Shown here one piece after another: positions 1 through 64,000 of a DNA stretch of 64,000 bases. Position numbers and translations under genes: made by a program. The notes under the pieces are model-generated. The model was not told the DNA's origin, did no database searches, and saw only the letters and a program-made list of their open reading frames with translations. The DNA comes from Actinomycetota bacterium. Lineage in GTDB: Bacteria > Actinomycetota > Acidimicrobiia > Acidimicrobiales > UBA10347. Location of the stretch: positions 169,155-233,154 of the forward strand of contig JBCCIC010000007.1 of assembly GCA_039028435.1 (NCBI GenBank), in the 5' to 3' direction. Each line of letters starts with the position of its first letter. Position 1 is the first letter of the stretch.

Positions 1-1
1 C

Positions 2-3000
2 GACCAGATCGTGAGCGGCGACGGTAACGACGTCGTGCTCGGTGGACCCGACGCCGACCTCCTCCAAATCGGCACCGCCCCCGGAACGGGCGATCAGGTC
101 CTGGCATTCGGCGACAGCGGCTCCGCCGTGTTCGCGGCAGTCGGCGTCCCGCTGGTCGAGATGGCGATGACGACCGACCTACCCGGCGGCGCCGACCGGG
201 TCGAAATCGTCGGTGCCCGTTCCGTGGTGTTCGGTGGTGCAGCTGCCGACGCGATCATCACCGGGATCGACGCGAACGATCTGGGTGACGACATCGTGTT
301 CGGCGACTTCGGATCGGCGACGTTCGACACAACCACCCCGCGACCGCTCGTCACGGCAGCGATGGCGACCGACGCACCCGAGGGCGGGCCGGACTCCATC
401 TCGACGGGCGGCGGCAACGATCTCGTGTTCGGCGGCGCGGGAGGCGACACCGTCGACACCGCGGCAGGCGCCGACATCGTGTTCGGCGACTTCGGATCGA
501 CGGCGCACGACGTCGTCGAAGAGGCCGGTGTCACCCGCAGCGTGGTCCGCGAGGCGACGTCGGCCGATGTCGATGAGGGCGGAGACGACGACGTTTCGCT
601 CGGCATCGGTGCAGACATCGGCGTCGGCGGTGCGGGCAGCGATCGGATCGGCGTCCATCCAACCGGGGGCGCCGGCGACGACGATCGGAGTCCCGACACT
701 GTGGCCGGCGACAATGCCGCGTTCACCTTCGCGACCGGCTCGGGTATGCCGGAGCGCATGCGTCTCGAGACGCTGCGGTCCGATGCCGACGGCGACGACG
801 AGATCACCACCGAGCAGGGCTCCGATGTGGCGTTCGGCGGCGGAGGCAGCGATCGGATCAACATCGGACCGGGATCGGAACCGTCGGTGGCCATCGGTGA
901 CGCCGGACGCGTCGTGTTCACCGCCGGGGAACAGCTGAGCGAGGTCGTGTCCACCGACGCCGACGTCGGCGGCAGCGACGAGATCCTGGCCGGTGCCGGA
1001 CCCGACGTCTTGATCGGCGGGCCGGGGTCGGATCGCCTCGACGCGGGCGGCGGTTTGGCGAACGACGTTGTGCTCGGCGACCTCGGAGCCGCAACGTTCC
1101 TCGGCGCCTTCCAACCGCTCACCGTCCGAACCGCGTCACCGCATGTGGGTGCCGGCGACTTCATCGTCTTGGGCGGCGGTGATGACCTTGGCTTCGGCGG
1201 CGCCGGATTCGACTTCGTTTTCGCCGGCGAAGGGGACGACGTGCTGGCCGGTGATCATGCGACGGCCAGCTTCTTCGACGCCGCGAGCGGCTGGCTCGGC
1301 GCGGTGTGGTCGGTGATGAGCATCGATCCGAACTTCGGCGGAAACGACCTCCTCCGGGGCGACGGCGGAGCGGACATTCTGATCGGCGGTGCGCTCGACG
1401 ACGAGGCCTACGGAGGCGCCGGACCCGACATCGTGTTCGGTGACTTCGGCCGCTTCGATCGAGGTCTCGGCGGGGCGGTGCTCTGGCGGTCGATCTTCGT
1501 TGATCCGGACTCGCTCGGCGGCGACGACATGGTGTTCGGGGACGATGGTCCGATCGGCGATGCCTTCAACGCGGCAGCTGACAACGACGATGCCGTGATC
1601 GGCGGCCAGGGCAGCGACCAGATCGACGGCGGACTCGGCGACGACGATCTGATCGGTGGTCACAACGTGATCGGTGGCGTCGACGGGTCGGACACGATCA
1701 CCGGCAGCTTCGGCGACGACGTGATCGCCGGTGACAACGCGTTCATCGACCGGCCAGCGGGGTCTGCCACGCGTATGGTCAGGCTCTTCGATCATCTGGA
1801 TGGGCTTGGCGCTGGCGATCGCATCGACGGCGGATCCGGGATGGATCGGATCTTTGGCCAACTCGGCAGCGATGTCTTGCAGGGCGGGCTCGACGAGGAC
1901 CAGCTCATCGGTGGTCCGGGCGACGACCAAATCGACGGCGGGCCCGACGACGACATCGTGCTGGGCGGCGACGGCGTTGTCGGTGCGCAATCGATCGTGC
2001 TGTTCGATCGTGTGCAGCTCATCGGACGGGTCGACGGCAGCGCAGACCTGGCCGACGGCATGTGGGCGGTGTTCGGCGCAGGAGGCACTGGCCTCCTGGT
2101 CGCCACATTGCCGACCACCGACGACGACGTGTTGCGCGGCGGTGGTGGCGCCGACCTGATCTTCGGGCAGGCGGGCAACGACATGATCGAAGGAGGTCCT
2201 GGTGACGATGTCGCCTCCGGCGGTGCAGGTGACGACGATGCCGACGGCGGACCCGGCGCCGACCTGGTGCTCGGTGGCTCGCTGCTGAACGCCGTCGTCG
2301 GGCAACTGATGCCAGCCGTCGCACGCGGCTTCCACCTGGTCTCGGTCGCCCCCGACGCTGCGTCGCAGTTCGACGCGCTGAACGGCGACGTGCGGCTCGT
2401 CCCAGATCTCTGGAGCGAAGATCGTTCGCTCGACTGCATCGGGCCGGGGGTGCGACCGGTCCGCCAAGCACAACCGCTGACCACCGGTGCGGGCCAGACC
2501 GTGGGCCTCGTCGGGCCGCTCGCGTCGGTCGAGATCCATCGTTCGGGTGGTGTCATCGACGATGCGGATGTACTCGCCGGGGCGGGCGGCGATGACATCA
2601 TCGTGCGCGACGGGCTCTATCAGGACCTTCCCGGCACCGGCGCAGAAACGTCGCCCGAGTCGGCCGAGACCGCAGCGTTGGCGGCCCAGCTCAGGACGGT
2701 GCTGGAACTCCTTCGTTCGGTCGCCACCGCACAGACGGGTGCTGCCGAGCCCAGACAAACCGGTGCCGACGAGCTGACAGGGGATTCGGGCGAGGATCGC
2801 CTGATCGATGGGGCGCTCGTGCTTGCCGCCCCGACCGGATCGGATGCCGGTGATGGCGACGAGGATGAGGAGCCGGTCGATGACACGTTGGTCGCTGGGC
2901 TGACGTCGACACTGCAGGCGGCCGAAGCGCTGCTCGCGGCCGATCCGGCCTCGACGCCGCTCGTCATCGCACCGACGATCATCGTCGCCGATGAAGATGA

Positions 3001-3088
3001 CACGGTCGTGTCCGGCGGCTGCACCGTCGAGACCAGTGCCGCGGAGTGGCCGATACCCGGCCCCACTGGGTGGGTCACCACTGAGTGA
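2..3088 (+). CDS. Large RTX-like (hemolysin-type Ca2+-binding repeat) protein, 5'-partial
   Basis: The reading frame is open to the window edge. It contains dozens of GGxGxD-x-hydrophobic nonapeptide-like motifs (GGAGGDTVD, GGGGSDRIN, GGPGDDQIDGG, GGGGADLIFG and others) and has GC-rich third codon positions. Confidence 0.8.
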   Translation, partial: DQIVSGDGNDVVLGGPDADLLQIGTAPGTGDQVLAFGDSGSAVFAAVGVPLVEMAMTTDLPGGADRVEIVGARSVVFGGAAADAIITGIDANDLGDDIVFGDFGSATFDTTTPRPLVTAAMATDAPEGGPDSISTGGGNDLVFGGAGGDTVDTAAGADIVFGDFGSTAHDVVEEAGVTRSVVREATSADVDEGGDDDVSLGIGADIGVGGAGSDRIGVHPTGGAGDDDRSPDTVAGDNAAFTFATGSGMPERMRLETLRSDADGDDEITTEQGSDVAFGGGGSDRINIGPGSEPSVAIGDAGRVVFTAGEQLSEVVSTDADVGGSDEILAGAGPDVLIGGPGSDRLDAGGGLANDVVLGDLGAATFLGAFQPLTVRTASPHVGAGDFIVLGGGDDLGFGGAGFDFVFAGEGDDVLAGDHATASFFDAASGWLGAVWSVMSIDPNFGGNDLLRGDGGADILIGGALDDEAYGGAGPDIVFGDFGRFDRGLGGAVLWRSIFVDPDSLGGDDMVFGDDGPIGDAFNAAADNDDAVIGGQGSDQIDGGLGDDDLIGGHNVIGGVDGSDTITGSFGDDVIAGDNAFIDRPAGSATRMVRLFDHLDGLGAGDRIDGGSGMDRIFGQLGSDVLQGGLDEDQLIGGPGDDQIDGGPDDDIVLGGDGVVGAQSIVLFDRVQLIGRVDGSADLADGMWAVFGAGGTGLLVATLPTTDDDVLRGGGGADLIFGQAGNDMIEGGPGDDVASGGAGDDDADGGPGADLVLGGSLLNAVVGQLMPAVARGFHLVSVAPDAASQFDALNGDVRLVPDLWSEDRSLDCIGPGVRPVRQAQPLTTGAGQTVGLVGPLASVEIHRSGGVIDDADVLAGAGGDDIIVRDGLYQDLPGTGAETSPESAETAALAAQLRTVLELLRSVATAQTGAAEPRQTGADELTGDSGEDRLIDGALVLAAPTGSDAGDGDEDEEPVDDTLVAGLTSTLQAAEALLAADPASTPLVIAPTIIVADEDDTVVSGGCTVETSAAEWPIPGPTGWVTTE

Positions 3089-3171
3089 CGAGCCGGGGGC
3101 GGGCTCGCCGCCGACGATTCCAGGGCCGGACCGCGGCTCTCGTAGTCTCGAGGTGTCCAAAAGGGGGATCC

Positions 3172-6100
3172 ATGACCACTGGCGCCATCACGCGTCTGCT
3201 CGTCGCCAACCGCGGCGAGATCGCTATCCGCATCTGTCGAGCGGCCTCTGACGCGGGCATCACCTCCGTCGCCGTCCATTCGGAGGACGACGCGTCGTCG
3301 CTGCATGTTCGTCTTGCCGACGAGGCGGTCGCCCTCGATGGACTCGGAGCTGCCGCGTATCTGGACATCGAGGGTGTCGTTGCTGCGGCGGTCGACGCCA
3401 GTTGCGACGCGGTGCACCCGGGCTACGGCTTCCTGGCCGAGAACGATGACTTCGCTGCCGCGGTCGAAGCGGCCGGCCTGATCTTTGTCGGTCCGACGCC
3501 GGACCAACTCGGGCTCTTCGGCGACAAGGCACGCGCCCGACAGGCCGCGTCCGCCGCTGACGTGCCGGTCCTGGCGGGAAGCGACGAGTCCGTGTCCCTC
3601 GAAGCCGCCCAGTCCTTCCTCGAGGGCCTGGGTGCTGGAGGCGCGGTCATGCTCAAGGCCGTCGCCGGTGGCGGCGGGCGCGGGAGTCGCAGCGTCACCT
3701 CGGTCGACGAGCTCGCTGACGCCTATGCCGCATGTGCTCGCGAGGCCCAGATGGCGTTCGGCAACGACGCCCTGTTCGTCGAGGAGTTCGTTGCGAACGC
3801 CCGCCACATCGAAGTCCAGATGGTTGGCGACGGGAGTGGTGCGGTCACCCACCTGGGTGAGCGCGAGTGCAGTGCGCAGCGCCGCTACCAGAAGGTGATC
3901 GAGATGGCGCCGGCTCCGGCGCTCGATGACGGGCTGCGAGCGGAGATCCACGCCGCGGCGATGCGGCTCGCCGGGTCGGTCGAGTACCGAAATCTCGGCA
4001 CCTTTGAGTTTCTCGTCGATGCCGACTCAGGGCGCTTCGTGTTCATCGAGGCCAACGCACGCCTGCAGGTCGAACACACGGTGACCGAGGAAGTAAGCGG
4101 TATCGACCTCGTCGCCACACAGTTGGCGATCGCGGCCGGTTCCTCCCTCGCAGAGCTCACCTTGACCGAGCCGGTCACGCTGCGAGGCGCCGCTGTGCAG
4201 TGCCGCGTCAACATGGAAACGATGCAAGCCAACGGCGCGGTGATGCCGGCGAGTGGCACGCTGGCGTCGTACGACCCGCCGAGCGGTCCCGGCGTGCGAG
4301 TCGACGGCTTCGGGTACTCGGGCTATGCGACGAGTAGTGCGTTCGACTCGCTCCTCGCAAAGGTGATCGTCAAGGCGCCGACGCACGCGGCGGCAATTGC
4401 CAAGTCGGCGAGGGCGCTGAGCGAGTTCCGGATCGACGGAGTTGCGACCAACCTCGCCTTCCTCGCTGCCCTGCTGGATCGTCCCGAGCTGGTCGATGGC
4501 ACGCTTGACACCCGGTTCATCGACACGCATGCGGCCGAGCTGGTCGAGGCAGCAGCGGCGGCGCCGACCCGATGGGGCGCGGGAGGGCAGTCGCCGGACT
4601 CCGCCGATTCCGGGCTGGCCGGCGCCCAGGTCGACACCACCGACCCGATGGCGCTGTTCAAGCATGCCGACGACGTTCGTGCCGCCGCAGCCGACACGTC
4701 CGACGACCGGCCGGAGCTGACCGCTGCCGACGGGTCGGTCGGTCTACCTGCTCCGATCCAGGGGACGATCGTGGCCGTGTCTGTCGAAGAGGGCCAGGCA
4801 GTCCGAGAGGGCATGCCGTTGGTGATCCTCGAGGCCATGAAGATGGAGCACGTGATCGCGGCCGACCGGACCGGCATCGTCACCCAGGTCAGCTGTGCGG
4901 TCGGCGATGTGATCCGCGAGGGCTTCCCCCTCGTGTTTGTGCTCGACGCCGATGTCGATGTCGACGCCGCCGGTGACGACGAGGCGATCGACCTCGACCA
5001 CATCCGGAGCGATTTGCTCGAGCTCTACGAGCGCAAGGCGTACACGCTCGATGAGAACCGCCCCGAGGCCATGGAGCGACGGCAGCGCAAGAATCAGTGG
5101 AGCGCTCGCCAAAACCTGGAGGCGCTGGTCGACAAGGGGAGCTTCCGCGAGTACGGGCCGCTCGTCGTCGCAGCGCAACGAAAGCGCCGCACCGAGGAGT
5201 GGCTGCGCGAGCGGTCGCCGGCCGACGGCTTGGTCGGTGGTCTCGCCACCGTCAACGCGGATCTGTTCGGCCCCGAGGCGGCCCGCTGCATGGCGATCGC
5301 CTACGACTACACCGTGCTCGCCGGGACCCAGGGCACCCACAACCACTACAAGAAGGACCGGCTGTTCGAGGTCGCCCGGCGATACAAGCTGCCGCTGCTG
5401 ATCTACACGGAGGGCGGCGGAGGACGCCCCGGGGACACCGAGTGGCACAACGTCATCGGGATGGACACGTACACGTTCACCCAGTTCTCCAAGTTGTCGG
5501 GCACCGTGCCACTCGTCGGCCTCAACTCCGGGTACTGCTTCGCCGGCAACACGGCGTTGCTGGCGTGCTGCGACGTCATCATCGCGACCAAGGGGTCGAC
5601 GATCGCCATGGGAGGCCCGGCGATGATCGAGGGCGGCGGTCTGGGCGTGTACACACCCGAGGAAGTCGGCCCGATGTCGTTCCAGGTTCCGAACGGCGTG
5701 GTTGACATCCTCGTGGAAGACGACGCCGAGCTCGCCGAGATGGGCAAGAAGTACCTGTCCTACTTCCAGGGCGACCTGACCGAATGGGAGTCGCACGACC
5801 AGCGCAAGCTGCGTCACATCGTGCCCGAGAATCGGGTGCGGATGTACGACGTGCGTGAAGTCATCGAGACGCTGTGCGACGTGGATTCGGTGCTGGAGAT
5901 CCGCAAGGACTTCGGCATCGGCATCATCACGTGCCTCGCCCGGATCGAGGGCAAGGCGGTCGGCGTCATCGCCAACAACCCGCACCACCTCGCCGGCGCG
6001 ATCGACAGCGACGGCGCCGACAAGGGCGCCCGCTTCCTCCAGCTCTGTGACGCCTTCGGCCTACCGGTCATCTCGATCATGGACTGCCCGGGGATCATGG

Positions 6101-6558
6101 TCGGCCCCGATGCCGAGCGCGAGGCGCTGGTCCGCCACGCCGCTCGCATGTTTGTCACCGGTGCCAATCTCACGGTGCCGATGTTCGGCCTGGTGATCCG
6201 AAAGGCGTACGGGCTCGGCGTGCAGGCGATGTGCGGAGCCAGTTCGATGGCGCCCTTGTTCACGGTTGCCTGGCCGACCGCTGAGTTCGCTGGTATGAAC
6301 ATCGAGGGATCGGTCAAGCTCGGCTACCGCAACGTGATCGCCGAGCTGGAGACACCCGAGGAGCGCAAGGAACTCTTCGACAAGATGGTGGCCAAGGCGT
6401 ATGAGAGCGCGAGGGCCGTGAATGGTGCTCAGTACTTCGGCATCGACGACGTGATCGACCCGGCCGAGTCACGGGACTGGGTGGTGTCTGGTCTGCGATC
6501 GCTTCCGCCCGAGGCGGCCGGCGCTGAACCGCGGCGCACCTACATCGACGCCTGGTAG
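3172..6558 (+). CDS. Single-chain biotin-dependent acyl-CoA carboxylase (biotin carboxylase + BCCP + carboxyltransferase fused)
   Basis: The ATG at 3172 is preceded by AAGGGGGA. The N-terminus LLVANRGEIAIRI...HPGYGFLAEN is typical of biotin carboxylase. The biotinyl-Lys motif EAMKMEH lies near nt 4830-4850. The C-terminal ~520 aa resemble a carboxyltransferase/PccB-like domain (TQGTHNHYKKDR, GGGGRPGD, AGAIDSDGADKGARF). Confidence 0.85.
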   Translation: MTTGAITRLLVANRGEIAIRICRAASDAGITSVAVHSEDDASSLHVRLADEAVALDGLGAAAYLDIEGVVAAAVDASCDAVHPGYGFLAENDDFAAAVEAAGLIFVGPTPDQLGLFGDKARARQAASAADVPVLAGSDESVSLEAAQSFLEGLGAGGAVMLKAVAGGGGRGSRSVTSVDELADAYAACAREAQMAFGNDALFVEEFVANARHIEVQMVGDGSGAVTHLGERECSAQRRYQKVIEMAPAPALDDGLRAEIHAAAMRLAGSVEYRNLGTFEFLVDADSGRFVFIEANARLQVEHTVTEEVSGIDLVATQLAIAAGSSLAELTLTEPVTLRGAAVQCRVNMETMQANGAVMPASGTLASYDPPSGPGVRVDGFGYSGYATSSAFDSLLAKVIVKAPTHAAAIAKSARALSEFRIDGVATNLAFLAALLDRPELVDGTLDTRFIDTHAAELVEAAAAAPTRWGAGGQSPDSADSGLAGAQVDTTDPMALFKHADDVRAAAADTSDDRPELTAADGSVGLPAPIQGTIVAVSVEEGQAVREGMPLVILEAMKMEHVIAADRTGIVTQVSCAVGDVIREGFPLVFVLDADVDVDAAGDDEAIDLDHIRSDLLELYERKAYTLDENRPEAMERRQRKNQWSARQNLEALVDKGSFREYGPLVVAAQRKRRTEEWLRERSPADGLVGGLATVNADLFGPEAARCMAIAYDYTVLAGTQGTHNHYKKDRLFEVARRYKLPLLIYTEGGGGRPGDTEWHNVIGMDTYTFTQFSKLSGTVPLVGLNSGYCFAGNTALLACCDVIIATKGSTIAMGGPAMIEGGGLGVYTPEEVGPMSFQVPNGVVDILVEDDAELAEMGKKYLSYFQGDLTEWESHDQRKLRHIVPENRVRMYDVREVIETLCDVDSVLEIRKDFGIGIITCLARIEGKAVGVIANNPHHLAGAIDSDGADKGARFLQLCDAFGLPVISIMDCPGIMVGPDAEREALVRHAARMFVTGANLTVPMFGLVIRKAYGLGVQAMCGASSMAPLFTVAWPTAEFAGMNIEGSVKLGYRNVIAELETPEERKELFDKMVAKAYESARAVNGAQYFGIDDVIDPAESRDWVVSGLRSLPPEAAGAEPRRTYIDAW

Positions 6559-6561
6559 CCG

Positions 6562-7452
6562 ATGACCGACTGGCAGGATCTGAGTGCCCGGGGTGGGCTG
6601 GCTGGACACCACCTCGTGGGCTGGCTGATGTGGGATCGCGCCGCCATCGATGCGTACGCCGACCTGGGCATCGAGGAGGGCAGGGGCTGGGTTGTCGCCT
6701 GGCGAGTCGCCGCACTCGGCGACGCCAGTCCCGCCGTCGCTGCGGCTGCCACATACTCCATCCATCCGAACGTCGTCGAGTTCGTGATGAACCTCTACCG
6801 AGGCGTGGCGACGGCCGAGCAGATCCTGGCCGTTCGCGATACGGCGATCGAACCGGCCCTGCGCGATATCGCTCCCGAGGTCGCTGAAGGGCTCGGCGCA
6901 CTGGCAACGGACTTGTGGCGCGGCGTCGATGTCGTGCACCACGGTGCACGGACGATGTTCCAAGCGCACCGTGCGCGACCTCGTCCGGACACGATCGACT
7001 CGTGCCTCTCCGGCTGGTTGGCGGCGAACTGTCTGCGTGAGCTACGCGGCGACAACCACTGGGCGCTTTGCGCGGCCGCTGATCTCGACGACGTGGAGGT
7101 CGGCCTACTGCACGCAGCGATGGTGGATGTGGACGAGTACGGAGGCGAGGAGTGGATTGCCCGAAGCCGTGGGGCCGACGATGCCGCGGTCTCCAGGGGA
7201 TGGGAGCGGCTCGAGGCCAAGGGCTTCGCCGAGGGCGCACGACTGAGCGAAACAGGGCGACAGTTCCGCCAGGGTTTGGAGCGGCGCACCGATGCCCTGT
7301 GCGTCGACGCCTGGAAGGCCGTCGGTGCTGAAGCTGCCGAGGCGTATTGCGAGCTGATCGAGCGGAACCAGCAGGCGTTCAAGCAACGCATCGACGACAC
7401 CGCCGGTCCTCGCTGGATGCCGGCGGTGCGGGTCGTCGAGGAGAGCGGCTGA
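6562..7452 (+). CDS. Conserved hypothetical protein (resembles the actinobacterial SCO6745-type family from memory; function unknown)
   Basis: The ORF starts 4 nt after the preceding stop and has coding-like GC3. I saw no catalytic motif. Confidence 0.6.
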   Translation: MTDWQDLSARGGLAGHHLVGWLMWDRAAIDAYADLGIEEGRGWVVAWRVAALGDASPAVAAAATYSIHPNVVEFVMNLYRGVATAEQILAVRDTAIEPALRDIAPEVAEGLGALATDLWRGVDVVHHGARTMFQAHRARPRPDTIDSCLSGWLAANCLRELRGDNHWALCAAADLDDVEVGLLHAAMVDVDEYGGEEWIARSRGADDAAVSRGWERLEAKGFAEGARLSETGRQFRQGLERRTDALCVDAWKAVGAEAAEAYCELIERNQQAFKQRIDDTAGPRWMPAVRVVEESG

Positions 7453-7470
7453 GCGTCGGCGCATTCGTCG

Positions 7471-8280
7471 CTAGGGCGGAGGAAAGGCGGTCCGCCATCT
7501 GGCAGCGAGCTCGTGGTTGCCGCGCACCTCGAGTTCGTCGAGCGCAGTGCGTCCGAGGAGGAACCCCAGGATCTGATGGCCGGTGCCGGCGAACGTCGTG
7601 TCTGCATGGGCGTCGCCATGGGCGACGGTTACATCGCTTCCGACCGCAGCGATCGTGTACGAGGTGCGGCCGTCGATGTTGAAGGCCCAGGTCCCGGAGA
7701 CCGATTCGTCGACCGTCCCGTGGTTGGACCGGCGGGTCTCGAGCATCTTGAGCCGGGTCGGTAGCGCTGCAGCGACGAATGTGTCACTCCAGTCGGCGAG
7801 CCCGATGTCGAGATCGGAGCCGTGCACCTCGACCTCGGTGAGTCGAAACAAGGCCAACGACCAGAGCGAGATCGGCCCGAGGTCGACGTTGTCTGCGGGT
7901 TCGACGACGGTCATGGTCCAGGCGTCGTCATCGAGTTCATCCCAGGTGCGGTCCAGGCTGGCGCAGGCTTCGGTCAGCGATCGAAGGATGTCGCCGGCGT
8001 TCTCGCCTGGTCGTGGTTCGAGGGTTCGAGGCCGCTGCTGCGACCGCCCCTCGGGATAGAACGACGTGGGTCGGGCGGCCATGGTTTCCTCGGTCATCGA
8101 GCGCGAGGCCTCGGCCCCGTAGCGAAGGTGGCAGAGCACCGTGAGACGGCTCCAACCTGGGAGGAGAGACCGCTCGTGCAGCCGGGTCGCCGGTAGCTCC
8201 TGCAGGCTGCGCATCAATTCGTTGTGCCGGGCTGCGACTGCCGTTGCCAGGTCTCGGCGATGGGGGAGACCTGCACTCAT
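7471..8280 (-). CDS. DinB-fold / mycothiol-dependent maleylpyruvate isomerase (MDMPI) N-terminal domain family protein
   Basis: The N-terminal pattern LPGWSRLTVLCHLRYGA and the overall ~270 aa layout are typical of actinobacterial TIGR03083-like DinB/MDMPI proteins. Confidence 0.7.
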   Translation of the reverse strand: MSAGLPHRRDLATAVAARHNELMRSLQELPATRLHERSLLPGWSRLTVLCHLRYGAEASRSMTEETMAARPTSFYPEGRSQQRPRTLEPRPGENAGDILRSLTEACASLDRTWDELDDDAWTMTVVEPADNVDLGPISLWSLALFRLTEVEVHGSDLDIGLADWSDTFVAAALPTRLKMLETRRSNHGTVDESVSGTWAFNIDGRTSYTIAAVGSDVTVAHGDAHADTTFAGTGHQILGFLLGRTALDELEVRGNHELAARWRTAFPPP

Positions 8281-8326
8281 AACGCGATGCTACGCGCACG
8301 CTGCGGTGACCGAGTTCACAATGAGA

Positions 8327-8342
8327 GCGAACATACGTTCGA
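8327..8342. promoter_or_regulatory. Candidate LexA (SOS/Cheo) box GCGAAC-ATAC-GTTCGA
   Basis: The perfect inverted repeat CGAAC-N4-GTTCG matches the Gram-positive/mycobacterial consensus TCGAAC-N4-GTTCGA at 11 of 12 arm positions. It lies in the 84-nt divergent intergenic region, 22 nt upstream of the HNH gene ATG. Confidence 0.6.
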
Positions 8343-8364
8343 TTCAATCTGCTATGGTTGGTTC

Positions 8365-9594
8365 ATGTCGGCCGCGGTGCTTCGTCTTGGTGAAGAGGAG
8401 CTGGTTGATGGTCCAGTGACGGCGTTGGTGGGCGAGTTGCGGGCGGTGGCCCGTGCGGTGTTCGAGGCTGCGGATTCGTCGCATGATCACCGGGATCTGG
8501 CGGCGGCGGTGGTGCAGGTCGGATCGATCGCCGCGGCGATCGACGCGGCGTTGGGTGCGATCGTTGACGCGTCGGAGCGGAACATGGTCGTACTCCGACA
8601 CGGGCGCGGCGTCAGGAAGCTGGACCAGTTCATGCTGGCCAACGGGAACAACTCCGGTGTTGAGGTGCGGGCTCGGATTCGGCGAGCGAAGTGGTTACGG
8701 GACTTCGGTGAGCTGGCCGATGCGCATGCGGACGGGATCTTGTCCGTCGAGCACCTGGAGAGGATTCGGAAGGGTCTGGACAATCCCCGGACACATTTCT
8801 TGTTGCGGCGTGATCAGCGGTTCTTCATCGAGACGGCGATGACGTGTGACTTCGTCGACTTCGACCGGGCCTGTGACTATTGGAAGATCGCTGCCGACCC
8901 CGACGGTGCCGAACCCCGAGATCATCTCGCAACCACCTCGGTCACCGCCAAGAAGCGGGACGATGGAATGGTCAAGGTCGACGGGCTGTTGGACCCGCTC
9001 TCGGGTCAGGTGTTTCTCACCGCCTGGGAGAAGCACAAGCAACAGCTCGCTGTCGACGACGACGAAACCGGTATCCGCCGGTCCGAGGGTCAACGAGGCG
9101 CGGTCGCGCTGCTCGAGTTGGTGGCCAAGGGCGCGGCCCGCGAAGACGGATCCCAACCTGCTCCTTTGATCAACGTCGTCATGTCACAGGCGGTCGCTGA
9201 GGACACGCTGCGTCGACTCGCCGAACACGATGTGTCGCCGCTGCCCGTCGACCCACACGACGTCGACGGGCGCTGCGAGTTCATCGACGGCACGCCAGTG
9301 CACCCGCATCTGGTCATGCGGGTCCTGGGAGTCGCGGCGTTGCAGCGCACGGTGATGACTGCGAAGGGCCGGCCGCTCGAGACCAGCTACGCCACGCGGA
9401 ACTTCCCGAAATGGCTCAAACACCTCGCCCTGGTTCGTACCCGAGGCCGATGCGAAGACGACGGCTGTGACGCACCGTTCCCGTGGCTTCAAGCCGACCA
9501 CCAACATCCCCACTCCAAAGCCGGACCGACCAACTGGGCCAACCTCACCGTGCGCTGCCGCCCCCACAACCTCGCCAAAGGCAACCAGACCTGA
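8365..9594 (+). CDS. DUF222 / HNH endonuclease-domain protein (13E12-repeat-family-like)
   Basis: The C-terminal HNH motif is CDAPFPWLQADHQHPHSKAGPTNWANLTVRCRPHNLAKG, and the N-terminal region is DUF222-like. The start was moved to ATG 8365 because the track start at 8224 overlaps the divergent gene. Confidence 0.8.
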   Translation: MSAAVLRLGEEELVDGPVTALVGELRAVARAVFEAADSSHDHRDLAAAVVQVGSIAAAIDAALGAIVDASERNMVVLRHGRGVRKLDQFMLANGNNSGVEVRARIRRAKWLRDFGELADAHADGILSVEHLERIRKGLDNPRTHFLLRRDQRFFIETAMTCDFVDFDRACDYWKIAADPDGAEPRDHLATTSVTAKKRDDGMVKVDGLLDPLSGQVFLTAWEKHKQQLAVDDDETGIRRSEGQRGAVALLELVAKGAAREDGSQPAPLINVVMSQAVAEDTLRRLAEHDVSPLPVDPHDVDGRCEFIDGTPVHPHLVMRVLGVAALQRTVMTAKGRPLETSYATRNFPKWLKHLALVRTRGRCEDDGCDAPFPWLQADHQHPHSKAGPTNWANLTVRCRPHNLAKGNQT

Positions 9595-9641
9595 AGGACA
9601 CTTCGGCGCGGGCCGAATCGCTCGCGTGATAGCTCAGTGGC

Positions 9642-10283
9642 ATGACGTCCCTCCTCCTCACCGTCGCCGGGCTCACTGTGGCAGCGCTGATTTCGCCAGG
9701 ACCCAACTTCGTACTCATCACCAGCCGGGCTATGGCCAGCGGGCGACGGCTGGCGATCGCCTCGGCCGGTGGCGTGGCTCTCGGCACGGCGAGTCACGCG
9801 GTGCTCGGGATTGCCGGGTTCGGTGCCCTCCTACGCTCGAACAGCTGGATCTTCACGACGGCCAAGCTGCTCGGCGCCGGCTACCTGTTCTGGATCGGCT
9901 TCAAGAGCCTGCGGTCGGTGTGGCGCACCCGCCGCACCGCGGTCGCTCGTCCCGCCCAGGCGGCGGTGTCATCCGCCGACCAGCTGGGTGTTCGTCGAGC
10001 CGTACTGGACGGCTGGCTCACGCAAATGTCGAACCCCAAGACCACCCTGTTCTTCCTGGCGCTCTTCACGACCGTGGTGCCGACCGACGCATCCGCTGCC
10101 ACCGGCGTTGCCGTGGTCGCAACCATCGTTGGGCTGGCGCTCGTTTGGTACACGGTCGTAGCGACGGCGTTCTCGCTCGCCGCGATGCGAAAGGCGTACC
10201 GCCGAGCCGCCCGCCCGATCGACGTGGTGTTCGGGACGCTGATGATCGCGCTCGGCCTTCGCGTCGCAGCAGTCGACCGCTAG
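9642..10283 (+). CDS. LysE/RhtB family amino-acid efflux translocator
   Basis: The N-terminal ISPGPNFVLI motif and a ~210-aa multi-TM profile are typical of the LysE family. Confidence 0.8.
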   Translation: MTSLLLTVAGLTVAALISPGPNFVLITSRAMASGRRLAIASAGGVALGTASHAVLGIAGFGALLRSNSWIFTTAKLLGAGYLFWIGFKSLRSVWRTRRTAVARPAQAAVSSADQLGVRRAVLDGWLTQMSNPKTTLFFLALFTTVVPTDASAATGVAVVATIVGLALVWYTVVATAFSLAAMRKAYRRAARPIDVVFGTLMIALGLRVAAVDR

Positions 10284-10300
10284 CTCGGAGCGGGCAGGCC

Positions 10301-10897
10301 CTAGAGGGGTTTCGCCATCAGGATCCACTCGCCGGGATCGTCTGAACCGGGGAATGGGTGGAAGGGGCGTCGCGCTTGCTCGGCGAAGCCGATCCGCTCG
10401 TAGAGGCGGCGGGCATCTTCGTTGAAGCTCCCGACCATCAGCGTGATCGAGTCGCATCCTTCAGCCGCCGCCGAGCGTTCGCCGTGCGCGAGGAGCATCC
10501 GGCCGACGCCTTGGCCTCGGAACTCGGGGTGCGTGGAGGCGACTGCTACGTACCACGACCCCACGACGAGGTCCTTCAGCGCGTTGAGCGGTCGCAGTAC
10601 CTCAGCCGAGCGTTTGGACGGCGGCGGTGGTGCATCGAGCACGCCACTGTTCAGCGCGCCAACGATCAATCCCGCTTGCTCGGCGACCACCCAGTTCGAC
10701 AGGTGGGTGGGGCTGTCCGTGTGGTCGAGGATCAGCGTGCGTCCGACCTCGAGGCTGGACTGGCCGGGCGAAGCGCCTTCGTCCCACAACCAGGACACGA
10801 GGCGACGCGTGGCGGCGTCGGCGAGGATTGCCAGGTGCGAAGCATCCTGAGGCAGCGCATCGCGGATGGTCGTGCTCGCGACCTCATAACTATGCAT
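10301..10897 (-). CDS. GNAT family N-acetyltransferase
   Basis: The acetyl-CoA binding motif is FRGQGVGRMLLAHGERSAAAEG...ARRLYERIGF. The start is uncertain: ATG 10897 is preferred, and the track start at 11020 is the alternative. Confidence 0.75.
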   Translation of the reverse strand: MHSYEVASTTIRDALPQDASHLAILADAATRRLVSWLWDEGASPGQSSLEVGRTLILDHTDSPTHLSNWVVAEQAGLIVGALNSGVLDAPPPPSKRSAEVLRPLNALKDLVVGSWYVAVASTHPEFRGQGVGRMLLAHGERSAAAEGCDSITLMVGSFNEDARRLYERIGFAEQARRPFHPFPGSDDPGEWILMAKPL

Positions 10898-10976
10898 CGC
10901 GCTGCATGCTAATGCATTGAGTGTCCGAGCCAGCCTGATTTCGGCGGTATCGACCAGAGGCCCTGATGACCCGGGC

Positions 10977-11159
10977 TCAGTCGCCTCGTCGCTGGTAGCG
11001 GAAGTCGCAATGGCTCGCACCGGTCATCTTCGTCTGGGTGCGCTCGAGGTCCATGCCGGCCCGCGCCGCCAGGGGGAAGTCCACGTTGCAGACCAGCATC
11101 AGGCCAAGGTCTCTGGCGTCGAGCCGGTACTCATGCCCGGTTCTCCTCGTCCGTTTCAT
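10977..11159 (-). pseudogene. Possible orphan C-terminal fragment (60 codons) resembling the tail of ATC-hydrolase-like proteins
   Basis: The translation ...LGLMLVCNVDFPLAARAGMDLERTQTKMTGASHCDFRYQRRGD resembles, from memory, the C-x2-D...G...CDFR(F/Y) C-terminus of the L-2-amino-thiazoline-4-carboxylate hydrolase family. No upstream remainder exists because the redoxin gene 3' end occupies that space. Confidence 0.3.
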
Positions 11160-12321
11160 GGTCGCTGTCGCGCCGAGCGAGCAGCCTCCGCATGTGGCGC
11201 CCGCCATGCATCTTCTTCCCCCGCATCGATGGACCACCGAAGTCGCCGATGATGGCCGGCTCCACGGTGACCGGAACCTCGAATGGGACCCGCTCGGGAA
11301 GACCGCAGGCGTGGTCGTCGCAGCTCTGGAAGTGCACTGTTGCCCGCACGACCCGCGGACCCAATCCCAGGGTCGACTCGGTGCCGTCCAGACCGCGACC
11401 ATGTCCGCCGAGCACGGTGATCGGTGTGCGGAGGACCACGGCGCCCTCGAACACATGCAGCTCCTCGCCGGTGGCTAGACGGTGCGGCGTCGTTGGCGGG
11501 AACTCGGTTGCCTTGACGACCAACCCATCTTCCTCGTCGAACGTCACGTGGGTCGGGACCAGGCCGGCCGGCACGGGCTCGCCATAGAGATGCTGCCCCT
11601 CCGGCACGGACAGCTCGATCACGAGGTCACGGACGAGGCCTGGCACGAGATGCGGTCCATCGAGAAACGCGCGCACCTCGACCTGTTCGATCGCAACGGT
11701 CGCAGGTTCGGGAACCTCGACCTGCTCGCCGAGAGCTGCCCGCAGCAATCGCTCGGGTCCAGGGCGGAAGATCTGGTTGTTCTCGAAGAACTTGGCGACG
11801 ATCGTGCCGTCGTCGTCGGTCACGTACGCGCCGGGGAACGGCATGCCGTGATACTCGGCTTCCTCTTCGGGGACGAAGGTGTTCAGGATCCCGAATGCAC
11901 GGATGACCGCGGACTCGGGGTCGGCGAGCAGCGGATACTCGATCTCGTGGGCATCGGCGAAGTCGGCCAATGCCTCGGGGTCGTCATAGGAGATCGCGTA
12001 GAGGCGAACGCCTGCCTCGCGCATCGCCTGGTACATCGACTGCAGCTCGACCAGCTGCGACCGACACGGCGGTCACCAGACCGCCGATCGATGGAAGACC
12101 ACGATGGCCGCTTGGCCGGCACGGTCCACCTCGATCTCGAACCGTTGCCCGGCGGTGTCGAGCGCGACGACCGCCGGCAGCCGTTCGCCGACGGCCGGGC
12201 CGGTCGGGAAGTCGCCGACCGGGTCGCGGCGGGGTCCGACGCCCGGGCGGACCGGGCTCAGAAAGCCGTCGGCATCACGCCAGAATGCACCGGCTTCCTC
12301 GGCATGGTCCTGCAGTTCCAT
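11131..12321 (-). CDS. TlpA/Prx-like redoxin fused to a DsbD_N-like domain, with an in-frame TGA at 12073-12075 (candidate selenocysteine, W-U-P-P-C)
   Basis: Track ORFs 12073..12321 and 11131..12036 are in the same frame, separated by only TGA plus 12 codons. The joined sequence reads ...AAIVVFHRSAVW-TGA-PPCRSQLVELQSMYQAMREAGVRLYAISYDD, which is the thioredoxin-fold WCxxC context. The C-terminal part contains FQSCDDHACGLP (DsbD N-terminal-like). Both halves have GC-rich third positions. Confidence 0.55.
12036..12064 (-). promoter_or_regulatory. SECIS-like hairpin immediately downstream of the in-frame TGA
   Basis: On the mRNA, UGA is followed by CCGCCGUG and then the stem UCGGU-C-GCAGCU / AGCUGC-A-GUCGA with apical loop GGUCG. 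The perfect 6-bp upper stem is at 12042-12047/12053-12058 and the loop at 12048-12052. GGUC begins 21 nt after UGA. Confidence 0.45.
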
Positions 12322-12341
12322 GCATCGACCGTACGTGACGT

Positions 12342-13565
12342 TCAGCGATCGACGATCACGCGGCCACCCTGGATGACCTGGGTCAGGCTCTCCTCGACCT
12401 CGGAGAAGCCGACGATGTCATCGAGCGGATTGACGGTCGAGACCACGACATCGCCGAAAGCACCCGGTGCCAACACGCCGATCTCGCCTTCGAGGCGGCA
12501 CAGCTTCGCCGTCTCGATCCACATCGATCGCAGGATGTCCTCGGCAGGCTGCACCTGCGCTCGGATCGCCAGCTCGCGCGCTTGCTGCACCTGCGACTCG
12601 CCGAGAAGGTCCGTGCCGTAGGCCAAGGTCACGCCGTGCGAAGCCGCCAGCTCGAGCGAGGCCAGACCCGCTTCCATCACCCGGACGTTCTTGCGCATAT
12701 TGACGTCGGGAAGGCCGAGCTCCTTGCCGAGGGCGTCCATGGCGAAGTACGTCGCCAGCGTCGGCACCATCACTGCACCTTCCGACGCCATCAGCGTCGC
12801 CGTCTCGGCATCGATCAGATTGCCATGCTCGATCGAGTGCACGCCCGCTCGGACGGCCATCTGGATCGCCTCGGGCAGGTACGCATGCGCGGCCACGTAG
12901 GTGCCGCGGTGGTCGCACTCGGTCACGACGGCCTCGAGCTCCTCCCGCGTGTACTGCACCGATTCGAGCGGGTCGCTCGGGCTGGCAACACCACCGGAAA
13001 CATGCACCTTGATGAAGTCGCTGCCGTCCTTGAGATTGAAGCGGGCCGCCTTGCGAACAGCCTCGACGCCGTCAGCGACGATGCTCATGACGTCGGAGTC
13101 CAACTGGCAGCCACACTCGGGAACGACACGCGTATCGCTGTGCATGTCGCCATGCCCACCGGTCTGCGAGAGCATGCGACCAGCCCGCACGATGCGCGGC
13201 CCGACGACGAGGCCCTTGCGGATCGAAGAGATCAGCCCGTAGAGCTCGCCGCCGAGGTCGCGGACCGTCGTGAAGCCACGCTCGACGGTGGCGCGAGCCA
13301 GCGATGCCATGCGCACGCCGAACTCGACCTCGGTCATGCGAGAGAGTGCGCGGAGGTCCATGGTGGCCAGCCGGAAGTGCACGTGGCCGTCGATCAAGCC
13401 GGGCAGCACGTACCGCCCGGCGGCATCGATCACGACGTCGGCCTCGGGGGGCGGGCCGTCATCGACGGACACGATCCGACCGTCCTCGATCACGACATGG
13501 CGCTCACCGAGATACGACATGGATTCCGTGTCGAGGACTGTCCCGTCGGCGATGAGGGTGCGCAT
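12342..13565 (-). CDS. Amidohydrolase family metal-dependent hydrolase
   Basis: The N-terminal DAAGRYVLPGLIDGHVHF motif (HxH) and the ~400-aa TIM-barrel amidohydrolase layout support the call. Confidence 0.8.
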   Translation of the reverse strand: MRTLIADGTVLDTESMSYLGERHVVIEDGRIVSVDDGPPPEADVVIDAAGRYVLPGLIDGHVHFRLATMDLRALSRMTEVEFGVRMASLARATVERGFTTVRDLGGELYGLISSIRKGLVVGPRIVRAGRMLSQTGGHGDMHSDTRVVPECGCQLDSDVMSIVADGVEAVRKAARFNLKDGSDFIKVHVSGGVASPSDPLESVQYTREELEAVVTECDHRGTYVAAHAYLPEAIQMAVRAGVHSIEHGNLIDAETATLMASEGAVMVPTLATYFAMDALGKELGLPDVNMRKNVRVMEAGLASLELAASHGVTLAYGTDLLGESQVQQARELAIRAQVQPAEDILRSMWIETAKLCRLEGEIGVLAPGAFGDVVVSTVNPLDDIVGFSEVEESLTQVIQGGRVIVDR

Positions 13566-13653
13566 GGCATCGACGCTAGTTCGCGACCGACTTCACGAAC
13601 GCCTGATGTCCGAGCGGAAGGCGTGCCTCGGCCCGACGTGCGAGACTTGCGTC

Positions 13654-14844
13654 ATGACGCAGCTTGCAAACATCGGTGAGGACCTGCTCGAGGAAGCTCG
13701 CGGACTCCAAGACGCCACGGTCGAGCTCCGCCGCTCGATCCACGCAGAGCCCGAGCTCGGGCTGGAGAATCCGCTCACCCAGCAGAAGGTTGTCGAATCA
13801 CTCAGCGGCCTCGGCCTCGACATCAAGCTCGGCGAGTCCACGACCTCGGTTGTGGCGGACCTCGACAGCGGAAAACCCGGCCCGACGATCCTGCTGCGCG
13901 GCGACATGGACGCCTTGCCGCTCCAGGAAGACCATGTCACCGACTACCAGTCGCGTTTCGAGGGGCGTATGCATGCGTGTGGACACGACACCCACACCGC
14001 CATGCTGGCCAGCGCCGCCCGACTGCTGAGCGAGAACACCAGCGAGTTCACCGGCAAGGTGCGCTTCATGTTCCAGCCGGGCGAGGAAGGGTTCCACGGC
14101 GCCCGCTACATGATCGAGGAGGGCGTGCTCGAAGACGTCGACAAGGCCTTCGCACTGCACATCACCACGACGGCTCCGAACGGCATGATCGCCACCCGCC
14201 GCGGCGCGATCCTGGCAAGTGCGGATCGCTTCGAGATCACCGTGAACGGAAACGGCGGGCACGCGTCGGCACCGCAGGACGCCACCGACCCGATCCCGCC
14301 GGCGGCCGCAATGGTTGGCAATCTCCAAACGATGATGACGCGCGAGGTCGCAGCGTCGGATCCGGCCGTGTTGACGGTCGCCCGAATCGAGGCCGGCACG
14401 ACCAACAACATCATCCCCTCGTCGGCCTTCCTCGAGGGCACGATCCGGACCTACAGCGAGAAGGCTCGCAACACGATCCTCGAAGCGGTGCCTCGCGTGG
14501 CGAGTGGCACCGCGTGGGCGCACGGCTGTACCTGCAACGCCGACATCATCCCGGGCTATCCGGTGACCATCAACGATCCCGCGCAGGCCGAGCATGTCGG
14601 CGAGGTTGCCAAGGCGCTCGTTGGCGCCGATGACTTCGTCATGTTGTCCGATCCGATCATGGCCGCCGAGGACTTCAGCTACGTGCTCAACGAGGTGCCC
14701 GGCGCCATGGTCATGCTCGGTGCGTGCCCTGACGACGTCAGCCCCGCCGCCGCGGAGCCGCTGCACTCGAATCTCATGCGGGTCAACGAGTCGGCGTTCT
14801 ACCGTGGCGTCGCCCTCTATGCCGCGATGGCCATCGCCGGCTGA
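13654..14844 (+). CDS. M20 family amidohydrolase/peptidase (hippurate hydrolase / N-acyl-amino-acid amidohydrolase-like)
   Basis: Motifs LLRGDMDALP, MHACGHDTHTAML and FQPGEEG are present. The start was moved to ATG 13654 because the track start at 13270 overlaps the divergent amidohydrolase. Confidence 0.8.
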   Translation: MTQLANIGEDLLEEARGLQDATVELRRSIHAEPELGLENPLTQQKVVESLSGLGLDIKLGESTTSVVADLDSGKPGPTILLRGDMDALPLQEDHVTDYQSRFEGRMHACGHDTHTAMLASAARLLSENTSEFTGKVRFMFQPGEEGFHGARYMIEEGVLEDVDKAFALHITTTAPNGMIATRRGAILASADRFEITVNGNGGHASAPQDATDPIPPAAAMVGNLQTMMTREVAASDPAVLTVARIEAGTTNNIIPSSAFLEGTIRTYSEKARNTILEAVPRVASGTAWAHGCTCNADIIPGYPVTINDPAQAEHVGEVAKALVGADDFVMLSDPIMAAEDFSYVLNEVPGAMVMLGACPDDVSPAAAEPLHSNLMRVNESAFYRGVALYAAMAIAG

Positions 14845-14847
14845 TCG

Positions 14848-17376
14848 ATGACCCCTGACGAGTACACACTCGACAACCTCACACTCGAAGAGAAGTCGAC
14901 GGTCACCGCCGGGCGTGACGTCTGGACGGTGCCGGGCATCGAAGCGCTGGGTGTACCTCCGCTCAAGATGACCGACGGCCCGAACGGTGCCCGCGGTGAC
15001 GCCTTCACCGGCGGGGTCCGCGCGGTTGCGGTTCCGTGTGGTTCAGCGCTCGCGGCCACCTTCGATCCTGCGCTTGTCCATCGAATCGGCAAGATGCTGG
15101 GCCGCGAAGCACGTCAGAAGCAGTGCCGAGTCCTGCTGGCCCCGACCATCAACCTGATCCGCTCGCCGCTCTACGGCCGTTCCTTCGAGTGCTACGGCGA
15201 GGATCCCTGGCACAGCGGCCAGCTTGCCGCCGCCTTCATCTCGGGGGTGCAATCCGAAGGTGTCGCCACCACGCCGAAGCACTTCATCGGCAACGAGGCC
15301 GAGTTCGAGCGCTACACGATCGACTCCGTCATCGACGAGCGGACACTGCGCGAGGTGTACCTCCAGCCGTTCGAGTGGGCCGTGCGTCATGCCAACGCGC
15401 TCGGCATCATGACCTCCTACAACCGCCTGAACGGCACGTATTGCTCCGAGGACCGAGACCTGCTTCAGGGGATTCTGCGCGACGAGTGGGGTTTCGAAGG
15501 CTTCGTCGTGAGCGATTGGTTCGCGGCAGGGGAGACCGTCGCGTCGCTCGAGGCCGGCCTCGACGTGCAGATGCCCGGACCCGATCGGTTCTATGGCGGT
15601 CCGGTCGCGAAGGCCATCGCCAACGGCGAGGCCGACGAGGCTCACCTCGATGCGATCGTCGATCGTCGAATCCACGTGCATCGGGTCCTCGGCGCTTGGG
15701 ACGACGATGTCGACCAAGCCGAGCTCGGTGTGGAGCATGACGAGGATCGAGCCCTCGCCCGCGAGGCTGCAGCTGCCTCGATGGTGCTCTTGGCCAACGA
15801 TGGCGTGCTGCCGCTCGACCCGACGGCTCAAGGAGCGATCGCGCTGATCGGCCCCAACGCCGCCACCGCCCATCTCATGGGAGGTGGTTCGGCCCAGCTC
15901 GCCGCGCATCGCCGCACGACCTTGGCCGAGGAACTCACCGAGCGATTCGGGGACCGAGTGCGGGTTGAGCCAGGGTGCAACATCGACAAGGTGGCGCCGA
16001 TGGTGCGGCCTGACGCACCGTTCGAGATCGAGTTCTACGCCAGCGATGATTGGAGCGGCGACGTCATCGCGCGTTCCACCAGGTCGAGCGGGCGCGCGAT
16101 TTGGTCCGGGGAGCCGGCGCCGGGAATGGGGACCGACTCGTTCTCGGCCCGAATGGTCGGCCACGTCACGGCGCTCGAGGCCGGCACCCACACGTTCACG
16201 CTCACCCAGCTGTATCGCAGCCGCCTGTTCATCAACGGCGAGGTCGTGATCGACGGGCACACCGTGCGGCCGCCGCGTGGCGATGCCTTCTTCGGTATGG
16301 GCAGCATCGAGATGTCCTACGACATCGAACTCGACGCCGGCGAGGCCGTCGAGTTGCTGGTCGAGTCGGTCGAGACCGGTGGCACCGGTATTCGCGGCGT
16401 GGCGGTGGGCCATCGTGCGCCGATCCCCGCCGATCTGATCCAACGTGCCGCCACGCTCGCGGCCGAGTCGGAAACGGCGATCGTTGTCGTCGGCACCAGC
16501 GACGAATGGGAGACCGAGGGTGTCGATCGGGCGAGCATCGACCTCCCCGGTGATCAGGATGCGCTGGTGAGCGCCGTATGCGCCGCGAACCCTCGCACCG
16601 TCGTGGTCGTGAACACCGGATCACCCGTGACCATGCCATGGGTCGACGAGCCGGCGGCGATCGTGGCCTCCTGGCTCGGTGGTCAGGAGATGGCACCGGC
16701 CCTCGCCGACGTGCTCTACGGCATCGTGGACCCAGGCGGGCGCCTGGCCGTCACCTTTCCCGAGCGCATCGAACACACCCCGTCGTTCGGCAACTTCCCC
16801 GGCGAATCGAACCGCACCCTCTACGGCGAGGGTCCGCTGATCGGGCATCGCTGGTACGACACTCGCCATCTGCCGGTGCTGTTCCCCTTCGGCCATGGCG
16901 GCTCCTATACGACGTTCGACTGGGGAGCACCTCGGGTCGCGCCGACCGACATGGCCAGCGCGACCGTCGAACTCGAGGTCACGAACACCGGCGACCGTGC
17001 CGGAAGCGACGTCGTCCAGCTCTACGTCGCGCCACCATCGTCGCCGTTCACGCGACCCAGCATGCACCTCGCCGGCACCGCCAAAGTCCACCTCGAAGCG
17101 GGGGAGCGAGCCCTCGCCCGCATCGAGCTCCGCCCGCGGTCGTTCGCGTTCTGGAACCCGGCAAATACCGATCACATCGACATCGCCAAGACGCGGGGCG
17201 GGGCCGCAGCGATGGCCGGCGCCGGCGAAGGACCACCTCCGGAACCGGGCTGGTATGTGGACCAAGGTGACTACACGCTCTTGATCGCCCGCTCGAGCCG
17301 AGATATCCATACCAAGGTTGAGTTCGTTGTCGAGTCTCCGGTCGGGCCACTGATCGGCGAGGAGTCATTGCCGTGA
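14848..17376 (+). CDS. Glycoside hydrolase family 3 beta-glucosidase with inserted PA14-like domain
   Basis: Motifs KMTDGPNGARG and GFVVSDWFA (nucleophile Asp context) are present. A PA14-like insert (FEIEFYASDDW...THTFTLT) and a C-terminal Fn3-like domain are also seen. Confidence 0.85.
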   Translation: MTPDEYTLDNLTLEEKSTVTAGRDVWTVPGIEALGVPPLKMTDGPNGARGDAFTGGVRAVAVPCGSALAATFDPALVHRIGKMLGREARQKQCRVLLAPTINLIRSPLYGRSFECYGEDPWHSGQLAAAFISGVQSEGVATTPKHFIGNEAEFERYTIDSVIDERTLREVYLQPFEWAVRHANALGIMTSYNRLNGTYCSEDRDLLQGILRDEWGFEGFVVSDWFAAGETVASLEAGLDVQMPGPDRFYGGPVAKAIANGEADEAHLDAIVDRRIHVHRVLGAWDDDVDQAELGVEHDEDRALAREAAAASMVLLANDGVLPLDPTAQGAIALIGPNAATAHLMGGGSAQLAAHRRTTLAEELTERFGDRVRVEPGCNIDKVAPMVRPDAPFEIEFYASDDWSGDVIARSTRSSGRAIWSGEPAPGMGTDSFSARMVGHVTALEAGTHTFTLTQLYRSRLFINGEVVIDGHTVRPPRGDAFFGMGSIEMSYDIELDAGEAVELLVESVETGGTGIRGVAVGHRAPIPADLIQRAATLAAESETAIVVVGTSDEWETEGVDRASIDLPGDQDALVSAVCAANPRTVVVVNTGSPVTMPWVDEPAAIVASWLGGQEMAPALADVLYGIVDPGGRLAVTFPERIEHTPSFGNFPGESNRTLYGEGPLIGHRWYDTRHLPVLFPFGHGGSYTTFDWGAPRVAPTDMASATVELEVTNTGDRAGSDVVQLYVAPPSSPFTRPSMHLAGTAKVHLEAGERALARIELRPRSFAFWNPANTDHIDIAKTRGGAAAMAGAGEGPPPEPGWYVDQGDYTLLIARSSRDIHTKVEFVVESPVGPLIGEESLP

Positions 17377-18131
17377 ACCGGGTATGGCGGGGGATCGAGT
17401 TGCTGACGGGTTGGTCCGCGCAGCAGCCGGTCCACATCGGCGGCGAGGTGCCGATGCGCACCATTCGTCGCTCGCTGCTCGCCTTCATCGTCGCCCTGAT
17501 CCCACTCAACCTGACGGTGGGGTTCCTGAAGTGGCGCGACTACGAGCTCGATGAACAGCCGCTCGCGTTTTTCGTGTGGTTCGACGTGGGGTTCGAACGC
17601 AACGTCCCGACCTGGGTGTCCACGTTGCTCTTGGCCTCGGGTGCGCTGGCCGCCGTGATCGCCTCCTGCAAGAGCGTCGAGCCAGTGCTTCGTCGCGGCT
17701 ACGGGTTCGTCGCCGCCCTGATGGCTTGGGCTTCGTTCGACGAGGCGAATGAGATCCACGAACGGGCCAGCGATCCCATTCGAGACGCACTCGACCTCGG
17801 CGGCGCGCTCTACTGGTCGTGGGTGCTCGTCGCGCTCGTGGCGGTTCCGATCATCGTCCTATTGCTCCGTCGCTTCCTACTCGACCTACCCGAACCCACC
17901 CGTACACACACGATCCTCAGCGGCGTGGTGTTCGTCGGGTGCGCCGTAGGGTTGGAGATGTTCCATGCGCTGCTGTTGGACGAGGGTGGCCAAGGCAACG
18001 TGGTGACCGAGCTGCTCGGCATGGTCGAGGAGTTCGGCGAGATGTTGGCCGCAATGCTGTTCGTCGATGCGACGCTTCGGTATGCGTCAACCCAAGCCCT
18101 CGAGCAGGCCGTCGAACCCGTCGGCTCGTAG
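17373..18131 (+). CDS. Hypothetical multi-pass membrane protein
   Basis: The GTG start overlaps the GH3 stop (GTGA), suggesting translational coupling. There are several hydrophobic segments and no recognised motif. Confidence 0.55.
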   Translation: MNRVWRGIELLTGWSAQQPVHIGGEVPMRTIRRSLLAFIVALIPLNLTVGFLKWRDYELDEQPLAFFVWFDVGFERNVPTWVSTLLLASGALAAVIASCKSVEPVLRRGYGFVAALMAWASFDEANEIHERASDPIRDALDLGGALYWSWVLVALVAVPIIVLLLRRFLLDLPEPTRTHTILSGVVFVGCAVGLEMFHALLLDEGGQGNVVTELLGMVEEFGEMLAAMLFVDATLRYASTQALEQAVEPVGS

Positions 18132-18138
18132 CGGTCGA

Positions 18139-18927
18139 TCAGTCGAGGAACTCGGGCTCGCGGGCGACCAGCTCGTCCCAGAACGGCTGGAACGAGAACC
18201 ATCCGGCCAGATCATGGCCTTGGACTTCCCAACCCTGCTGGGCAACTTCGTCGGAGACCTCGACCGGGCCGCCCGCGGCCATCGCGAGGAGCTGGGACTG
18301 CATGCAGCGTTCGAGGGCGACGAACCACCAGACGGCGGCATCGACCGATCCGCCGGTCGTGATGTGGCCGTGGTTGCGATGGATCAGGACCTTCTTGTCG
18401 CCGAGCGCCTCCGCCATCTTGGCGCTGATCGCGGTGTCGACGACCGGGGTGCCCGAGCCGACATCGCAGTAGGCGACATCGTTGTAGAACATCGTGTGGT
18501 CCTGGGTCATCATCGCCAGATCGACGCCCATCGCCGAGAACGTGCGTCCGTACATCGAGTGGCTGTGGGCGGCGGCGATGACATCGGGCCGTGCCTTGTG
18601 GAGCTCGGAGTGGATGGCGAAGGCCGCGGTGTTGACCGGGCGGTCACCGATGACGACCTCGCCGGTGTGGTCGACACAGATGAGATCGCTCACCTTCATG
18701 AGTTTGAAGTTGTGGCCGAACGGGTTTACCCAGAAACGATCGGGGAACTCGGGGTCGCGCACGGTCACATGGCCGGCGACACCCTCGGCAAGATGCAGGC
18801 GCCCGATCGTGCGCAGTCCGGCTGCGAGGCGCTGTTTGCGGTGAAGCCGCTCGGCCTCGTAGTCGCCGTGCTCGATGCTTGCAGCATCGACGATCGTGTC
18901 CATCGCCTCGTCGAGTGACTTCACCAT
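18139..18927 (-). CDS. Class II aldolase/adducin family protein
   Basis: GHVTVRDPE...FAIHSELHKARPDVIAAAHSHS matches the class II aldolase/adducin N-terminal domain pattern. Confidence 0.75.
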   Translation of the reverse strand: MVKSLDEAMDTIVDAASIEHGDYEAERLHRKQRLAAGLRTIGRLHLAEGVAGHVTVRDPEFPDRFWVNPFGHNFKLMKVSDLICVDHTGEVVIGDRPVNTAAFAIHSELHKARPDVIAAAHSHSMYGRTFSAMGVDLAMMTQDHTMFYNDVAYCDVGSGTPVVDTAISAKMAEALGDKKVLIHRNHGHITTGGSVDAAVWWFVALERCMQSQLLAMAAGGPVEVSDEVAQQGWEVQGHDLAGWFSFQPFWDELVAREPEFLD

Positions 18928-19014
18928 GACGCACCCCCAAGTGCTTTCCGTACCGACAGGATAGTGGCGTCTGGCCGACGGACCCAGATATGCCGCGTAC
19001 GAGGTCGATGATGC

Positions 19015-20163
19015 CTACCGAAGTGGAGCGCGCGGGATCGCCTTGTCCGGGTCGATGAACGGCAGCGAGGTGACCTCGAGCTCCCGGGCGCCTTCTGGCG
19101 TGTCGACGGTCAACGGAGACTCGCCGGAATCGTGGGGCACGTCGAGGAGGGCGAAGCCGATATTGCGTTCGAGGCGGGGGGAGAAGACCGCCGAGGTGAT
19201 CTCGCCGACCTTGCGGTCCTCGGCCGTCACCCGCCATCGGTTCTCGTTGTTCTTGGCAAAGGCACCGCCACTCATGAACACGCCAACCCGTCGACGGGCG
19301 ACGCCGGCGTCGCGGATCGCCTCGAGGGCGGCCTTGCCGATGAACTGGGGTTTGTCCCAGTCGATGAGCCGGTCCATCCCGACCTCGAGCGGGTTCTCGG
19401 CAGCCGTCATGTCACTGCCGAAGTCGAGGACCCCGCCCTCGATACGCCGAATCCGATTGGGAGAGCCGGGGGAGAGCCCGAAGGGGACGCCGGCCTCCAT
19501 GAGGGTCTCCCAGAGCTCATCGCCGCGTTCGTGTCCGAGCAGGTAGACCTCGAAGCCGAGCTCTGAGCTATAGCCGGTGCGTGAGATCACGACGTCGATC
19601 CCGTCGACCGCGCCGTACATCCATCGGTAGTACCGCAGGTCGAGCACCTCGTCGCCGAACACCGCCGACACCACATCGGCCGATCGAGGTCCCTGGATCT
19701 GCAGGGGATACACGTGCGGCGTGGCGATGGTGACGTCGTGGCCGCTGAACGACGACACCCCTTTGGCCCAGAGGTACATGTCGCCGTCGGCGGTCGAGAG
19801 CCAGAAGCGATCGGTGTCCATGCGAAGCATGACCGGGTCGTTGAGGATGCCGCCGTCCTGGTTCGTCATCACGATGTAGCGACACTGACCGACCTCCACC
19901 TTGGAGATGTCGCGCGTGGTCAGCAGGTTCATGAACGCCTCGGCGTCAGGTCCCGCGATCTCCACGCACCGCTGCACGCCGACGTCCCACATGCTGGCGC
20001 GCTCGATGACGTTCCAGTACTCGTTGACCGGCGTGTCGTAGCCCACGGGCATCCACATGTTGTTGTAGGGGTGAAACTCGGTCGCCCCGTACTTGAGGGT
20101 GGAGGCGAAGAAGGGCGACTTGCGGATCCGCGGATTCAGACCGTGTGCTTTCATCGGGCGCAA
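19015..20163 (-). CDS. Aminomethyltransferase (GcvT) family protein, DmdA-like subgroup
   Basis: WDVGVQRCVEIAGPDAEAFMNLLTTRD...GQCRY...GGILNDPV...LQIQGPRS...SRTGYSSELGFEVY is the GcvT fold pattern. Confidence 0.75.
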   Translation of the reverse strand: MRPMKAHGLNPRIRKSPFFASTLKYGATEFHPYNNMWMPVGYDTPVNEYWNVIERASMWDVGVQRCVEIAGPDAEAFMNLLTTRDISKVEVGQCRYIVMTNQDGGILNDPVMLRMDTDRFWLSTADGDMYLWAKGVSSFSGHDVTIATPHVYPLQIQGPRSADVVSAVFGDEVLDLRYYRWMYGAVDGIDVVISRTGYSSELGFEVYLLGHERGDELWETLMEAGVPFGLSPGSPNRIRRIEGGVLDFGSDMTAAENPLEVGMDRLIDWDKPQFIGKAALEAIRDAGVARRRVGVFMSGGAFAKNNENRWRVTAEDRKVGEITSAVFSPRLERNIGFALLDVPHDSGESPLTVDTPEGARELEVTSLPFIDPDKAIPRAPLR

Positions 20164-20272
20164 GTCTGGCTCGGTTGGCTTGGCTTTGCGCGGTCTGTCG
20201 AGCTCGGCTCGGGCCGTCGATGGTCGCCCGGGGTGCCAGTCTCGGCTCGCAGACGACGCCTACGCTCGTGTC

Positions 20273-20605
20273 GTGCTTCGACAGGCTGATCCCACCGACC
20301 TCGAGACCTTGCCGAGTGAGATTCGCGAGCGATTCCCCGAGGTCGTCGAAGACCTCCGCAACGGCGCGATCGACGAGATTCCCGATGCGGTCCTGGACCA
20401 GCTGCCCGATGGCGTGGTCGATCGGATCCCGGAGACTTTGTTGGCCAGCGATGTGAACATCACGCTCGTGGTCGTTCTCGCGGCCGTGGCGCTGTTGTCT
20501 CTGGCCGGGTTTTTCTATGGGGTGACCAAGGCGGCGATGAAGGCCGCACTGTTCTTTCTCGTCGTCGGCGGCATCGCCGCAATCATCCTGTACGTGCAGT
20601 TCTGA
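20273..20605 (+). CDS. Small hypothetical protein with acidic N-terminal region and two C-terminal TM helices
   Basis: An in-frame GTG at 20273 lies downstream of the divergent gene start. The N-terminus has repeated IPDAVLDQLPDGVVDRIPETLL-like segments, followed by LVVVLAAVALLSLAGFF and LFFLVVGGIAAIILYV. Confidence 0.5.
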   Translation: MLRQADPTDLETLPSEIRERFPEVVEDLRNGAIDEIPDAVLDQLPDGVVDRIPETLLASDVNITLVVVLAAVALLSLAGFFYGVTKAAMKAALFFLVVGGIAAIILYVQF

Positions 20606-20773
20606 CCCACTCCGAATCGGGGCGGTAAACGTCGTCGAAACCCCACTATTCCAACGATCATCGGATTGTTCTGTGGCCTACGTCACGTAGACAACACGGA
20701 TGTAATTCGTTACCGTTTTGCCTACGTCCAAGGCGCTGTGGCTCGAATTCCCCCTCGGAGCCCGGCTGCCGGA

Positions 20774-20815
20774 AACGCCCCGCCATCCCCCCTCGGCGGG
20801 GCGTTCGGACGTTTT
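20774..20815 (+). terminator. Strong hairpin (11-bp perfect stem) followed by a short T-run, either a terminator or a leader attenuator
   Basis: AACGCCCCGCC (20774-20784) pairs with GGCGGGGCGTT (20795-20805) across a 10-nt loop. It is followed by CGGACGTTTT. The hairpin lies in the ~280-nt non-coding gap before the PBP gene. Confidence 0.35.
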
Positions 20816-20884
20816 GGGCCGACTTCGCACCCGGCGACCGTTGGAGGAGCGTTCCCCAACCGGGGTGCCGATTTCGGTGGCCGA

Positions 20885-23404
20885 GTGGGCGCTACCGTTG
20901 ATCGAGTGTTGACCTTCTTCTCGAGGGTGATTCGACTGTTCCTCGTCGTGACGATGATGGGGGTCACCGTGGTCGCCGCCGGCGCAGCTCTGGCGCCGAA
21001 CATCGCCGATCTGAAGAACGCCGTCGATGGCGAAGCCGCCTTCGAAGTCACACTTGCCGCCCTCGACACGCGCAGTGAGCTCTACGACAAGGACGGCAAC
21101 CTGATCCATCGGTTCAGCACCGACGGGTCGAACCGTGAACTCCTAACCCTGGCCGACATGCCGGAGCAGCTGATCACCTCGGTGGTCACGGTCGAGGACG
21201 AGGAGTTCTGGGAGCATCCGGGAGTGAACCTGCGGGCCACGTTCCGCGCCTTGGTCGAGAACGTCGGCGCCGGCGGCATCTCCCAAGGTGGCTCGACCAT
21301 CTCGCAGCAGCTCGTCAAGCAGCAGGTGCTCGAGGACGACGACCCGTCGATTCCGCGCAAGATCCGCGAGGCGGTCATCTCGTGGCGCATGGAGGAACTC
21401 CTCACCAAGGAGGAGATTCTCGAGGCCTATCTGAACAGCGTGTACTTCGGTGAGGGCGCCTACGGCGTGCAGGCCGCGGCCGAGGTCTACTTCGGCAAGG
21501 ACGCCCAGGATCTCGACTGGCCGGAAACGGCGATGTTGGCCTCGCTCATCTCGAGTCCGGCCACCTACAACCCGTTTCTCAACCCCGGTGAGGCCCTCCG
21601 CCAGCGATCGATCGTCTTCAACCGTCTGGTCGAGGTTGGCGCGATCGACCGCGAAGAGGCTCGCTTCTACAACCGGGTTCCATTGCCGGAGAAGAGCAAC
21701 ACCATCACCGATGTTCCGCCCGAGGACTACTACGTCGCCGAAGTGCGCCGCCGGTTCCTCGACGGTGACCTGATCGCCAACCAGGATCCATTGGTCATCG
21801 ACGCGGTCGGCGAGACCCGCCAAGAACGCATCGACGCCCTGTTCCGAGGTGGACTGCGCATCTTCACGACCTACGATCGTGCGGCCCAAGCCGAGGCCGA
21901 ACGGGCTCGCGACGAGGTCGTGCCCGAGCTGCCCGAAGGCGACGACCGAGAGTTCACGATGGCCATCGCTGCCATCGAACCCGAGTCCGGGGCGGTCCGA
22001 GCACTGGTCGGCGGACCTGAATTCCAGGATCGCAAGTTCAACCTGGCGACCCAGGGTGACCGCCAACCCGGCTCCTCGTTCAAGACCTTCGTGTTGGTCG
22101 CCGCCCTCGAAGCGGGCTACATCCCGCAGGACACGATCTCCGGTGTCGGTCCTTGCCTGTTCGACAATCCGGGCGCCGTCGACCCGATCTACGAGGTCAT
22201 CAACTTCGGCAACTCGACCGGAGGCGTCGACACCCTCACCAACCAGGTGACCCGGTCGTCGAACTGCGCGTTCGTGCGCCTCGGTCAGGTCATCGGCATT
22301 CCCGAAGTCATCGAGACTGCGATCCGCTTGGGCGTCAACCTCGACCCGGAGACCGACAACAACCTCTCGCTCCCGCTCGGCGCCACCGAAGTCCGTCCGC
22401 TCGAGGTCGCCAGCGCGTACGCCACCCTCGCCAATGGTGGTGTGCGCCATGAGCCGTTCTACATCGAGCGGATCGAGGACTCGCAGGGCAACGTCATCTA
22501 TGAACGCGCCCCGAGCGGAAATCGGGTTTTGGCCGCTGACGTCGCCTGTCAGGCGACCCAGGTGCTCGAGCAGAACGTGATCCGAGGCACCGGCACCCGC
22601 GCCCAGGTCGTCGATCAGCCGGCCGGCGGCAAGACCGGCACGACCGAGAACTTCAGCGATGCCTGGTTCGTGGGCTTCACGCCACAGCTCGCGACCGCAG
22701 TGTGGATGGGCAACCCCGAGGCCCGTGTGGAGATGGAGAACGTCGGTGGCCGCAACGTCACCGGCGGCTCGTTCCCGGCCGAGGCGTGGGGCCAGTTCAT
22801 GAACGCCTATCACCTCGACCTCGAGCGACAGGAGTTCCCGACCTGTTCGGGGACTCGAGCCGGCCGGTTCATCCGCGACGACGGTGAGCTGAGCACTCAG
22901 AACCCCTGCGCTGCCTATCCCGGCTATGCACCGACGGATACGACCGGCGACGGCAACGTGGACCAATGCATCGTGAACCCGACCCTCTATGGCTATGTGC
23001 GCTGCGGTGCCATTCAGACCGAGGACGACGAGATCCTCGAACAGTTCTGTGCCCCTGGGTCGCCTGGGGCCCGCGGTGCCGGTGCCGGCGTGCGCTGCAA
23101 TCCCGGCTTCCAGCCGGTCGACCTCGACGGTGATGGGCGAGCCGACACGTGCGCCAACCTCAATCAGGCCGGCCAACAAGGCGGCCCGGGAGGCCAACAG
23201 GGGGGCCAATCCGGTCTGTGCGATGTCGGCTACGAGCCGCGGGACACGAACGGTGACGGGCGGATCGACGTCTGCCTGTACACCGGCCAGAACACGCAGC
23301 CACCGCCGCCGTCGGACCCGAACAATCCGTGTCCGGCCGAGTTCCCGTACGGCCGTGACACGACCGGCGACGGGCGAGTCGACACCTGCTTCTCCCAACC
23401 CTGA
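20885..23404 (+). CDS. Class A penicillin-binding protein (PBP1A; GT51 transglycosylase + transpeptidase) with a Cys/Asp-rich C-terminal extension
   Basis: GT51 motifs are VEDEEFWEHPG and GGSTISQQL. Transpeptidase motifs are SSFKTF, SSN and KTGTT. The start was placed at GTG 20885 (alternative 20906) because the upstream part of the track ORF has poor GC3 and contains the hairpin. Confidence 0.85.
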   Translation: MGATVDRVLTFFSRVIRLFLVVTMMGVTVVAAGAALAPNIADLKNAVDGEAAFEVTLAALDTRSELYDKDGNLIHRFSTDGSNRELLTLADMPEQLITSVVTVEDEEFWEHPGVNLRATFRALVENVGAGGISQGGSTISQQLVKQQVLEDDDPSIPRKIREAVISWRMEELLTKEEILEAYLNSVYFGEGAYGVQAAAEVYFGKDAQDLDWPETAMLASLISSPATYNPFLNPGEALRQRSIVFNRLVEVGAIDREEARFYNRVPLPEKSNTITDVPPEDYYVAEVRRRFLDGDLIANQDPLVIDAVGETRQERIDALFRGGLRIFTTYDRAAQAEAERARDEVVPELPEGDDREFTMAIAAIEPESGAVRALVGGPEFQDRKFNLATQGDRQPGSSFKTFVLVAALEAGYIPQDTISGVGPCLFDNPGAVDPIYEVINFGNSTGGVDTLTNQVTRSSNCAFVRLGQVIGIPEVIETAIRLGVNLDPETDNNLSLPLGATEVRPLEVASAYATLANGGVRHEPFYIERIEDSQGNVIYERAPSGNRVLAADVACQATQVLEQNVIRGTGTRAQVVDQPAGGKTGTTENFSDAWFVGFTPQLATAVWMGNPEARVEMENVGGRNVTGGSFPAEAWGQFMNAYHLDLERQEFPTCSGTRAGRFIRDDGELSTQNPCAAYPGYAPTDTTGDGNVDQCIVNPTLYGYVRCGAIQTEDDEILEQFCAPGSPGARGAGAGVRCNPGFQPVDLDGDGRADTCANLNQAGQQGGPGGQQGGQSGLCDVGYEPRDTNGDGRIDVCLYTGQNTQPPPPSDPNNPCPAEFPYGRDTTGDGRVDTCFSQP

Positions 23405-23471
23405 GCCCGCTCGTTCGAGCAGGTCCGCCGATGATGACGCACCGCGGCCATCGGCGCGCCACACTTGGGCC

Positions 23472-24185
23472 ATGACCCTTGCCCAGCTTCTGGTGTTGCA
23501 GGCGCACGACTCAGCGATGGACCGTCTGCGCCATCAACGGGCGCAGCTCCCCGAGCTCCAGGCGATCGCCGATTGCGACGACGAGGCCGCCCATCTCCAT
23601 GAGCATCGTGCGGTCCTGGAGGAACAGCGCCACGCCTTGAGTCGCGAGCAGAAGCGTCATGAGGACGAGGTCGCGATCATCGAGGATCGGCGGGCCAGCG
23701 AGAACGACCGCCTGTACTCGGGCACGGTGACGGCCCACAAGGATCTCCAGGCGATTCAGGCCGAGCTCGACGTATTGGCACAACGCCAAGAGGCGATCGA
23801 GGACCAGGTCCTCGAATTGATGGAGCAGGCCGAGCCGCTCGATGAAGGTCTCGCCTCGTTCGACACTCGCCTCGCCCAGGTGGCCGAGCGACGACTGGGA
23901 ATCGAGACCCAGTTGGCGGAGAGCGAGGCGGCAATCGATGCGGAGATCTCCTCCGAACAGGATGATCGCGAGCGGGCGGCCAGCGAGGTCGATGCCGGGC
24001 TGCTCGGGGCCTACGAGCGCACCCGGGCGGATCTCGGTGGCATCGCCGTCGGGCGACTGAACGGGAAGACGTGCGAGGGTTGCCACCTCCAGCTCTCCGC
24101 CGTCGATTTCGACCGCATCCGCAAGGAACCGGCCGACGCCGTGATCCCCTGCCCGGAGTGTGAGCGGATCCTCGTTCGAGACTGA
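23472..24185 (+). CDS. C4 zinc-ribbon / coiled-coil protein (DUF164 family)
   Basis: A coiled-coil body is followed by C-terminal CEGCHLQL...CPECERIL. The ATG at 23472 lies within a longer spurious track ORF. Confidence 0.7.
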   Translation: MTLAQLLVLQAHDSAMDRLRHQRAQLPELQAIADCDDEAAHLHEHRAVLEEQRHALSREQKRHEDEVAIIEDRRASENDRLYSGTVTAHKDLQAIQAELDVLAQRQEAIEDQVLELMEQAEPLDEGLASFDTRLAQVAERRLGIETQLAESEAAIDAEISSEQDDRERAASEVDAGLLGAYERTRADLGGIAVGRLNGKTCEGCHLQLSAVDFDRIRKEPADAVIPCPECERILVRD

Positions 24186-24196
24186 TCGACGACCCC

Positions 24197-24679
24197 ATGT
24201 TCTTCTGGTTCCTCGGGCTGTCGTTCGCGCTGGTCCTCATGGTGTTCGATTCGCCCCTTCTCGACTATCGGCTCGTGATGGCCGGCTCCGTGTTGCCATG
24301 GCTCGACGTCATCTGGGGAGCGCCGTGGGTCATGCACAGCGTGCTCTTTCCCGTGCTGGTCATGTGCCTCGTCATGGTGCTCTTCCGCGGCCGTCGGCTG
24401 CGTCAGCGCCGCTGGCTCGGGCTGGCGATCGGCCTGTTCATGCACCTGGTGCTCGCTGCCACCTTCACCACCGGCGACATCTTCTGGTGGCCGGCACTCG
24501 GCGTCGACGTCGGGGGTGCTGAGCCGCCGCGCCCTGGTCTGGTGCTTGGGATGGTGCTCGAGGTGGTGGGGCTCGCGGTGTTGGCGTGGCTGTTCCGGCG
24601 CCTGGGTCTCGACGACCCGAAGCGCCGATCACTGTTCACCCGGAGCGGTCACATCGATCGCTCGGTCCTTCAGGCCTGA
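24197..24679 (+). CDS. Hypothetical membrane protein
   Basis: There are four or five hydrophobic helices and coding-like GC3. No motif was recognised. Confidence 0.55.
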   Translation: MFFWFLGLSFALVLMVFDSPLLDYRLVMAGSVLPWLDVIWGAPWVMHSVLFPVLVMCLVMVLFRGRRLRQRRWLGLAIGLFMHLVLAATFTTGDIFWWPALGVDVGGAEPPRPGLVLGMVLEVVGLAVLAWLFRRLGLDDPKRRSLFTRSGHIDRSVLQA

Positions 24680-24689
24680 GGAGGCCAAG

Positions 24690-25277
24690 ATGCTGATTCT
24701 GTTACGTCATGGGCGCACCGAAGCCAACGCTCGCGGCCTCCTCCAGGGGCGTATCGACCCCGCACTCGACGATCTGGGCCGGGCACAGGCCGAGGCCGCG
24801 GCCACCTGGCTTGGATCGGTGGATCGGGTGATTTCGAGCCCGCTCCAACGGGCGCAACAGACCGCCGCGGCGTTGGGCGTCGACGTCGAGATCGACGAGC
24901 GCTTCATCGAGCTGGACTATGGCGACTGGGAGGGCACCCCGGTTCGCTCGGTGCCGGCGGAGACGTGGGCGCAGTGGCGGGCCGACCTCGACTTTCGACC
25001 GCCCGGGGGAGAGACGCTGAACGAACTCGGCGCGCGGGTGCGTGAGGCCCTCGAGGAGTTGGTCGGCGCGGCAGAGCGGTCGGACATCGTGGTCGTCAGC
25101 CACGTGTCGCCGATGAAGGCCGGTGTCGCATGGGCCCTCGGCGTCGACGACTCGGCCACATGGCGCACCGTGCTCGCGCAGGCGGCGATCTGTCGAATCG
25201 CGGTGATGGCCGGTGTGCCTCGTCTGGTTGAGTTCAACACGACCGCGCATCTGCGCGGATTGGACGAGCCCGGCTAA
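24690..25277 (+). CDS. Histidine phosphatase (PGAM/CobC-like) family protein
   Basis: The LLRHGRTEAN (RHG) motif is present along with SSPLQRAQQTA. The ATG at 24690 is preceded by GAGGAGG. Confidence 0.8.
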   Translation: MLILLRHGRTEANARGLLQGRIDPALDDLGRAQAEAAATWLGSVDRVISSPLQRAQQTAAALGVDVEIDERFIELDYGDWEGTPVRSVPAETWAQWRADLDFRPPGGETLNELGARVREALEELVGAAERSDIVVVSHVSPMKAGVAWALGVDDSATWRTVLAQAAICRIAVMAGVPRLVEFNTTAHLRGLDEPG

Positions 25278-27658
25278 CTCGTCGCAGAGCGAGCTTCGGA
25301 CAACTCGCGCTCGAGGCGTGAGATCCGGGCGGTGAGGTCGGCCTCGCGGCGTGCAGCGTCGCGGGCGCGTTCCTCGGCCGACGTCGTCGCTTCGCGCACG
25401 CGTTCCTCCGCGTGCCGGCGCTGCTGGGCGACCAGGGCCTCCAGCTCGGCCAGCTGTGCGCTTCGATCCTCGATCGCCCGGTCGACCGCCTGGTGTGCCT
25501 CGGCAGTCCGGCGCACGACATCTTCGCGAAGTGCGGCGTTGCGGTCCTTTTCGTTGGCCAGCGACTTCTTCACCATGGCCAGCTCGTCTTGGAGCGACTG
25601 CTCGGTCTCGCGGCTCTTGCGGAGCAGGTCGGTCTGTTGACTGCGGTGGCGCGCCAGCTCGGATCGGTACTGCCGTTCGGCCTGTTCGAGGTGCTCAACC
25701 TGTGCGGCCAGCCGTTTCTCCGATGAGCGGAGGTCCCGGATCGTGGCTTTGGTGTCGTGATTGCGTCGCTCGGCCTCGTCGTCGCCCTGCTGGCGTGCGG
25801 CCTCGAGCTCGTCGATGTGGCGCTCACTGAGCCGAGCAAGATCTTCCTTGGACCGTGCACGCTCGCGCCGGAGTGCATCGTCGTACTCGCGGTGCTGTCG
25901 GTCGAGGGCGGCCTGGTGCTCGGCTCGAATACCGGCCAATTCTTCGTCGAGGGCCTGGCGGCTCTCGGCCAAAATGCGGCGGTTGTCATCGGCCGCTGCT
26001 TGGGAGCGGTCTTCGAAGTCGCGCCGGGCGTTGTCGAGTGACCGGTCGGCGGCATCGCGCTCATTGGTCAGCTCGGTGAGGTGGGCGATACGTTCGGCTT
26101 CGAGCTGGCCCCGCAGCGTGGCGATCTCTGCTTCGAGGGCGGTCGCTTGGGCTTCGAGATCGCCAACGCGATGCTGGTCGTCGCCGCTCAGGCGCTTGAG
26201 GCGGGCCGTGGCAATACGGCCCTGCTTGCGGGCGTCGGCAAGTTGTCGCTTGAGCTCGGAGGCCTCGCGTTCGTAGGTCGCGGCGGCCTGGGACAGCTCG
26301 GCGGCGTGGTCGAATTCGACCTGTTGGATGTGGCGTTCGTGCTGGCTGGCGAGTTGGTCGATCCGATCCTGTTCAAGGTCGGATGGTTCGCCCCATCCGG
26401 TGGCTTCGGACGGTGCCGCGGAGCCTGCTGGCGAGAGTTCTGGTGCCGGGGCCGGGATGAAGGTAACCGCGGCCTGTGACCAGGTACCGCCCGTGGTCGG
26501 AGCTTCGGCGTCCGGAGATCCGAAGTCGTCCCCGGTGGCATCGCGGGGATCGCCATGCTCGCGGAGGTCGTCGTCGAGGCCATCCTCCTCGATGTCATCT
26601 TCCTCGAGGCCATCCTCCTCGAGGCCATCTTCCTGGATGTCATCTTCCTGGAGTTCGACGTCGGCAAGGTCGCCCTGGACTTCGTGGGCGTGACCCTCGC
26701 GCCAGGCCGATTCGGTGACCGGCGGGCTCGCGACGAGCGAACCGGACAAGGTCGAGAACGCACTTGGCGTGTAACCCGCCGGAGGCGTCGGTTCGGGAGC
26801 TTCACCCCCTCCCCATTCCAAGGTGAGTTCGGACTCGTCGAATCCAATGTCGGCCATCTCGTGATCCAGCTCCTCGATGTCGAAAGGGTCCAGCTCGTGC
26901 AGCTCGGCCTGGTGGGAATCGCTGTCGATAGCGGTCGGCGTGGGATCTCGCGTCGAGCCGGGCCCCTCGTCCTCAGCGCCCAGTAACTCACGAATCGGCA
27001 TGCGGGCGACCGCGGCATCGAACCCACCACCGAGCTCGTCCGGCTCGGCAAGCTCCAGCTGAGGCCCGTCGACGAGGACGTGCAGGTCAGCCGACGGCTC
27101 TCGGGGCGGTCGAATCGGCGTCGGCCGCTCGAACTCGGTCTCCCGCCGCTCGGGTAGGAAGTCCGCCATGCGGGTCGCCGCGAAGCCCGCGCCGCCGACC
27201 ATGGCGCCCAACAGCGAGCCGATCAGGATGTGGGCGAGCTGGTTTGGCGCCACCGGATCGGGATTGGGTACGGCTTCGGAGGCCAATGACGTCGCCAGGA
27301 TCCGCTGCCGATCGACATAGAGCGCGGCCACGGCGTTGGCCGCGTTGGAGGCCGCCTCGGGGGCGTTGGCGCGAGCCGTGATCGTCAGGACCCCGGTCAC
27401 TGCTGTGACCGAGATATCCGGCTCGAAACCCAATGCCTCGGCCGCGGGGCCGAGGATGGTCTCGGACTGGATGAGCGCGGCTTCCTCGGCGATCGTGCCG
27501 CTTGGGTTGAGGATGGTCACGATGGCTTCGGATTCGTAGACGCTGTCGCGGAGCGAGTAGACGATCAGGCCGAGAAACAGCCCGGCGACGGCGCAAATGG
27601 CCACGATCCAGCGCGTGGCGACCTCTGCGGGCGATGAGGGGTTCGCCGGGTCGCTCAT
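25274..27658 (-). CDS. Membrane-anchored coiled-coil protein with a Wzz/PCP-like N-terminal two-TM module (paralog A)
   Basis: The order is TM1 (WIVAICAVAGLFLGLIVY), YESEAIV, a ~110-aa loop, then the Pro/Gly motif PNPDPVAPNQLAHILIGSLLGAMVGGAG (TM2). An acidic repeat linker and ~400 aa of heptad-like charged sequence rich in E/R/A/L/Q follow. Confidence 0.7.
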   Translation of the reverse strand: MSDPANPSSPAEVATRWIVAICAVAGLFLGLIVYSLRDSVYESEAIVTILNPSGTIAEEAALIQSETILGPAAEALGFEPDISVTAVTGVLTITARANAPEAASNAANAVAALYVDRQRILATSLASEAVPNPDPVAPNQLAHILIGSLLGAMVGGAGFAATRMADFLPERRETEFERPTPIRPPREPSADLHVLVDGPQLELAEPDELGGGFDAAVARMPIRELLGAEDEGPGSTRDPTPTAIDSDSHQAELHELDPFDIEELDHEMADIGFDESELTLEWGGGEAPEPTPPAGYTPSAFSTLSGSLVASPPVTESAWREGHAHEVQGDLADVELQEDDIQEDGLEEDGLEEDDIEEDGLDDDLREHGDPRDATGDDFGSPDAEAPTTGGTWSQAAVTFIPAPAPELSPAGSAAPSEATGWGEPSDLEQDRIDQLASQHERHIQQVEFDHAAELSQAAATYEREASELKRQLADARKQGRIATARLKRLSGDDQHRVGDLEAQATALEAEIATLRGQLEAERIAHLTELTNERDAADRSLDNARRDFEDRSQAAADDNRRILAESRQALDEELAGIRAEHQAALDRQHREYDDALRRERARSKEDLARLSERHIDELEAARQQGDDEAERRNHDTKATIRDLRSSEKRLAAQVEHLEQAERQYRSELARHRSQQTDLLRKSRETEQSLQDELAMVKKSLANEKDRNAALREDVVRRTAEAHQAVDRAIEDRSAQLAELEALVAQQRRHAEERVREATTSAEERARDAARREADLTARISRLERELSEARSATS
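26576..26650. repeat. Five tandem 15-nt repeats (coding; acidic EDGLE/EDDIQ units)
   Basis: The units are gaggccatcctcctc, gatgtcatcttcctc, gaggccatcctcctc, gaggccatcttcctg and gatgtcatcttcctg. On the minus strand they encode QEDDIQEDGLEEDGLEEDDIEEDGL. Confidence 0.85.
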
Positions 27659-27676
27659 CGTCAGGACACTAGTGCG

Positions 27677-30166
27677 TTATCCATCCTCGTTTGGGGACGC
27701 CGAACCTCGGCGAAGTGCGGCGATCGTCGCCTCCAGATCGGCCTCGCGATCGGCGCTCGAACGCTCGAGATGCGCGAGCTGAGCTTCCAGTTCGGCGAGC
27801 TTGCCTTGGTGATCACGCTCGGACTGTTCCTGCTCCTCGGCGAGGTTCTTGCGAGCCCATTCGGCCTGGGCTGCCGTCGTGGCGGACTCCTGCAGCAGGT
27901 TGCGGATCACCTCGTTGGTTCGCCGGCGTTCCTCCGACAGGCGTTCCTCGCTCCGGGCCAACAGCGACTCGAGTTCGGTCACTCGGTGCTCGAGACGGCG
28001 CCGCTCATCGCTGCTGCGGCGCCATGCAGCATCGACATCGGTGCGAGCTTGGTCAGCCCGACGGTTTGCGGCTTCTTCATCGCGTGCAGCGTCGCGGACT
28101 CGTTCCCGCAACGTCGCCTGTTCGTCGACGGCCGTGTCGAGTTGGCGGCGCAGCGTTTCGAGGGCGCGTTGATGGCCTTCCTCCAGGTCTGCGAGCACCC
28201 GAGCCTCGGCCTGTTCGCGTTGTTGGCGGTGGTGACTCTTGGCCTGGGAGATGCGTTCTTCGTAGGTCCGATGGAGCTGGTCGAGGGCTTGCTGGTGTTC
28301 GGCCTCGAGGGAGGCCATGACTCGCTCGCCCTCGGCCCGTTGTTGGGTCAGCAGGCTGCGATTGCTCTGGGCGAGTTCGGCCAAGGTCTGGCGGTGGTCG
28401 CGATGGAGCTGGTCGAGTTCTTCCTGGTTCTCGAGCCGGGCCTGGGCCACCGCCTTGGCATGGTCGACACGTTCGCTGTCGAGGGAGCGCTGGTAGCGCT
28501 CGACCTCGTCCTCGAGGAAGGCGTTCTGCTCGGCCAGTGACTCGGCGTTGGCACTTGGGGCCTGCTCCGACTCCTCGAACCTTCGGCGGAACCGCTCGAG
28601 CTGGTCCGATGTGGTGGCCAGCTCGAACTCGAGTTCCTGCACACGGTCTTCGAGGCGGGAACGGACGGTGTCGCGACGCTCCTCAGCCGAGGTCAGTTCG
28701 TCCCGAAGCTGGTCGACCTCGTCGCGGAGTCTGCTGGTTTCTTCGACGTGTGAGGCTCGGGACGCTTGTCGGTCCCGACGCGAAGCTCGACGCTCTCGAT
28801 CCAGGTTCCGGCGAGCGGTCACGAGGTCGTCGGACAGCTCCTCGATACGGGCCACGAGGGCGGAGACTTCCTCGCTCTGTCGACGGGCTCGCACGGGCAG
28901 GTCGATCGGAGGCTTCCAGGTGTAGAGGTCGTCTAGCGATTCGATCGGGTCTTCCGGGCGGGACGCGGCGAGGACCTCGTCGCTGAACCGCTCGTCACCC
29001 GTGGCGAATCGATCGATGAGGGGGTCGATGTTCGCGGTCGTGCGCTCGACGAGGGAGCGGAAACCACGCGCCGCCGGCTCGGCGGGTTCCGGTTCGGGCT
29101 CGGTTTGGCCCGCCTCGGGCTCTTCGGGCTCTTCGGGCGCGGGTTCTTCGGGCGCGGGTTCTTCGGGCGCGGGTTCTATCGGGTCTTCTTGATCGGCGTC
29201 CCCGGTTTCGGCAACCTCGGCTTCTTGGGAGTCGGTGTCGAGTGGGTCGGTGTCGTCGTCGGTCTCGTCGTCGTCACGCTCGTTGTGCTCGCGATTGGAA
29301 TCCTCGGCTTCGTCACTGGGCTCGTCGTCGGTCTCGGCGGCGGCTGCCTCGTCGCTGGGCATAGCGTCGTCGGCATCGGGTTCCTTGCTGCTCGTGGCAA
29401 CCGCGGGGATGGTGACCATCCAGAGCTCGTCGGCGTCGGTGGCGTCGATCTCGGCGACTTGCGCCGACGTCTCCTCGGGGATCGGCGCGACGCCGTCGGG
29501 TACGTCGACGTTGTCGTCGTGTACGTCGGGATCTTCGGCTGTGTCGGGCTCGCCGGGACCCGCGGCCTGCTCCTCGGGATGCGACGGTGCAAACTCTTCG
29601 ACGCTGTCGGGCGGCGATGCTTCGGAGGTCCATGCCGGGATGTACTCCGCGTCGGGGTCGCGCTGGCGGGGACGGAGGGCCGGCTGCAGCAACAGACCGA
29701 GGAGCGCACCGGAACCGACGCCGATCAGCGAGCCGAGCAGTCGGTTCGGCGAGGTCGGCGAGGTCGGCACGGGAGCCTCTTCGAGCAGGCGGATGCCCGG
29801 ATCGTCGCTCAACGCGACGAAGTCGCTTGCGGTTTCGTTGGCGATGAATTCGGCGTCGCTCGCCGTTTCCGCCGCGCCGATCAGCCGCACGGTGGAACCG
29901 TCGAACTCCACGCGAAGGTCGCCATCCTCGCCGACGAAGGTGTTCTGGAGGTCCGCTCCGAAGAGTTCCTCAGCGTCGGTGCCCGAGGGGAGTCCGACGA
30001 CGGCCGTGGACTCGTAGCGCTGTGGCATCCGGCTCATGATCACGGTGGCCACGATGGCCCCCACGCCCATCAGAATGATCACGAAACTGAGGCGTTGGAG
30101 CACGCGTCGCGATGGCGCCTCCGGGGCGTCGTCATCGACGCCCGCGAGTTCGCTCATCGACTTCAT
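27677..30166 (-). CDS. Membrane-anchored coiled-coil protein with a Wzz/PCP-like N-terminal two-TM module (paralog B)
   Basis: The architecture matches paralog A: TM1 (LSFVIILMGVGAIVATVIM), YESTAVV, a loop, PVPTSPTSPNRLLGSLIGVGSGALLGLLL (TM2), an acidic/PAPEE repeat linker and a long coiled coil. The start is placed at ATG 30166 (MKSMSELAG). The gene lies 18 nt upstream of paralog A. Confidence 0.7.
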   Translation of the reverse strand: MKSMSELAGVDDDAPEAPSRRVLQRLSFVIILMGVGAIVATVIMSRMPQRYESTAVVGLPSGTDAEELFGADLQNTFVGEDGDLRVEFDGSTVRLIGAAETASDAEFIANETASDFVALSDDPGIRLLEEAPVPTSPTSPNRLLGSLIGVGSGALLGLLLQPALRPRQRDPDAEYIPAWTSEASPPDSVEEFAPSHPEEQAAGPGEPDTAEDPDVHDDNVDVPDGVAPIPEETSAQVAEIDATDADELWMVTIPAVATSSKEPDADDAMPSDEAAAAETDDEPSDEAEDSNREHNERDDDETDDDTDPLDTDSQEAEVAETGDADQEDPIEPAPEEPAPEEPAPEEPEEPEAGQTEPEPEPAEPAARGFRSLVERTTANIDPLIDRFATGDERFSDEVLAASRPEDPIESLDDLYTWKPPIDLPVRARRQSEEVSALVARIEELSDDLVTARRNLDRERRASRRDRQASRASHVEETSRLRDEVDQLRDELTSAEERRDTVRSRLEDRVQELEFELATTSDQLERFRRRFEESEQAPSANAESLAEQNAFLEDEVERYQRSLDSERVDHAKAVAQARLENQEELDQLHRDHRQTLAELAQSNRSLLTQQRAEGERVMASLEAEHQQALDQLHRTYEERISQAKSHHRQQREQAEARVLADLEEGHQRALETLRRQLDTAVDEQATLRERVRDAARDEEAANRRADQARTDVDAAWRRSSDERRRLEHRVTELESLLARSEERLSEERRRTNEVIRNLLQESATTAAQAEWARKNLAEEQEQSERDHQGKLAELEAQLAHLERSSADREADLEATIAALRRGSASPNEDG
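29117..29179. repeat. Tandem 9-nt (x2) and 15-nt (x3) repeats (coding; PAPEE units)
   Basis: gggctcttc occurs twice, followed by gggcgcgggttcttc twice and a variant copy. On the minus strand they encode PAPEEPAPEEPAPEEPEEPE. Confidence 0.8.
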
Positions 30167-30298
30167 CGCAGGGGCAACGCTACTCACCCGGCATTGTCCA
30201 GCACGGGAGCCTCGATCCCTCGGAGCCTCGAGCGATGACCGTTCGGGGTCGGCCAAGTACTGTCGGCCCAGCGCACGCCAGCCCTGAGGAGCAGCACC

Positions 30299-31135
30299 AT
30301 GGCCACCATCGTCGACACCGGTACCGAGGACCTGCAGGCCAGGATCGAGAATCGTGTGGGCGTCCTGGCCTTCAACCGGCCCGAGGCGCGCAATGCGCTC
30401 TCCCCGGGGATGTACCTCGGTATCGATGCCGCGCTCACCGCCATGCGAGCTGACGACGAGGTCCGCTGCGTGATGCTGACCGGGGCCAACGGAGCGTTCT
30501 GCGCCGGCGGCGACGTCAAGGCAATGAACCAGTCGAACCAAACCGGCACCGGTCCTCGGGCCGAGATGTCCAACGAGGAGCGCATCGCCGACATTCAACG
30601 TCGTCAGCGCTCCGTCTCACTCGCCCTGCACGAGTTCCCCAAGCCGGTCGTGGCGGCGATCGAGGGTGCGTGTGCGGGTGCCGGGTTCTCCATGGCGATG
30701 GCCACCGACATGCGCATTGCTACGCCGGATGCGCTGATCGTGACCGCCTTCGCCAACATCGGTGCGTCGGGCGACTTCGGCGGGTCGTGGTTCCTCAGCC
30801 GCTTGCTCGGCGAGGCCAAGGCCAAAGAGCTCTACTTTCGATCGCCGAGGCTGTCGGGTATCGAGGCCGCCGAGATCGGGCTCGTCAATGAGGTGCTCGA
30901 TGGCGAGGGCACCTTTCAGGAGCAGGCCCTGCTTTGGTGCGAGGACATCGCCGCTCGGGCACCGCTGGCGCTCAGCAAGATGAAGGAGAACATCAATCGG
31001 GCGACGACGGTCGACCTGGCGACGGCCCTCGACCGCGAGGCCGAGAACATGGTGCTCACCATGCGCAGCCAGGACCACAAGGAGGCCGCAGCTGCCTTCG
31101 TGGAGAAGCGAACCCCGGTCTTTCGCGGCGAATAG
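30299..31135 (+). CDS. Enoyl-CoA hydratase/isomerase (crotonase) family protein
   Basis: The pattern LTGANGAFCAGGDVKAM...AAIEGACAGAGFSMAMATDMRIA supports the call. Confidence 0.85.
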   Translation: MATIVDTGTEDLQARIENRVGVLAFNRPEARNALSPGMYLGIDAALTAMRADDEVRCVMLTGANGAFCAGGDVKAMNQSNQTGTGPRAEMSNEERIADIQRRQRSVSLALHEFPKPVVAAIEGACAGAGFSMAMATDMRIATPDALIVTAFANIGASGDFGGSWFLSRLLGEAKAKELYFRSPRLSGIEAAEIGLVNEVLDGEGTFQEQALLWCEDIAARAPLALSKMKENINRATTVDLATALDREAENMVLTMRSQDHKEAAAAFVEKRTPVFRGE

Positions 31136-31156
31136 CGCTCGGCGGCTCCGTCGCCC

Positions 31157-34100
31157 TCAGCGCTGCCGAAGCGCTGCGGTGGCGACGTCATCGACGACCA
31201 ACGTGTCCGCATCGATGGCCACGCCGTAGTCGCTCGCAGCCGCGCCGATCGAAACGACGCCATCGCGCACGTCGCGTAGCACCTGGTCGACGGGGCGTTC
31301 GAACGCATCACCCCAGCCGCCGCCGCCCGGCGTCCAGGCGATCATGCGCGCCGGGCCGAGCCGTTGCACGCCGTACTTGGGTGGCGTGAACCGGTCTTCG
31401 TCGACCGGATCGATCCATTCGTGGCCGACACCGCCTTCGCCGCCACCCTGCACGCCATGGCCGCTGACCGAGCCCAGGCCTTCGGCTCGGAATGACCAGA
31501 TCGCGGGCTCGAGCACGTCGGCCTCGTAGACCACACCCGTGCCGCCGCGGCGAAGCCCCGGCCCGGCGTTGTCGCAGCGCTGCTCATGACGCACGTAGCG
31601 CACGGGGAACTGCTGCTCATGGAACTCCAGGTTCGGGATGTCGAGGCCGCCGAGGCTGATCAGGTGGCCCATCTGGGCGAACCCGTCACGCTCGGCTGTC
31701 GCCCCTGGGGTTCCCATGGCGTGCCAGTGGTACATCACCCATGTGGTGCCGTCGTCGCGCTTGCCGGCGACATGGCCGTGCATCGTCTTCGACCAGGCGG
31801 CACACGCACGCTCGGGCGCTGCCTGGGCAAGGGCTTGCCACACGGCGATCACGATCTCATGAGCGACATAGACGGTGTTCATCGTCATCGGCGCCGGCGG
31901 GAGCGCGTTCACGATCGATCCCTCAGGGGCGATGATCGTGACACCTCGATACGTGCCTTCGTTGCGGGGAATCGTCGTGTCGAAGAACGACGAGATCGCC
32001 AGATACGCCGAGGAATACGTATTGGCAAGTGAGCTGTTCTTGAAGCCCTCGATCTGGTCATCGCTCCCGGTGAAATCGAGGGTCATCTCGTCGCCGTCGA
32101 TCGTGAGCGCAACCCGTACGGCGATGTCGCGTGCCTCGAAACAATCATTGTCCGAGTGGTCCTCCCCGTGGAAGACGCCGTCCGGCATAGCCCGCACCGC
32201 CGTTCGCAGGCGCCGATCTGCGTGATCGAGCACACCATCGAGGTAGCGGAGGTAGGGCTCCTCGCCGAGCTCGTGGACCAGGCCCTGCACCCGCTCGCCG
32301 CCGATGCGGGTTGAGCCGATCATCGCCAAGAGATCGCCATCAAGCAGCTCCGGCGTGCGGCAGTTGATCAGCAGCAGCTCCCAGAGGTCGTCCCGCACGC
32401 GACCTTGTTCGATGAGCTTGAGGACCGGCAGCCGGATCCCTTCCTGCCAGATCTCGGTCGCTTGTGGGTTGTATGTGCCGGCCAGGCCGCCGCCGATGTC
32501 GTTCTGGTGGGCCCGATTGCAGCAGAAGCCGACCAGGGTGTCCTCGACGAAGATCGGCCGTGCGATGACCCAGTCCGGCAGGTGGTTTCCGCCAGCTACA
32601 TACGGGTCGGAGAGCAGGAACACGTCCTCGGGCTCGATGCGACCAGCGAAGCGATCGAGCACCGCGCGGACGGCGAAGCCACCGCCGCCGGTGTGGATCG
32701 GGATGCCGTCGGCGTTGGCCACCAAGGTGCCGTCGGGGGTCGTGATGAAGCAGCTGAAGTCGTGGCTCTGGCTGAAGATGGTGCTGCGAGCCGTCCGAGT
32801 CATGACCCAGCCCATGTGGCGGGTGATCTGGTCGAGCCGGTTCTGCATCAGCGCGAGGATGATCGGGTCCATGTCGGCTCGTGTGCTCGGCTCCTCGGCG
32901 ACAGGTTCGGCCGTGCGGGCCAACACGTCGAGCTCGATCACGAAGTCACCGCTCGGATCGACGAACAGCTCGTCGCGTGGTCGCACGACGACCGTGGTCG
33001 TCAGTTCTTCGACCAGTGCTGGGCCGGCGATTCGGGCACCTGGCCGTAGGCGCGCGCCGTCGTACACGTCGCTGTCACACCATCCGTCGTCGCCGAAGAA
33101 CACGGAACGATTGGCCAGTGCGACGGGGGACTCGGCCGACTCGGGAAGGACCGGCGAGGCGATTGCACCGGTGGAGGCGCTGGCGATGAGCCGGAGCGAG
33201 GCCAACATGATCGTGCCGTCGGGCTGCACGTGCCCGTACAACCGTTGGTACTCCTCCTCGAACGATGCTCGGGCCGCCGCCGGGTCGAAGGCCGCGCCGT
33301 CGAGGCGGACGCGCACGCTCCAGATCTGGCCGGGATGATGGAGCTCCAGCTCGTACCGCAGGTCCACGTCAGCGGCGTCGATCCCTTCGGCGGCCATCAC
33401 TCCGAGGGCGTTGTCGCGCAGGTCGTCGAATCCCGCCGTGACGAGGGAGCGCTCGATGGTGTCCAGCGACCCCACGAGCACCTTGGTGAAGTCCTGGCGG
33501 ATGTCGGCATGCAGCATGCCGATCGCACACAGGGCGCCGGCGGCCCGTGGGATGTACACCGTCGGCGAACCGAGACCGGCAGCGATCTGGGCCCCGTGCA
33601 TCGGGCCGGCGCCACCCGCGGCAACGAGAGGGAATCGACGGGGGGAGTGACCCCGCTCGATCGAGATGTGTTCCACGGCACTGAGCAGGTGCTGTTCGGT
33701 CAGCTCGATGATGCCGGCCGCTGCCGCCTCGACCGTCATGTCGAGCGGCTCGGCGACATGTGTGCGGATGGCCTCGACGGCCGCGTCGAGATCGAGATCG
33801 AGTGTGCCGCCTGCCGACTTGCCAGGGCGGAGGCGTCCGAGCACCAGGTGGGCGTCGGTGACCGTCGGCTCTGTTCCGCCGCGGCCATAGGAGGCGGGGC
33901 CCGGGTCGGCGCCAGCGCCTTCGGGACCGACCACGAGCAGACCGGCGTCGTCGACCCGAGCGATCGTGCCGCCACCGGCACCGATGGTGTGAATGTCGAT
34001 GGCCGGCGTCGACACGAGGTAGCCGGCGATCGAGGTCTCGTCGCGCGTGGCGACCTCGCGGTTCGCCATCAGGAGCACGTCGCACGACGTGCCGCCGATC

Positions 34101-35020
34101 TCCATCGAGATCACGTGGCCGGGGTCGTGGGCGAGGTCAAGATCGTCGACGGCGCTCGAGTACAGGTTCAGGGCACCGACGGCGGCGGCTGGGCCGCTGA
34201 GGAGCAGATTGACCGGCCGATCGGCGAGCTGCTCGACCGAAGCTGCGCCACCGTTGGATTGCACCAGCAAGAGGGCGGTTGTGAGCCCGCGTTCGTGGAG
34301 GTCAGCCTCGAGCGATCGCAGATAGCCGACGATGCGTGGCATGAGCGTGGCGTTGACGACTGCGGTCGACGTCCGTTCGTACTCGCCCATGAGGGGTGAG
34401 ACCGCGGCGGATGTCGTCACCCAGTCGCCCGACCACCGTTCCGCGACGGCGCCACGGAGCTCTTGCTCGTGTGCGTCGTTGGCGTAGCCGTTCATCAGGG
34501 CGATTGCGATCGATTCGACACCCTCGTCCTCGAAGCCCCGCAATGTCGCGTCGAGGTCAGTGGTGTCGAGCGGTCGGTGCACGGTCCCGTCGGCGTCGAC
34601 TCGCTCGGGGACCGGTTGACGGAGATAGCGCGGCACCAATGGCGGCGCGTAGGGCGCTCGGTGATTCCACTGATCGTCGCGAAGGCCTCGGCGGATCTCG
34701 ATGACATCCCGGAAGCCCTCGGTGCAGAGCAGCCCGACGGTTGCTCCCTTGCCTTCGAGCATGGTGTTGGTGGCGATCGTCGACCCGTGCACGAAGTGTG
34801 CACAATCGGCCAGGACCGCGGCGGTGGGGAGGCCGAGGTCGACCGCCATTCGCTCGAGTGCGTCGAGCACACCCCGGCTCGGGTCGGTCGGCACCGAGGG
34901 CACCTTGGAGACCCAGGTTCGTCCTTCGGCATCGGCGAGCACGAGGTCGGTGAAGGTGCCCCCGACATCGACCCCGATGCGCCACGGTGCTGTTGGTCGG
35001 CTCGGTTCATCCGTCGGCAT
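31157..35020 (-). CDS. Fused hydantoinase/oxoprolinase (HyuA-like + HyuB-like in one polypeptide)
   Basis: The N-terminus WRIGVDVGGTFTDLV is hydantoinase A-like and the C-terminal half is hydantoinase B-like (ILALMQNRLDQITRHMG...SHDFSC). The ATG at 35020 is preceded by GAGGAG. Confidence 0.85.
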   Translation of the reverse strand: MPTDEPSRPTAPWRIGVDVGGTFTDLVLADAEGRTWVSKVPSVPTDPSRGVLDALERMAVDLGLPTAAVLADCAHFVHGSTIATNTMLEGKGATVGLLCTEGFRDVIEIRRGLRDDQWNHRAPYAPPLVPRYLRQPVPERVDADGTVHRPLDTTDLDATLRGFEDEGVESIAIALMNGYANDAHEQELRGAVAERWSGDWVTTSAAVSPLMGEYERTSTAVVNATLMPRIVGYLRSLEADLHERGLTTALLLVQSNGGAASVEQLADRPVNLLLSGPAAAVGALNLYSSAVDDLDLAHDPGHVISMEIGGTSCDVLLMANREVATRDETSIAGYLVSTPAIDIHTIGAGGGTIARVDDAGLLVVGPEGAGADPGPASYGRGGTEPTVTDAHLVLGRLRPGKSAGGTLDLDLDAAVEAIRTHVAEPLDMTVEAAAAGIIELTEQHLLSAVEHISIERGHSPRRFPLVAAGGAGPMHGAQIAAGLGSPTVYIPRAAGALCAIGMLHADIRQDFTKVLVGSLDTIERSLVTAGFDDLRDNALGVMAAEGIDAADVDLRYELELHHPGQIWSVRVRLDGAAFDPAAARASFEEEYQRLYGHVQPDGTIMLASLRLIASASTGAIASPVLPESAESPVALANRSVFFGDDGWCDSDVYDGARLRPGARIAGPALVEELTTTVVVRPRDELFVDPSGDFVIELDVLARTAEPVAEEPSTRADMDPIILALMQNRLDQITRHMGWVMTRTARSTIFSQSHDFSCFITTPDGTLVANADGIPIHTGGGGFAVRAVLDRFAGRIEPEDVFLLSDPYVAGGNHLPDWVIARPIFVEDTLVGFCCNRAHQNDIGGGLAGTYNPQATEIWQEGIRLPVLKLIEQGRVRDDLWELLLINCRTPELLDGDLLAMIGSTRIGGERVQGLVHELGEEPYLRYLDGVLDHADRRLRTAVRAMPDGVFHGEDHSDNDCFEARDIAVRVALTIDGDEMTLDFTGSDDQIEGFKNSSLANTYSSAYLAISSFFDTTIPRNEGTYRGVTIIAPEGSIVNALPPAPMTMNTVYVAHEIVIAVWQALAQAAPERACAAWSKTMHGHVAGKRDDGTTWVMYHWHAMGTPGATAERDGFAQMGHLISLGGLDIPNLEFHEQQFPVRYVRHEQRCDNAGPGLRRGGTGVVYEADVLEPAIWSFRAEGLGSVSGHGVQGGGEGGVGHEWIDPVDEDRFTPPKYGVQRLGPARMIAWTPGGGGWGDAFERPVDQVLRDVRDGVVSIGAAASDYGVAIDADTLVVDDVATAALRQR

Positions 35021-35116
35021 CGGCGCTCCTCGCTGTCCCGACCGACGGTACTCACCCAGGCAGCGGCGGTCCGAATGCCCAGGGAGTGCGGTGAACCGCA
35101 GCAACACGATCTGCAG

Positions 35117-36853
35117 TTACACGGTGCGGTACCAGTCGGCGAGGACATCGAAGGCCAGCTTGCGCTCGCCCTCCTCACTCACCAGGCCCTTGCGGTTGTA
35201 GCCGTCCTGGATGCCGGGGAGCGCACGCATCGGCGTGCGGAAGTCCTTGAGGATCCAGGGGCTGAGGCCCACGCAGTCTTCCTGCGCCGCGATCATCTCG
35301 ATCTGCGCCCGGTAGACGGCGGCTTGGAACTCCTCGGTCCAGATCTGGTTTTCGGTGCCGTGGTGGCCGGCCTTCGCCCCCGCCCCGAGCTCGGTGAAGA
35401 TGATCGGCTTGCTCCAGTCCGAGGTCCACCGTTTGCTGGGAATGTCCTCGCGATCGCCGTAGTACCAGCCGTAGTACTGGTTGATCCCGATCACGTCGAC
35501 GTGCTCGCCTAGAGGGTCATCGATGTGTGTTTCGAGTCCTCGCTCCGGAAGCGTGAACAGCGCGGCAGACACCAGGCGGGTCGGGTCGAGTTCGCGGACG
35601 CCGTCGATCAGGCTGGTCAGGAAGCGGTTGCGGTCGTGCCCAGGAAGCGTTTCGTTGGCCACCGACCACAACACGACCGAGGCGCGGGCGCGGTCACGGA
35701 CGACGAGCTCTGCGGCTTGGTCCTGGGCGTTGGCAAGCGTGGCTTGGTTGGTCCAGTCGATGCCCCAATAGACGGGAAGCTCGCACCAGGCAAGGAGGCC
35801 ACGGCGGTCCGCCTCGAGGACCATGGCTTCGTCGTGCTGGTAGTGGGCAAGTCGGACGAAGTTGGCGCCGAGGTCCTGCGCCCAACCGAGGAGTGTGCTG
35901 GCATCGTCGTCGCCGCTTGCTCGGCGACCGCCCGACGGGCCCTCGGCGTGCAGTGAGATGCCCTTGAGGAAAATCTCCTCACCGTTGACCAGCACCCGGT
36001 TCCCCCGAGTTTCGACCGTGCGGAAGCCGATCGATTCCGTCAGGGAGTCTTCCGCTGCGGTGAAGACGACGTCGTAGAGCCGTGGCGCACCGGGGTGCCA
36101 TCGTTCGATCTCGGCGGACGTGTCGATGCGGAAGCGCTCTCCGACGGTGACCTCGGCGGTGAACCCCACCTCGGGAATCGAGATCGTCGCCCGGCCGCCA
36201 GCGTCGCCGTCGCAATTGACCTCGCCCACGAGGGCGCCAGAGGCATCGAGCGTGAGCCAGGCCGAGCTGATGAAGGTCGACGGCAGTTGCACGAGCGACA
36301 CCGAGCGATGCAAACCGCCGAAGTTGAACCAGTCGGTCCGCATCGCCGGCACTCGTTCAGGCTGGCGGCGGGCTTCGACCATCACGACCAGCGAATGCTC
36401 GCCGGGCTGCAGCCTGCCGGTCGCCTCGACTGCGAACGGTCCGTATCCGCCCTCGTGAGATCCCAGCTCCTCGCCATCGAGGAACACCCGACAGGTGTGG
36501 TTGACGGCGCCGAAGTGGATGAAGCTGCGCGCTTCGGGTGCGGCATCGATCGTGAAGATCCGTCGGTACCAGACCAGCTCCTCGTAGAAGTAGAGCTCGG
36601 GTGCCTGGGTGTTCCAGTCGCCCGGCACCTGGAGCACCATCGATGTGTCGAAGTCGTACTCGACCCGGTCGCCCTCATGGCGGGGCGTGAAGTCGCGAAA
36701 CCAGCCGCGCGGATTCCAGTCGCCCGTGATGGTGACGGCGCCGGTGCCGTACTGGTCGGGAATCGCCCGCCATTCGCCATCGAGCGAGGTCACCTGACCC
36801 GCCCTGGTGCGGCTGTGGAGGTGGGTGAACAGCGTGGTGCCCGAGTTGGCCAT
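35117..36853 (-). CDS. Glycoside hydrolase family 2 (beta-glucuronidase/beta-galactosidase-like)
   Basis: GH2 sugar-binding, Ig-like and TIM-barrel domains appear in order. Motifs include NFVRLAHYQ, WSVANE (acid/base) and IIFTELGAG (nucleophile). Confidence 0.8.
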   Translation of the reverse strand: MANSGTTLFTHLHSRTRAGQVTSLDGEWRAIPDQYGTGAVTITGDWNPRGWFRDFTPRHEGDRVEYDFDTSMVLQVPGDWNTQAPELYFYEELVWYRRIFTIDAAPEARSFIHFGAVNHTCRVFLDGEELGSHEGGYGPFAVEATGRLQPGEHSLVVMVEARRQPERVPAMRTDWFNFGGLHRSVSLVQLPSTFISSAWLTLDASGALVGEVNCDGDAGGRATISIPEVGFTAEVTVGERFRIDTSAEIERWHPGAPRLYDVVFTAAEDSLTESIGFRTVETRGNRVLVNGEEIFLKGISLHAEGPSGGRRASGDDDASTLLGWAQDLGANFVRLAHYQHDEAMVLEADRRGLLAWCELPVYWGIDWTNQATLANAQDQAAELVVRDRARASVVLWSVANETLPGHDRNRFLTSLIDGVRELDPTRLVSAALFTLPERGLETHIDDPLGEHVDVIGINQYYGWYYGDREDIPSKRWTSDWSKPIIFTELGAGAKAGHHGTENQIWTEEFQAAVYRAQIEMIAAQEDCVGLSPWILKDFRTPMRALPGIQDGYNRKGLVSEEGERKLAFDVLADWYRTV

Positions 36854-36951
36854 GTCGCCACGCTAGTCAGGCGTCCATTCCGGCTCGCTTTCGCCGCGGA
36901 GTAGCTTGAGTTCCAGCTGCTCGGGTGCGGGCGGCCGAAGGGGGAGAAGCG

Positions 36952-38103
36952 ATGAAGACTCGAGCCGCAGTGTTGTACGGGGTCGGCGAACGCTGGAGCG
37001 TCGAAGAAATCGAGCTCGATCCACCGGGCCCCGGTGAGGTCATGGTCAAGACGGCGTTCGCCGGGCTTTGCCACAGCGACGAGCACCTGGTGACCGGCGA
37101 CATGGTTCCGCCGCAGGAGCTGATCGACATGCTTCCGCGCAAGACCATGTTCCCGATCATCGGCGGCCACGAGGGAAGTGGAGTCGTCGTCGAGGTCGGC
37201 GCAGGTGTGACCAAGGTCGAGGTCGGCGATCACGTGAGCTGTTCGTTCGTGCCTGCGTGCGGCGTGTGTCCGCCGTGTGCGGAAGGGCGCCAGAACCTGT
37301 GCGACCTTGGCGCGCGTACGTTCGGCAGCGGCATGATCACCGACGGGACGTATCGCACGCACACGACCGACGGCACCGAACTCGGCAAGCTCGCCCAGCT
37401 CGGGACCTTCGCCGAGTACATGACCCTGGCCCAAGAGTCGGTGATCAAGGTCGAGAAGGACATTCCGCTCGAAGTCGTGTGTCTCGTCAGCTGCGGTGTG
37501 GCGACCGGGTACGGCTCGGCGGTGAATCGGGCCGACGTTCGCCCGGGAGACACCGTGGTCGTGGTTGGCTGTGGCGGCATCGGCATGAACGCCGTCCAGG
37601 GCGCTGCAGCCGCCGGGGCATCCAACGTGGTGGCCGTCGACCCCGTCGAGTTCAAGCGGGAGACCGCAATGACGTTCGGCGCAACGCACACGGCGACGTC
37701 GATGGCAGAGGCGGTGAGCCTGGTCAACGACATCACGTGGGGGCGGATGGCGCATTCGGTGATCCTCACGCCGGGTGTGCTGACCGGCGACATGGTTCAG
37801 CCGGCCATGGACCTCACCGCGAAGGGCGGCACGGTGGTGGCGACCGCGGTCGCTCCGATGGATCAGCAGGAGGTGGCCCTCGATCTGGCGAGGCTCACGC
37901 TGAGTCAGAAGGAGCTGCGCGGAACGATCTTCGGCTCGGCGAGTCCGAACGTGCGCATCCCCGAACTGTTGATGATGTACCGCCACGGCAAGCTCAAGCT
38001 CGATGAGCTGATCACGCGGCGATACACGCTCGACGAGATCAATCAGGGCTACGACGACATGAACGCCGGCATCAACATCCGCGGCATCATCGAATTCAAC
38101 TGA
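36952..38103 (+). CDS. Zn-dependent alcohol dehydrogenase (MDR superfamily)
   Basis: GLCHSDEH and structural-Zn cysteines (CGVCPPCAEGRQNLC) are present, with a GCGGIGMNAVQGA Rossmann motif. The ATG at 36952 is preceded by GAAGGGGGAG. Confidence 0.85.
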   Translation: MKTRAAVLYGVGERWSVEEIELDPPGPGEVMVKTAFAGLCHSDEHLVTGDMVPPQELIDMLPRKTMFPIIGGHEGSGVVVEVGAGVTKVEVGDHVSCSFVPACGVCPPCAEGRQNLCDLGARTFGSGMITDGTYRTHTTDGTELGKLAQLGTFAEYMTLAQESVIKVEKDIPLEVVCLVSCGVATGYGSAVNRADVRPGDTVVVVGCGGIGMNAVQGAAAAGASNVVAVDPVEFKRETAMTFGATHTATSMAEAVSLVNDITWGRMAHSVILTPGVLTGDMVQPAMDLTAKGGTVVATAVAPMDQQEVALDLARLTLSQKELRGTIFGSASPNVRIPELLMMYRHGKLKLDELITRRYTLDEINQGYDDMNAGINIRGIIEFN

Positions 38104-38172
38104 CCCTGAGGGCAGGCAGCAGAAGGGCCGGGCAGGTGCGCGCGCCACCTACCCGGTATCCCATGCCCGCAA

Positions 38173-38331
38173 TCAGCCGGTGAGGAGTTGGGCTAGCTGT
38201 CGTTCGCGGCGGCTGGCAGGTTGGTGGTCGCGAGTGATCGCGTCGACCGAGTACCAGCGGCCACCGATGTTCCAGTAGCCGGCCGGAGGCTCGCCGTCCT
38301 GGGTGATTCCCTGGTCATCGATCCACGCCAT
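38173..38331 (-). CDS. Small hypothetical protein (52 aa)
   Basis: The ATG at 38331 is preceded by GAAGGAGA at about 6 nt. The translation is MAWIDDQGITQDGEPPAGYWNIGGRWYSVDAITRDHQ..., and the rest of the track ORF upstream looks spurious. Confidence 0.45.
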   Translation of the reverse strand: MAWIDDQGITQDGEPPAGYWNIGGRWYSVDAITRDHQPASRRERQLAQLLTG

Positions 38332-38483
38332 TGTGGGTCTCCTTCGAGGGGCGGGAGAGTGGGTCAAGGCTCCATCGGCGCGAGTGGCGTTGGCGGAAGG
38401 GGTGGCCGAGGATTCAGGTCCAGACAGCGGGCCAAACGGCCCGACAGCGTGAGAACGTCGTCCGGACGACAGAGGGCTTTGCG

Positions 38484-39572
38484 TCAGCTGACCTCGGCCA
38501 CGAGTAGTCCGACCGCCGCATCGATCACGCCTTGTCCTCGAACTTCGCTGTTGGTTAGCACGACGAGGCCGAGATCGTCGTCCGGGAGGACGGCGATGAT
38601 GCTGAGAAACCCATCGAAGCTGCCCTCGTGGACGAGAACCTCGATGCCGTCGACGTGCATCATCTCCCAACCCATGGCGTAGTTCTCGAGCGCCGGTGTC
38701 CACATCTCGGCGATGACGGCTTCGCTGACGAGTCGCTCGCCGTTGGTGGTGGTTCCACCGGCGAGCATCATCTGGAGGAAGTGCGCCATGTCGCCGGCGG
38801 TGGATTTGAGTGAGCCCGAAGGCGCCAGGATGTCGGTGTCGGAGTCGATCGACGCCACCGAGCCGCTCGGGCTGAACGACGTTGACAGGCGACCTGTCGA
38901 TGCGGCCTCGGATGCCAACACGGTCGAATCGCTCATGCCGAGGGGATCGAGCACCCGATCCTGCAGGAGGTCGATGTAGGCCTGGTGCGCGTTACTCGTG
39001 GTGGCCCCTGCCATGGCCGCGCCGTACCCAGCGGCTGCCGCGGAAACGTTGCTGTACTCGAACGTCTCGCCGGGGTCGGCGAGCGGGTCCATGGTCGCGA
39101 CGGCGTCGAAAACCGTGTCGGCCAGGTCGGGTTGCGCGAGGTCCTCGGGGAGGTCGTCTTCGATATCGGCAGGAATGCCGCTCGACATCGTGAGCAAGTG
39201 CCGGAAGGTGATCGCAGGATCGATGTCCGGGTCATCGAGAACCGTCGCGAGCGCCGTGTCCCAGTCGACGATGTCGTCGTCGACGAGGGTGGCGACCACC
39301 AGCGCATTGATCGCCTTGTGCGTCGACCCGACGTGGAACAGCGTGTCCAGCTCGGTTGCCCTCCCGGACGGGTCATAGATGCCGTAGGCGCCTTGCTCGA
39401 TGATCCCGCTGCTGTCCACGACCGCAAAGGTGAATCCGAAGCCTGGTGATTCTCCCGCGACCTTGAGCAGCCCAGGTTGAATCTCAGTGGCGTTCTCTGG
39501 CGGTGTTTCCGTGTTGGTGCAGCCGCTGAGGGCCGCGGCCAGGAGGGCGGTGACGAGCAGCCGGCGCATCAT
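38484..39572 (-). CDS. Beta-lactamase-family serine hydrolase lipoprotein
   Basis: The signal/lipobox is MMRRLLVTALLAAALSGC and the SxxK motif is HVGSTHKA. The start was moved to ATG 39572. Confidence 0.8.
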   Translation of the reverse strand: MMRRLLVTALLAAALSGCTNTETPPENATEIQPGLLKVAGESPGFGFTFAVVDSSGIIEQGAYGIYDPSGRATELDTLFHVGSTHKAINALVVATLVDDDIVDWDTALATVLDDPDIDPAITFRHLLTMSSGIPADIEDDLPEDLAQPDLADTVFDAVATMDPLADPGETFEYSNVSAAAAGYGAAMAGATTSNAHQAYIDLLQDRVLDPLGMSDSTVLASEAASTGRLSTSFSPSGSVASIDSDTDILAPSGSLKSTAGDMAHFLQMMLAGGTTTNGERLVSEAVIAEMWTPALENYAMGWEMMHVDGIEVLVHEGSFDGFLSIIAVLPDDDLGLVVLTNSEVRGQGVIDAAVGLLVAEVS

Positions 39573-39871
39573 CGGTCGCGGCCCTGTTGGAGGGCCGCGG
39601 TCCAGTGTTCGAATGCGGCTCTCGCGCCGCGGTGGCTGCGCAGCCACGCGATGCTCTCGAACGCGGCGTCGGCCGCGACCCCAGGCGTGTCGTAGCGAGT
39701 GGTGCCATGGCCGCCCACGGCCGTCCATCGGCCGCCGTCCTCAGGGTCTGCCCGCAGGTGCTCGAAGCCGAAGCCACCGATGGGGTCTTCGAAGAAGTCG
39801 ACACAGAGGAGGTGGTCGTCGGACGGGATGCTCTCGAGCACGATCCAGCCGCGATGGTTGACCCTGCCCAC
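39569..39871 (-). CDS. Small hypothetical protein
   Basis: Its stop overlaps the downstream start (ATGA). The C-terminal ~100 aa look protein-like (WIVLESIPSDDHLLCVDFFEDPIGGFGFEHL...). The start is uncertain, with GTG 39871 chosen. Confidence 0.4.
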   Translation of the reverse strand: MGRVNHRGWIVLESIPSDDHLLCVDFFEDPIGGFGFEHLRADPEDGGRWTAVGGHGTTRYDTPGVAADAAFESIAWLRSHRGARAAFEHWTAALQQGRDR

Positions 39872-40094
39872 ACGAGGAGCGTAGGGCTTGGCCGGGCATG
39901 GATGATTCGTTCGGCCTGTGATGCCTCGGTCGACCCAACGGTGCAGATCGGCACCGTTATGCGGTTTCGGTGCGAGTCGCCATGGTCTGTACCCCGATCC
40001 TGACCAGACCTTGCCGAATCGGCACGGAACTTTCGGGACCAGCTGCCGATGGGAGGCGCGCTCCCTGACCCGAGGATCCCGAGGATCACCTGCC

Positions 40095-41729
40095 ATGGCC
40101 GACCTGCACGTTTCCGCTCCGGGCGCCGATCACGGCGCACCACTGCCTTCGGTTCCGGGCCTCGACGTACTTGGACCGATCGCTCGTGGCGGGCATGGAA
40201 CCGTGTATCGGGCACGGGAACTCCGCCACGACCGCATGGTGGCCCTCAAGGTGCTCGACGCCCGTTTTCTGGATGAGGCGACCCGCCGCCGCTTCGATCG
40301 CGAGCGCCTTGCCCTCGGCCGACTGTCGGATCATCCGGCGATTGTGTCGCTGCTCGACAGCGGCGACACGGCTGAGGGGCTGCCGTACCTCGTGCTCGAA
40401 TTCGCCCCCGGCGGTTCCCTCGCCGACCACGTCGGCGCAGGGCACCGGCTCAGCGTTGGCGAGGCGACCTCGGTCGGCATCGCCCTGGCGGGTGCACTCG
40501 AGAGCGCCCATCAGGCGGGGGTGGTGCACCGAGACGTCAAGCCGGACAACGTCATTCGGTCGACCTATGGCTCCTGGATGCTGACCGACTTCGGCGTTGC
40601 GGCCCTGGTCGACCACCAGGCCACCGGCGTGGTGCACGCCACCTACGCGCATGCCCCGCCCGAAGTCTTCGACGGCATGGTTGGACCGATCGGCGACGTG
40701 TATTCGCTCGCCAGTCTGCTTGCTACGGCGCTCACCGGCGTCGAGCCGTTTGCCGTCCGCCCGGACGAAGGCGCGATCGCCGTTATGCATCGCATCGCGA
40801 CCGAGCCGTACCCGGATCTTCGCCACCAGGGCGTGCCTGACGCGCTCGCTGAGTTGCTCAATCGGACGCTGAGCAACGACCCGGACCAGCGCCCGCAGAG
40901 TGCCCATGCCTTCGCAGCCGAGCTGAACCGTGTGCGGGCCGAGCTGGGATTCGAGCCCGAACCGATCCGAACCGCCGATGGTGGCCCAGCGGCGTCGACG
41001 ATGATCCACGCGCCGAAAACGAGCACGGGCACCCTGGGGTCGAAGACGCAGTCCGGCACCGAGAAGCCGGGGCACAAGGCCGGAGGCGCAAGAGCTTCCT
41101 CGAGTCGAAAGCTCGCCCTCACCGCGGTCGCAGTCGTCCTGAGCGTCGGGGCAACGGTCGGAGTTGTGCAGGCCACGCTCGGCGGTGATGGGACCTCGAT
41201 CGACGTCGACGATGATCCGCCGCCGATCCTGGCGCTCCGCGACGAGGTTCCGCCCGACGCCGTACCGGCCTCACAACAGGAACCAACCGTCGCTCCTGTG
41301 GGCGGCGGGAGCCTGCAACCGGATGCCGGAGACGACACAGGTGATGACATCGGCGCTGCAGCGACGATTCCCGCGATCAGCTCGGCGCCCGCGGAACCTG
41401 ATCCGCCCGCTGAGGTGACGCCCCCGACACCTCCCACGCCGCAACCGCAGGTCCAGCAGCCCGCTGCGCCTCAGCCGCCAGCCGACCAGCCCGCCCCCAA
41501 CGGCCAGCCGGCGCCTCCGCCGCCGGGCACTGGGAACGCCGGTGCGGGAGCGGCCGGTGGCGGGACAGGGACTCCGCCGCCCCCTGGAGCCGGCAACGCC
41601 GGAAACGGACCTGGCGCGCCGCCGCCTCCTGGAGCGGGCAACGGTGGTGGAGCCGGCAATGCCGGTGGTGGAACCGGTGCTCCGCCGCCTCCGCCTGGAG
41701 CCGGCACCGGCGGCGCAGGAAGGCCGTAG
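40095..41729 (+). CDS. Ser/Thr protein kinase (paralog 1) with one TM helix and a Pro/Gly/Asn-rich ectodomain
   Basis: Kinase motifs are ARGGHGTVYRA, VALKVL, HRDVKPDN, DFG and APPE. The TM helix is LALTAVAVVLSVGATVGVV. The tail contains PPPPGAGNAG-like repeats. Confidence 0.85.
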   Translation: MADLHVSAPGADHGAPLPSVPGLDVLGPIARGGHGTVYRARELRHDRMVALKVLDARFLDEATRRRFDRERLALGRLSDHPAIVSLLDSGDTAEGLPYLVLEFAPGGSLADHVGAGHRLSVGEATSVGIALAGALESAHQAGVVHRDVKPDNVIRSTYGSWMLTDFGVAALVDHQATGVVHATYAHAPPEVFDGMVGPIGDVYSLASLLATALTGVEPFAVRPDEGAIAVMHRIATEPYPDLRHQGVPDALAELLNRTLSNDPDQRPQSAHAFAAELNRVRAELGFEPEPIRTADGGPAASTMIHAPKTSTGTLGSKTQSGTEKPGHKAGGARASSSRKLALTAVAVVLSVGATVGVVQATLGGDGTSIDVDDDPPPILALRDEVPPDAVPASQQEPTVAPVGGGSLQPDAGDDTGDDIGAAATIPAISSAPAEPDPPAEVTPPTPPTPQPQVQQPAAPQPPADQPAPNGQPAPPPPGTGNAGAGAAGGGTGTPPPPGAGNAGNGPGAPPPPGAGNGGGAGNAGGGTGAPPPPPGAGTGGAGRP

Positions 41730-41867
41730 CAGCCTCACGTCGACTCCTGGTCGCGCAATCGGCAAGATTTCGCTCGGGATCCTTTCGAGACCTTGTCGAT
41801 TCTCTGTGCAACCGCGTGCATCTCCTCACCGATGGTCTTGGCAACCACCGATCCAAGGATGCATGTC

Positions 41868-43634
41868 ATGTCCGACGTCCCCTCGAACCATCCCGAAGCG
41901 ATCAGCCACAGCGGTTCGCCGTCGATCCCCGGCCTCGAAGTGCTCGAACCCATTGCCCGCGGGGGACATGGGACGGTGTTTCGGGCGCGTGAGCTCCGCC
42001 ACGACCGTGTCGTTGCCCTGAAGGTGCTCGACGCCCGATTTCTCGACGCCGGAACCCGTCGCCGCTTCGATCGCGAGCGCACCGCCCTCGGCCGGCTGTC
42101 GGACCATCCCGCGATCGTGTCGTTACTCGACAGCGGCTCGACCAGCGACGACGTGCCGTATCTCGTTCTCGAGTACGCGCCCGGTGGGTCGCTCGATGGC
42201 TGGCTCGAAACGTGCGGTCCGATGTCGGTTGACGAGGTCACCTCCCTCGGGATCACGTTGGCGGCTGCACTCGAGAGCGCCCATCAGGCGGGGGTGGTGC
42301 ATCGCGACGTCAAGCCGGCGAACGTGATCCGCTCGGCGTACGGCGCATGGATGCTGACGGACTTCGGTGTGGCCGCGCTCGCCGATCGCAAGGCGACCGG
42401 CGTGGTCCATGCCACGTACGCACATGCGCCGGCCGAGGCCTTCGACGGCATGGTCGGACCGATCGGTGACGTCTACTCGCTCGCGAGCACGCTGGCGACG
42501 GCATTGACCGGTTGCGAGCCGTTTGCCGTCGACGTTGAGGAGACCGCGGTGACCACGATGCATCGCATCGCGGTCGAGCCGTATCCGGATCTCCGCGAAC
42601 ACGGCGTGCCCGCTGCCTTGGCGGAGCTTCTGCACCAGGCGCTGAGCAAGGATCCCGACGAGCGTCCGCAATCGGCACACGCGTTGGCCGTCGAGCTGAA
42701 CGAGGTCCGAGCCACACTCGGTCTGGACCAACAGATGATCTGCCTCGACGACGAGGTCCGAGCGGCCTCCACGATCGTCCATCGGGTGGTCGAGCGGCCG
42801 GTGTCTCCTGCGCCGGCCACTCCCGCCCGTCGGTCGCGCACGTCGGCACGTAGCCGACTGCGTGTCGGTGCCGCTGCCGTCGCAGCGTCCGTCGCGGCGA
42901 TGGCGGGTGTTGGCTACGGCTTTGTGAGCATCGACGCACCGGCCGTCGATGTGGCCCTGGTGTCGCCGGTCGTCTCGGTGCTCACGGAAGACGGCCCGAC
43001 CATCGAGGAGATCCTCGCCGCCCCGCCCGCGGAGATGTCCGAGGACGAGGCGAACGACGATGTCGAGGTCGCCGAGGGATTCGAGGACGATCCGCCGGTG
43101 GAGAACCCCACCGAACCACGACCCTCGGGCAACGACGACATCGGCGGCGTCGGTGGAGTGGTCGACCTCGTCGACGTGAGCGAGGATGCGCCCGACGAGG
43201 AAGCGATTGCGGAGCAGCCGGTTGCGAACGACCCGGCTCCTGCGCCCGCACCGGTCCTTCCGCCCGAACCGCCGACCGCGATCACCGTCGCCCAACCGCA
43301 GAATCCCGCCCCGCAGCCACAGCCCGACGCTCCCTCCGCCTTCGACGAAGAGCCCGTCAACGGTGTCGTCCTCACCGCTCCGAACGTTGGCAATGACAAC
43401 GACGGTGGCGGCAACGATGGCACCAACGGTGGTGGCGGGAACAACAACAACGGCGACGGTGGTGGCGACAACAACGGTGGCGGTGGCAACAACGGTGGCG
43501 GCGGCAACAACGGCGGCGGTGGCAACAACGGTGGCGGTGGCAACAACGGTGGCGGTGGCAACAACGGTGGCGGTGGCAACAACGGTGGCGGTGGCAACAA
43601 CGGCGGCGGCAACAACAACGGCGGCGGTCGCTGA
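41868..43634 (+). CDS. Ser/Thr protein kinase (paralog 2) with one TM helix and an acidic plus (GGGGNN)n ectodomain
   Basis: The kinase core is near-identical to paralog 1, including a ~35-nt identical DNA stretch around LESAHQAGVVH. The ATG at 41868 has AAGGA 8 nt upstream. Confidence 0.85.
   Translation: MSDVPSNHPEAISHSGSPSIPGLEVLEPIARGGHGTVFRARELRHDRVVALKVLDARFLDAGTRRRFDRERTALGRLSDHPAIVSLLDSGSTSDDVPYLVLEYAPGGSLDGWLETCGPMSVDEVTSLGITLAAALESAHQAGVVHRDVKPANVIRSAYGAWMLTDFGVAALADRKATGVVHATYAHAPAEAFDGMVGPIGDVYSLASTLATALTGCEPFAVDVEETAVTTMHRIAVEPYPDLREHGVPAALAELLHQALSKDPDERPQSAHALAVELNEVRATLGLDQQMICLDDEVRAASTIVHRVVERPVSPAPATPARRSRTSARSRLRVGAAAVAASVAAMAGVGYGFVSIDAPAVDVALVSPVVSVLTEDGPTIEEILAAPPAEMSEDEANDDVEVAEGFEDDPPVENPTEPRPSGNDDIGGVGGVVDLVDVSEDAPDEEAIAEQPVANDPAPAPAPVLPPEPPTAITVAQPQNPAPQPQPDAPSAFDEEPVNGVVLTAPNVGNDNDGGGNDGTNGGGGNNNNGDGGGDNNGGGGNNGGGGNNGGGGNNGGGGNNGGGGNNGGGGNNGGGGNNGGGNNNGGGR
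43470..43613. repeat. About 8 tandem copies of an 18-nt unit aacaacggtggcggtggc (coding, NNGGGG)
   Basis: Direct reading shows consecutive 18-nt units with only synonymous ggt/ggc variation at the 3' end of kinase paralog 2. Confidence 0.9.
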
Positions 43635-43706
43635 GGATCTCCTTCTCGAGTGCACAGCCCTGGTGGGTCGGCGGATCAGTCCGATGCGGGCGGCTACGAT
43701 CGGTGT

Positions 43707-45869
43707 GTGCGCGGCTGGACACGTTGGGCGAGTCGGACTGTCATGCTCTTCGTTCCGCTGTTGCTGCTCTCGGGTGCGCTCTCCTCTGCGAACGGTCAGC
43801 CGCCGGTCGGCGACGCCGAGCCGCCACCTCCACCGGATTCCGGTCCGCCGATCAGCCCGCCGGAGAACCTCGGCCCGTCGGTCGCGAGCGTGCTCGCGCC
43901 GTGTCAACTACCTCCACCAGCAGACCCGCTGCAGGTCAACGCCGGCTTTCCGATCCATTCCGGTTATGCGCCCAAGATCGGTACATACAACGCGGTCGTA
44001 CTGTTCATCGACTTCATCGATGCGCCGGCGGTGTCTTCCACCGCCGACGTGTTCGCCGCGAACTGGGGCGCCACCGAGGGGTACCTGGAAACGCTGAGCG
44101 GTGGTCTACTCGACTTTCAGGCGACACCGCATCACAGCTGGGTGCGTCTCAACCTTCCCTACAGCCACTATGGGCAGGGGTCCGACGCGCTGCGCATCCA
44201 ACTCATGCGCGATGCGGTGGTAGCCGCCGACCCGACCGTCGACTTCAATGGGGCTGACTCCATCTGGTTGATGCTCAGCGATGGGCTGAACGTCGACACC
44301 GGCTGGGCGTGGTACACGCCCTTCGAGCCCTTCGTGGCAGACGGTTCGTCCGTGCACACGGCCATCGCCAAGAGCAACTACGGGATCGCCCCCGTACCCG
44401 GCCTCGCTGAAGCCGTGACGGCCCACGAGATCATGCATACGCTCGGGCTGCCGGATCTGTACGCCTATCCGCCGCCGGGGGTGAATCCGACTCCGCAGTT
44501 CAGCTTCCAGTACATCGGGGACATCGATCCCATGGGCTACCGGAACACAAGGGAGCTGCTCGCGTGGTCACGTTGGCAGCTCGGTTGGCTGACCAACGAG
44601 CGGATCGAGTGCATCACCACCTACCCGACCACCACCACGCTGGTGCCCGCGCAGGCGGCAGGCGGCACCCACGCCATGGTCGTGCAGCTCAGCGCGACGT
44701 CCGCACTCGTCGTCGAGGCCCGCGCCAGCGCTCGGTTCGATGACGACCTCTTCTTCGGGGGTGTCCTCGCCTATGTCGTGGACTCCTCGTTGCCCACCGG
44801 TCAGGGCCCGATCCGGTTGGCTGGGGACCCGGTCTTCCTCTGGCCGACGGAGCTCGACCTGCTCATGCCCGGCGAGGAACTCATCTACGAGGACTATCGC
44901 ATCACGGTCGGAGCCGGCTTCAGCGTCACGATTTCCGAGCTGGCCTACTGCAACGACCTGCTGGCCACGCACGACATGAAACTGCTGGGGGTCACTGCGA
45001 TCACCGGTACAACGGGCGACGACGTGATCGTCGGTACGGCAAGCGCTGACACGATCGTGGGCGCTGGCGGCAACGACACGATCTGCGGCGAGGAAGGGGC
45101 CGACGTGTTGTGGGGCGGCGAGGGTGATGACCTCATCATCGGCGGACCCGACGACGACATCCTGCTCGGAGGTGGCGGAGTCGATGATCTCTTCGGCAAC
45201 AACGGCAATGATCAGATTTGGGGATTCGACGGCGACGACGACCTTTTCGGTGGCAACGGTGACGACATCCTCCAGGGCATGGATGGCAACGACACGATGC
45301 TGGGTGGATCGGGCACGAACACGTTCATCGGCCACGACGGCGACGACACGATGTTCGGTGGGGCCGAGGTCGACGTGATCTGGGGCCTCGGCGGAGACGA
45401 CCGGATGTTCGGTGGAGCCGGCAACGACGTGCTGCTCGGCAACGAGGGCAACGACTACGGCGAGGGCGGCTATGGCATCGACTGGGTCCTCGGCCACGAC
45501 GGCAACGATTGGCTACTCGGTGGGCCCGATGGCGACCTGGTGTGGGGCGGCCCCGGCAACGACACCCTCGGCGGCCAGGGTGGCGATGACTTCGTCGTCG
45601 CCGGCGAGGAGGGTGACGACTCGGTCGACGGTGGCGATGGAAACGACCTTCTGCTCGGAGACAACGTCGGTCTGCCACCCGGCAACGACACGATGACCGG
45701 GGGCAACGGCGACGACGTGCTCTGGGGATTCGATGGCGACGACACGCTCAACGGCGGGCCCGGCAACGACACCCTGCTCGGCGGAGCCGGTGCCAACGAC
45801 GTGTGCAATGGAGACGCGGACATCGATGCGACCGACGGCTCCTGCGAGCTCGAGAGCGGCATCCCGTAG
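43707..45869 (+). CDS. Secreted M6 (InhA)-like zinc metalloprotease with C-terminal RTX-type Ca2+-binding repeats
   Basis: A signal-like N-terminus follows GTG 43707 (RGWTRWASRTVMLFVPLLLLSGALSSANG). HEIMHTLGLPDLY resembles M6 HExxHxLGLPDEY. The C-terminal ~290 aa carry GGxGxD repeats (GGEGDDLIIGG, GGNGDDILQG and others). Confidence 0.75.
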   Translation: MRGWTRWASRTVMLFVPLLLLSGALSSANGQPPVGDAEPPPPPDSGPPISPPENLGPSVASVLAPCQLPPPADPLQVNAGFPIHSGYAPKIGTYNAVVLFIDFIDAPAVSSTADVFAANWGATEGYLETLSGGLLDFQATPHHSWVRLNLPYSHYGQGSDALRIQLMRDAVVAADPTVDFNGADSIWLMLSDGLNVDTGWAWYTPFEPFVADGSSVHTAIAKSNYGIAPVPGLAEAVTAHEIMHTLGLPDLYAYPPPGVNPTPQFSFQYIGDIDPMGYRNTRELLAWSRWQLGWLTNERIECITTYPTTTTLVPAQAAGGTHAMVVQLSATSALVVEARASARFDDDLFFGGVLAYVVDSSLPTGQGPIRLAGDPVFLWPTELDLLMPGEELIYEDYRITVGAGFSVTISELAYCNDLLATHDMKLLGVTAITGTTGDDVIVGTASADTIVGAGGNDTICGEEGADVLWGGEGDDLIIGGPDDDILLGGGGVDDLFGNNGNDQIWGFDGDDDLFGGNGDDILQGMDGNDTMLGGSGTNTFIGHDGDDTMFGGAEVDVIWGLGGDDRMFGGAGNDVLLGNEGNDYGEGGYGIDWVLGHDGNDWLLGGPDGDLVWGGPGNDTLGGQGGDDFVVAGEEGDDSVDGGDGNDLLLGDNVGLPPGNDTMTGGNGDDVLWGFDGDDTLNGGPGNDTLLGGAGANDVCNGDADIDATDGSCELESGIP

Positions 45870-46410
45870 TCCCAGCCGGAGCGCGTCTCCGTCGAAGAGG
45901 TCTTGGCGCAATGTGTCAGGTGGGATCACAGTAAGAGGGGCCGTATGCGCAGTCACGGGCGCTGGCTAGGTGTCTATCTCGGAGACCGCATGCTCGGTGC
46001 ACCGTGGCGTCTCAAGGCTCGCCTTGAAAATCTCAGCATGCTCGTCTGGGCCTGAGGCACGCAGCGGCGACGTACTCGGTTGGATGCGCCGTTCGAGTAT
46101 CTCGTCGCCGATTCCGTCGGCCGCGAACTGGGACCACCCTGCCACCCTTGACTGACCAAGTCCCGTTAACGGTTGGGACCCGTCTGGACGCGTAGAGTTT
46201 CGGAGGCCCTAGCGGCGCTGTCGACGAGGTCGGATCACCCGAACAGGGTGTTTCGCTTGGGAAGTTCTGGGCCCGGCTGAGCTCATATCGACAATGCCCT
46301 ACGCGTCCGAGGCCAATCCCGCGCTCGGGCATCTTGCCGACCGAATCTGAGGTCTTCGCGAAGGTCTCGTTCCTGGCTCCCATCGGGACCCAGGACGGCG
46401 ATACCCCTCA

Positions 46411-47181
46411 TCAGGATGAGCCGCACGGGGTGAGACCCGCCGGCAACACCGTTGCTTCGTTGCAGAGAACTCCGTCCAACCGGGTGCCGCTCAAATCGGC
46501 ACTCGAGAGGTCTACCCCTCTCAAATCTGCTCCTTCCAGGTTTGCATCGGTGAAGTCCGTCTGCACGACATGCGCGTTCGCAAGCTGGGCGCGCCGGAGA
46601 TCTGCGCCTTCGAAGACCGCCCAAGAGAGGTTTGCACTGGAGAGATCCGCCTCGATGAGGGATGCCCCGGACAGGTCTGCGTTCGCCAAGGTCGCTCGCA
46701 CCAGCTTGGCCTTTTCAAGGTCTGCACCGAGCGCAACCGCCTTGTTGAGATTGGCCTCAGTGAGATCGGCTCCGTAGGCCCTTACGCCACTGAGGTCGGC
46801 AATCGCCAGAGTCGCTCCGTGGAGCTTCGCCTCGAAGAACCCAGCCCCTGTGAGATCAGAATCGAAGAAGTTGGAGCCGGACAGGTCCCGTTGGGTCAGC
46901 ACAATGCCGCGGAGATCCTGCTCTGCGAGGACTATGTCTCGGAGGTCGTTCGTAACGAGAACACTCGCGATGAGCTCAGAACGCTGCGATCGAGCGAGTC
47001 TGTTCTCCTCGCAGCTGAGGAAGACGAGACTCACAACGATTCCGGTAGCGATCGGTGAGACAATGTGCTGCGCCCACCAGTACCGGGTTGGGCGTGTTTC
47101 GGCGGTGGTTGTCCGCGTCGGCCTAACCCGCGCCATCAGAATCACCGCAAAAAGGACCGTTGCATCTCGAAGGCTCCTCAC
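46411..47181 (-). CDS. Pentapeptide-repeat protein with an N-terminal TM anchor
   Basis: There are ~35 consecutive A(D/N)LxG-type pentapeptides (ADLSGASLIEADLSSANLSWAVFEGADLRRAQL...). G+C and GC3 are lower than in neighbouring genes. Confidence 0.8.
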   Translation of the reverse strand: MRSLRDATVLFAVILMARVRPTRTTTAETRPTRYWWAQHIVSPIATGIVVSLVFLSCEENRLARSQRSELIASVLVTNDLRDIVLAEQDLRGIVLTQRDLSGSNFFDSDLTGAGFFEAKLHGATLAIADLSGVRAYGADLTEANLNKAVALGADLEKAKLVRATLANADLSGASLIEADLSSANLSWAVFEGADLRRAQLANAHVVQTDFTDANLEGADLRGVDLSSADLSGTRLDGVLCNEATVLPAGLTPCGSS

Positions 47182-47709
47182 GCGCTCAAGTTCAGTCGAT
47201 TAGACCCTGGATTCCAACTCTGGAGGTGGGCTGCGCTGTGAGCCGGTCGTCCATTGAGAAGCAGACGTTGACCTCCATCTTGAGCGTTCTGCGGTGGCAC
47301 GGTGCCCGAGGTACCCCTTCATATCGCTTGCGTCGAGCCTTTCGTGAAGGGCACGCGGCGGCTACCGGCCGCACAGAGTTCGGAAGCGCACGCCTCAGCA
47401 AGGGCCGTAGCGCCGGGGCATGCTCTCAAGATGGCCGATCGCTTCGTTGGTGAGCGCAGCGGCTCGATTTCGTTTCGGAGAGCAAGCCTCCGACTGTTGC
47501 TTCGCCGCCGCGGAAAGCGAGTGGGCAATCGGCGCGTTCCGCACGGTTGTGCTGGCTCAAGAAAGGGCCACCGCAGCCTGGAGAGGCTGTCATCTGCTTG
47601 TCCGAGGACGTGAACGGCTGTCATGGTCGACAGTCGCCGGCGACGCGGAAGGCCGTGCACGGCTGCAAGTCCAACGATCCCGGCGGAATCAGCTAATCGT
47701 GGATGACGG

Positions 47710-48098
<389 letters not shown>

Positions 48099-48134
48099 CC
48101 GTCGTCGATGAATCTACCCGGCGGGTGGTCGTTG

Positions 48135-49379
48135 CTACTCGTCGTCGAGGTTGGTGATGCTCACGGCTTCGACGACGAACACCAGGGCGTCGCCGGGGCC
48201 GCTCAGGCCCGAGTTCTCGGGGATGCCGTCCGGGAAGGCGACCTCGCCCGGCACGATGATCTGGCGGGTTTCGCCGGCCTGCAGGCCGACCATCCCCTCG
48301 AACAGGCCGGGGATCACGCCGTCGGGGGCGAGGAACAGCGGTGTGACGGAGTCGTCGCGGTAGGTGCTCGACAGCATTTCGCTGTCCGAGTGGCGATAGA
48401 CGACGACCCGGGCGTTGACGACATCGCCTTCCTCGGCGCCATCGCCACTGCCTTCCACGAGCGTGGTCGTCTCAGCGTCGTCGGGCACTGGCCCACCGAA
48501 CTCGAGCTGATGAATGTCCGGACCCTCGATGACTTCCTCGACGTGCACCCGAAAGACCAGGTCGCCCTGGCCATACGCCTGCGCAGACGGAATCTGCAGG
48601 ATGCGCTCGGTGCCGACCTGGGCGCCGAGCAGTCCGTCCTGCCAACCCTCGATCACGCCGCCGACGCCGGCGACCAGGCGGAAGGTCTCGCCGCGACCCC
48701 AGGAGTCGTCGAACTGCGTGCCATCGTCCGCGGTCACGCCGACATAGTGGACGGCGACGATGTCGCCCTTCTCGATCGCTCGGCCCTCGCCCTCGACGAG
48801 GTCGATGACGTTGAGTTCGTCGAAGCTGCCGAGGGCGTCCTCGGGAACCGGCGGTGCGGGTTCGGGCGGCGGCGACACGCTGATCAGATCGACGATGAAG
48901 ACCAGGTCGGAGTTCGACGGGATGGCGGGGCTCGGCGACGCGTCGCCGTAAGCCTGTGCGGCCGGAATCTGGAGCACACGACGCCCGCCGACCTGCATGC
49001 CCTGAATGCCTTCGTCCCAACCTGGGATCACGCGACCGGTATCGAGATCGAACGACAGGGGCTGACCCCGATTCCAGCTTGCGTCGAACTCGGTGCCGCC
49101 GTCGGCGAGCACGCCGACGTATTGCATCGACACGCTGGATCCGGATTCGGCGACATCGCCGTCTCCGACGACAAGGTCGGTAACGATCAGCTCGTCGACC
49201 GGGACGAGATACGCCGCGTCGACCGGCGGCTTGACCGAGAGGTCGAGGGCGTCGTCGCCGGCGGCGAACAGCTCCTCGGAGGTGACGTCGCTGGGGCCGT
49301 CGCTGCCGCCGCATGCGCTGGCGACGAGAGCCACCACCGTCAGCAACAGCGCGGCGAGTGCGGTACGTGAAGAAGGCAC
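48135..49379 (-). CDS. Lipoprotein with three tandem FKBP-type peptidyl-prolyl isomerase domains
   Basis: The lipobox is LVASAC. FKBP cores repeat three times (VIPGWDEGIQGMQVGGRR; VIEGWQDGLLGAQVGTER; VIPGLFEGMVGLQAGETR). The start was placed at GTG 49379. Confidence 0.8.
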   Translation of the reverse strand: MPSSRTALAALLLTVVALVASACGGSDGPSDVTSEELFAAGDDALDLSVKPPVDAAYLVPVDELIVTDLVVGDGDVAESGSSVSMQYVGVLADGGTEFDASWNRGQPLSFDLDTGRVIPGWDEGIQGMQVGGRRVLQIPAAQAYGDASPSPAIPSNSDLVFIVDLISVSPPPEPAPPVPEDALGSFDELNVIDLVEGEGRAIEKGDIVAVHYVGVTADDGTQFDDSWGRGETFRLVAGVGGVIEGWQDGLLGAQVGTERILQIPSAQAYGQGDLVFRVHVEEVIEGPDIHQLEFGGPVPDDAETTTLVEGSGDGAEEGDVVNARVVVYRHSDSEMLSSTYRDDSVTPLFLAPDGVIPGLFEGMVGLQAGETRQIIVPGEVAFPDGIPENSGLSGPGDALVFVVEAVSITNLDDE

Positions 49380-49525
49380 CCCGGCAGGGTAGCTGTCTCG
49401 ATTGCGGGTACTCGGTCGCTCCGATGTCGCTCGCGAGTCGCCGAGGGGAGGGGATCGGCGGTCCTGCTTGGTCGGCCGCGTACAGTTGAAGGGACCGCCG
49501 ACTCGTCTCGGACACGGGAGCATGG

Positions 49526-51775
49526 GTGACAATCGACGATCCTGAGGGCCAGCCGGGTGCGCAGCCCGGCGGCGAACCGACCACACACGGGCATCCGGAC
49601 CAAGCCGTTCCCGCCGAAGACCCTGCGATCGACGTCACGGCGACGACCGACGACGATGACGTCGATGATCTCGTCGGCGGCCTCTTCCGAGAGGTCGACG
49701 ACCGGTTCACCCACCTCGCCGCGCGCTTTCAAGAGGCGCGCAAGGGACTCACCCCCGAAGAAGTCGAGACCACATTGGCAACGCCCGATCCCGTCGCCGC
49801 ATCGACCGAGCGATATGCGCTGGTGAGCGAGGTCGCGACACTGCGCTCCGATGTCGAACGCCAGGCAGCTGAGCTCGACGAGCGCGACCGCATGTTGGCC
49901 GACCTCGGCAACCGCATCGTCGAATTCGAGGATCGCCTTCGCGTCGCGGACGAAGCAGAGCGAGCGGCCACAATCGTGCGACAGGAACTACACGAAGAGC
50001 GGCGCGAGCTCGCCCGTGTACGGGCCCTGCTCGAAGCCAGTTCCGCCGAACGCGAGGAGCTCGCTGAGGTCGCCCAACGCCTGACCACCGACAAGGACCA
50101 GCTCGATGGGCTGCTGTCGGCGGCAGTCGACCGCTTCGAAGAAGTCGACCGCGGCCGCGCCGCCCTGGCCGAGGACGTGGCCCGGATCGAGACCGCGCGT
50201 CAGGCCGAGGCACAGCAGTACGAGCAACGCTACGACGAACTCACCACCTTGCGGGCCGAAACGCGACGCATGGGAGAACTCATCGAGGAGCTGACCCATG
50301 CGCGCGATGAGGCCATCGGTCGGGCGGACAAGGCCGAGTCCAAGAACGAGCGGCGGGCCAACGAGGTCAACTACCTCAACCGCCGGATCGAATCGCTGAC
50401 CGAACGCGCCGCGGAGAGCGACGAGTTGGAAAACCGCGCCAACCGTCTCGGCGAGGAGAACACGCTTCTCGGGCGGCGGGTTGCTGACCTTGAGCGCGAG
50501 GTCGAGGCCCAGACCAATCAGGCGGCGGCCTCGGCAGCGGCCGTCGAGGCCATCGCCGATCGCTCTGCGCAGCACGATGAACTGGTCGCTCGGATCGCTG
50601 AACTCGAGGCCGCCGCGGTGCGCCGTGAACAGACGACTGCTGCGGTCGAGGCGACATCGGAGATCCAAGAGCTCGCGAGCCGGGCTCGCGCCTTGGGAGC
50701 AGAGCGCACTTCTGGCGACTACGCACCGTTGGCATCGGGGTCGATCGAACCGACTGCGGCTCCTGCGCCCCAAAGCGCCGTGCCTCAGGCCCCGGCGACC
50801 CCACAGGCACCGTCCACGGCTCAGACAGCTGCGGCTGCCGCCACCCCACCGGCGTCCACCGCGCCTCCGGCTTCGCCGGCCGAAGCATCGTCGATGCTGT
50901 CCTCGATCACCGCGGCGGCCGACGTCGCCGAACCGTCACCCGACGCAGCGGCCCCGGACGAGCCGGCTGCTCGGGCGGCGAGCGCCCCCCAGATCATGAT
51001 CCCCGAGATCACCATGCCCGATTCGGCGGAGACCACGGCAGATCCTGTCGAGGTCGCACCGTCGTCCGATGGGTCGATCGAGGTTCCGCCGGGGTTCGAA
51101 CCGCCCGCCGATGAGGCGGCGCCCTCCGACGGCGCGCCCCAGATCGAGATCCCGGGGATGGCGGCGGACGCGGCAGCTGCTCCGTCCGCTGCTGAGGCTC
51201 TCCCGCAACCCGCCCCCGAGCAGGCGGGCGACACCGTCGGTCCCTCAGATGTCCCTGTGGCCGCGGCCTTCGGGGCGGTCACGGCCGGCGCAGCTCCCGA
51301 GGGGCAGGTTCCGACGATCGAGCCCGGAGACTCCGAGCAGGACGACCCATCGCGCCGACGCATGGTGCTCCCCGCCGACATGGAGCCTGACACGCCGGCC
51401 GCAGTGCACTTCTTGCTGAATCAACCCGGGGTCACCGCCATCGTCGACGCCCGTAGCTTCTGCGGACGGACCGGGGTGCGCCCGAGCGAACTGTTCAGCC
51501 GCATGGAGGCGCTTCGAGACCAGTTCGACGTGCCTGTCGAGGTCGTCGTCACCCCCGTGTCCACCCCGGTCGGAGGCATCCCGTCGCTCCCGGCGATCGG
51601 CGTGCACGCAATCAGCGGAGCGGACACCGTCGCAGACCGCATCCGTGCGCTCTGCATCGGGTTCCCGCCCGACCAGCCACTGGTCGTCATCGCCGGCGAC
51701 GACCACGTCCGTCGGGCCGCCATCGGCGAGGAAGCCAACGTTGTCGACCCCAGCGCCGTCTTCGAGATCACCTGA
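49526..51775 (+). CDS. Coiled-coil protein with an Ala/Pro-rich spacer and a C-terminal NYN/YacP-like (PIN-fold) domain
   Basis: The GTG at 49526 is preceded by GGGAG. There are ~330 aa of heptad-like E/R/A/L sequence and ~200 aa of A/P/S-rich low complexity. The C-terminus reads AIVDARSF...VEVVVTP...GADTVADRIRAL...PLVVIAGDDHVRRAA..ANVV, and the NYN assignment is tentative. Confidence 0.65.
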   Translation: MTIDDPEGQPGAQPGGEPTTHGHPDQAVPAEDPAIDVTATTDDDDVDDLVGGLFREVDDRFTHLAARFQEARKGLTPEEVETTLATPDPVAASTERYALVSEVATLRSDVERQAAELDERDRMLADLGNRIVEFEDRLRVADEAERAATIVRQELHEERRELARVRALLEASSAEREELAEVAQRLTTDKDQLDGLLSAAVDRFEEVDRGRAALAEDVARIETARQAEAQQYEQRYDELTTLRAETRRMGELIEELTHARDEAIGRADKAESKNERRANEVNYLNRRIESLTERAAESDELENRANRLGEENTLLGRRVADLEREVEAQTNQAAASAAAVEAIADRSAQHDELVARIAELEAAAVRREQTTAAVEATSEIQELASRARALGAERTSGDYAPLASGSIEPTAAPAPQSAVPQAPATPQAPSTAQTAAAAATPPASTAPPASPAEASSMLSSITAAADVAEPSPDAAAPDEPAARAASAPQIMIPEITMPDSAETTADPVEVAPSSDGSIEVPPGFEPPADEAAPSDGAPQIEIPGMAADAAAAPSAAEALPQPAPEQAGDTVGPSDVPVAAAFGAVTAGAAPEGQVPTIEPGDSEQDDPSRRRMVLPADMEPDTPAAVHFLLNQPGVTAIVDARSFCGRTGVRPSELFSRMEALRDQFDVPVEVVVTPVSTPVGGIPSLPAIGVHAISGADTVADRIRALCIGFPPDQPLVVIAGDDHVRRAAIGEEANVVDPSAVFEIT

Positions 51776-52799
51776 GTCGCCCGTTCCCGATCGCGACGCG
51801 CTCCGAAGCCTCGGTCTCGGGGCCGGGCTTCACGCGGTGGGGTTCACCCATGCCGCCCCGCTGACCGAGGCCCGGGTCGTCCTCGAATCTCGCAAGGCGC
51901 AAGGGCTTCACGCCGGCATGCAGTTCACCTACCGAAACCCTGACCGCTCGACCACGCCGCAGCGCATCGTCGAGGCAGCCGAGACGCTCATCGTCGGCGC
52001 GTGGCCGTATGCGTCAGTCGCTGCTGCAGACCGTGCCGGTCGGCCCCGCGCCGAAGTGGCCGCCTACGCCTGGCGCGATCACTACGGCTCGCTCCGAGAC
52101 GCCCTGGAGACGATCGCCGAGCCGCTTCGGAGTGGCGGCTGGACGGCCCGCGTGGTCGCCGATGACAATGCGCTCGTCGATCGAGCCGCAGCCGTTCGCG
52201 CCGGCATCGGCTGGTCCGGCAAGAACAGTAACGTTCTGCTGCCGGGGCAGGGGAGTTGGTTCGTGCTCGGAGCCATCGTGACCGATGCGCCGCTTGCGCC
52301 CGACGGACCCATTGCCGACCAGTGCGGTGGGTGCCGGCGCTGCCTCGACGGCTGCCCAACGGGGGCGATCGTCGCTGACGGCGTCGTCGATGCGCGCCGC
52401 TGTTTGGCCTGGCTGCTGCAGGCGGAAGGGAGTTTTCCGATCGAGTTCCGAGAGGCCCTGGGAACACGCATCTACGGGTGCGACGACTGCCAGACCGTGT
52501 GTCCGCCGAGCCGAAACGAGCCGACAGGTCTGATCGGCGACGAGGTGACCGACTTCGACCTTCTCGAACTGCTGGCCGCCGACGACCAGCGTCTGCTGGC
52601 CGATGTCGGTCGTTGGTACATCCCACGACGCGATCTCCGATACGTGCGCCGAAACGCCCTCGTGGCGCTGGGCAACGCTGAGCTGAACGAGGAACACGTT
52701 CACGAGGCGCTGCGGCTGCTCGATCACTACGAGGGCGACGACGAGTTGCTGGCCGAGCATGCGCGCTGGGCCCGAGAGCGTTTGGGGCTCTCGGCGTGA
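51741..52799 (+). CDS. queG: tRNA epoxyqueuosine(34) reductase
   Basis: WSGKNSNVLLPGQGSWFVLG is present with two 4Fe-4S motifs (CGGCRRCLDGCP and CDDCQTVCP). The start is uncertain: TTG 51741 was chosen, and the track GTG at 51645 overlaps the upstream gene by 130 nt. Confidence 0.8.
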   Translation: MSTPAPSSRSPESPVPDRDALRSLGLGAGLHAVGFTHAAPLTEARVVLESRKAQGLHAGMQFTYRNPDRSTTPQRIVEAAETLIVGAWPYASVAAADRAGRPRAEVAAYAWRDHYGSLRDALETIAEPLRSGGWTARVVADDNALVDRAAAVRAGIGWSGKNSNVLLPGQGSWFVLGAIVTDAPLAPDGPIADQCGGCRRCLDGCPTGAIVADGVVDARRCLAWLLQAEGSFPIEFREALGTRIYGCDDCQTVCPPSRNEPTGLIGDEVTDFDLLELLAADDQRLLADVGRWYIPRRDLRYVRRNALVALGNAELNEEHVHEALRLLDHYEGDDELLAEHARWARERLGLSA

Positions 52800-53929
52800 G
52801 TCACCTCCTCCTCACCAACGACTACCCACCCAAGGTCGGCGGGATCCAGACGTATCTGTGGGAACTCTGGCGGCGTTTGCCCCTGGACAGTTTCGAAGTC
52901 TTCACCTCGCCGCACGAGGACGCGAGGCGCTTCGACTCCGGCCAAAATCATCGGATCCACCGCTACGACCACTTCTGGCTCCCTCCCAGCCGGCGCGTTG
53001 CGAGCGGTGCCCGACGGCTGATCGGCGACGGTGGCCATGCCTCCGTCGTCATCGATCCGGCCTGGCCGCTCGGTTTCGTCGGACCACGGCTCGGTGTGCC
53101 CTATGCCGTCGTGTTGCACGGGGCCGAGGTCAACGTGCCGTCGAGACTCCCGGTCGCCCGCACGATGCTGCGTCGAGCGGTCGCCGGTGCCGATCTGGTG
53201 ATCAGCGCCAGCCACTGGGCGACGAGCACCGCGGCAGCGATCGTCGGCGACATGCCACCATCGGTCTACGTTCCACCCGGCGTCGACACCGGCCGCTTCT
53301 CGCCGCTGAGTCCGGCACAGCGCCAGGCCACCCGTCGTCGGCTCGGCTTCGATCCCAAGGCACCGCTCATCGTCGGCGTGAGCCGACTGGTGCCTCGCAA
53401 GGGCTTCGATGTGTTGATCGACGCCGCGGCGGCGATCGCCGATCGCCATCCCGGGCTGCAGGTTGTGATCGCTGGGACGGGCCGCGACGAACGCCGTCTG
53501 CGGGAGCGAATCGTGCGAGCCGGCTCGCCGGCCCAGCTGCTCGGGTTCGTTCCCGACAGCGACCTTCCGTCGCTCTATGGCTGTGCCGATGGCTTCGTCA
53601 TGCTGTGCCGCGAACGCTGGCGTGGGCTCGAACAGGAGGGATTCGGCATCGTGTTCGTTGAAGCCGCCGCCGCCGGATGTCCCCAGATTGCCGGCCGATC
53701 CGGCGGTTCCGCAGAGGCCATCGCCCATGGAGAGACGGGGTGGATCGTCGACGATCCGACCGACGTCGCCTCGGTGGCGTCGGTACTCAACGACCTGCTG
53801 GCGCGGCGCCACGACGACGCCGCAATGCGGGCGGCGTGCCGGGCGCATGCTGAAGAACACTTCGCCTACGACCTGCTCGCCGAGCGGCTGCGGGTGGCCA
53901 TCGGCGGCCTCGGGCCGTCGAATCCCTAG
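52796..53929 (+). CDS. GT4 family glycosyltransferase (PimB-like mannosyltransferase type)
   Basis: N-terminal NDYPPKVGGIQTY and the E-x7-E region EQEGFGIVFVEAAAAG are present. The GTG start overlaps the queG stop (GTGA). Confidence 0.8.
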   Translation: MSHLLLTNDYPPKVGGIQTYLWELWRRLPLDSFEVFTSPHEDARRFDSGQNHRIHRYDHFWLPPSRRVASGARRLIGDGGHASVVIDPAWPLGFVGPRLGVPYAVVLHGAEVNVPSRLPVARTMLRRAVAGADLVISASHWATSTAAAIVGDMPPSVYVPPGVDTGRFSPLSPAQRQATRRRLGFDPKAPLIVGVSRLVPRKGFDVLIDAAAAIADRHPGLQVVIAGTGRDERRLRERIVRAGSPAQLLGFVPDSDLPSLYGCADGFVMLCRERWRGLEQEGFGIVFVEAAAAGCPQIAGRSGGSAEAIAHGETGWIVDDPTDVASVASVLNDLLARRHDDAAMRAACRAHAEEHFAYDLLAERLRVAIGGLGPSNP

Positions 53930-53945
53930 CGATAACCTGCGCACG

Positions 53946-54458
53946 ATGGCGTGGCTCGACCGACTCGACCTCCCGGAGACCACCCTCGGGGAATCGGCAC
54001 CGGGCGAGTCGATCTGGGGGTCGAACGTGTGGGCCAGCGCCATCTTCACGGTCTTTGCCGTCCTCGCGGCGATCTTCCCCGGGCCGCTACGCATTCCGTT
54101 CGCGGTTTTCTCTTGCGTACTTTTCGCCATCGGGACCCTGGCGTTCCTCGCCGCGTATGGCCAAGCGATCGGTCGTAGCCGCACCGACGCGATCACTATC
54201 GGTGGGATCTACGGCCTGAGCGGCAGCGCACCGAAGGGCGTGCAGCGGCGATTCCATCTCATGACGGCGTTCCAGACCGTCGTCGCGGTGACAACCGCCG
54301 CAATGCGGCCCTTCACCGCCCAAGCCTTCGGTATCCTCGTACCCATGCTCGGACTCGGCCTCGGTGGACTCTGGGCTGCACGCCACGGAGTGTTCGGCCC
54401 GCGAGACGATCCCCGAGATCGCGCCCGAGCCCAGGTCAAGGAGTCGTTCAATGAGTGA
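53946..54458 (+). CDS. Hypothetical membrane protein
   Basis: The ATG at 53946 begins a protein with four hydrophobic helices. It overlaps the next gene by 8 nt. Confidence 0.55.
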   Translation: MAWLDRLDLPETTLGESAPGESIWGSNVWASAIFTVFAVLAAIFPGPLRIPFAVFSCVLFAIGTLAFLAAYGQAIGRSRTDAITIGGIYGLSGSAPKGVQRRFHLMTAFQTVVAVTTAAMRPFTAQAFGILVPMLGLGLGGLWAARHGVFGPRDDPRDRARAQVKESFNE

Positions 54459-54921
54459 TCGGGCAAACGAACGCACCGTGATCCGCGAGAGCGCAGAGCG
54501 CATCTTCGACGTGATCATCAACTACGCGGACTACCCCGAGTGGGCGACCAACGTCAAAGAGGTCGACGTACTGCGTACCGATGAAGACGGTCGCGCCGGA
54601 CTCGTGGCGTACCGCGCGGCCGCGATGGGCCGCAGCGCGGCCTACACCCTCGAGTACTTCTATGGCACCAACCCGCTTCGGGTGTCCTGGCGCCTGGCTG
54701 AAGGTGACCTGGTTCGCCGACTCGACGGTCGCTACGTGCTGACCGAGCTCGACCCCGATGCCACCGGTCCGCGCACCGAAGTCACCTACGAACTCGAGGT
54801 CGACGTTTCGATGCCGATGTCCGGCTTCCTCCGTCGCCGCGCCGAATCTCGCATCCTCCGCACGGCGCTCGAAGACCTACGGAGCTGGGTCGAGGAAGGC
54901 CGCCCGGCCTCGTCGGTCTGA
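54451..54921 (+). CDS. SRPBCC (polyketide cyclase/dehydrase-like) family protein
   Basis: The ATG at 54451 is preceded by AAGGAG. It is ~155 aa with the IFDVIINYADYPEW... pattern typical of the SRPBCC/START-like fold. Confidence 0.65.
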   Translation: MSDRANERTVIRESAERIFDVIINYADYPEWATNVKEVDVLRTDEDGRAGLVAYRAAAMGRSAAYTLEYFYGTNPLRVSWRLAEGDLVRRLDGRYVLTELDPDATGPRTEVTYELEVDVSMPMSGFLRRRAESRILRTALEDLRSWVEEGRPASSV

Positions 54922-54988
54922 GCTCGGTCCGAACACCGCTTCCTCAGCGAAACCAACTCGACGAATCAACGACGATTCTGGAGCCCCC

Positions 54989-56185
54989 ATGGAATTCCGC
55001 CGCATCACCAACCTTCCCCCATACGTCTTCACGATCATCGACCAACTCAAGGTCGCGGGACGACGAGCGGGCGACGACATCATCGACCTCGGCTTCGGGA
55101 ACCCGGACCTTCCGTCACCCGACTTGACGGTGGCCAAGGTGCGCGAGGCGGCGGAGAATCCACGCAACCACCGCTATTCGTCGAGTCGGGGCATTCCGAA
55201 GCTCCGCGAAGCGATGGGCAACTACTACGAGCATCGCTTCGGGGTGCGGCTCGATCCGGAGACCCAGATCATCAACACGATCGGCGCCAAAGAAGGCCTC
55301 TCGCATCTGATGTGGACGCTCCTGCAGCCGGGCGATGCAGTCCTCGTGCCGACGCCCTCGTACCCGATCCACCGCTACGCAGCGATCTTTGCCGGCGCCG
55401 AGGTGCGGGAGATGCCGATGTCGACCGACAGCGACTTCTTCGACACCATGCGGGAGCGCTGGGAGTACAGCTGGCCCAAGCCGCGGGTCATCGTGTTGTC
55501 GTTCCCGCACAACCCGACCGGCGCCTGTGTCGACCTCGAGTTCATGGAGCGCGCGGTCGAATTCGCCCGCGAGAACGACGTGCTGCTCGTGCACGACAAC
55601 GCGTACGCCGACCTCGGCTTCGACGGCTATCGACCGCCATCGATCCTCGAGGTCGACGGTGCGACCGATGTCGCCGTCGAGTTGTACTCGATGACGAAGT
55701 CCTTCTCGATGGCCGGGTGGCGTGTGGCCTTCATGCTCGGCAATGCCGAAGTCGTCGGTGCGTTGACCAAGATCAAGTCGTATCTCGACTACGGAGCGTT
55801 CCAGCCGATCCAGATCGCCGCGACCGTGACCCTCAACGAGGCGCCCGATCATCCCAAGATCGTCAACGAGATCTACCAGTCACGCCGCGACACCTTGTGC
55901 AGCGGACTGGCTCGCATCGGCTGGCCGGTGGATCCGCCCAAGGGCACCATGTTCGTCTGGGCGCCGATTCCTGAGCCGTACCGCCACATGGGATCGGTCG
56001 AGTTCTGCTCCAAGCTGGTCACCGACGCCAAGGTCGCAACCTCGCCTGGTGTCGGGTTCGGCCCCGGCGGCGAGGGCAACGTCCGGTTCGCGCTCATCGA
56101 GAATGAACAGCGCATCAACCAGGCGATTCGCCAGATCCGCGATGCCCTTCCCGACCTGGTCGCTCCCGACGCTCCGGCGAGCTAG
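54989..56185 (+). CDS. Class I/II PLP-dependent aminotransferase (AlaA/AspC-like)
   Basis: Motifs are LPPYVF...GFGNPD, SFPHNPTG, SMTKSFSMAGWR (PLP-Lys) and NVRFAL. Confidence 0.85.
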   Translation: MEFRRITNLPPYVFTIIDQLKVAGRRAGDDIIDLGFGNPDLPSPDLTVAKVREAAENPRNHRYSSSRGIPKLREAMGNYYEHRFGVRLDPETQIINTIGAKEGLSHLMWTLLQPGDAVLVPTPSYPIHRYAAIFAGAEVREMPMSTDSDFFDTMRERWEYSWPKPRVIVLSFPHNPTGACVDLEFMERAVEFARENDVLLVHDNAYADLGFDGYRPPSILEVDGATDVAVELYSMTKSFSMAGWRVAFMLGNAEVVGALTKIKSYLDYGAFQPIQIAATVTLNEAPDHPKIVNEIYQSRRDTLCSGLARIGWPVDPPKGTMFVWAPIPEPYRHMGSVEFCSKLVTDAKVATSPGVGFGPGGEGNVRFALIENEQRINQAIRQIRDALPDLVAPDAPAS

Positions 56186-57666
56186 GACTCGTCGCTCGCC
56201 CAGTCGAGGGAGCGCTCGACGGCCCGCTTCCAGTCGGCATACCCGCTGCTGCGGTCGACGGTCGCGTCGGGCTCGAACGACCGATCGAGCTGCCAGGCCG
56301 CTTGGACGGCATCGGGCGAGTCCCAGAACCCCTCGGCGATACCTGCAAGATACGCGGCGCCCATGACCGTGGTTTGCTGGTTGGCCGGACGTTCGACCGG
56401 CACGCCAAGTTGGTCGGCCTGCATCTGGCACAGGGTGTCCATCACCGATGCTCCGCCGTCGACGCGCAACCGCGAGATCGTGGTGGTGGCGGATGCCCCC
56501 ATGGCATCGACGACATCTCGGGTCTGATACGCCATCGCCTCGATCACCGCTCGGGCCATCTCCGGCCGGCCGGTGCCGCGAGTGATGCCGACGATCGTGC
56601 CGCGAGCGTTCGGATCCCACCAGGGACTGCCGAGGCCGGTAAGTGCCGGGACGAACATCACGCCACCGGTGTTGTCGCATTGCAAGGCGAGCGGTTCGAG
56701 TTCGGGCGCCTCGTCGATGATGTTGAGCCCATCGCGCAACCACTGCACCGCCGCTCCCGTCACAAAGATCGCACCCTCAGCGCAGTAGGTGGTCGGTTGG
56801 CCCGGCAACGTCCAGGCAACCGAGGTGAGCAGGCCCTCGGTCGGTGCGGGGCGGTCAGCGCCGAGATTCATCAGCACGAATGAGCCGGTGCCGTAGGTGT
56901 TCTTGGCGTCGCCAGGGGAGAAGCAGGCCTGGCCGAACAGCGCCGCCTGCTGGTCGCCGGCAGCGCCACTGATCGGGATGCCCGCGCCGAGTGGGCAGGC
57001 GTCGGTGGTCACGCCGAAGCGACCCGAGGTCGTGCCGACATCGGGCAGGACCGCGATCGGCACGCCGAGGGCATCACACAGCTCGGCACTGAATGCCATC
57101 TCGTCGATGTCGAACAGCAGCGTGCGCGACGCATTGCTCGGCTCGGTGACGTGGGCGGCGCCGCCGGTCAGTTTGTAGATGAGCCAGGTGTCGATCGTCC
57201 CGACGGCGGTGTTCTCGATCGGCACACCGGCTTCCTCGAACAACCAGGCGATCTTGGTTCCGCTGAAGTATGGGTCGAGGACCAGCCCCGTCCGCTGTCG
57301 GAACAGGTCGAGATGGCCGGCTTCCTCGAGTGCCCGGCACCGGGCTGCGGTGCGCCGGTCCTGCCAGACGATGGCGTGGTGCAGCGGCTCGCCGGTCGTG
57401 CGATCCCAAGCGACCACGGTTTCGCGCTGGTTTGTGATGCCGATAGTGGCCACCGGGCCCGCATCGGTGATCATCGTGCCGAGCTCGGCGAGCGTGGTGA
57501 GCGTGGTCTGCCAGATCTCCTCGGCGTCGTGTTCGACCCATCCCGGCTGCGGGAAGTGCTGGGTGAACTCTCGGTAGGAGAACGAGATGATGTTTCCCGA
57601 CTGGTCGATGGCGGCCGAACGGATCCCCGTCGTGCCGGCGTCGATTGCGATCACGATGCCACTCAC
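56182..57666 (-). CDS. glpK: Glycerol kinase
   Basis: IAIDAGTTGIRS...FPQPGWVEHDAEEIW...GITNQRET is present, and the full ~494-aa FGGY kinase layout is seen. Confidence 0.9.
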   Translation of the reverse strand: MSGIVIAIDAGTTGIRSAAIDQSGNIISFSYREFTQHFPQPGWVEHDAEEIWQTTLTTLAELGTMITDAGPVATIGITNQRETVVAWDRTTGEPLHHAIVWQDRRTAARCRALEEAGHLDLFRQRTGLVLDPYFSGTKIAWLFEEAGVPIENTAVGTIDTWLIYKLTGGAAHVTEPSNASRTLLFDIDEMAFSAELCDALGVPIAVLPDVGTTSGRFGVTTDACPLGAGIPISGAAGDQQAALFGQACFSPGDAKNTYGTGSFVLMNLGADRPAPTEGLLTSVAWTLPGQPTTYCAEGAIFVTGAAVQWLRDGLNIIDEAPELEPLALQCDNTGGVMFVPALTGLGSPWWDPNARGTIVGITRGTGRPEMARAVIEAMAYQTRDVVDAMGASATTTISRLRVDGGASVMDTLCQMQADQLGVPVERPANQQTTVMGAAYLAGIAEGFWDSPDAVQAAWQLDRSFEPDATVDRSSGYADWKRAVERSLDWASDES

Positions 57667-57732
57667 GGCCTGCGACGCTAGCAGGGGGTGTCATGGCGAG
57701 ATCGGCGATGTTCTGCCCAGGGCTGCCTTGGG

Positions 57733-59046
57733 TCAGGGCTCCGGTGTCGGCGTTGGCGTGGGGACCACCGTCGGGGTTGCGGCATCGGATGGCGCGTCTG
57801 CGGATGACGCGTCGGATGGCGCGGTGCCGGCATCCCCATCGTCCTGGTCTGTCGTGGGAGCGGCCTCGGCCGGCGTGGGCGTCGGAGTAGGAGTCGGCGT
57901 TGTTGTCTCGGCGGCGTCATCGATGGCCGGAAGGAGGTCGACGAAGTCGTCGCGAGTGACCGGTACACCCGGTCCGGCAACGCCGTTGTCGGTCAGGAAC
58001 TGCCGATCCTCACCGTCGAAGGTGAACTGCACCGAGTCGATCCCGTCGACCTCGGTCAGGGTGAACACGACCTGCGCCACGGCGAGCCGAAGCTCGTAGT
58101 CGGAGGTGCCCTGCACGACCTCGGGGGACAGGTTGACGAAAGCCAGCCGAGCGCCGTCGTCGACGTCGGGGATGATGGCGTTGGCACCGGAGGAGACCTC
58201 GGACCGATACCCGATGTCCTTCTCGCCCTCGTCCGGGCCGAGAATCAAGCTGGCCAGGACGCCTTCGGGTGACGACACCACGGATCGTGTGGTGTCGATG
58301 AGATGGTCATCAGGGCCGATCAGCCAGATGCGCACGATGACTCGCTCGCCGAGGTCGTCGAGGGGCGAGGTGGCTGCAGGAACCGTGGGGGTCGGCGTGG
58401 CGACCGGCGGCGTGTCGAACTCGTCCTCGGTGCCGAAGCTTCGCGGCGCGCTTCGCACCAGCGACAGGAAGTCGATCGGGCTGACGAACTCGCCGGGTGC
58501 GGTATCGCCGGCATCGGCCGGTACGGCCAACGGTGTACCGCCGAGCGTGAAGGCGACCTCGTTGTAGCCGGGCAGCGCGGCGAGGGAGTACACCATCTGG
58601 ACCAGGGCGAGCTTCCGCTCGCCGCCGACATTGCTCTGCAGGCTCCCGTCGGTCAGGTTGACCCGCAACCGTCCGCTCTCGGGGAACGCATCGATCGACG
58701 AGTAGGACGTCTCGCGCTCGTTGATTGCCGAGGTGATGCCGCGCTCGCGCTCGGCGGGGTCGGTGCCGAGCAGCAGCGAGTTCATGACACCCTCGGGGGT
58801 CAGGGTGATCTCTCGGGCCACGGTGCTCAGGCGGTTGTCGTCGCCGATCATGTAGATCTGGAACAGCAAGGCGTCGGCGGCCGGGACGGGTGTCGGCGGA
58901 GCGTTGTCGGTCAGGTCGATCGGCAGGTCCCCAATCGGCTGTGGCGAGTCGTCGAGGGCGATGCCGCAACCCGCCGCCAGCAGAAGCAGGGTCAGGAGCG
59001 TCGCAAGGCACCCGCGCGGACACGGGTTCATCGGTTGAGCGGTCAT
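57733..59046 (-). CDS. lpqB: LpqB-like lipoprotein (two GerMN-type domains) of the MtrAB-LpqB module
   Basis: The lipobox is LLLLAAGC. The start overlaps the mtrB stop (ATGA). It occupies the third position after the RR and HK genes. The tail is Thr/Pro-rich (TPTPTPTPTP). Confidence 0.7.
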   Translation of the reverse strand: MTAQPMNPCPRGCLATLLTLLLLAAGCGIALDDSPQPIGDLPIDLTDNAPPTPVPAADALLFQIYMIGDDNRLSTVAREITLTPEGVMNSLLLGTDPAERERGITSAINERETSYSSIDAFPESGRLRVNLTDGSLQSNVGGERKLALVQMVYSLAALPGYNEVAFTLGGTPLAVPADAGDTAPGEFVSPIDFLSLVRSAPRSFGTEDEFDTPPVATPTPTVPAATSPLDDLGERVIVRIWLIGPDDHLIDTTRSVVSSPEGVLASLILGPDEGEKDIGYRSEVSSGANAIIPDVDDGARLAFVNLSPEVVQGTSDYELRLAVAQVVFTLTEVDGIDSVQFTFDGEDRQFLTDNGVAGPGVPVTRDDFVDLLPAIDDAAETTTPTPTPTPTPAEAAPTTDQDDGDAGTAPSDASSADAPSDAATPTVVPTPTPTPEP

Positions 59047-60488
59047 TCGTCGACCACCACCCCAGGAAGCGTCACGATGAATCGGGCACCGAGCAGGCCA
59101 TCGACGCGATCGGCCACATGGATCGTCCCACCGTGGAGCCGCAAGTGCTCGACGACCAGCGAGAGGCCGAGACCGACGCCCGTGCCGCTCCCGCGGCGTC
59201 CGCCCTCGCTTCCGCGAGCGAATCGCTCGAAGATGAGCTCTCGCTCATCGATCGGCACGCCGGGGCCCTCGTCCTCCAGCTCGATGCGCACGCCGCCCTG
59301 ACCGTCGTCGGCGGGGTCGAGGCCGATCCGCGCCTGGGTCACACCTTCGGCGTACTTGTCCGCGTTCTCGCTGAGGTTTCGGATCACTTGTGCGATCCTG
59401 CGCTTGTCGATGTCGACGATGAGATCGTCCGCACCCGGATCATGGATGACCGGGACCTCGCGTCCGCTGGTCGCCGCCTGAAGCGCCCGAGCCACGAAGT
59501 CGGTCAGGAGGACCTCCTCGGTATCGAGCTCGACGGCGCCGACATCGAAGCGGCTGATCTCCAGCAGGTCCTCGACCAGGATCTTGAATCGTCGGATGTC
59601 CGCGGTCAAGAGATCGAGGGCCACCTTGGCACGCTCAGGCATCTCTTCGCGACGCTTCTCCAGCACCGCAACCGACCCGGTCAGCGTCATCAACGGAGAC
59701 CGAAGTTCGTGGCTGACATCGCTCGCAAAGCGTGAATCCCGCTCGATGCGCTCCTGGAGCGCGCTCGTCATCGCATTGAACGAACTCACGAGACGGCCGA
59801 TGTCGGGGTCGGGTACCTCGTCGAGCCGCGTGTCGAGTGCACCCTCAGCGATCTGGGCCGCAGCGGCACTGACTTCGCTCACCGGTGAGAACAGACGAGT
59901 GCCGATGTAGATGCCGAACGCGATGCCGAGGATGGTGGTGACCGCGGACGCACCCAGCAGCGTCGCCAACAGACTGTCGAGGGTTCCGGTGACGTCCTGC
60001 AGCGAGGTCGCCTGGACATAGATCGCGTTGGCCTCGGCGTTGGGCAAGGGATAGCCGACGGCATAGAACGGGCCGTCACCGACGTCGAACTGCATTACCG
60101 CCGGCATGCCGTCCTCGAAGGCGTCGACCAACTCATCGGGCAGCGACGACTGGGTGAAGCGGAGGGCTCCGGCGGCCTGGCCCGGGCTCAGGGTGTCGAC
60201 CCACTCCCAGCCGTCGTTGTACAGCAGGCCCTGGGCGGTGTCATCGGGCGTGACGTTGGCAGCCAGCAGGCCGCCGAAGCGGGCTCGATCGGTCTCCGGA
60301 GTCAAGCGGTCGTTGAGGTCTCGCGCGTTGCGGAGCGCGGTGGTCTGGGCGAATTCGGTGCGGCGCTCGATCAGGTTGGCGCTCGTCAAGGAGTACGTAA
60401 CCGCCGACAGCACCAGCGACAGCAGCAGTGCGCCCACGCCGAACGAGACGATCACTCGGGCACGAAGGCCGAATCGCCGCGGCATCAT
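59043..60488 (-). CDS. mtrB: Sensor histidine kinase MtrB
   Basis: It has two TM helices, a HAMP domain, an H-box (FASDVSHELRSPL) and a G-box (GTGVGLGLSLV). It lies immediately downstream of the OmpR-type RR. Confidence 0.8.
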   Translation of the reverse strand: MMPRRFGLRARVIVSFGVGALLLSLVLSAVTYSLTSANLIERRTEFAQTTALRNARDLNDRLTPETDRARFGGLLAANVTPDDTAQGLLYNDGWEWVDTLSPGQAAGALRFTQSSLPDELVDAFEDGMPAVMQFDVGDGPFYAVGYPLPNAEANAIYVQATSLQDVTGTLDSLLATLLGASAVTTILGIAFGIYIGTRLFSPVSEVSAAAAQIAEGALDTRLDEVPDPDIGRLVSSFNAMTSALQERIERDSRFASDVSHELRSPLMTLTGSVAVLEKRREEMPERAKVALDLLTADIRRFKILVEDLLEISRFDVGAVELDTEEVLLTDFVARALQAATSGREVPVIHDPGADDLIVDIDKRRIAQVIRNLSENADKYAEGVTQARIGLDPADDGQGGVRIELEDEGPGVPIDERELIFERFARGSEGGRRGSGTGVGLGLSLVVEHLRLHGGTIHVADRVDGLLGARFIVTLPGVVVDE

Positions 60489-60517
60489 CGATGGCTACGT
60501 CAAGAAGGCGGCCGTGG

Positions 60518-61198
60518 CTACGGCACCAGCTTGTAGCCGAGTCCTCGAACGGTGACGACGTAGCGGGGGTCTGCCGGATCGGGCTCGATCTTGGTGCGCA
60601 AGCGGCGCACGTGCACGTCGACGAGGCGGCCGTCGCCGAAGTAGTCGTAGCCCCAGACCTTCTCGAGGAGCGTCTCGCGGCTGAAGACCTTGCCGGGACC
60701 GCTGGCCAGCTCGACCAACAGCTTGAATTCGGTCTTGGTCAGGTGCACCTGATCACCGCGGAGTAGGACGACGCCCTCGTCGGGGCTGACTTCGAGCTCG
60801 CCGAAAGTCATGGCCATCGTGTCGGTGGCCTGCGACCGCGAACGGCGAAGAAGCGCCCGGATGCGAGCGCTCAACTCTTTGGGCTCGAACGGTTTGGTGA
60901 GGTAGTCGTCGGCGCCGGCTTCGAGCCCGGCCACGACATCGTGGGTATCGCTGCGAGCGGTGACCATGATGATCGGCACATCGGTGGTGCGCCGGATCGA
61001 GCGGCAGACCTCGAAGCCGTTGATGCCGGGCAACATGATGTCGATCAGCACGACGTCGGCGCCTTCGGCTCGGAAGATCTCCAGCGCGTCTTCGCCACTA
61101 CCGGCTTCGAGCACGCCCCAGCCCTCGTCCTCGAGCGCCAGCTTGACGACGGTTCGGATCGAGTCGTCGTCTTCGACGGTCAGCACCCGGGTTTCCAC
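60518..61198 (-). CDS. mtrA: OmpR-family response regulator MtrA
   Basis: The receiver domain is VLTVEDDDSIR...VLIDIMLPG...TARSD...KPF and the winged-helix C-terminus is TVRGLGYKL. It is followed by the MtrB-like and LpqB-like genes. Confidence 0.8.
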   Translation of the reverse strand: METRVLTVEDDDSIRTVVKLALEDEGWGVLEAGSGEDALEIFRAEGADVVLIDIMLPGINGFEVCRSIRRTTDVPIIMVTARSDTHDVVAGLEAGADDYLTKPFEPKELSARIRALLRRSRSQATDTMAMTFGELEVSPDEGVVLLRGDQVHLTKTEFKLLVELASGPGKVFSRETLLEKVWGYDYFGDGRLVDVHVRRLRTKIEPDPADPRYVVTVRGLGYKLVP

Positions 61199-61253
61199 CC
61201 GTTCATGCTGCCCGATCGGGCGCCGAAAAGGTGGTCAATCAGCGAAAAACCGC

Positions 61254-62069
61254 CTAGACCTGGTCGGCGCCGAGCTCGCGGAGCATTGCGAAGAAGACAT
61301 CGGCGATCCCCGGGGACGCCGCGGCGATGAACGCGCGGCCCGAAGCGGCGTCGCGTTCGACGATCACGCGCCCGCCTCCCTCTCGGACCAGAAGCTCGCC
61401 GGCGGCCCAGTCCCACTCGCTGAGACCGATCTCGAAGTAGCCGTCGAGTTGCCCGGTGGCCACCGCACTGAGGTCAAGGGCCGCACTGCCCATCCGGCGG
61501 ATGTCTCGGACCCGCGGGATGAACGAGGCGAAGTGCAGTCCCTGACGCTCGCGTCGTGCGTGGTCGGGGGAGAAGCCGGTACCGATGAGCGCCTTGTCGA
61601 GTTCGGTGATGTCGCTGCACCCGGTCGTACGTCCATCGAGTCGCAGCCCGCCGCCGCTCGACGCGGCATAGCGGGCACCGATCACCGGGGCATGCACGTA
61701 GCCCGCCACCGTTTCGCCATCGACGCGAACCGCAATCGAGACGGAAAATCCGGGTAGGCCGTACACGAAGCTGGTGGTGCCGTCGATCGGATCGATGACC
61801 CAGTCGACACCCGAGGTTCCCGAAACCGACGATCCCTCCTCGCCAAGGATTCCGTCTTCGGGTCGCGCGCTGAGGATGCGACCGACGATGAGCTCCTCGC
61901 TCGCCCGGTCGACCTCCGTCACCAGATCGAGGTCGCTCGCCTTGGTGTCGATCGTGTGTGCACCGCCAACGCGATCGAGGATGAGCTCGCCGGCTTCGTC
62001 GCCGATGGTCTTGGCGAGTTCGAGCAGTTGATGGGCTGTCGGGCGGTCCGAGGTCGACGATGGCGCCAC
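61254..62069 (-). CDS. Inositol monophosphatase family protein
   Basis: Motifs are TEVDRASEE, WVIDPIDGTTSF and the C-terminal WDWAAG. Confidence 0.85.
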   Translation of the reverse strand: MAPSSTSDRPTAHQLLELAKTIGDEAGELILDRVGGAHTIDTKASDLDLVTEVDRASEELIVGRILSARPEDGILGEEGSSVSGTSGVDWVIDPIDGTTSFVYGLPGFSVSIAVRVDGETVAGYVHAPVIGARYAASSGGGLRLDGRTTGCSDITELDKALIGTGFSPDHARRERQGLHFASFIPRVRDIRRMGSAALDLSAVATGQLDGYFEIGLSEWDWAAGELLVREGGGRVIVERDAASGRAFIAAASPGIADVFFAMLRELGADQV

Positions 62070-62075
62070 GGTCGA

Positions 62076-62411
62076 TCAGTCGTCCGTAGCCGACGTCGAC
62101 TCGTCGGAAATCGGTGCGGCGTCGAGTGAACGTCGACGCTCGGTCGTCGTGTCCTGCCACTCGTCCATGGCGCGGAGGGTCAGCACCGCCACGACGGCGA
62201 CGCCGACTGAGGCGACCAGCGCCCCGACGACGAGCCCGATTCCGCGCCACGTAGTGCAGTCACCGCTGCACTGGATGTCGGCGAAGGACGTGCCGATGAG
62301 CGCTCCACACACACCGCTGATGATGACGGCGAGCACCGCCAAGGCTCGCGCTCGGCCACTCGGAAGCGCGGAGGGAACGACCGTCTGGGAGGGATCTTGA
62401 CCTGCGGCCAC
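62076..62411 (-). CDS. Small hypothetical membrane protein
   Basis: Two TM helices flank a CSGDC motif. It lies 6 nt upstream of the IMPase gene on the same strand. Confidence 0.5.
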   Translation of the reverse strand: MAAGQDPSQTVVPSALPSGRARALAVLAVIISGVCGALIGTSFADIQCSGDCTTWRGIGLVVGALVASVGVAVVAVLTLRAMDEWQDTTTERRRSLDAAPISDESTSATDD

Positions 62412-62467
62412 GGGGGTCAGGGTAGACGGACCCTGCAGCGGCTCCGCTCCCTTGCGATACTGAGAGG

Positions 62468-62980
62468 GTGCAGGACTTCACCGTCGCCTCCGGAATCATC
62501 GTCGACGGCGACCGGATGGTGTTCGTGCAGAACCGGCGACGCAACGGATCGCTCGACTGGAGCACGCCCGGTGGGGTCGTCGATCCGGGCGAAGAGGTCC
62601 TCGAGGCGCTCGGGCGAGAGGTTGTCGAGGAGACCGCCCTGCATGTCGATTCGTGGTCGCCGCTGCTCTATAGCGTCGACGTCGACTTCGTCGGGCGCGA
62701 TCTGACCTTGCACGCCGAGGTGTTTCGCGCCGAGCGCTTTCGCGGTGAACTCCACATCGACGATCCCGACCACGTCGTCGTCGACGGCCGATGGGTCGAT
62801 CACGCCGAGGCCGTCTTGCTGCTCGGACAGAGTCCGGCCTGGGTCGCAGAACCGCTCACCCATGCGTTGGCCTCGCTGTTCGGTCCAACGGCACCGCCGC
62901 CCGAGCCGGCGCACTGGCGCTACGAGGCCGTCGGAGGTTCGAAGGGGTTCACTGCGACCCGCCTCGACGGACCCGCGTGA
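62468..62980 (+). CDS. NUDIX hydrolase
   Basis: The Nudix box is GGVVDPGEEVLEALGREVVEETAL. Confidence 0.85.
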   Translation: MQDFTVASGIIVDGDRMVFVQNRRRNGSLDWSTPGGVVDPGEEVLEALGREVVEETALHVDSWSPLLYSVDVDFVGRDLTLHAEVFRAERFRGELHIDDPDHVVVDGRWVDHAEAVLLLGQSPAWVAEPLTHALASLFGPTAPPPEPAHWRYEAVGGSKGFTATRLDGPA

Positions 62981-64000
62981 ACGACCCTTCGCCGGGAACA
63001 ATCCGTTCGATTCTCCACGTCGACATGGACGCGTTCTACGCGTCGGTTGAGCTGCTGCGCCGCCCGGAGTTGCGAGGTCAGCCGGTCATCGTCGGCGGTG
63101 CCGGTCGGCGCGGCGTGGTCGCGGCCGCAAGCTACGAAGCGCGCTGGTTCGGCGTGCGGTCGGCGATGCCGTCGTCGCGAGCTCGCCGGCTCTGTCCGCA
63201 CGCCGTGTTTCTCTCGGGCGATCACGCGCACTACCGCGAGATCAGCGGGGAGATCATGGCGATCATGGCTCGCTACACCCCGTTGATCGAGCCGCTGTCG
63301 CTCGATGAGGCCTTCCTCGACGTCACGGCTGCGGACCGCCTGTTCGGTGATGGGCCCTCGATCGCGCGCCAGTTGCGGACCGCCATCCATGACGAGATCG
63401 GGTTGTGGTGTTCGGCCGGCGTTGCCACGAACAAGTTCTTGGCGAAGCTGGCCTCCGAGCAGGCGAAGCCGTCGGCCAGTAAGGCTGGACCGGTGCCGGG
63501 GGCGGGGGTCTTCGTGATCGAGCCCGGCCAGGAACGGTCGTTCCTCGACCCACTTCCGGCGCGGGCGCTCTGGGGCGTCGGCGCGGCGACGATGGCCAAA
63601 CTCGAGCGCATCGGCATCGCGAGCGTCGGCGACATCGCCGCAATCGATGTCGAGACCCTGACCGCCGCGGTCGGCAAGGCGTCGGGACGCCACCTGGCGG
63701 CTCTTTCGCGTGCAATCGATGATCGCCCGGTCGAGCCGCACCAGCGTGCGAAGTCGATGAGCCAAGAGGAAACCTACGCCTACGATCGAGTCGATCGCGA
63801 TGAACTCGATCGCGAGCTGATCCGAATGTCCGACTCGGTGGCCGGTCGACTGCGCAAGGCCGGCCTGCACGGACGCACCGTCACGATCAAGGTGCGGTTC
63901 GGCGACTTCCGAACGATCACCCGAAGCGAGACCCTGGGCACACCGACCGACACGGCGACCGTCATCTCCCGCACGGCCAAGCGACTTCTCGACGGCGTCG
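62977..64000 (+). CDS. dinB: DNA polymerase IV (Y-family), 3'-partial at the window edge
   Basis: This ORF is absent from the track because it has no stop in the window. My own translation from GTG 62977 reads MNDPSPGTIRSILHVDMDAFYASVELLRRPELRGQPVIVGG...SLDEAFLDVT...GVATNKFLAKLAS. The start overlaps the Nudix stop (GTGA). Confidence 0.9.
   Translation, partial: MNDPSPGTIRSILHVDMDAFYASVELLRRPELRGQPVIVGGAGRRGVVAAASYEARWFGVRSAMPSSRARRLCPHAVFLSGDHAHYREISGEIMAIMARYTPLIEPLSLDEAFLDVTAADRLFGDGPSIARQLRTAIHDEIGLWCSAGVATNKFLAKLASEQAKPSASKAGPVPGAGVFVIEPGQERSFLDPLPARALWGVGAATMAKLERIGIASVGDIAAIDVETLTAAVGKASGRHLAALSRAIDDRPVEPHQRAKSMSQEETYAYDRVDRDELDRELIRMSDSVAGRLRKAGLHGRTVTIKVRFGDFRTITRSETLGTPTDTATVISRTAKRLLDGV

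Follow-up and report, generated by a model that had tools for sequence, protein, structure and literature searches.

The gene described here lies on the minus strand of a 64-kb window, the whole stretch of DNA that was analysed, from an Acidimicrobiales genome. Gene callers split it into two open reading frames of 82 and 301 amino acids. Both belong to one minus-strand frame running from 12321 to 11131, in which the only internal stop is the TGA at codon 83 (12073-12075), with the translated context ...FHRSAVW[TGA]PPCRSQLVELQ.... The first-pass annotation had read the two ORFs as a single frame broken only by a TGA at W-[TGA]-P-P-C, and this context proved exact. The features of the locus are as follows.

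11131 to 12321, minus strand: complete coding sequence of the predicted selenoprotein, 396 codons including Sec83, with the ATG at 12319-12321 and the terminator TGA at 11131-11133.
12184 to 12294, minus strand: conserved N-terminal extension that precedes both the redox domain and the UGA (WRDxDGFxxPxxPGxGPRxxPxGxFPTGPxVG) and is kept in loci labelled as several phyla.
11794 to 12192, minus strand: Prx-like/TlpA-like thioredoxin-fold domain, residues 44-176 (Pfam AhpC-TSA 2e-25, Redoxin 3e-15).
12073 to 12075, minus strand: in-frame UGA, proposed Sec83, at the first position of W-U-P-P-C; TGA in 81/81 aligned sequences and Cys in 5/5 spanning homologs.
12064 to 12066, minus strand: Cys86, encoded by TGT and the putative resolving residue of UxxC; its first two bases (TG) are columns 13-14, invariant in alignment A3.
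12042 to 12058, minus strand: conserved SECIS-like hairpin core of the RNAalifold consensus, with 5' arm GCAGCU (12058-12053), loop GGUCG (12052-12048) and 3' arm AGCUGC (12047-12042).
12035 to 12065, minus strand: lower-stem extension GUCGGU/GUCGAU around the core, present in the minimum free energy fold of the window only and outside the RNAalifold consensus.
11290 to 11631, minus strand: DsbD-N-like (nDsbD) immunoglobulin-fold domain, residues 231-344 (Pfam DsbD_N, PF11412, 27.4 bits against a cutoff of 25).
11305 to 11322, minus strand: Cys pair of the nDsbD-like domain, C334 (11320-11322) and C339 (11305-11307), in the motif Q-x-C-D-D-x-x-C-x-x-P, whose Q, two C and P are invariant or nearly so in family alignments.
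11134 to 11211, minus strand: C-terminal basic helix, M-H-G-G-R-H-M-R-R-L-L-A-R-R..., predicted as helix 179-201 in the C-terminal model.

Scanning the window for further TGA-bridged coding frames yielded no other convincing candidate; the remaining ones were rejected, as they resemble same-frame tandem genes or antisense frames. Across the related loci, crude ORF calling, subject to antisense artefacts, found no conserved neighbouring gene that points to a redox partner, only lineage-specific neighbours.

When the joined product was used in tblastn searches, alignments crossed the junction in 80 related genome loci. The metagenome-assembled genomes (MAGs) that carry them are labelled Acidimicrobiales/Poriferisodalis, Acidobacteriota, Thermoanaerobaculia, Pseudomonadales, Haliangium, Gemmatimonadota, and others. 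The aligned codon is TGA in all 80 fetched loci, and in all 81 aligned sequences, within the context RS[AV]VW-TGA-P[PA]CR, and the frame is kept across the junction in 80/80. Among the 81 sequences there are no further stops near the TGA and no frameshifts. Third codon positions show an entropy of 1.53 before the TGA and 1.26 after it, compared to 0.54-0.82 at positions 1 and 2. As read from these alignments, a single frame is under purifying selection on both sides of the TGA. Since TGA is one base away from TGC or TGT, one could suspect a pseudogene, or a Cys codon misread during sequencing or assembly; this explanation is effectively refuted, as the same TGA is found in an independent Logan assembly of SRR22824298 and in 80/80 related loci, while other stops and frameshifts are absent and substitutions occur mostly at third positions.

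Database proteins give the complementary picture. All five full-length homologs that span the site carry Cys there, as WCPYC or WCAFC, and the other 86 of the 91 begin just past the U position and look like truncated gene calls. These shortened entries bear names such as ‘redoxin domain-containing’ or ‘DsbD domain-containing’, and because they are truncated at the N-terminus the active site is missing from nearly every record. Public annotation still truncates the gene, as seen in the 82- and 301-residue calls and in 86/91 entries. The same calls and entries are what would be seen if the UGA were a true stop, with translation yielding an 82-residue N-terminal peptide and then restarting at a downstream Met to give a separate protein of approximately 300 residues. 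In E. coli, UGA recoding is described as only partly efficient (PMC4513850), therefore some truncated product would be expected anyway. A true stop, however, would break the thioredoxin fold at the helix of its active site and leave it without its nucleophile, and the Cys homologs are single polypeptides. It also sits poorly with a first downstream Met that varies in position between homologs, with a frame and sequence kept across the TGA in 81/81 sequences, and with the conserved hairpin. Termination at codon 83 is, consequently, very improbable.

Directly downstream of the UGA and within the ORF, a stem-loop is predicted by RNAfold in the window sequence. Its 6-bp stem begins 14 nt past the UGA and is kept in 71 distinct sequences, with 99.8% of hairpin cells paired versus 1-42% in slid controls. 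At the closing pair (21-37), 36 sequences have C-G, 35 have G-C and none is broken; the pair couples a synonymous third codon position with the first position of a Gln/Glu codon. Pair 24-34 is G-C in 64 sequences, G-U in six and A-U in one. The covariation score is 0.208 versus 0.078 for shuffles, and 0/500 shuffles reach 0.208. The exchange between C-G and G-C may reflect just a few evolutionary events common to clades, as the related sequences allow only a small number of independent covariation events. Within the loop, G28 and U29 do not vary across alignment A3.

Folding energy adds little to this evidence. At -19 kcal/mol the window hairpin is no more stable than its background (z = -0.13), with 87/200 dinucleotide shuffles folding at least as well, and the GC-rich context makes this criterion uninformative. 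As the single-sequence hairpin is indistinguishable from shuffles, the comparative data were relied on. Rfam searches of the whole window, together with a permissive scan of 11980-12120, detected no SECIS or tRNA-Sec. The sole Rfam match above its gathering score is an RNase P RNA elsewhere in the window.

Bacterial SECIS elements carry a small apical loop with a conserved guanosine (PMC1088965). The GGUCG loop has this guanosine, and the E. coli loop has G and U. The element in E. coli fdhF, to which the first-pass annotation had compared the hairpin, was checked using TGACACGGCCCATCGGTTGCAGGTCTGCACC..., which falls within fdhF in 5419/5426 E. coli genomes. Like the window hairpin, the fdhF SECIS is located in the ORF directly 3' of the UGA, and its apical GGUC starts 19 nt past the UGA compared to 21 nt in the window. 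In contrast to fdhF, the window stem is an uninterrupted 6-bp helix that lacks the bulged U, its loop has 5 nt (GGUCG), and its lower stem is not conserved. Of the hairpin proposed initially, the upper stem and GGUCG loop are present, conserved and covarying, whereas the lower stem appears only in the fold of the window sequence and is lost from the consensus. Judging from sequence comparison, the hairpin is most likely a bacterial-type SECIS and a putative target of SelB.

Of the genes for selenocysteine (Sec) decoding, neither selA, selB, selD nor tRNA-Sec occurs within the 64-kb window. E. coli SelA, SelB, and SelD used as tblastn queries gave a single match among the window and the 80 redoxin loci, a selD. 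This gene lies approximately 9 kb from the redoxin ortholog on a related Acidimicrobiales contig (L002) and has a TGA at the Cys17 position (HGAG-TGA-GCK). The TGA at this catalytic site is also found in 20/20 of its closest metagenomic relatives, next to which no selA or selB was found. ARAGORN, run on the window, 60 of the 80 redoxin loci and 23 selD loci, reported tRNA-SeC in three distant selD loci (L129, L152, and L156) and nowhere else. In Actinomarinales, which belong to the same class, Acidimicrobiia, selA, selB, selC, and a Sec-containing SelD have been reported (bioRxiv 10.64898/2026.04.03.716425). The Sec machinery of the window's own genome is inferred from these relatives. The Sec-type selD on L002 and the published Actinomarinales machinery support the early suggestion that Sec is used in this lineage.

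The lack of Sec genes in the window, and the ability of Cys to function at this position in the Cys forms, would also suit selenium-independent read-through of the UGA. A near-cognate tRNA or a mis-charged tRNA(Sec) would then insert Cys or Trp, yielding in effect a CxxC or WxxC redoxin. Yet TGA is an ordinary stop in the window, where it ends both the redoxin gene and the upstream amidohydrolase, and therefore it is not reassigned. Read-through of this kind would leave the conserved hairpin at SECIS spacing unexplained, as well as the Sec-type selD linked to the ortholog on L002. Moreover, TGA is retained in 80/80 loci although one mutation would give TGC or TGT, which argues for selection on something beyond Cys. 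Such selenium-free decoding is very improbable. The two annotated ‘fragments’ very probably constitute one intact gene for a Sec-containing thioredoxin-like redox protein, whose UGA is likely decoded as Sec through the hairpin in its coding sequence. Those bioinformatic checks suggested in the first-pass annotation that were run all favoured this reading.

The domain containing the proposed Sec83 appears to belong to a known family. Prx-like UxxC selenoproteins (pfam00578, with UxxC or UxxU motifs) were described as ‘Prx-like protein’ or ‘Prx-like 1’ in the Sargasso Sea and GOS selenoproteomes and are known from prediction alone (PMC1088965; PMC2398784; PMC9312934; PMC13188914). Residues 44-176 match AhpC-TSA (PF00578) at 89.5 bits against a cutoff of 26, and the in-frame UGA occupies the first position of UxxC, aligned with Cys. 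As in that family, Cys homologs exist and a SECIS-like hairpin follows the UGA; the window protein differs in having a conserved extension at its N-terminus and, C-terminally, a DsbD_N-like domain and a basic helix. In an AlphaFold2 (AF2) model of the Cys homolog P0065 (pLDDT 90.8), the Prx-like domain matches BCP/AhpE-type peroxiredoxin structures (E 4e-11). The catalytic peroxiredoxin motif P-x3-T/S-x2-C is absent, however. The window protein reads S79-A-V-W-U83-P-P-C86, without Pro at -7 and with Sec in place of Thr, and by sequence its active-site motif is a Sec version of the Trx/TlpA/ResA-type W-C-x-x-C. No NCBIfam family scores above its cutoff; the SelL-related and WAxxUGC models give weak matches only, and the protein was not filed there.

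The C-terminal half had been described in the first-pass annotation as a DsbD_N-like domain with FQSCDDHACGLP, which the Pfam profile and the fold both bear out. An AF2 model of the C-terminal 202 residues (pLDDT 86.5) has an nDsbD fold by Foldseek (E 9e-6), and the top 18 PDB matches comprise 17 nDsbD entries (including 3pfu, 1l6p, 1jpe, 1vrs, and 6dnv) and the N-terminal domain of ScsB. A phmmer search of this half against PDB sequences found no significant match, and the relation to nDsbD is visible only at the level of profile and fold. The basic helix at the C-terminus is kept in the truncated, presumed Sec-form homologs and is absent from the Cys forms in alignment A1.

This combination of domains has been seen before. 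A 2021 study of the GOS metagenomes depicts a ‘Prx-like protein (U/CxxC motif)’ fused to a domain named DsbC (Pfam11412) in its Fig. 2D, and the fusion is treated in one sentence and a figure panel; the searchable text of the article contains no taxonomy (Actinobacteria and Acidimicrobi- are unmentioned), SECIS analysis, or mechanism for it (PMC9402790). The window protein likewise has a U/CxxC domain followed by PF11412 with the conserved C334 and C339, and shares with that fusion the domain pair, the motif, further conserved Cys within the fused domain, and its marine origin (PMC9402790). Judged by description, the two almost certainly represent the same family.

DsbD and ScsB share with the window protein an nDsbD immunoglobulin-fold domain with a redox Cys pair. 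A further resemblance is to the DsbD cascade (cDsbD to nDsbD to CcmG/TlpA/DsbC; PDB 1VRS, 1Z5Y, and 1JZD), where an nDsbD-type domain is likewise combined with a thioredoxin-fold partner of the TlpA/ResA/CcmG type carrying W-C/U-x-x-C. Unlike DsbD, the window protein lacks a membrane (beta) domain and a signal peptide, its domains occur in another order and are fused as one soluble chain, and its nucleophile is predicted to be Sec. The Cys spacing also differs, C-x4-C in the window compared to Cys103/Cys109 (C-x5-C) in E. coli nDsbD. The central membrane domain and periplasmic targeting of DsbD/ScsB are thus both missing. No signal peptide or membrane segment was detected in the product (maximum 19-residue Kyte-Doolittle mean of 1.15, no hydrophobic N-terminus), and no membrane-domain Pfam match was found; consequently, the protein is presumably cytoplasmic.

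Against this background of a conserved UGA paired with Cys, a conserved and covarying hairpin, and two recognizable folds, we infer Sec insertion, a substrate, a direction of electron flow, and a cellular location. The UGA at 12073-12075 would be decoded as Sec by SelB and Sec-tRNA(Sec), signalled by the SECIS hairpin in the coding sequence. The substrate attacked by the selenolate of U83 would be in oxidised form, a disulfide or perhaps a sulfenate or peroxide, and C86 would resolve the adduct to give an intramolecular selenosulfide. Reducing equivalents would pass between the U83/C86 centre and the C334/C339 pair, a transfer modelled on that of the DsbD pathway between nDsbD and its thioredoxin-fold partners, with a thioredoxin-type donor as the ultimate electron source. 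Such an intramolecular relay between the two redox centres is a conjecture.

More tentatively, the family might represent a self-contained cytoplasmic selenosulfide/disulfide relay, with a Sec TlpA-like domain wired to an nDsbD-like domain. It would exist almost exclusively in the Sec form and would have spread laterally, with its embedded SECIS, among bacteria of several phyla from marine and sponge-associated settings. This broader scenario is possible, though on balance doubtful. To our knowledge, an nDsbD-like domain normally works only in the periplasm.

The first-pass annotation had called Sec use here notable, which overstates the case, as Prx-like UxxC selenoproteins are long known and abundant in marine bacteria (PMC1088965; PMC2398784). 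Because this family and the fusion (PMC9402790) have both been reported, the knowledge of Sec use is not changed. The practical value of the finding lies in annotation correction. In addition, the 81 aligned sequences with UGA and hairpin provide a clean, covarying example of a bacterial SECIS from high-GC marine lineages that can be used for a covariance model. With this gene an Acidimicrobiales genome gains a predicted selenoprotein and, implicitly, Sec decoding; the gene also draws attention to a Sec redox centre paired with an nDsbD-like domain, a combination so far uncharacterised. If the proposed relay is true, it would constitute an uncharacterised mode of DsbD-type electron transfer.

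In the redoxin gene a conserved UGA at the catalytic Cys position is followed, at SECIS spacing, by a hairpin that is likewise conserved and covaries, and the gene product contains two redox-domain folds. The relevant features of the window are:

9642-10283, LysE-type exporter, neighbour of the redoxin gene
10301-11020, GNAT acetyltransferase, neighbour of the redoxin gene
11131-12321, minus strand, redoxin ORF of 396 codons, from ATG (12319-12321) to a TGA stop (11131-11133), open except for one TGA
11134-11211, minus strand, conserved basic C-terminal helix, M-x-G-x-x-H-[FM]-[QR]-[RK]-[LM]-x-x-R-R
12058-12042, minus strand, hairpin GCAGCU-GGUCG-AGCUGC (RNAalifold)
12073-12075, minus strand, sole in-frame TGA of the redoxin ORF, codon 83
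12342-13565, minus strand like the redoxin ORF, amidohydrolase, whose stop precedes the selenoprotein start by 20 nt
47706-48098, minus strand, bacterial RNase P RNA class A (Rfam, 223 bits)

The TGA-joined frame described by the first-pass annotation is present, 396 codons long, with the same context AAIVVFHRSAVW-TGA-PPCRSQLVELQSMYQ. TGA is also an ordinary terminator in the window, closing both the redoxin gene and the amidohydrolase (12342-12344). ORF listing splits the gene into pieces of 82 aa (12073-12321) and 301 aa (11131-12036). In the independent Logan assembly built from run SRR22824298 the same DNA occurs, and gene calling there yields exactly these two separate ORFs; standard annotation misses the full gene, as anticipated. 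The only public contig with identical sequence is 4.9 kb long. No neighbour gene is conserved across lineages; the acetyltransferase, amidohydrolase, and exporter are not kept beside the redoxin gene in other lineages.

A protein search with the redoxin product returned 91 homologs, 86 of which start past the UGA position, mostly by 2-25 residues. The five that span the site carry W-C-P-Y-C or W-C-A-F-C there; one, P0065, is labelled Dehalococcoidia, and the remaining four have no source name. Such a pattern is what selenoprotein genes clipped by gene callers usually show, here together with a Sec/Cys pair. A scan of GTDB species genomes, with tblastn matches running from residues 1-16 to ~350-396, yielded 80 loci whose matches cross the UGA junction, the closest (L001) being 66% identical to the window gene. 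Their MAG labels include Acidimicrobiales, Ca. Poriferisodalis, Ca. Multivorans, other Acidobacteriota, Thermoanaerobaculia, Pseudomonadales/Azotimanducaceae, Haliangium, and Gemmatimonadota, among others. The tally of Cys against TGA codons that the first-pass annotation had suggested gives TGA in 80/80 loci, in a context kept across the junction (RS[AV]VW-TGA-P[PA]CR[ST]QLVEL).

The split frame might instead represent a pseudogene, a sequencing error, or two independent genes. Against all three stand the TGA shared by every locus and the lack of a second stop in any of 81 sequences (39 codons upstream and 45 downstream of the TGA). In these sequences third codon positions vary most, before as well as after the TGA, with an entropy of 1.53 upstream and 1.26 downstream versus 0.54-0.82 at positions 1-2. 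Because the frame is kept across the TGA and third positions vary, each of these readings is very unlikely.

The active-site peptide and hairpin are near-identical across MAGs labelled as several phyla, many of them sponge-associated (Ca. Poriferisodalis, Ca. Multivorans, Azotimanducaceae). This multi-phylum occurrence suggests lateral transfer of the redoxin family among bacteria. One locus, L051, is labelled ‘Methanobacteriota archaeon’, probably a binning error.

For 71 distinct sequences aligned without gaps, the RNAalifold consensus is a helix of 6 bp capped by a 5-nt loop, the stem beginning 14 nt past the UGA and the loop at nt 21. The hairpin is conserved across relatives, a point the first-pass annotation had left to be checked: standard pairing fills 99.8% of helix cells, versus 1-42% after shifting the 3′ arm by 1-3 columns, and loop columns G28 and U29 are invariant. 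Among these mutually related sequences, 36 close the helix with C-G and 35 with G-C, the closing pair being broken in none, while another helix pair is G-C in 64, G-U in 6, and A-U in 1; for this related set, 0/500 shuffles reached the covariation score. The closing-pair switch couples the synonymous third base of one codon (ACC, ACG, or TCG) to the base that opens a Gln/Glu codon five codons on, a coupling not obviously caused by protein-level constraint. For the window sequence alone, fold stability is no better than that of shuffles (z = -0.13). No Rfam model matches the hairpin, and the RNase P RNA is the window's only Rfam match above gathering score. The likeness to E. coli fdhF holds: the GGUC of its element (TGACACGGCCCATCGGTTGCAGGTCTGCACC..., found in fdhF of 5419/5426 E. 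coli genomes) begins at nt 19 past the UGA, compared with nt 21 here. The window hairpin has no equivalent of the bulged U in the fdhF element. The observation is real, and its selenoprotein interpretation is well supported and highly probable.

Domain searches used the product with Cys placed at codon 83. Pfam AhpC-TSA matches residues 44-176 (2e-25) and Redoxin also matches (3e-15). The proposed fusion to a DsbD_N-like domain is recovered at residues 231-344 (27.4 bits, cutoff 25) and by fold: a model of the C-terminal 202 residues (pLDDT 86.5) has as its top 18 PDB matches the N-terminal domains of DsbD (E. coli, Neisseria) and ScsB, with E from 9e-6. All NCBIfam models stay below their cutoffs, the best (ResA, SelL-related redox protein, thiol peroxidase) by a wide margin. 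The full-length Cys homolog P0065, modelled confidently with AlphaFold2 (pLDDT 90.8, pTM 0.87), has an N-terminal domain that resembles BCP/PrxQ/AhpE-type peroxiredoxin structures (E ~4e-11). Peroxiredoxins carry a P-x3-T-x2-C active-site motif, whereas thioredoxin, TlpA, ResA, and CcmG carry W-C-x-x-C; the window site, S-A-V-W-U-P-P-C, is of the latter type, with the proposed Sec as first residue.

The C334/C339 pair (motif Q-x-C-D-D-x-x-C-x-x-P) shows little or no variation across the family, and an N-terminal extension (WRDxDGF...GPR..P.G.FPTGP.VG) is conserved. The basic C-terminal helix is present in the clipped, presumed Sec-form homologs but missing from the Cys forms of the wide protein alignment. 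In four homologs (P0067, P0071, P0073, P0087) this helix is prolonged into longer amphipathic basic tails. The product shows no signal peptide or membrane segment (highest 19-residue hydropathy mean 1.15).

Sec would be inserted at codon 83 in a SelB-dependent manner, with U83 the presumed nucleophile and C86 the likely resolving residue of a selenosulfide. By analogy with nDsbD exchange with thioredoxin-fold partners (PDB 1VRS, 1Z5Y, and 1JZD, among the C-terminal model's matches), the U83/C86 centre may exchange electrons with C334/C339, and a cytoplasmic thioredoxin-type donor would supply them.

The 64-kb window contains no tRNA, tRNA-Sec included, and no selA, selB, or selD homolog. Evidence for Sec machinery is thus indirect, and its genes in related and metagenomic loci are:

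L002:19717-20706, minus strand, selD homolog, ~9 kb from the redoxin ortholog
L129:245-3488, canonical cluster of selD, tRNA-SeC (anticodon tca), selA, and selB
L152:6313-9523, canonical cluster of the same four genes (anticodon tca)
L156:1-2028, canonical cluster of the same four genes (anticodon tca)

L002 is an Acidimicrobiales MAG contig whose redoxin ortholog is 54% identical to the window gene. Its selD reads TGA in frame where E. coli has Cys17 (LTQFSHGAG-TGA-GCKLAPGEL), as do 20/20 of its closest metagenomic relatives (L084-L103, 62-81% identical). By their sequences these form a Sec-containing SelD clade, which probably belongs to Acidimicrobiales. Canonical clusters appear only in the more distant metagenomic selD loci (L129, L152, L156). 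In Actinomarinales, which share the class Acidimicrobiia with the window organism, selA, divergent selB, selC, and selD, as well as a Sec-containing SelD, are reported in 84/84 complete genomes (bioRxiv 10.64898/2026.04.03.716425).

In L098-L102 a second hairpin follows the selD UGA by ~30-46 nt (stem GGCGCA/UGCGCC) and has the loop GGUCG in common with the redoxin hairpin; the equivalent L002 loop is GUG/CGUGG. The shared loop might reflect a common SelB recognition motif. An ARAGORN ‘tRNA-Arg(cct)’ at L085:10040-10127 overlaps the selD UGA and downstream hairpins and is probably a false positive from the structured SECIS region.

Prx-like selenoproteins with a thioredoxin-like UxxC motif go back in the literature to the first surveys of prokaryotic and Sargasso Sea selenoproteomes (PMC1088965). 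Prx-like 1 (pfam00578, UxxC), with 225 sequences, is among the major GOS families (PMC2398784), and current reviews grade Prx-like selenoproteins “predicted with high confidence” (PMC13188914; PMC9312934). The Prx-like U/CxxC architecture with Pfam11412 is already published from GOS metagenomes, in one sentence and a figure panel; a term search of that paper finds no mention of Actinobacteria or Acidimicrobiia (PMC9402790). PF11412 is the accession named DsbD_N in the present Pfam copy. The window protein is a further member of this known, already reported selenoprotein family and does not represent a novel type of system. Its chief worth is that it fixes a systematic annotation error and furnishes a well-populated SECIS alignment.
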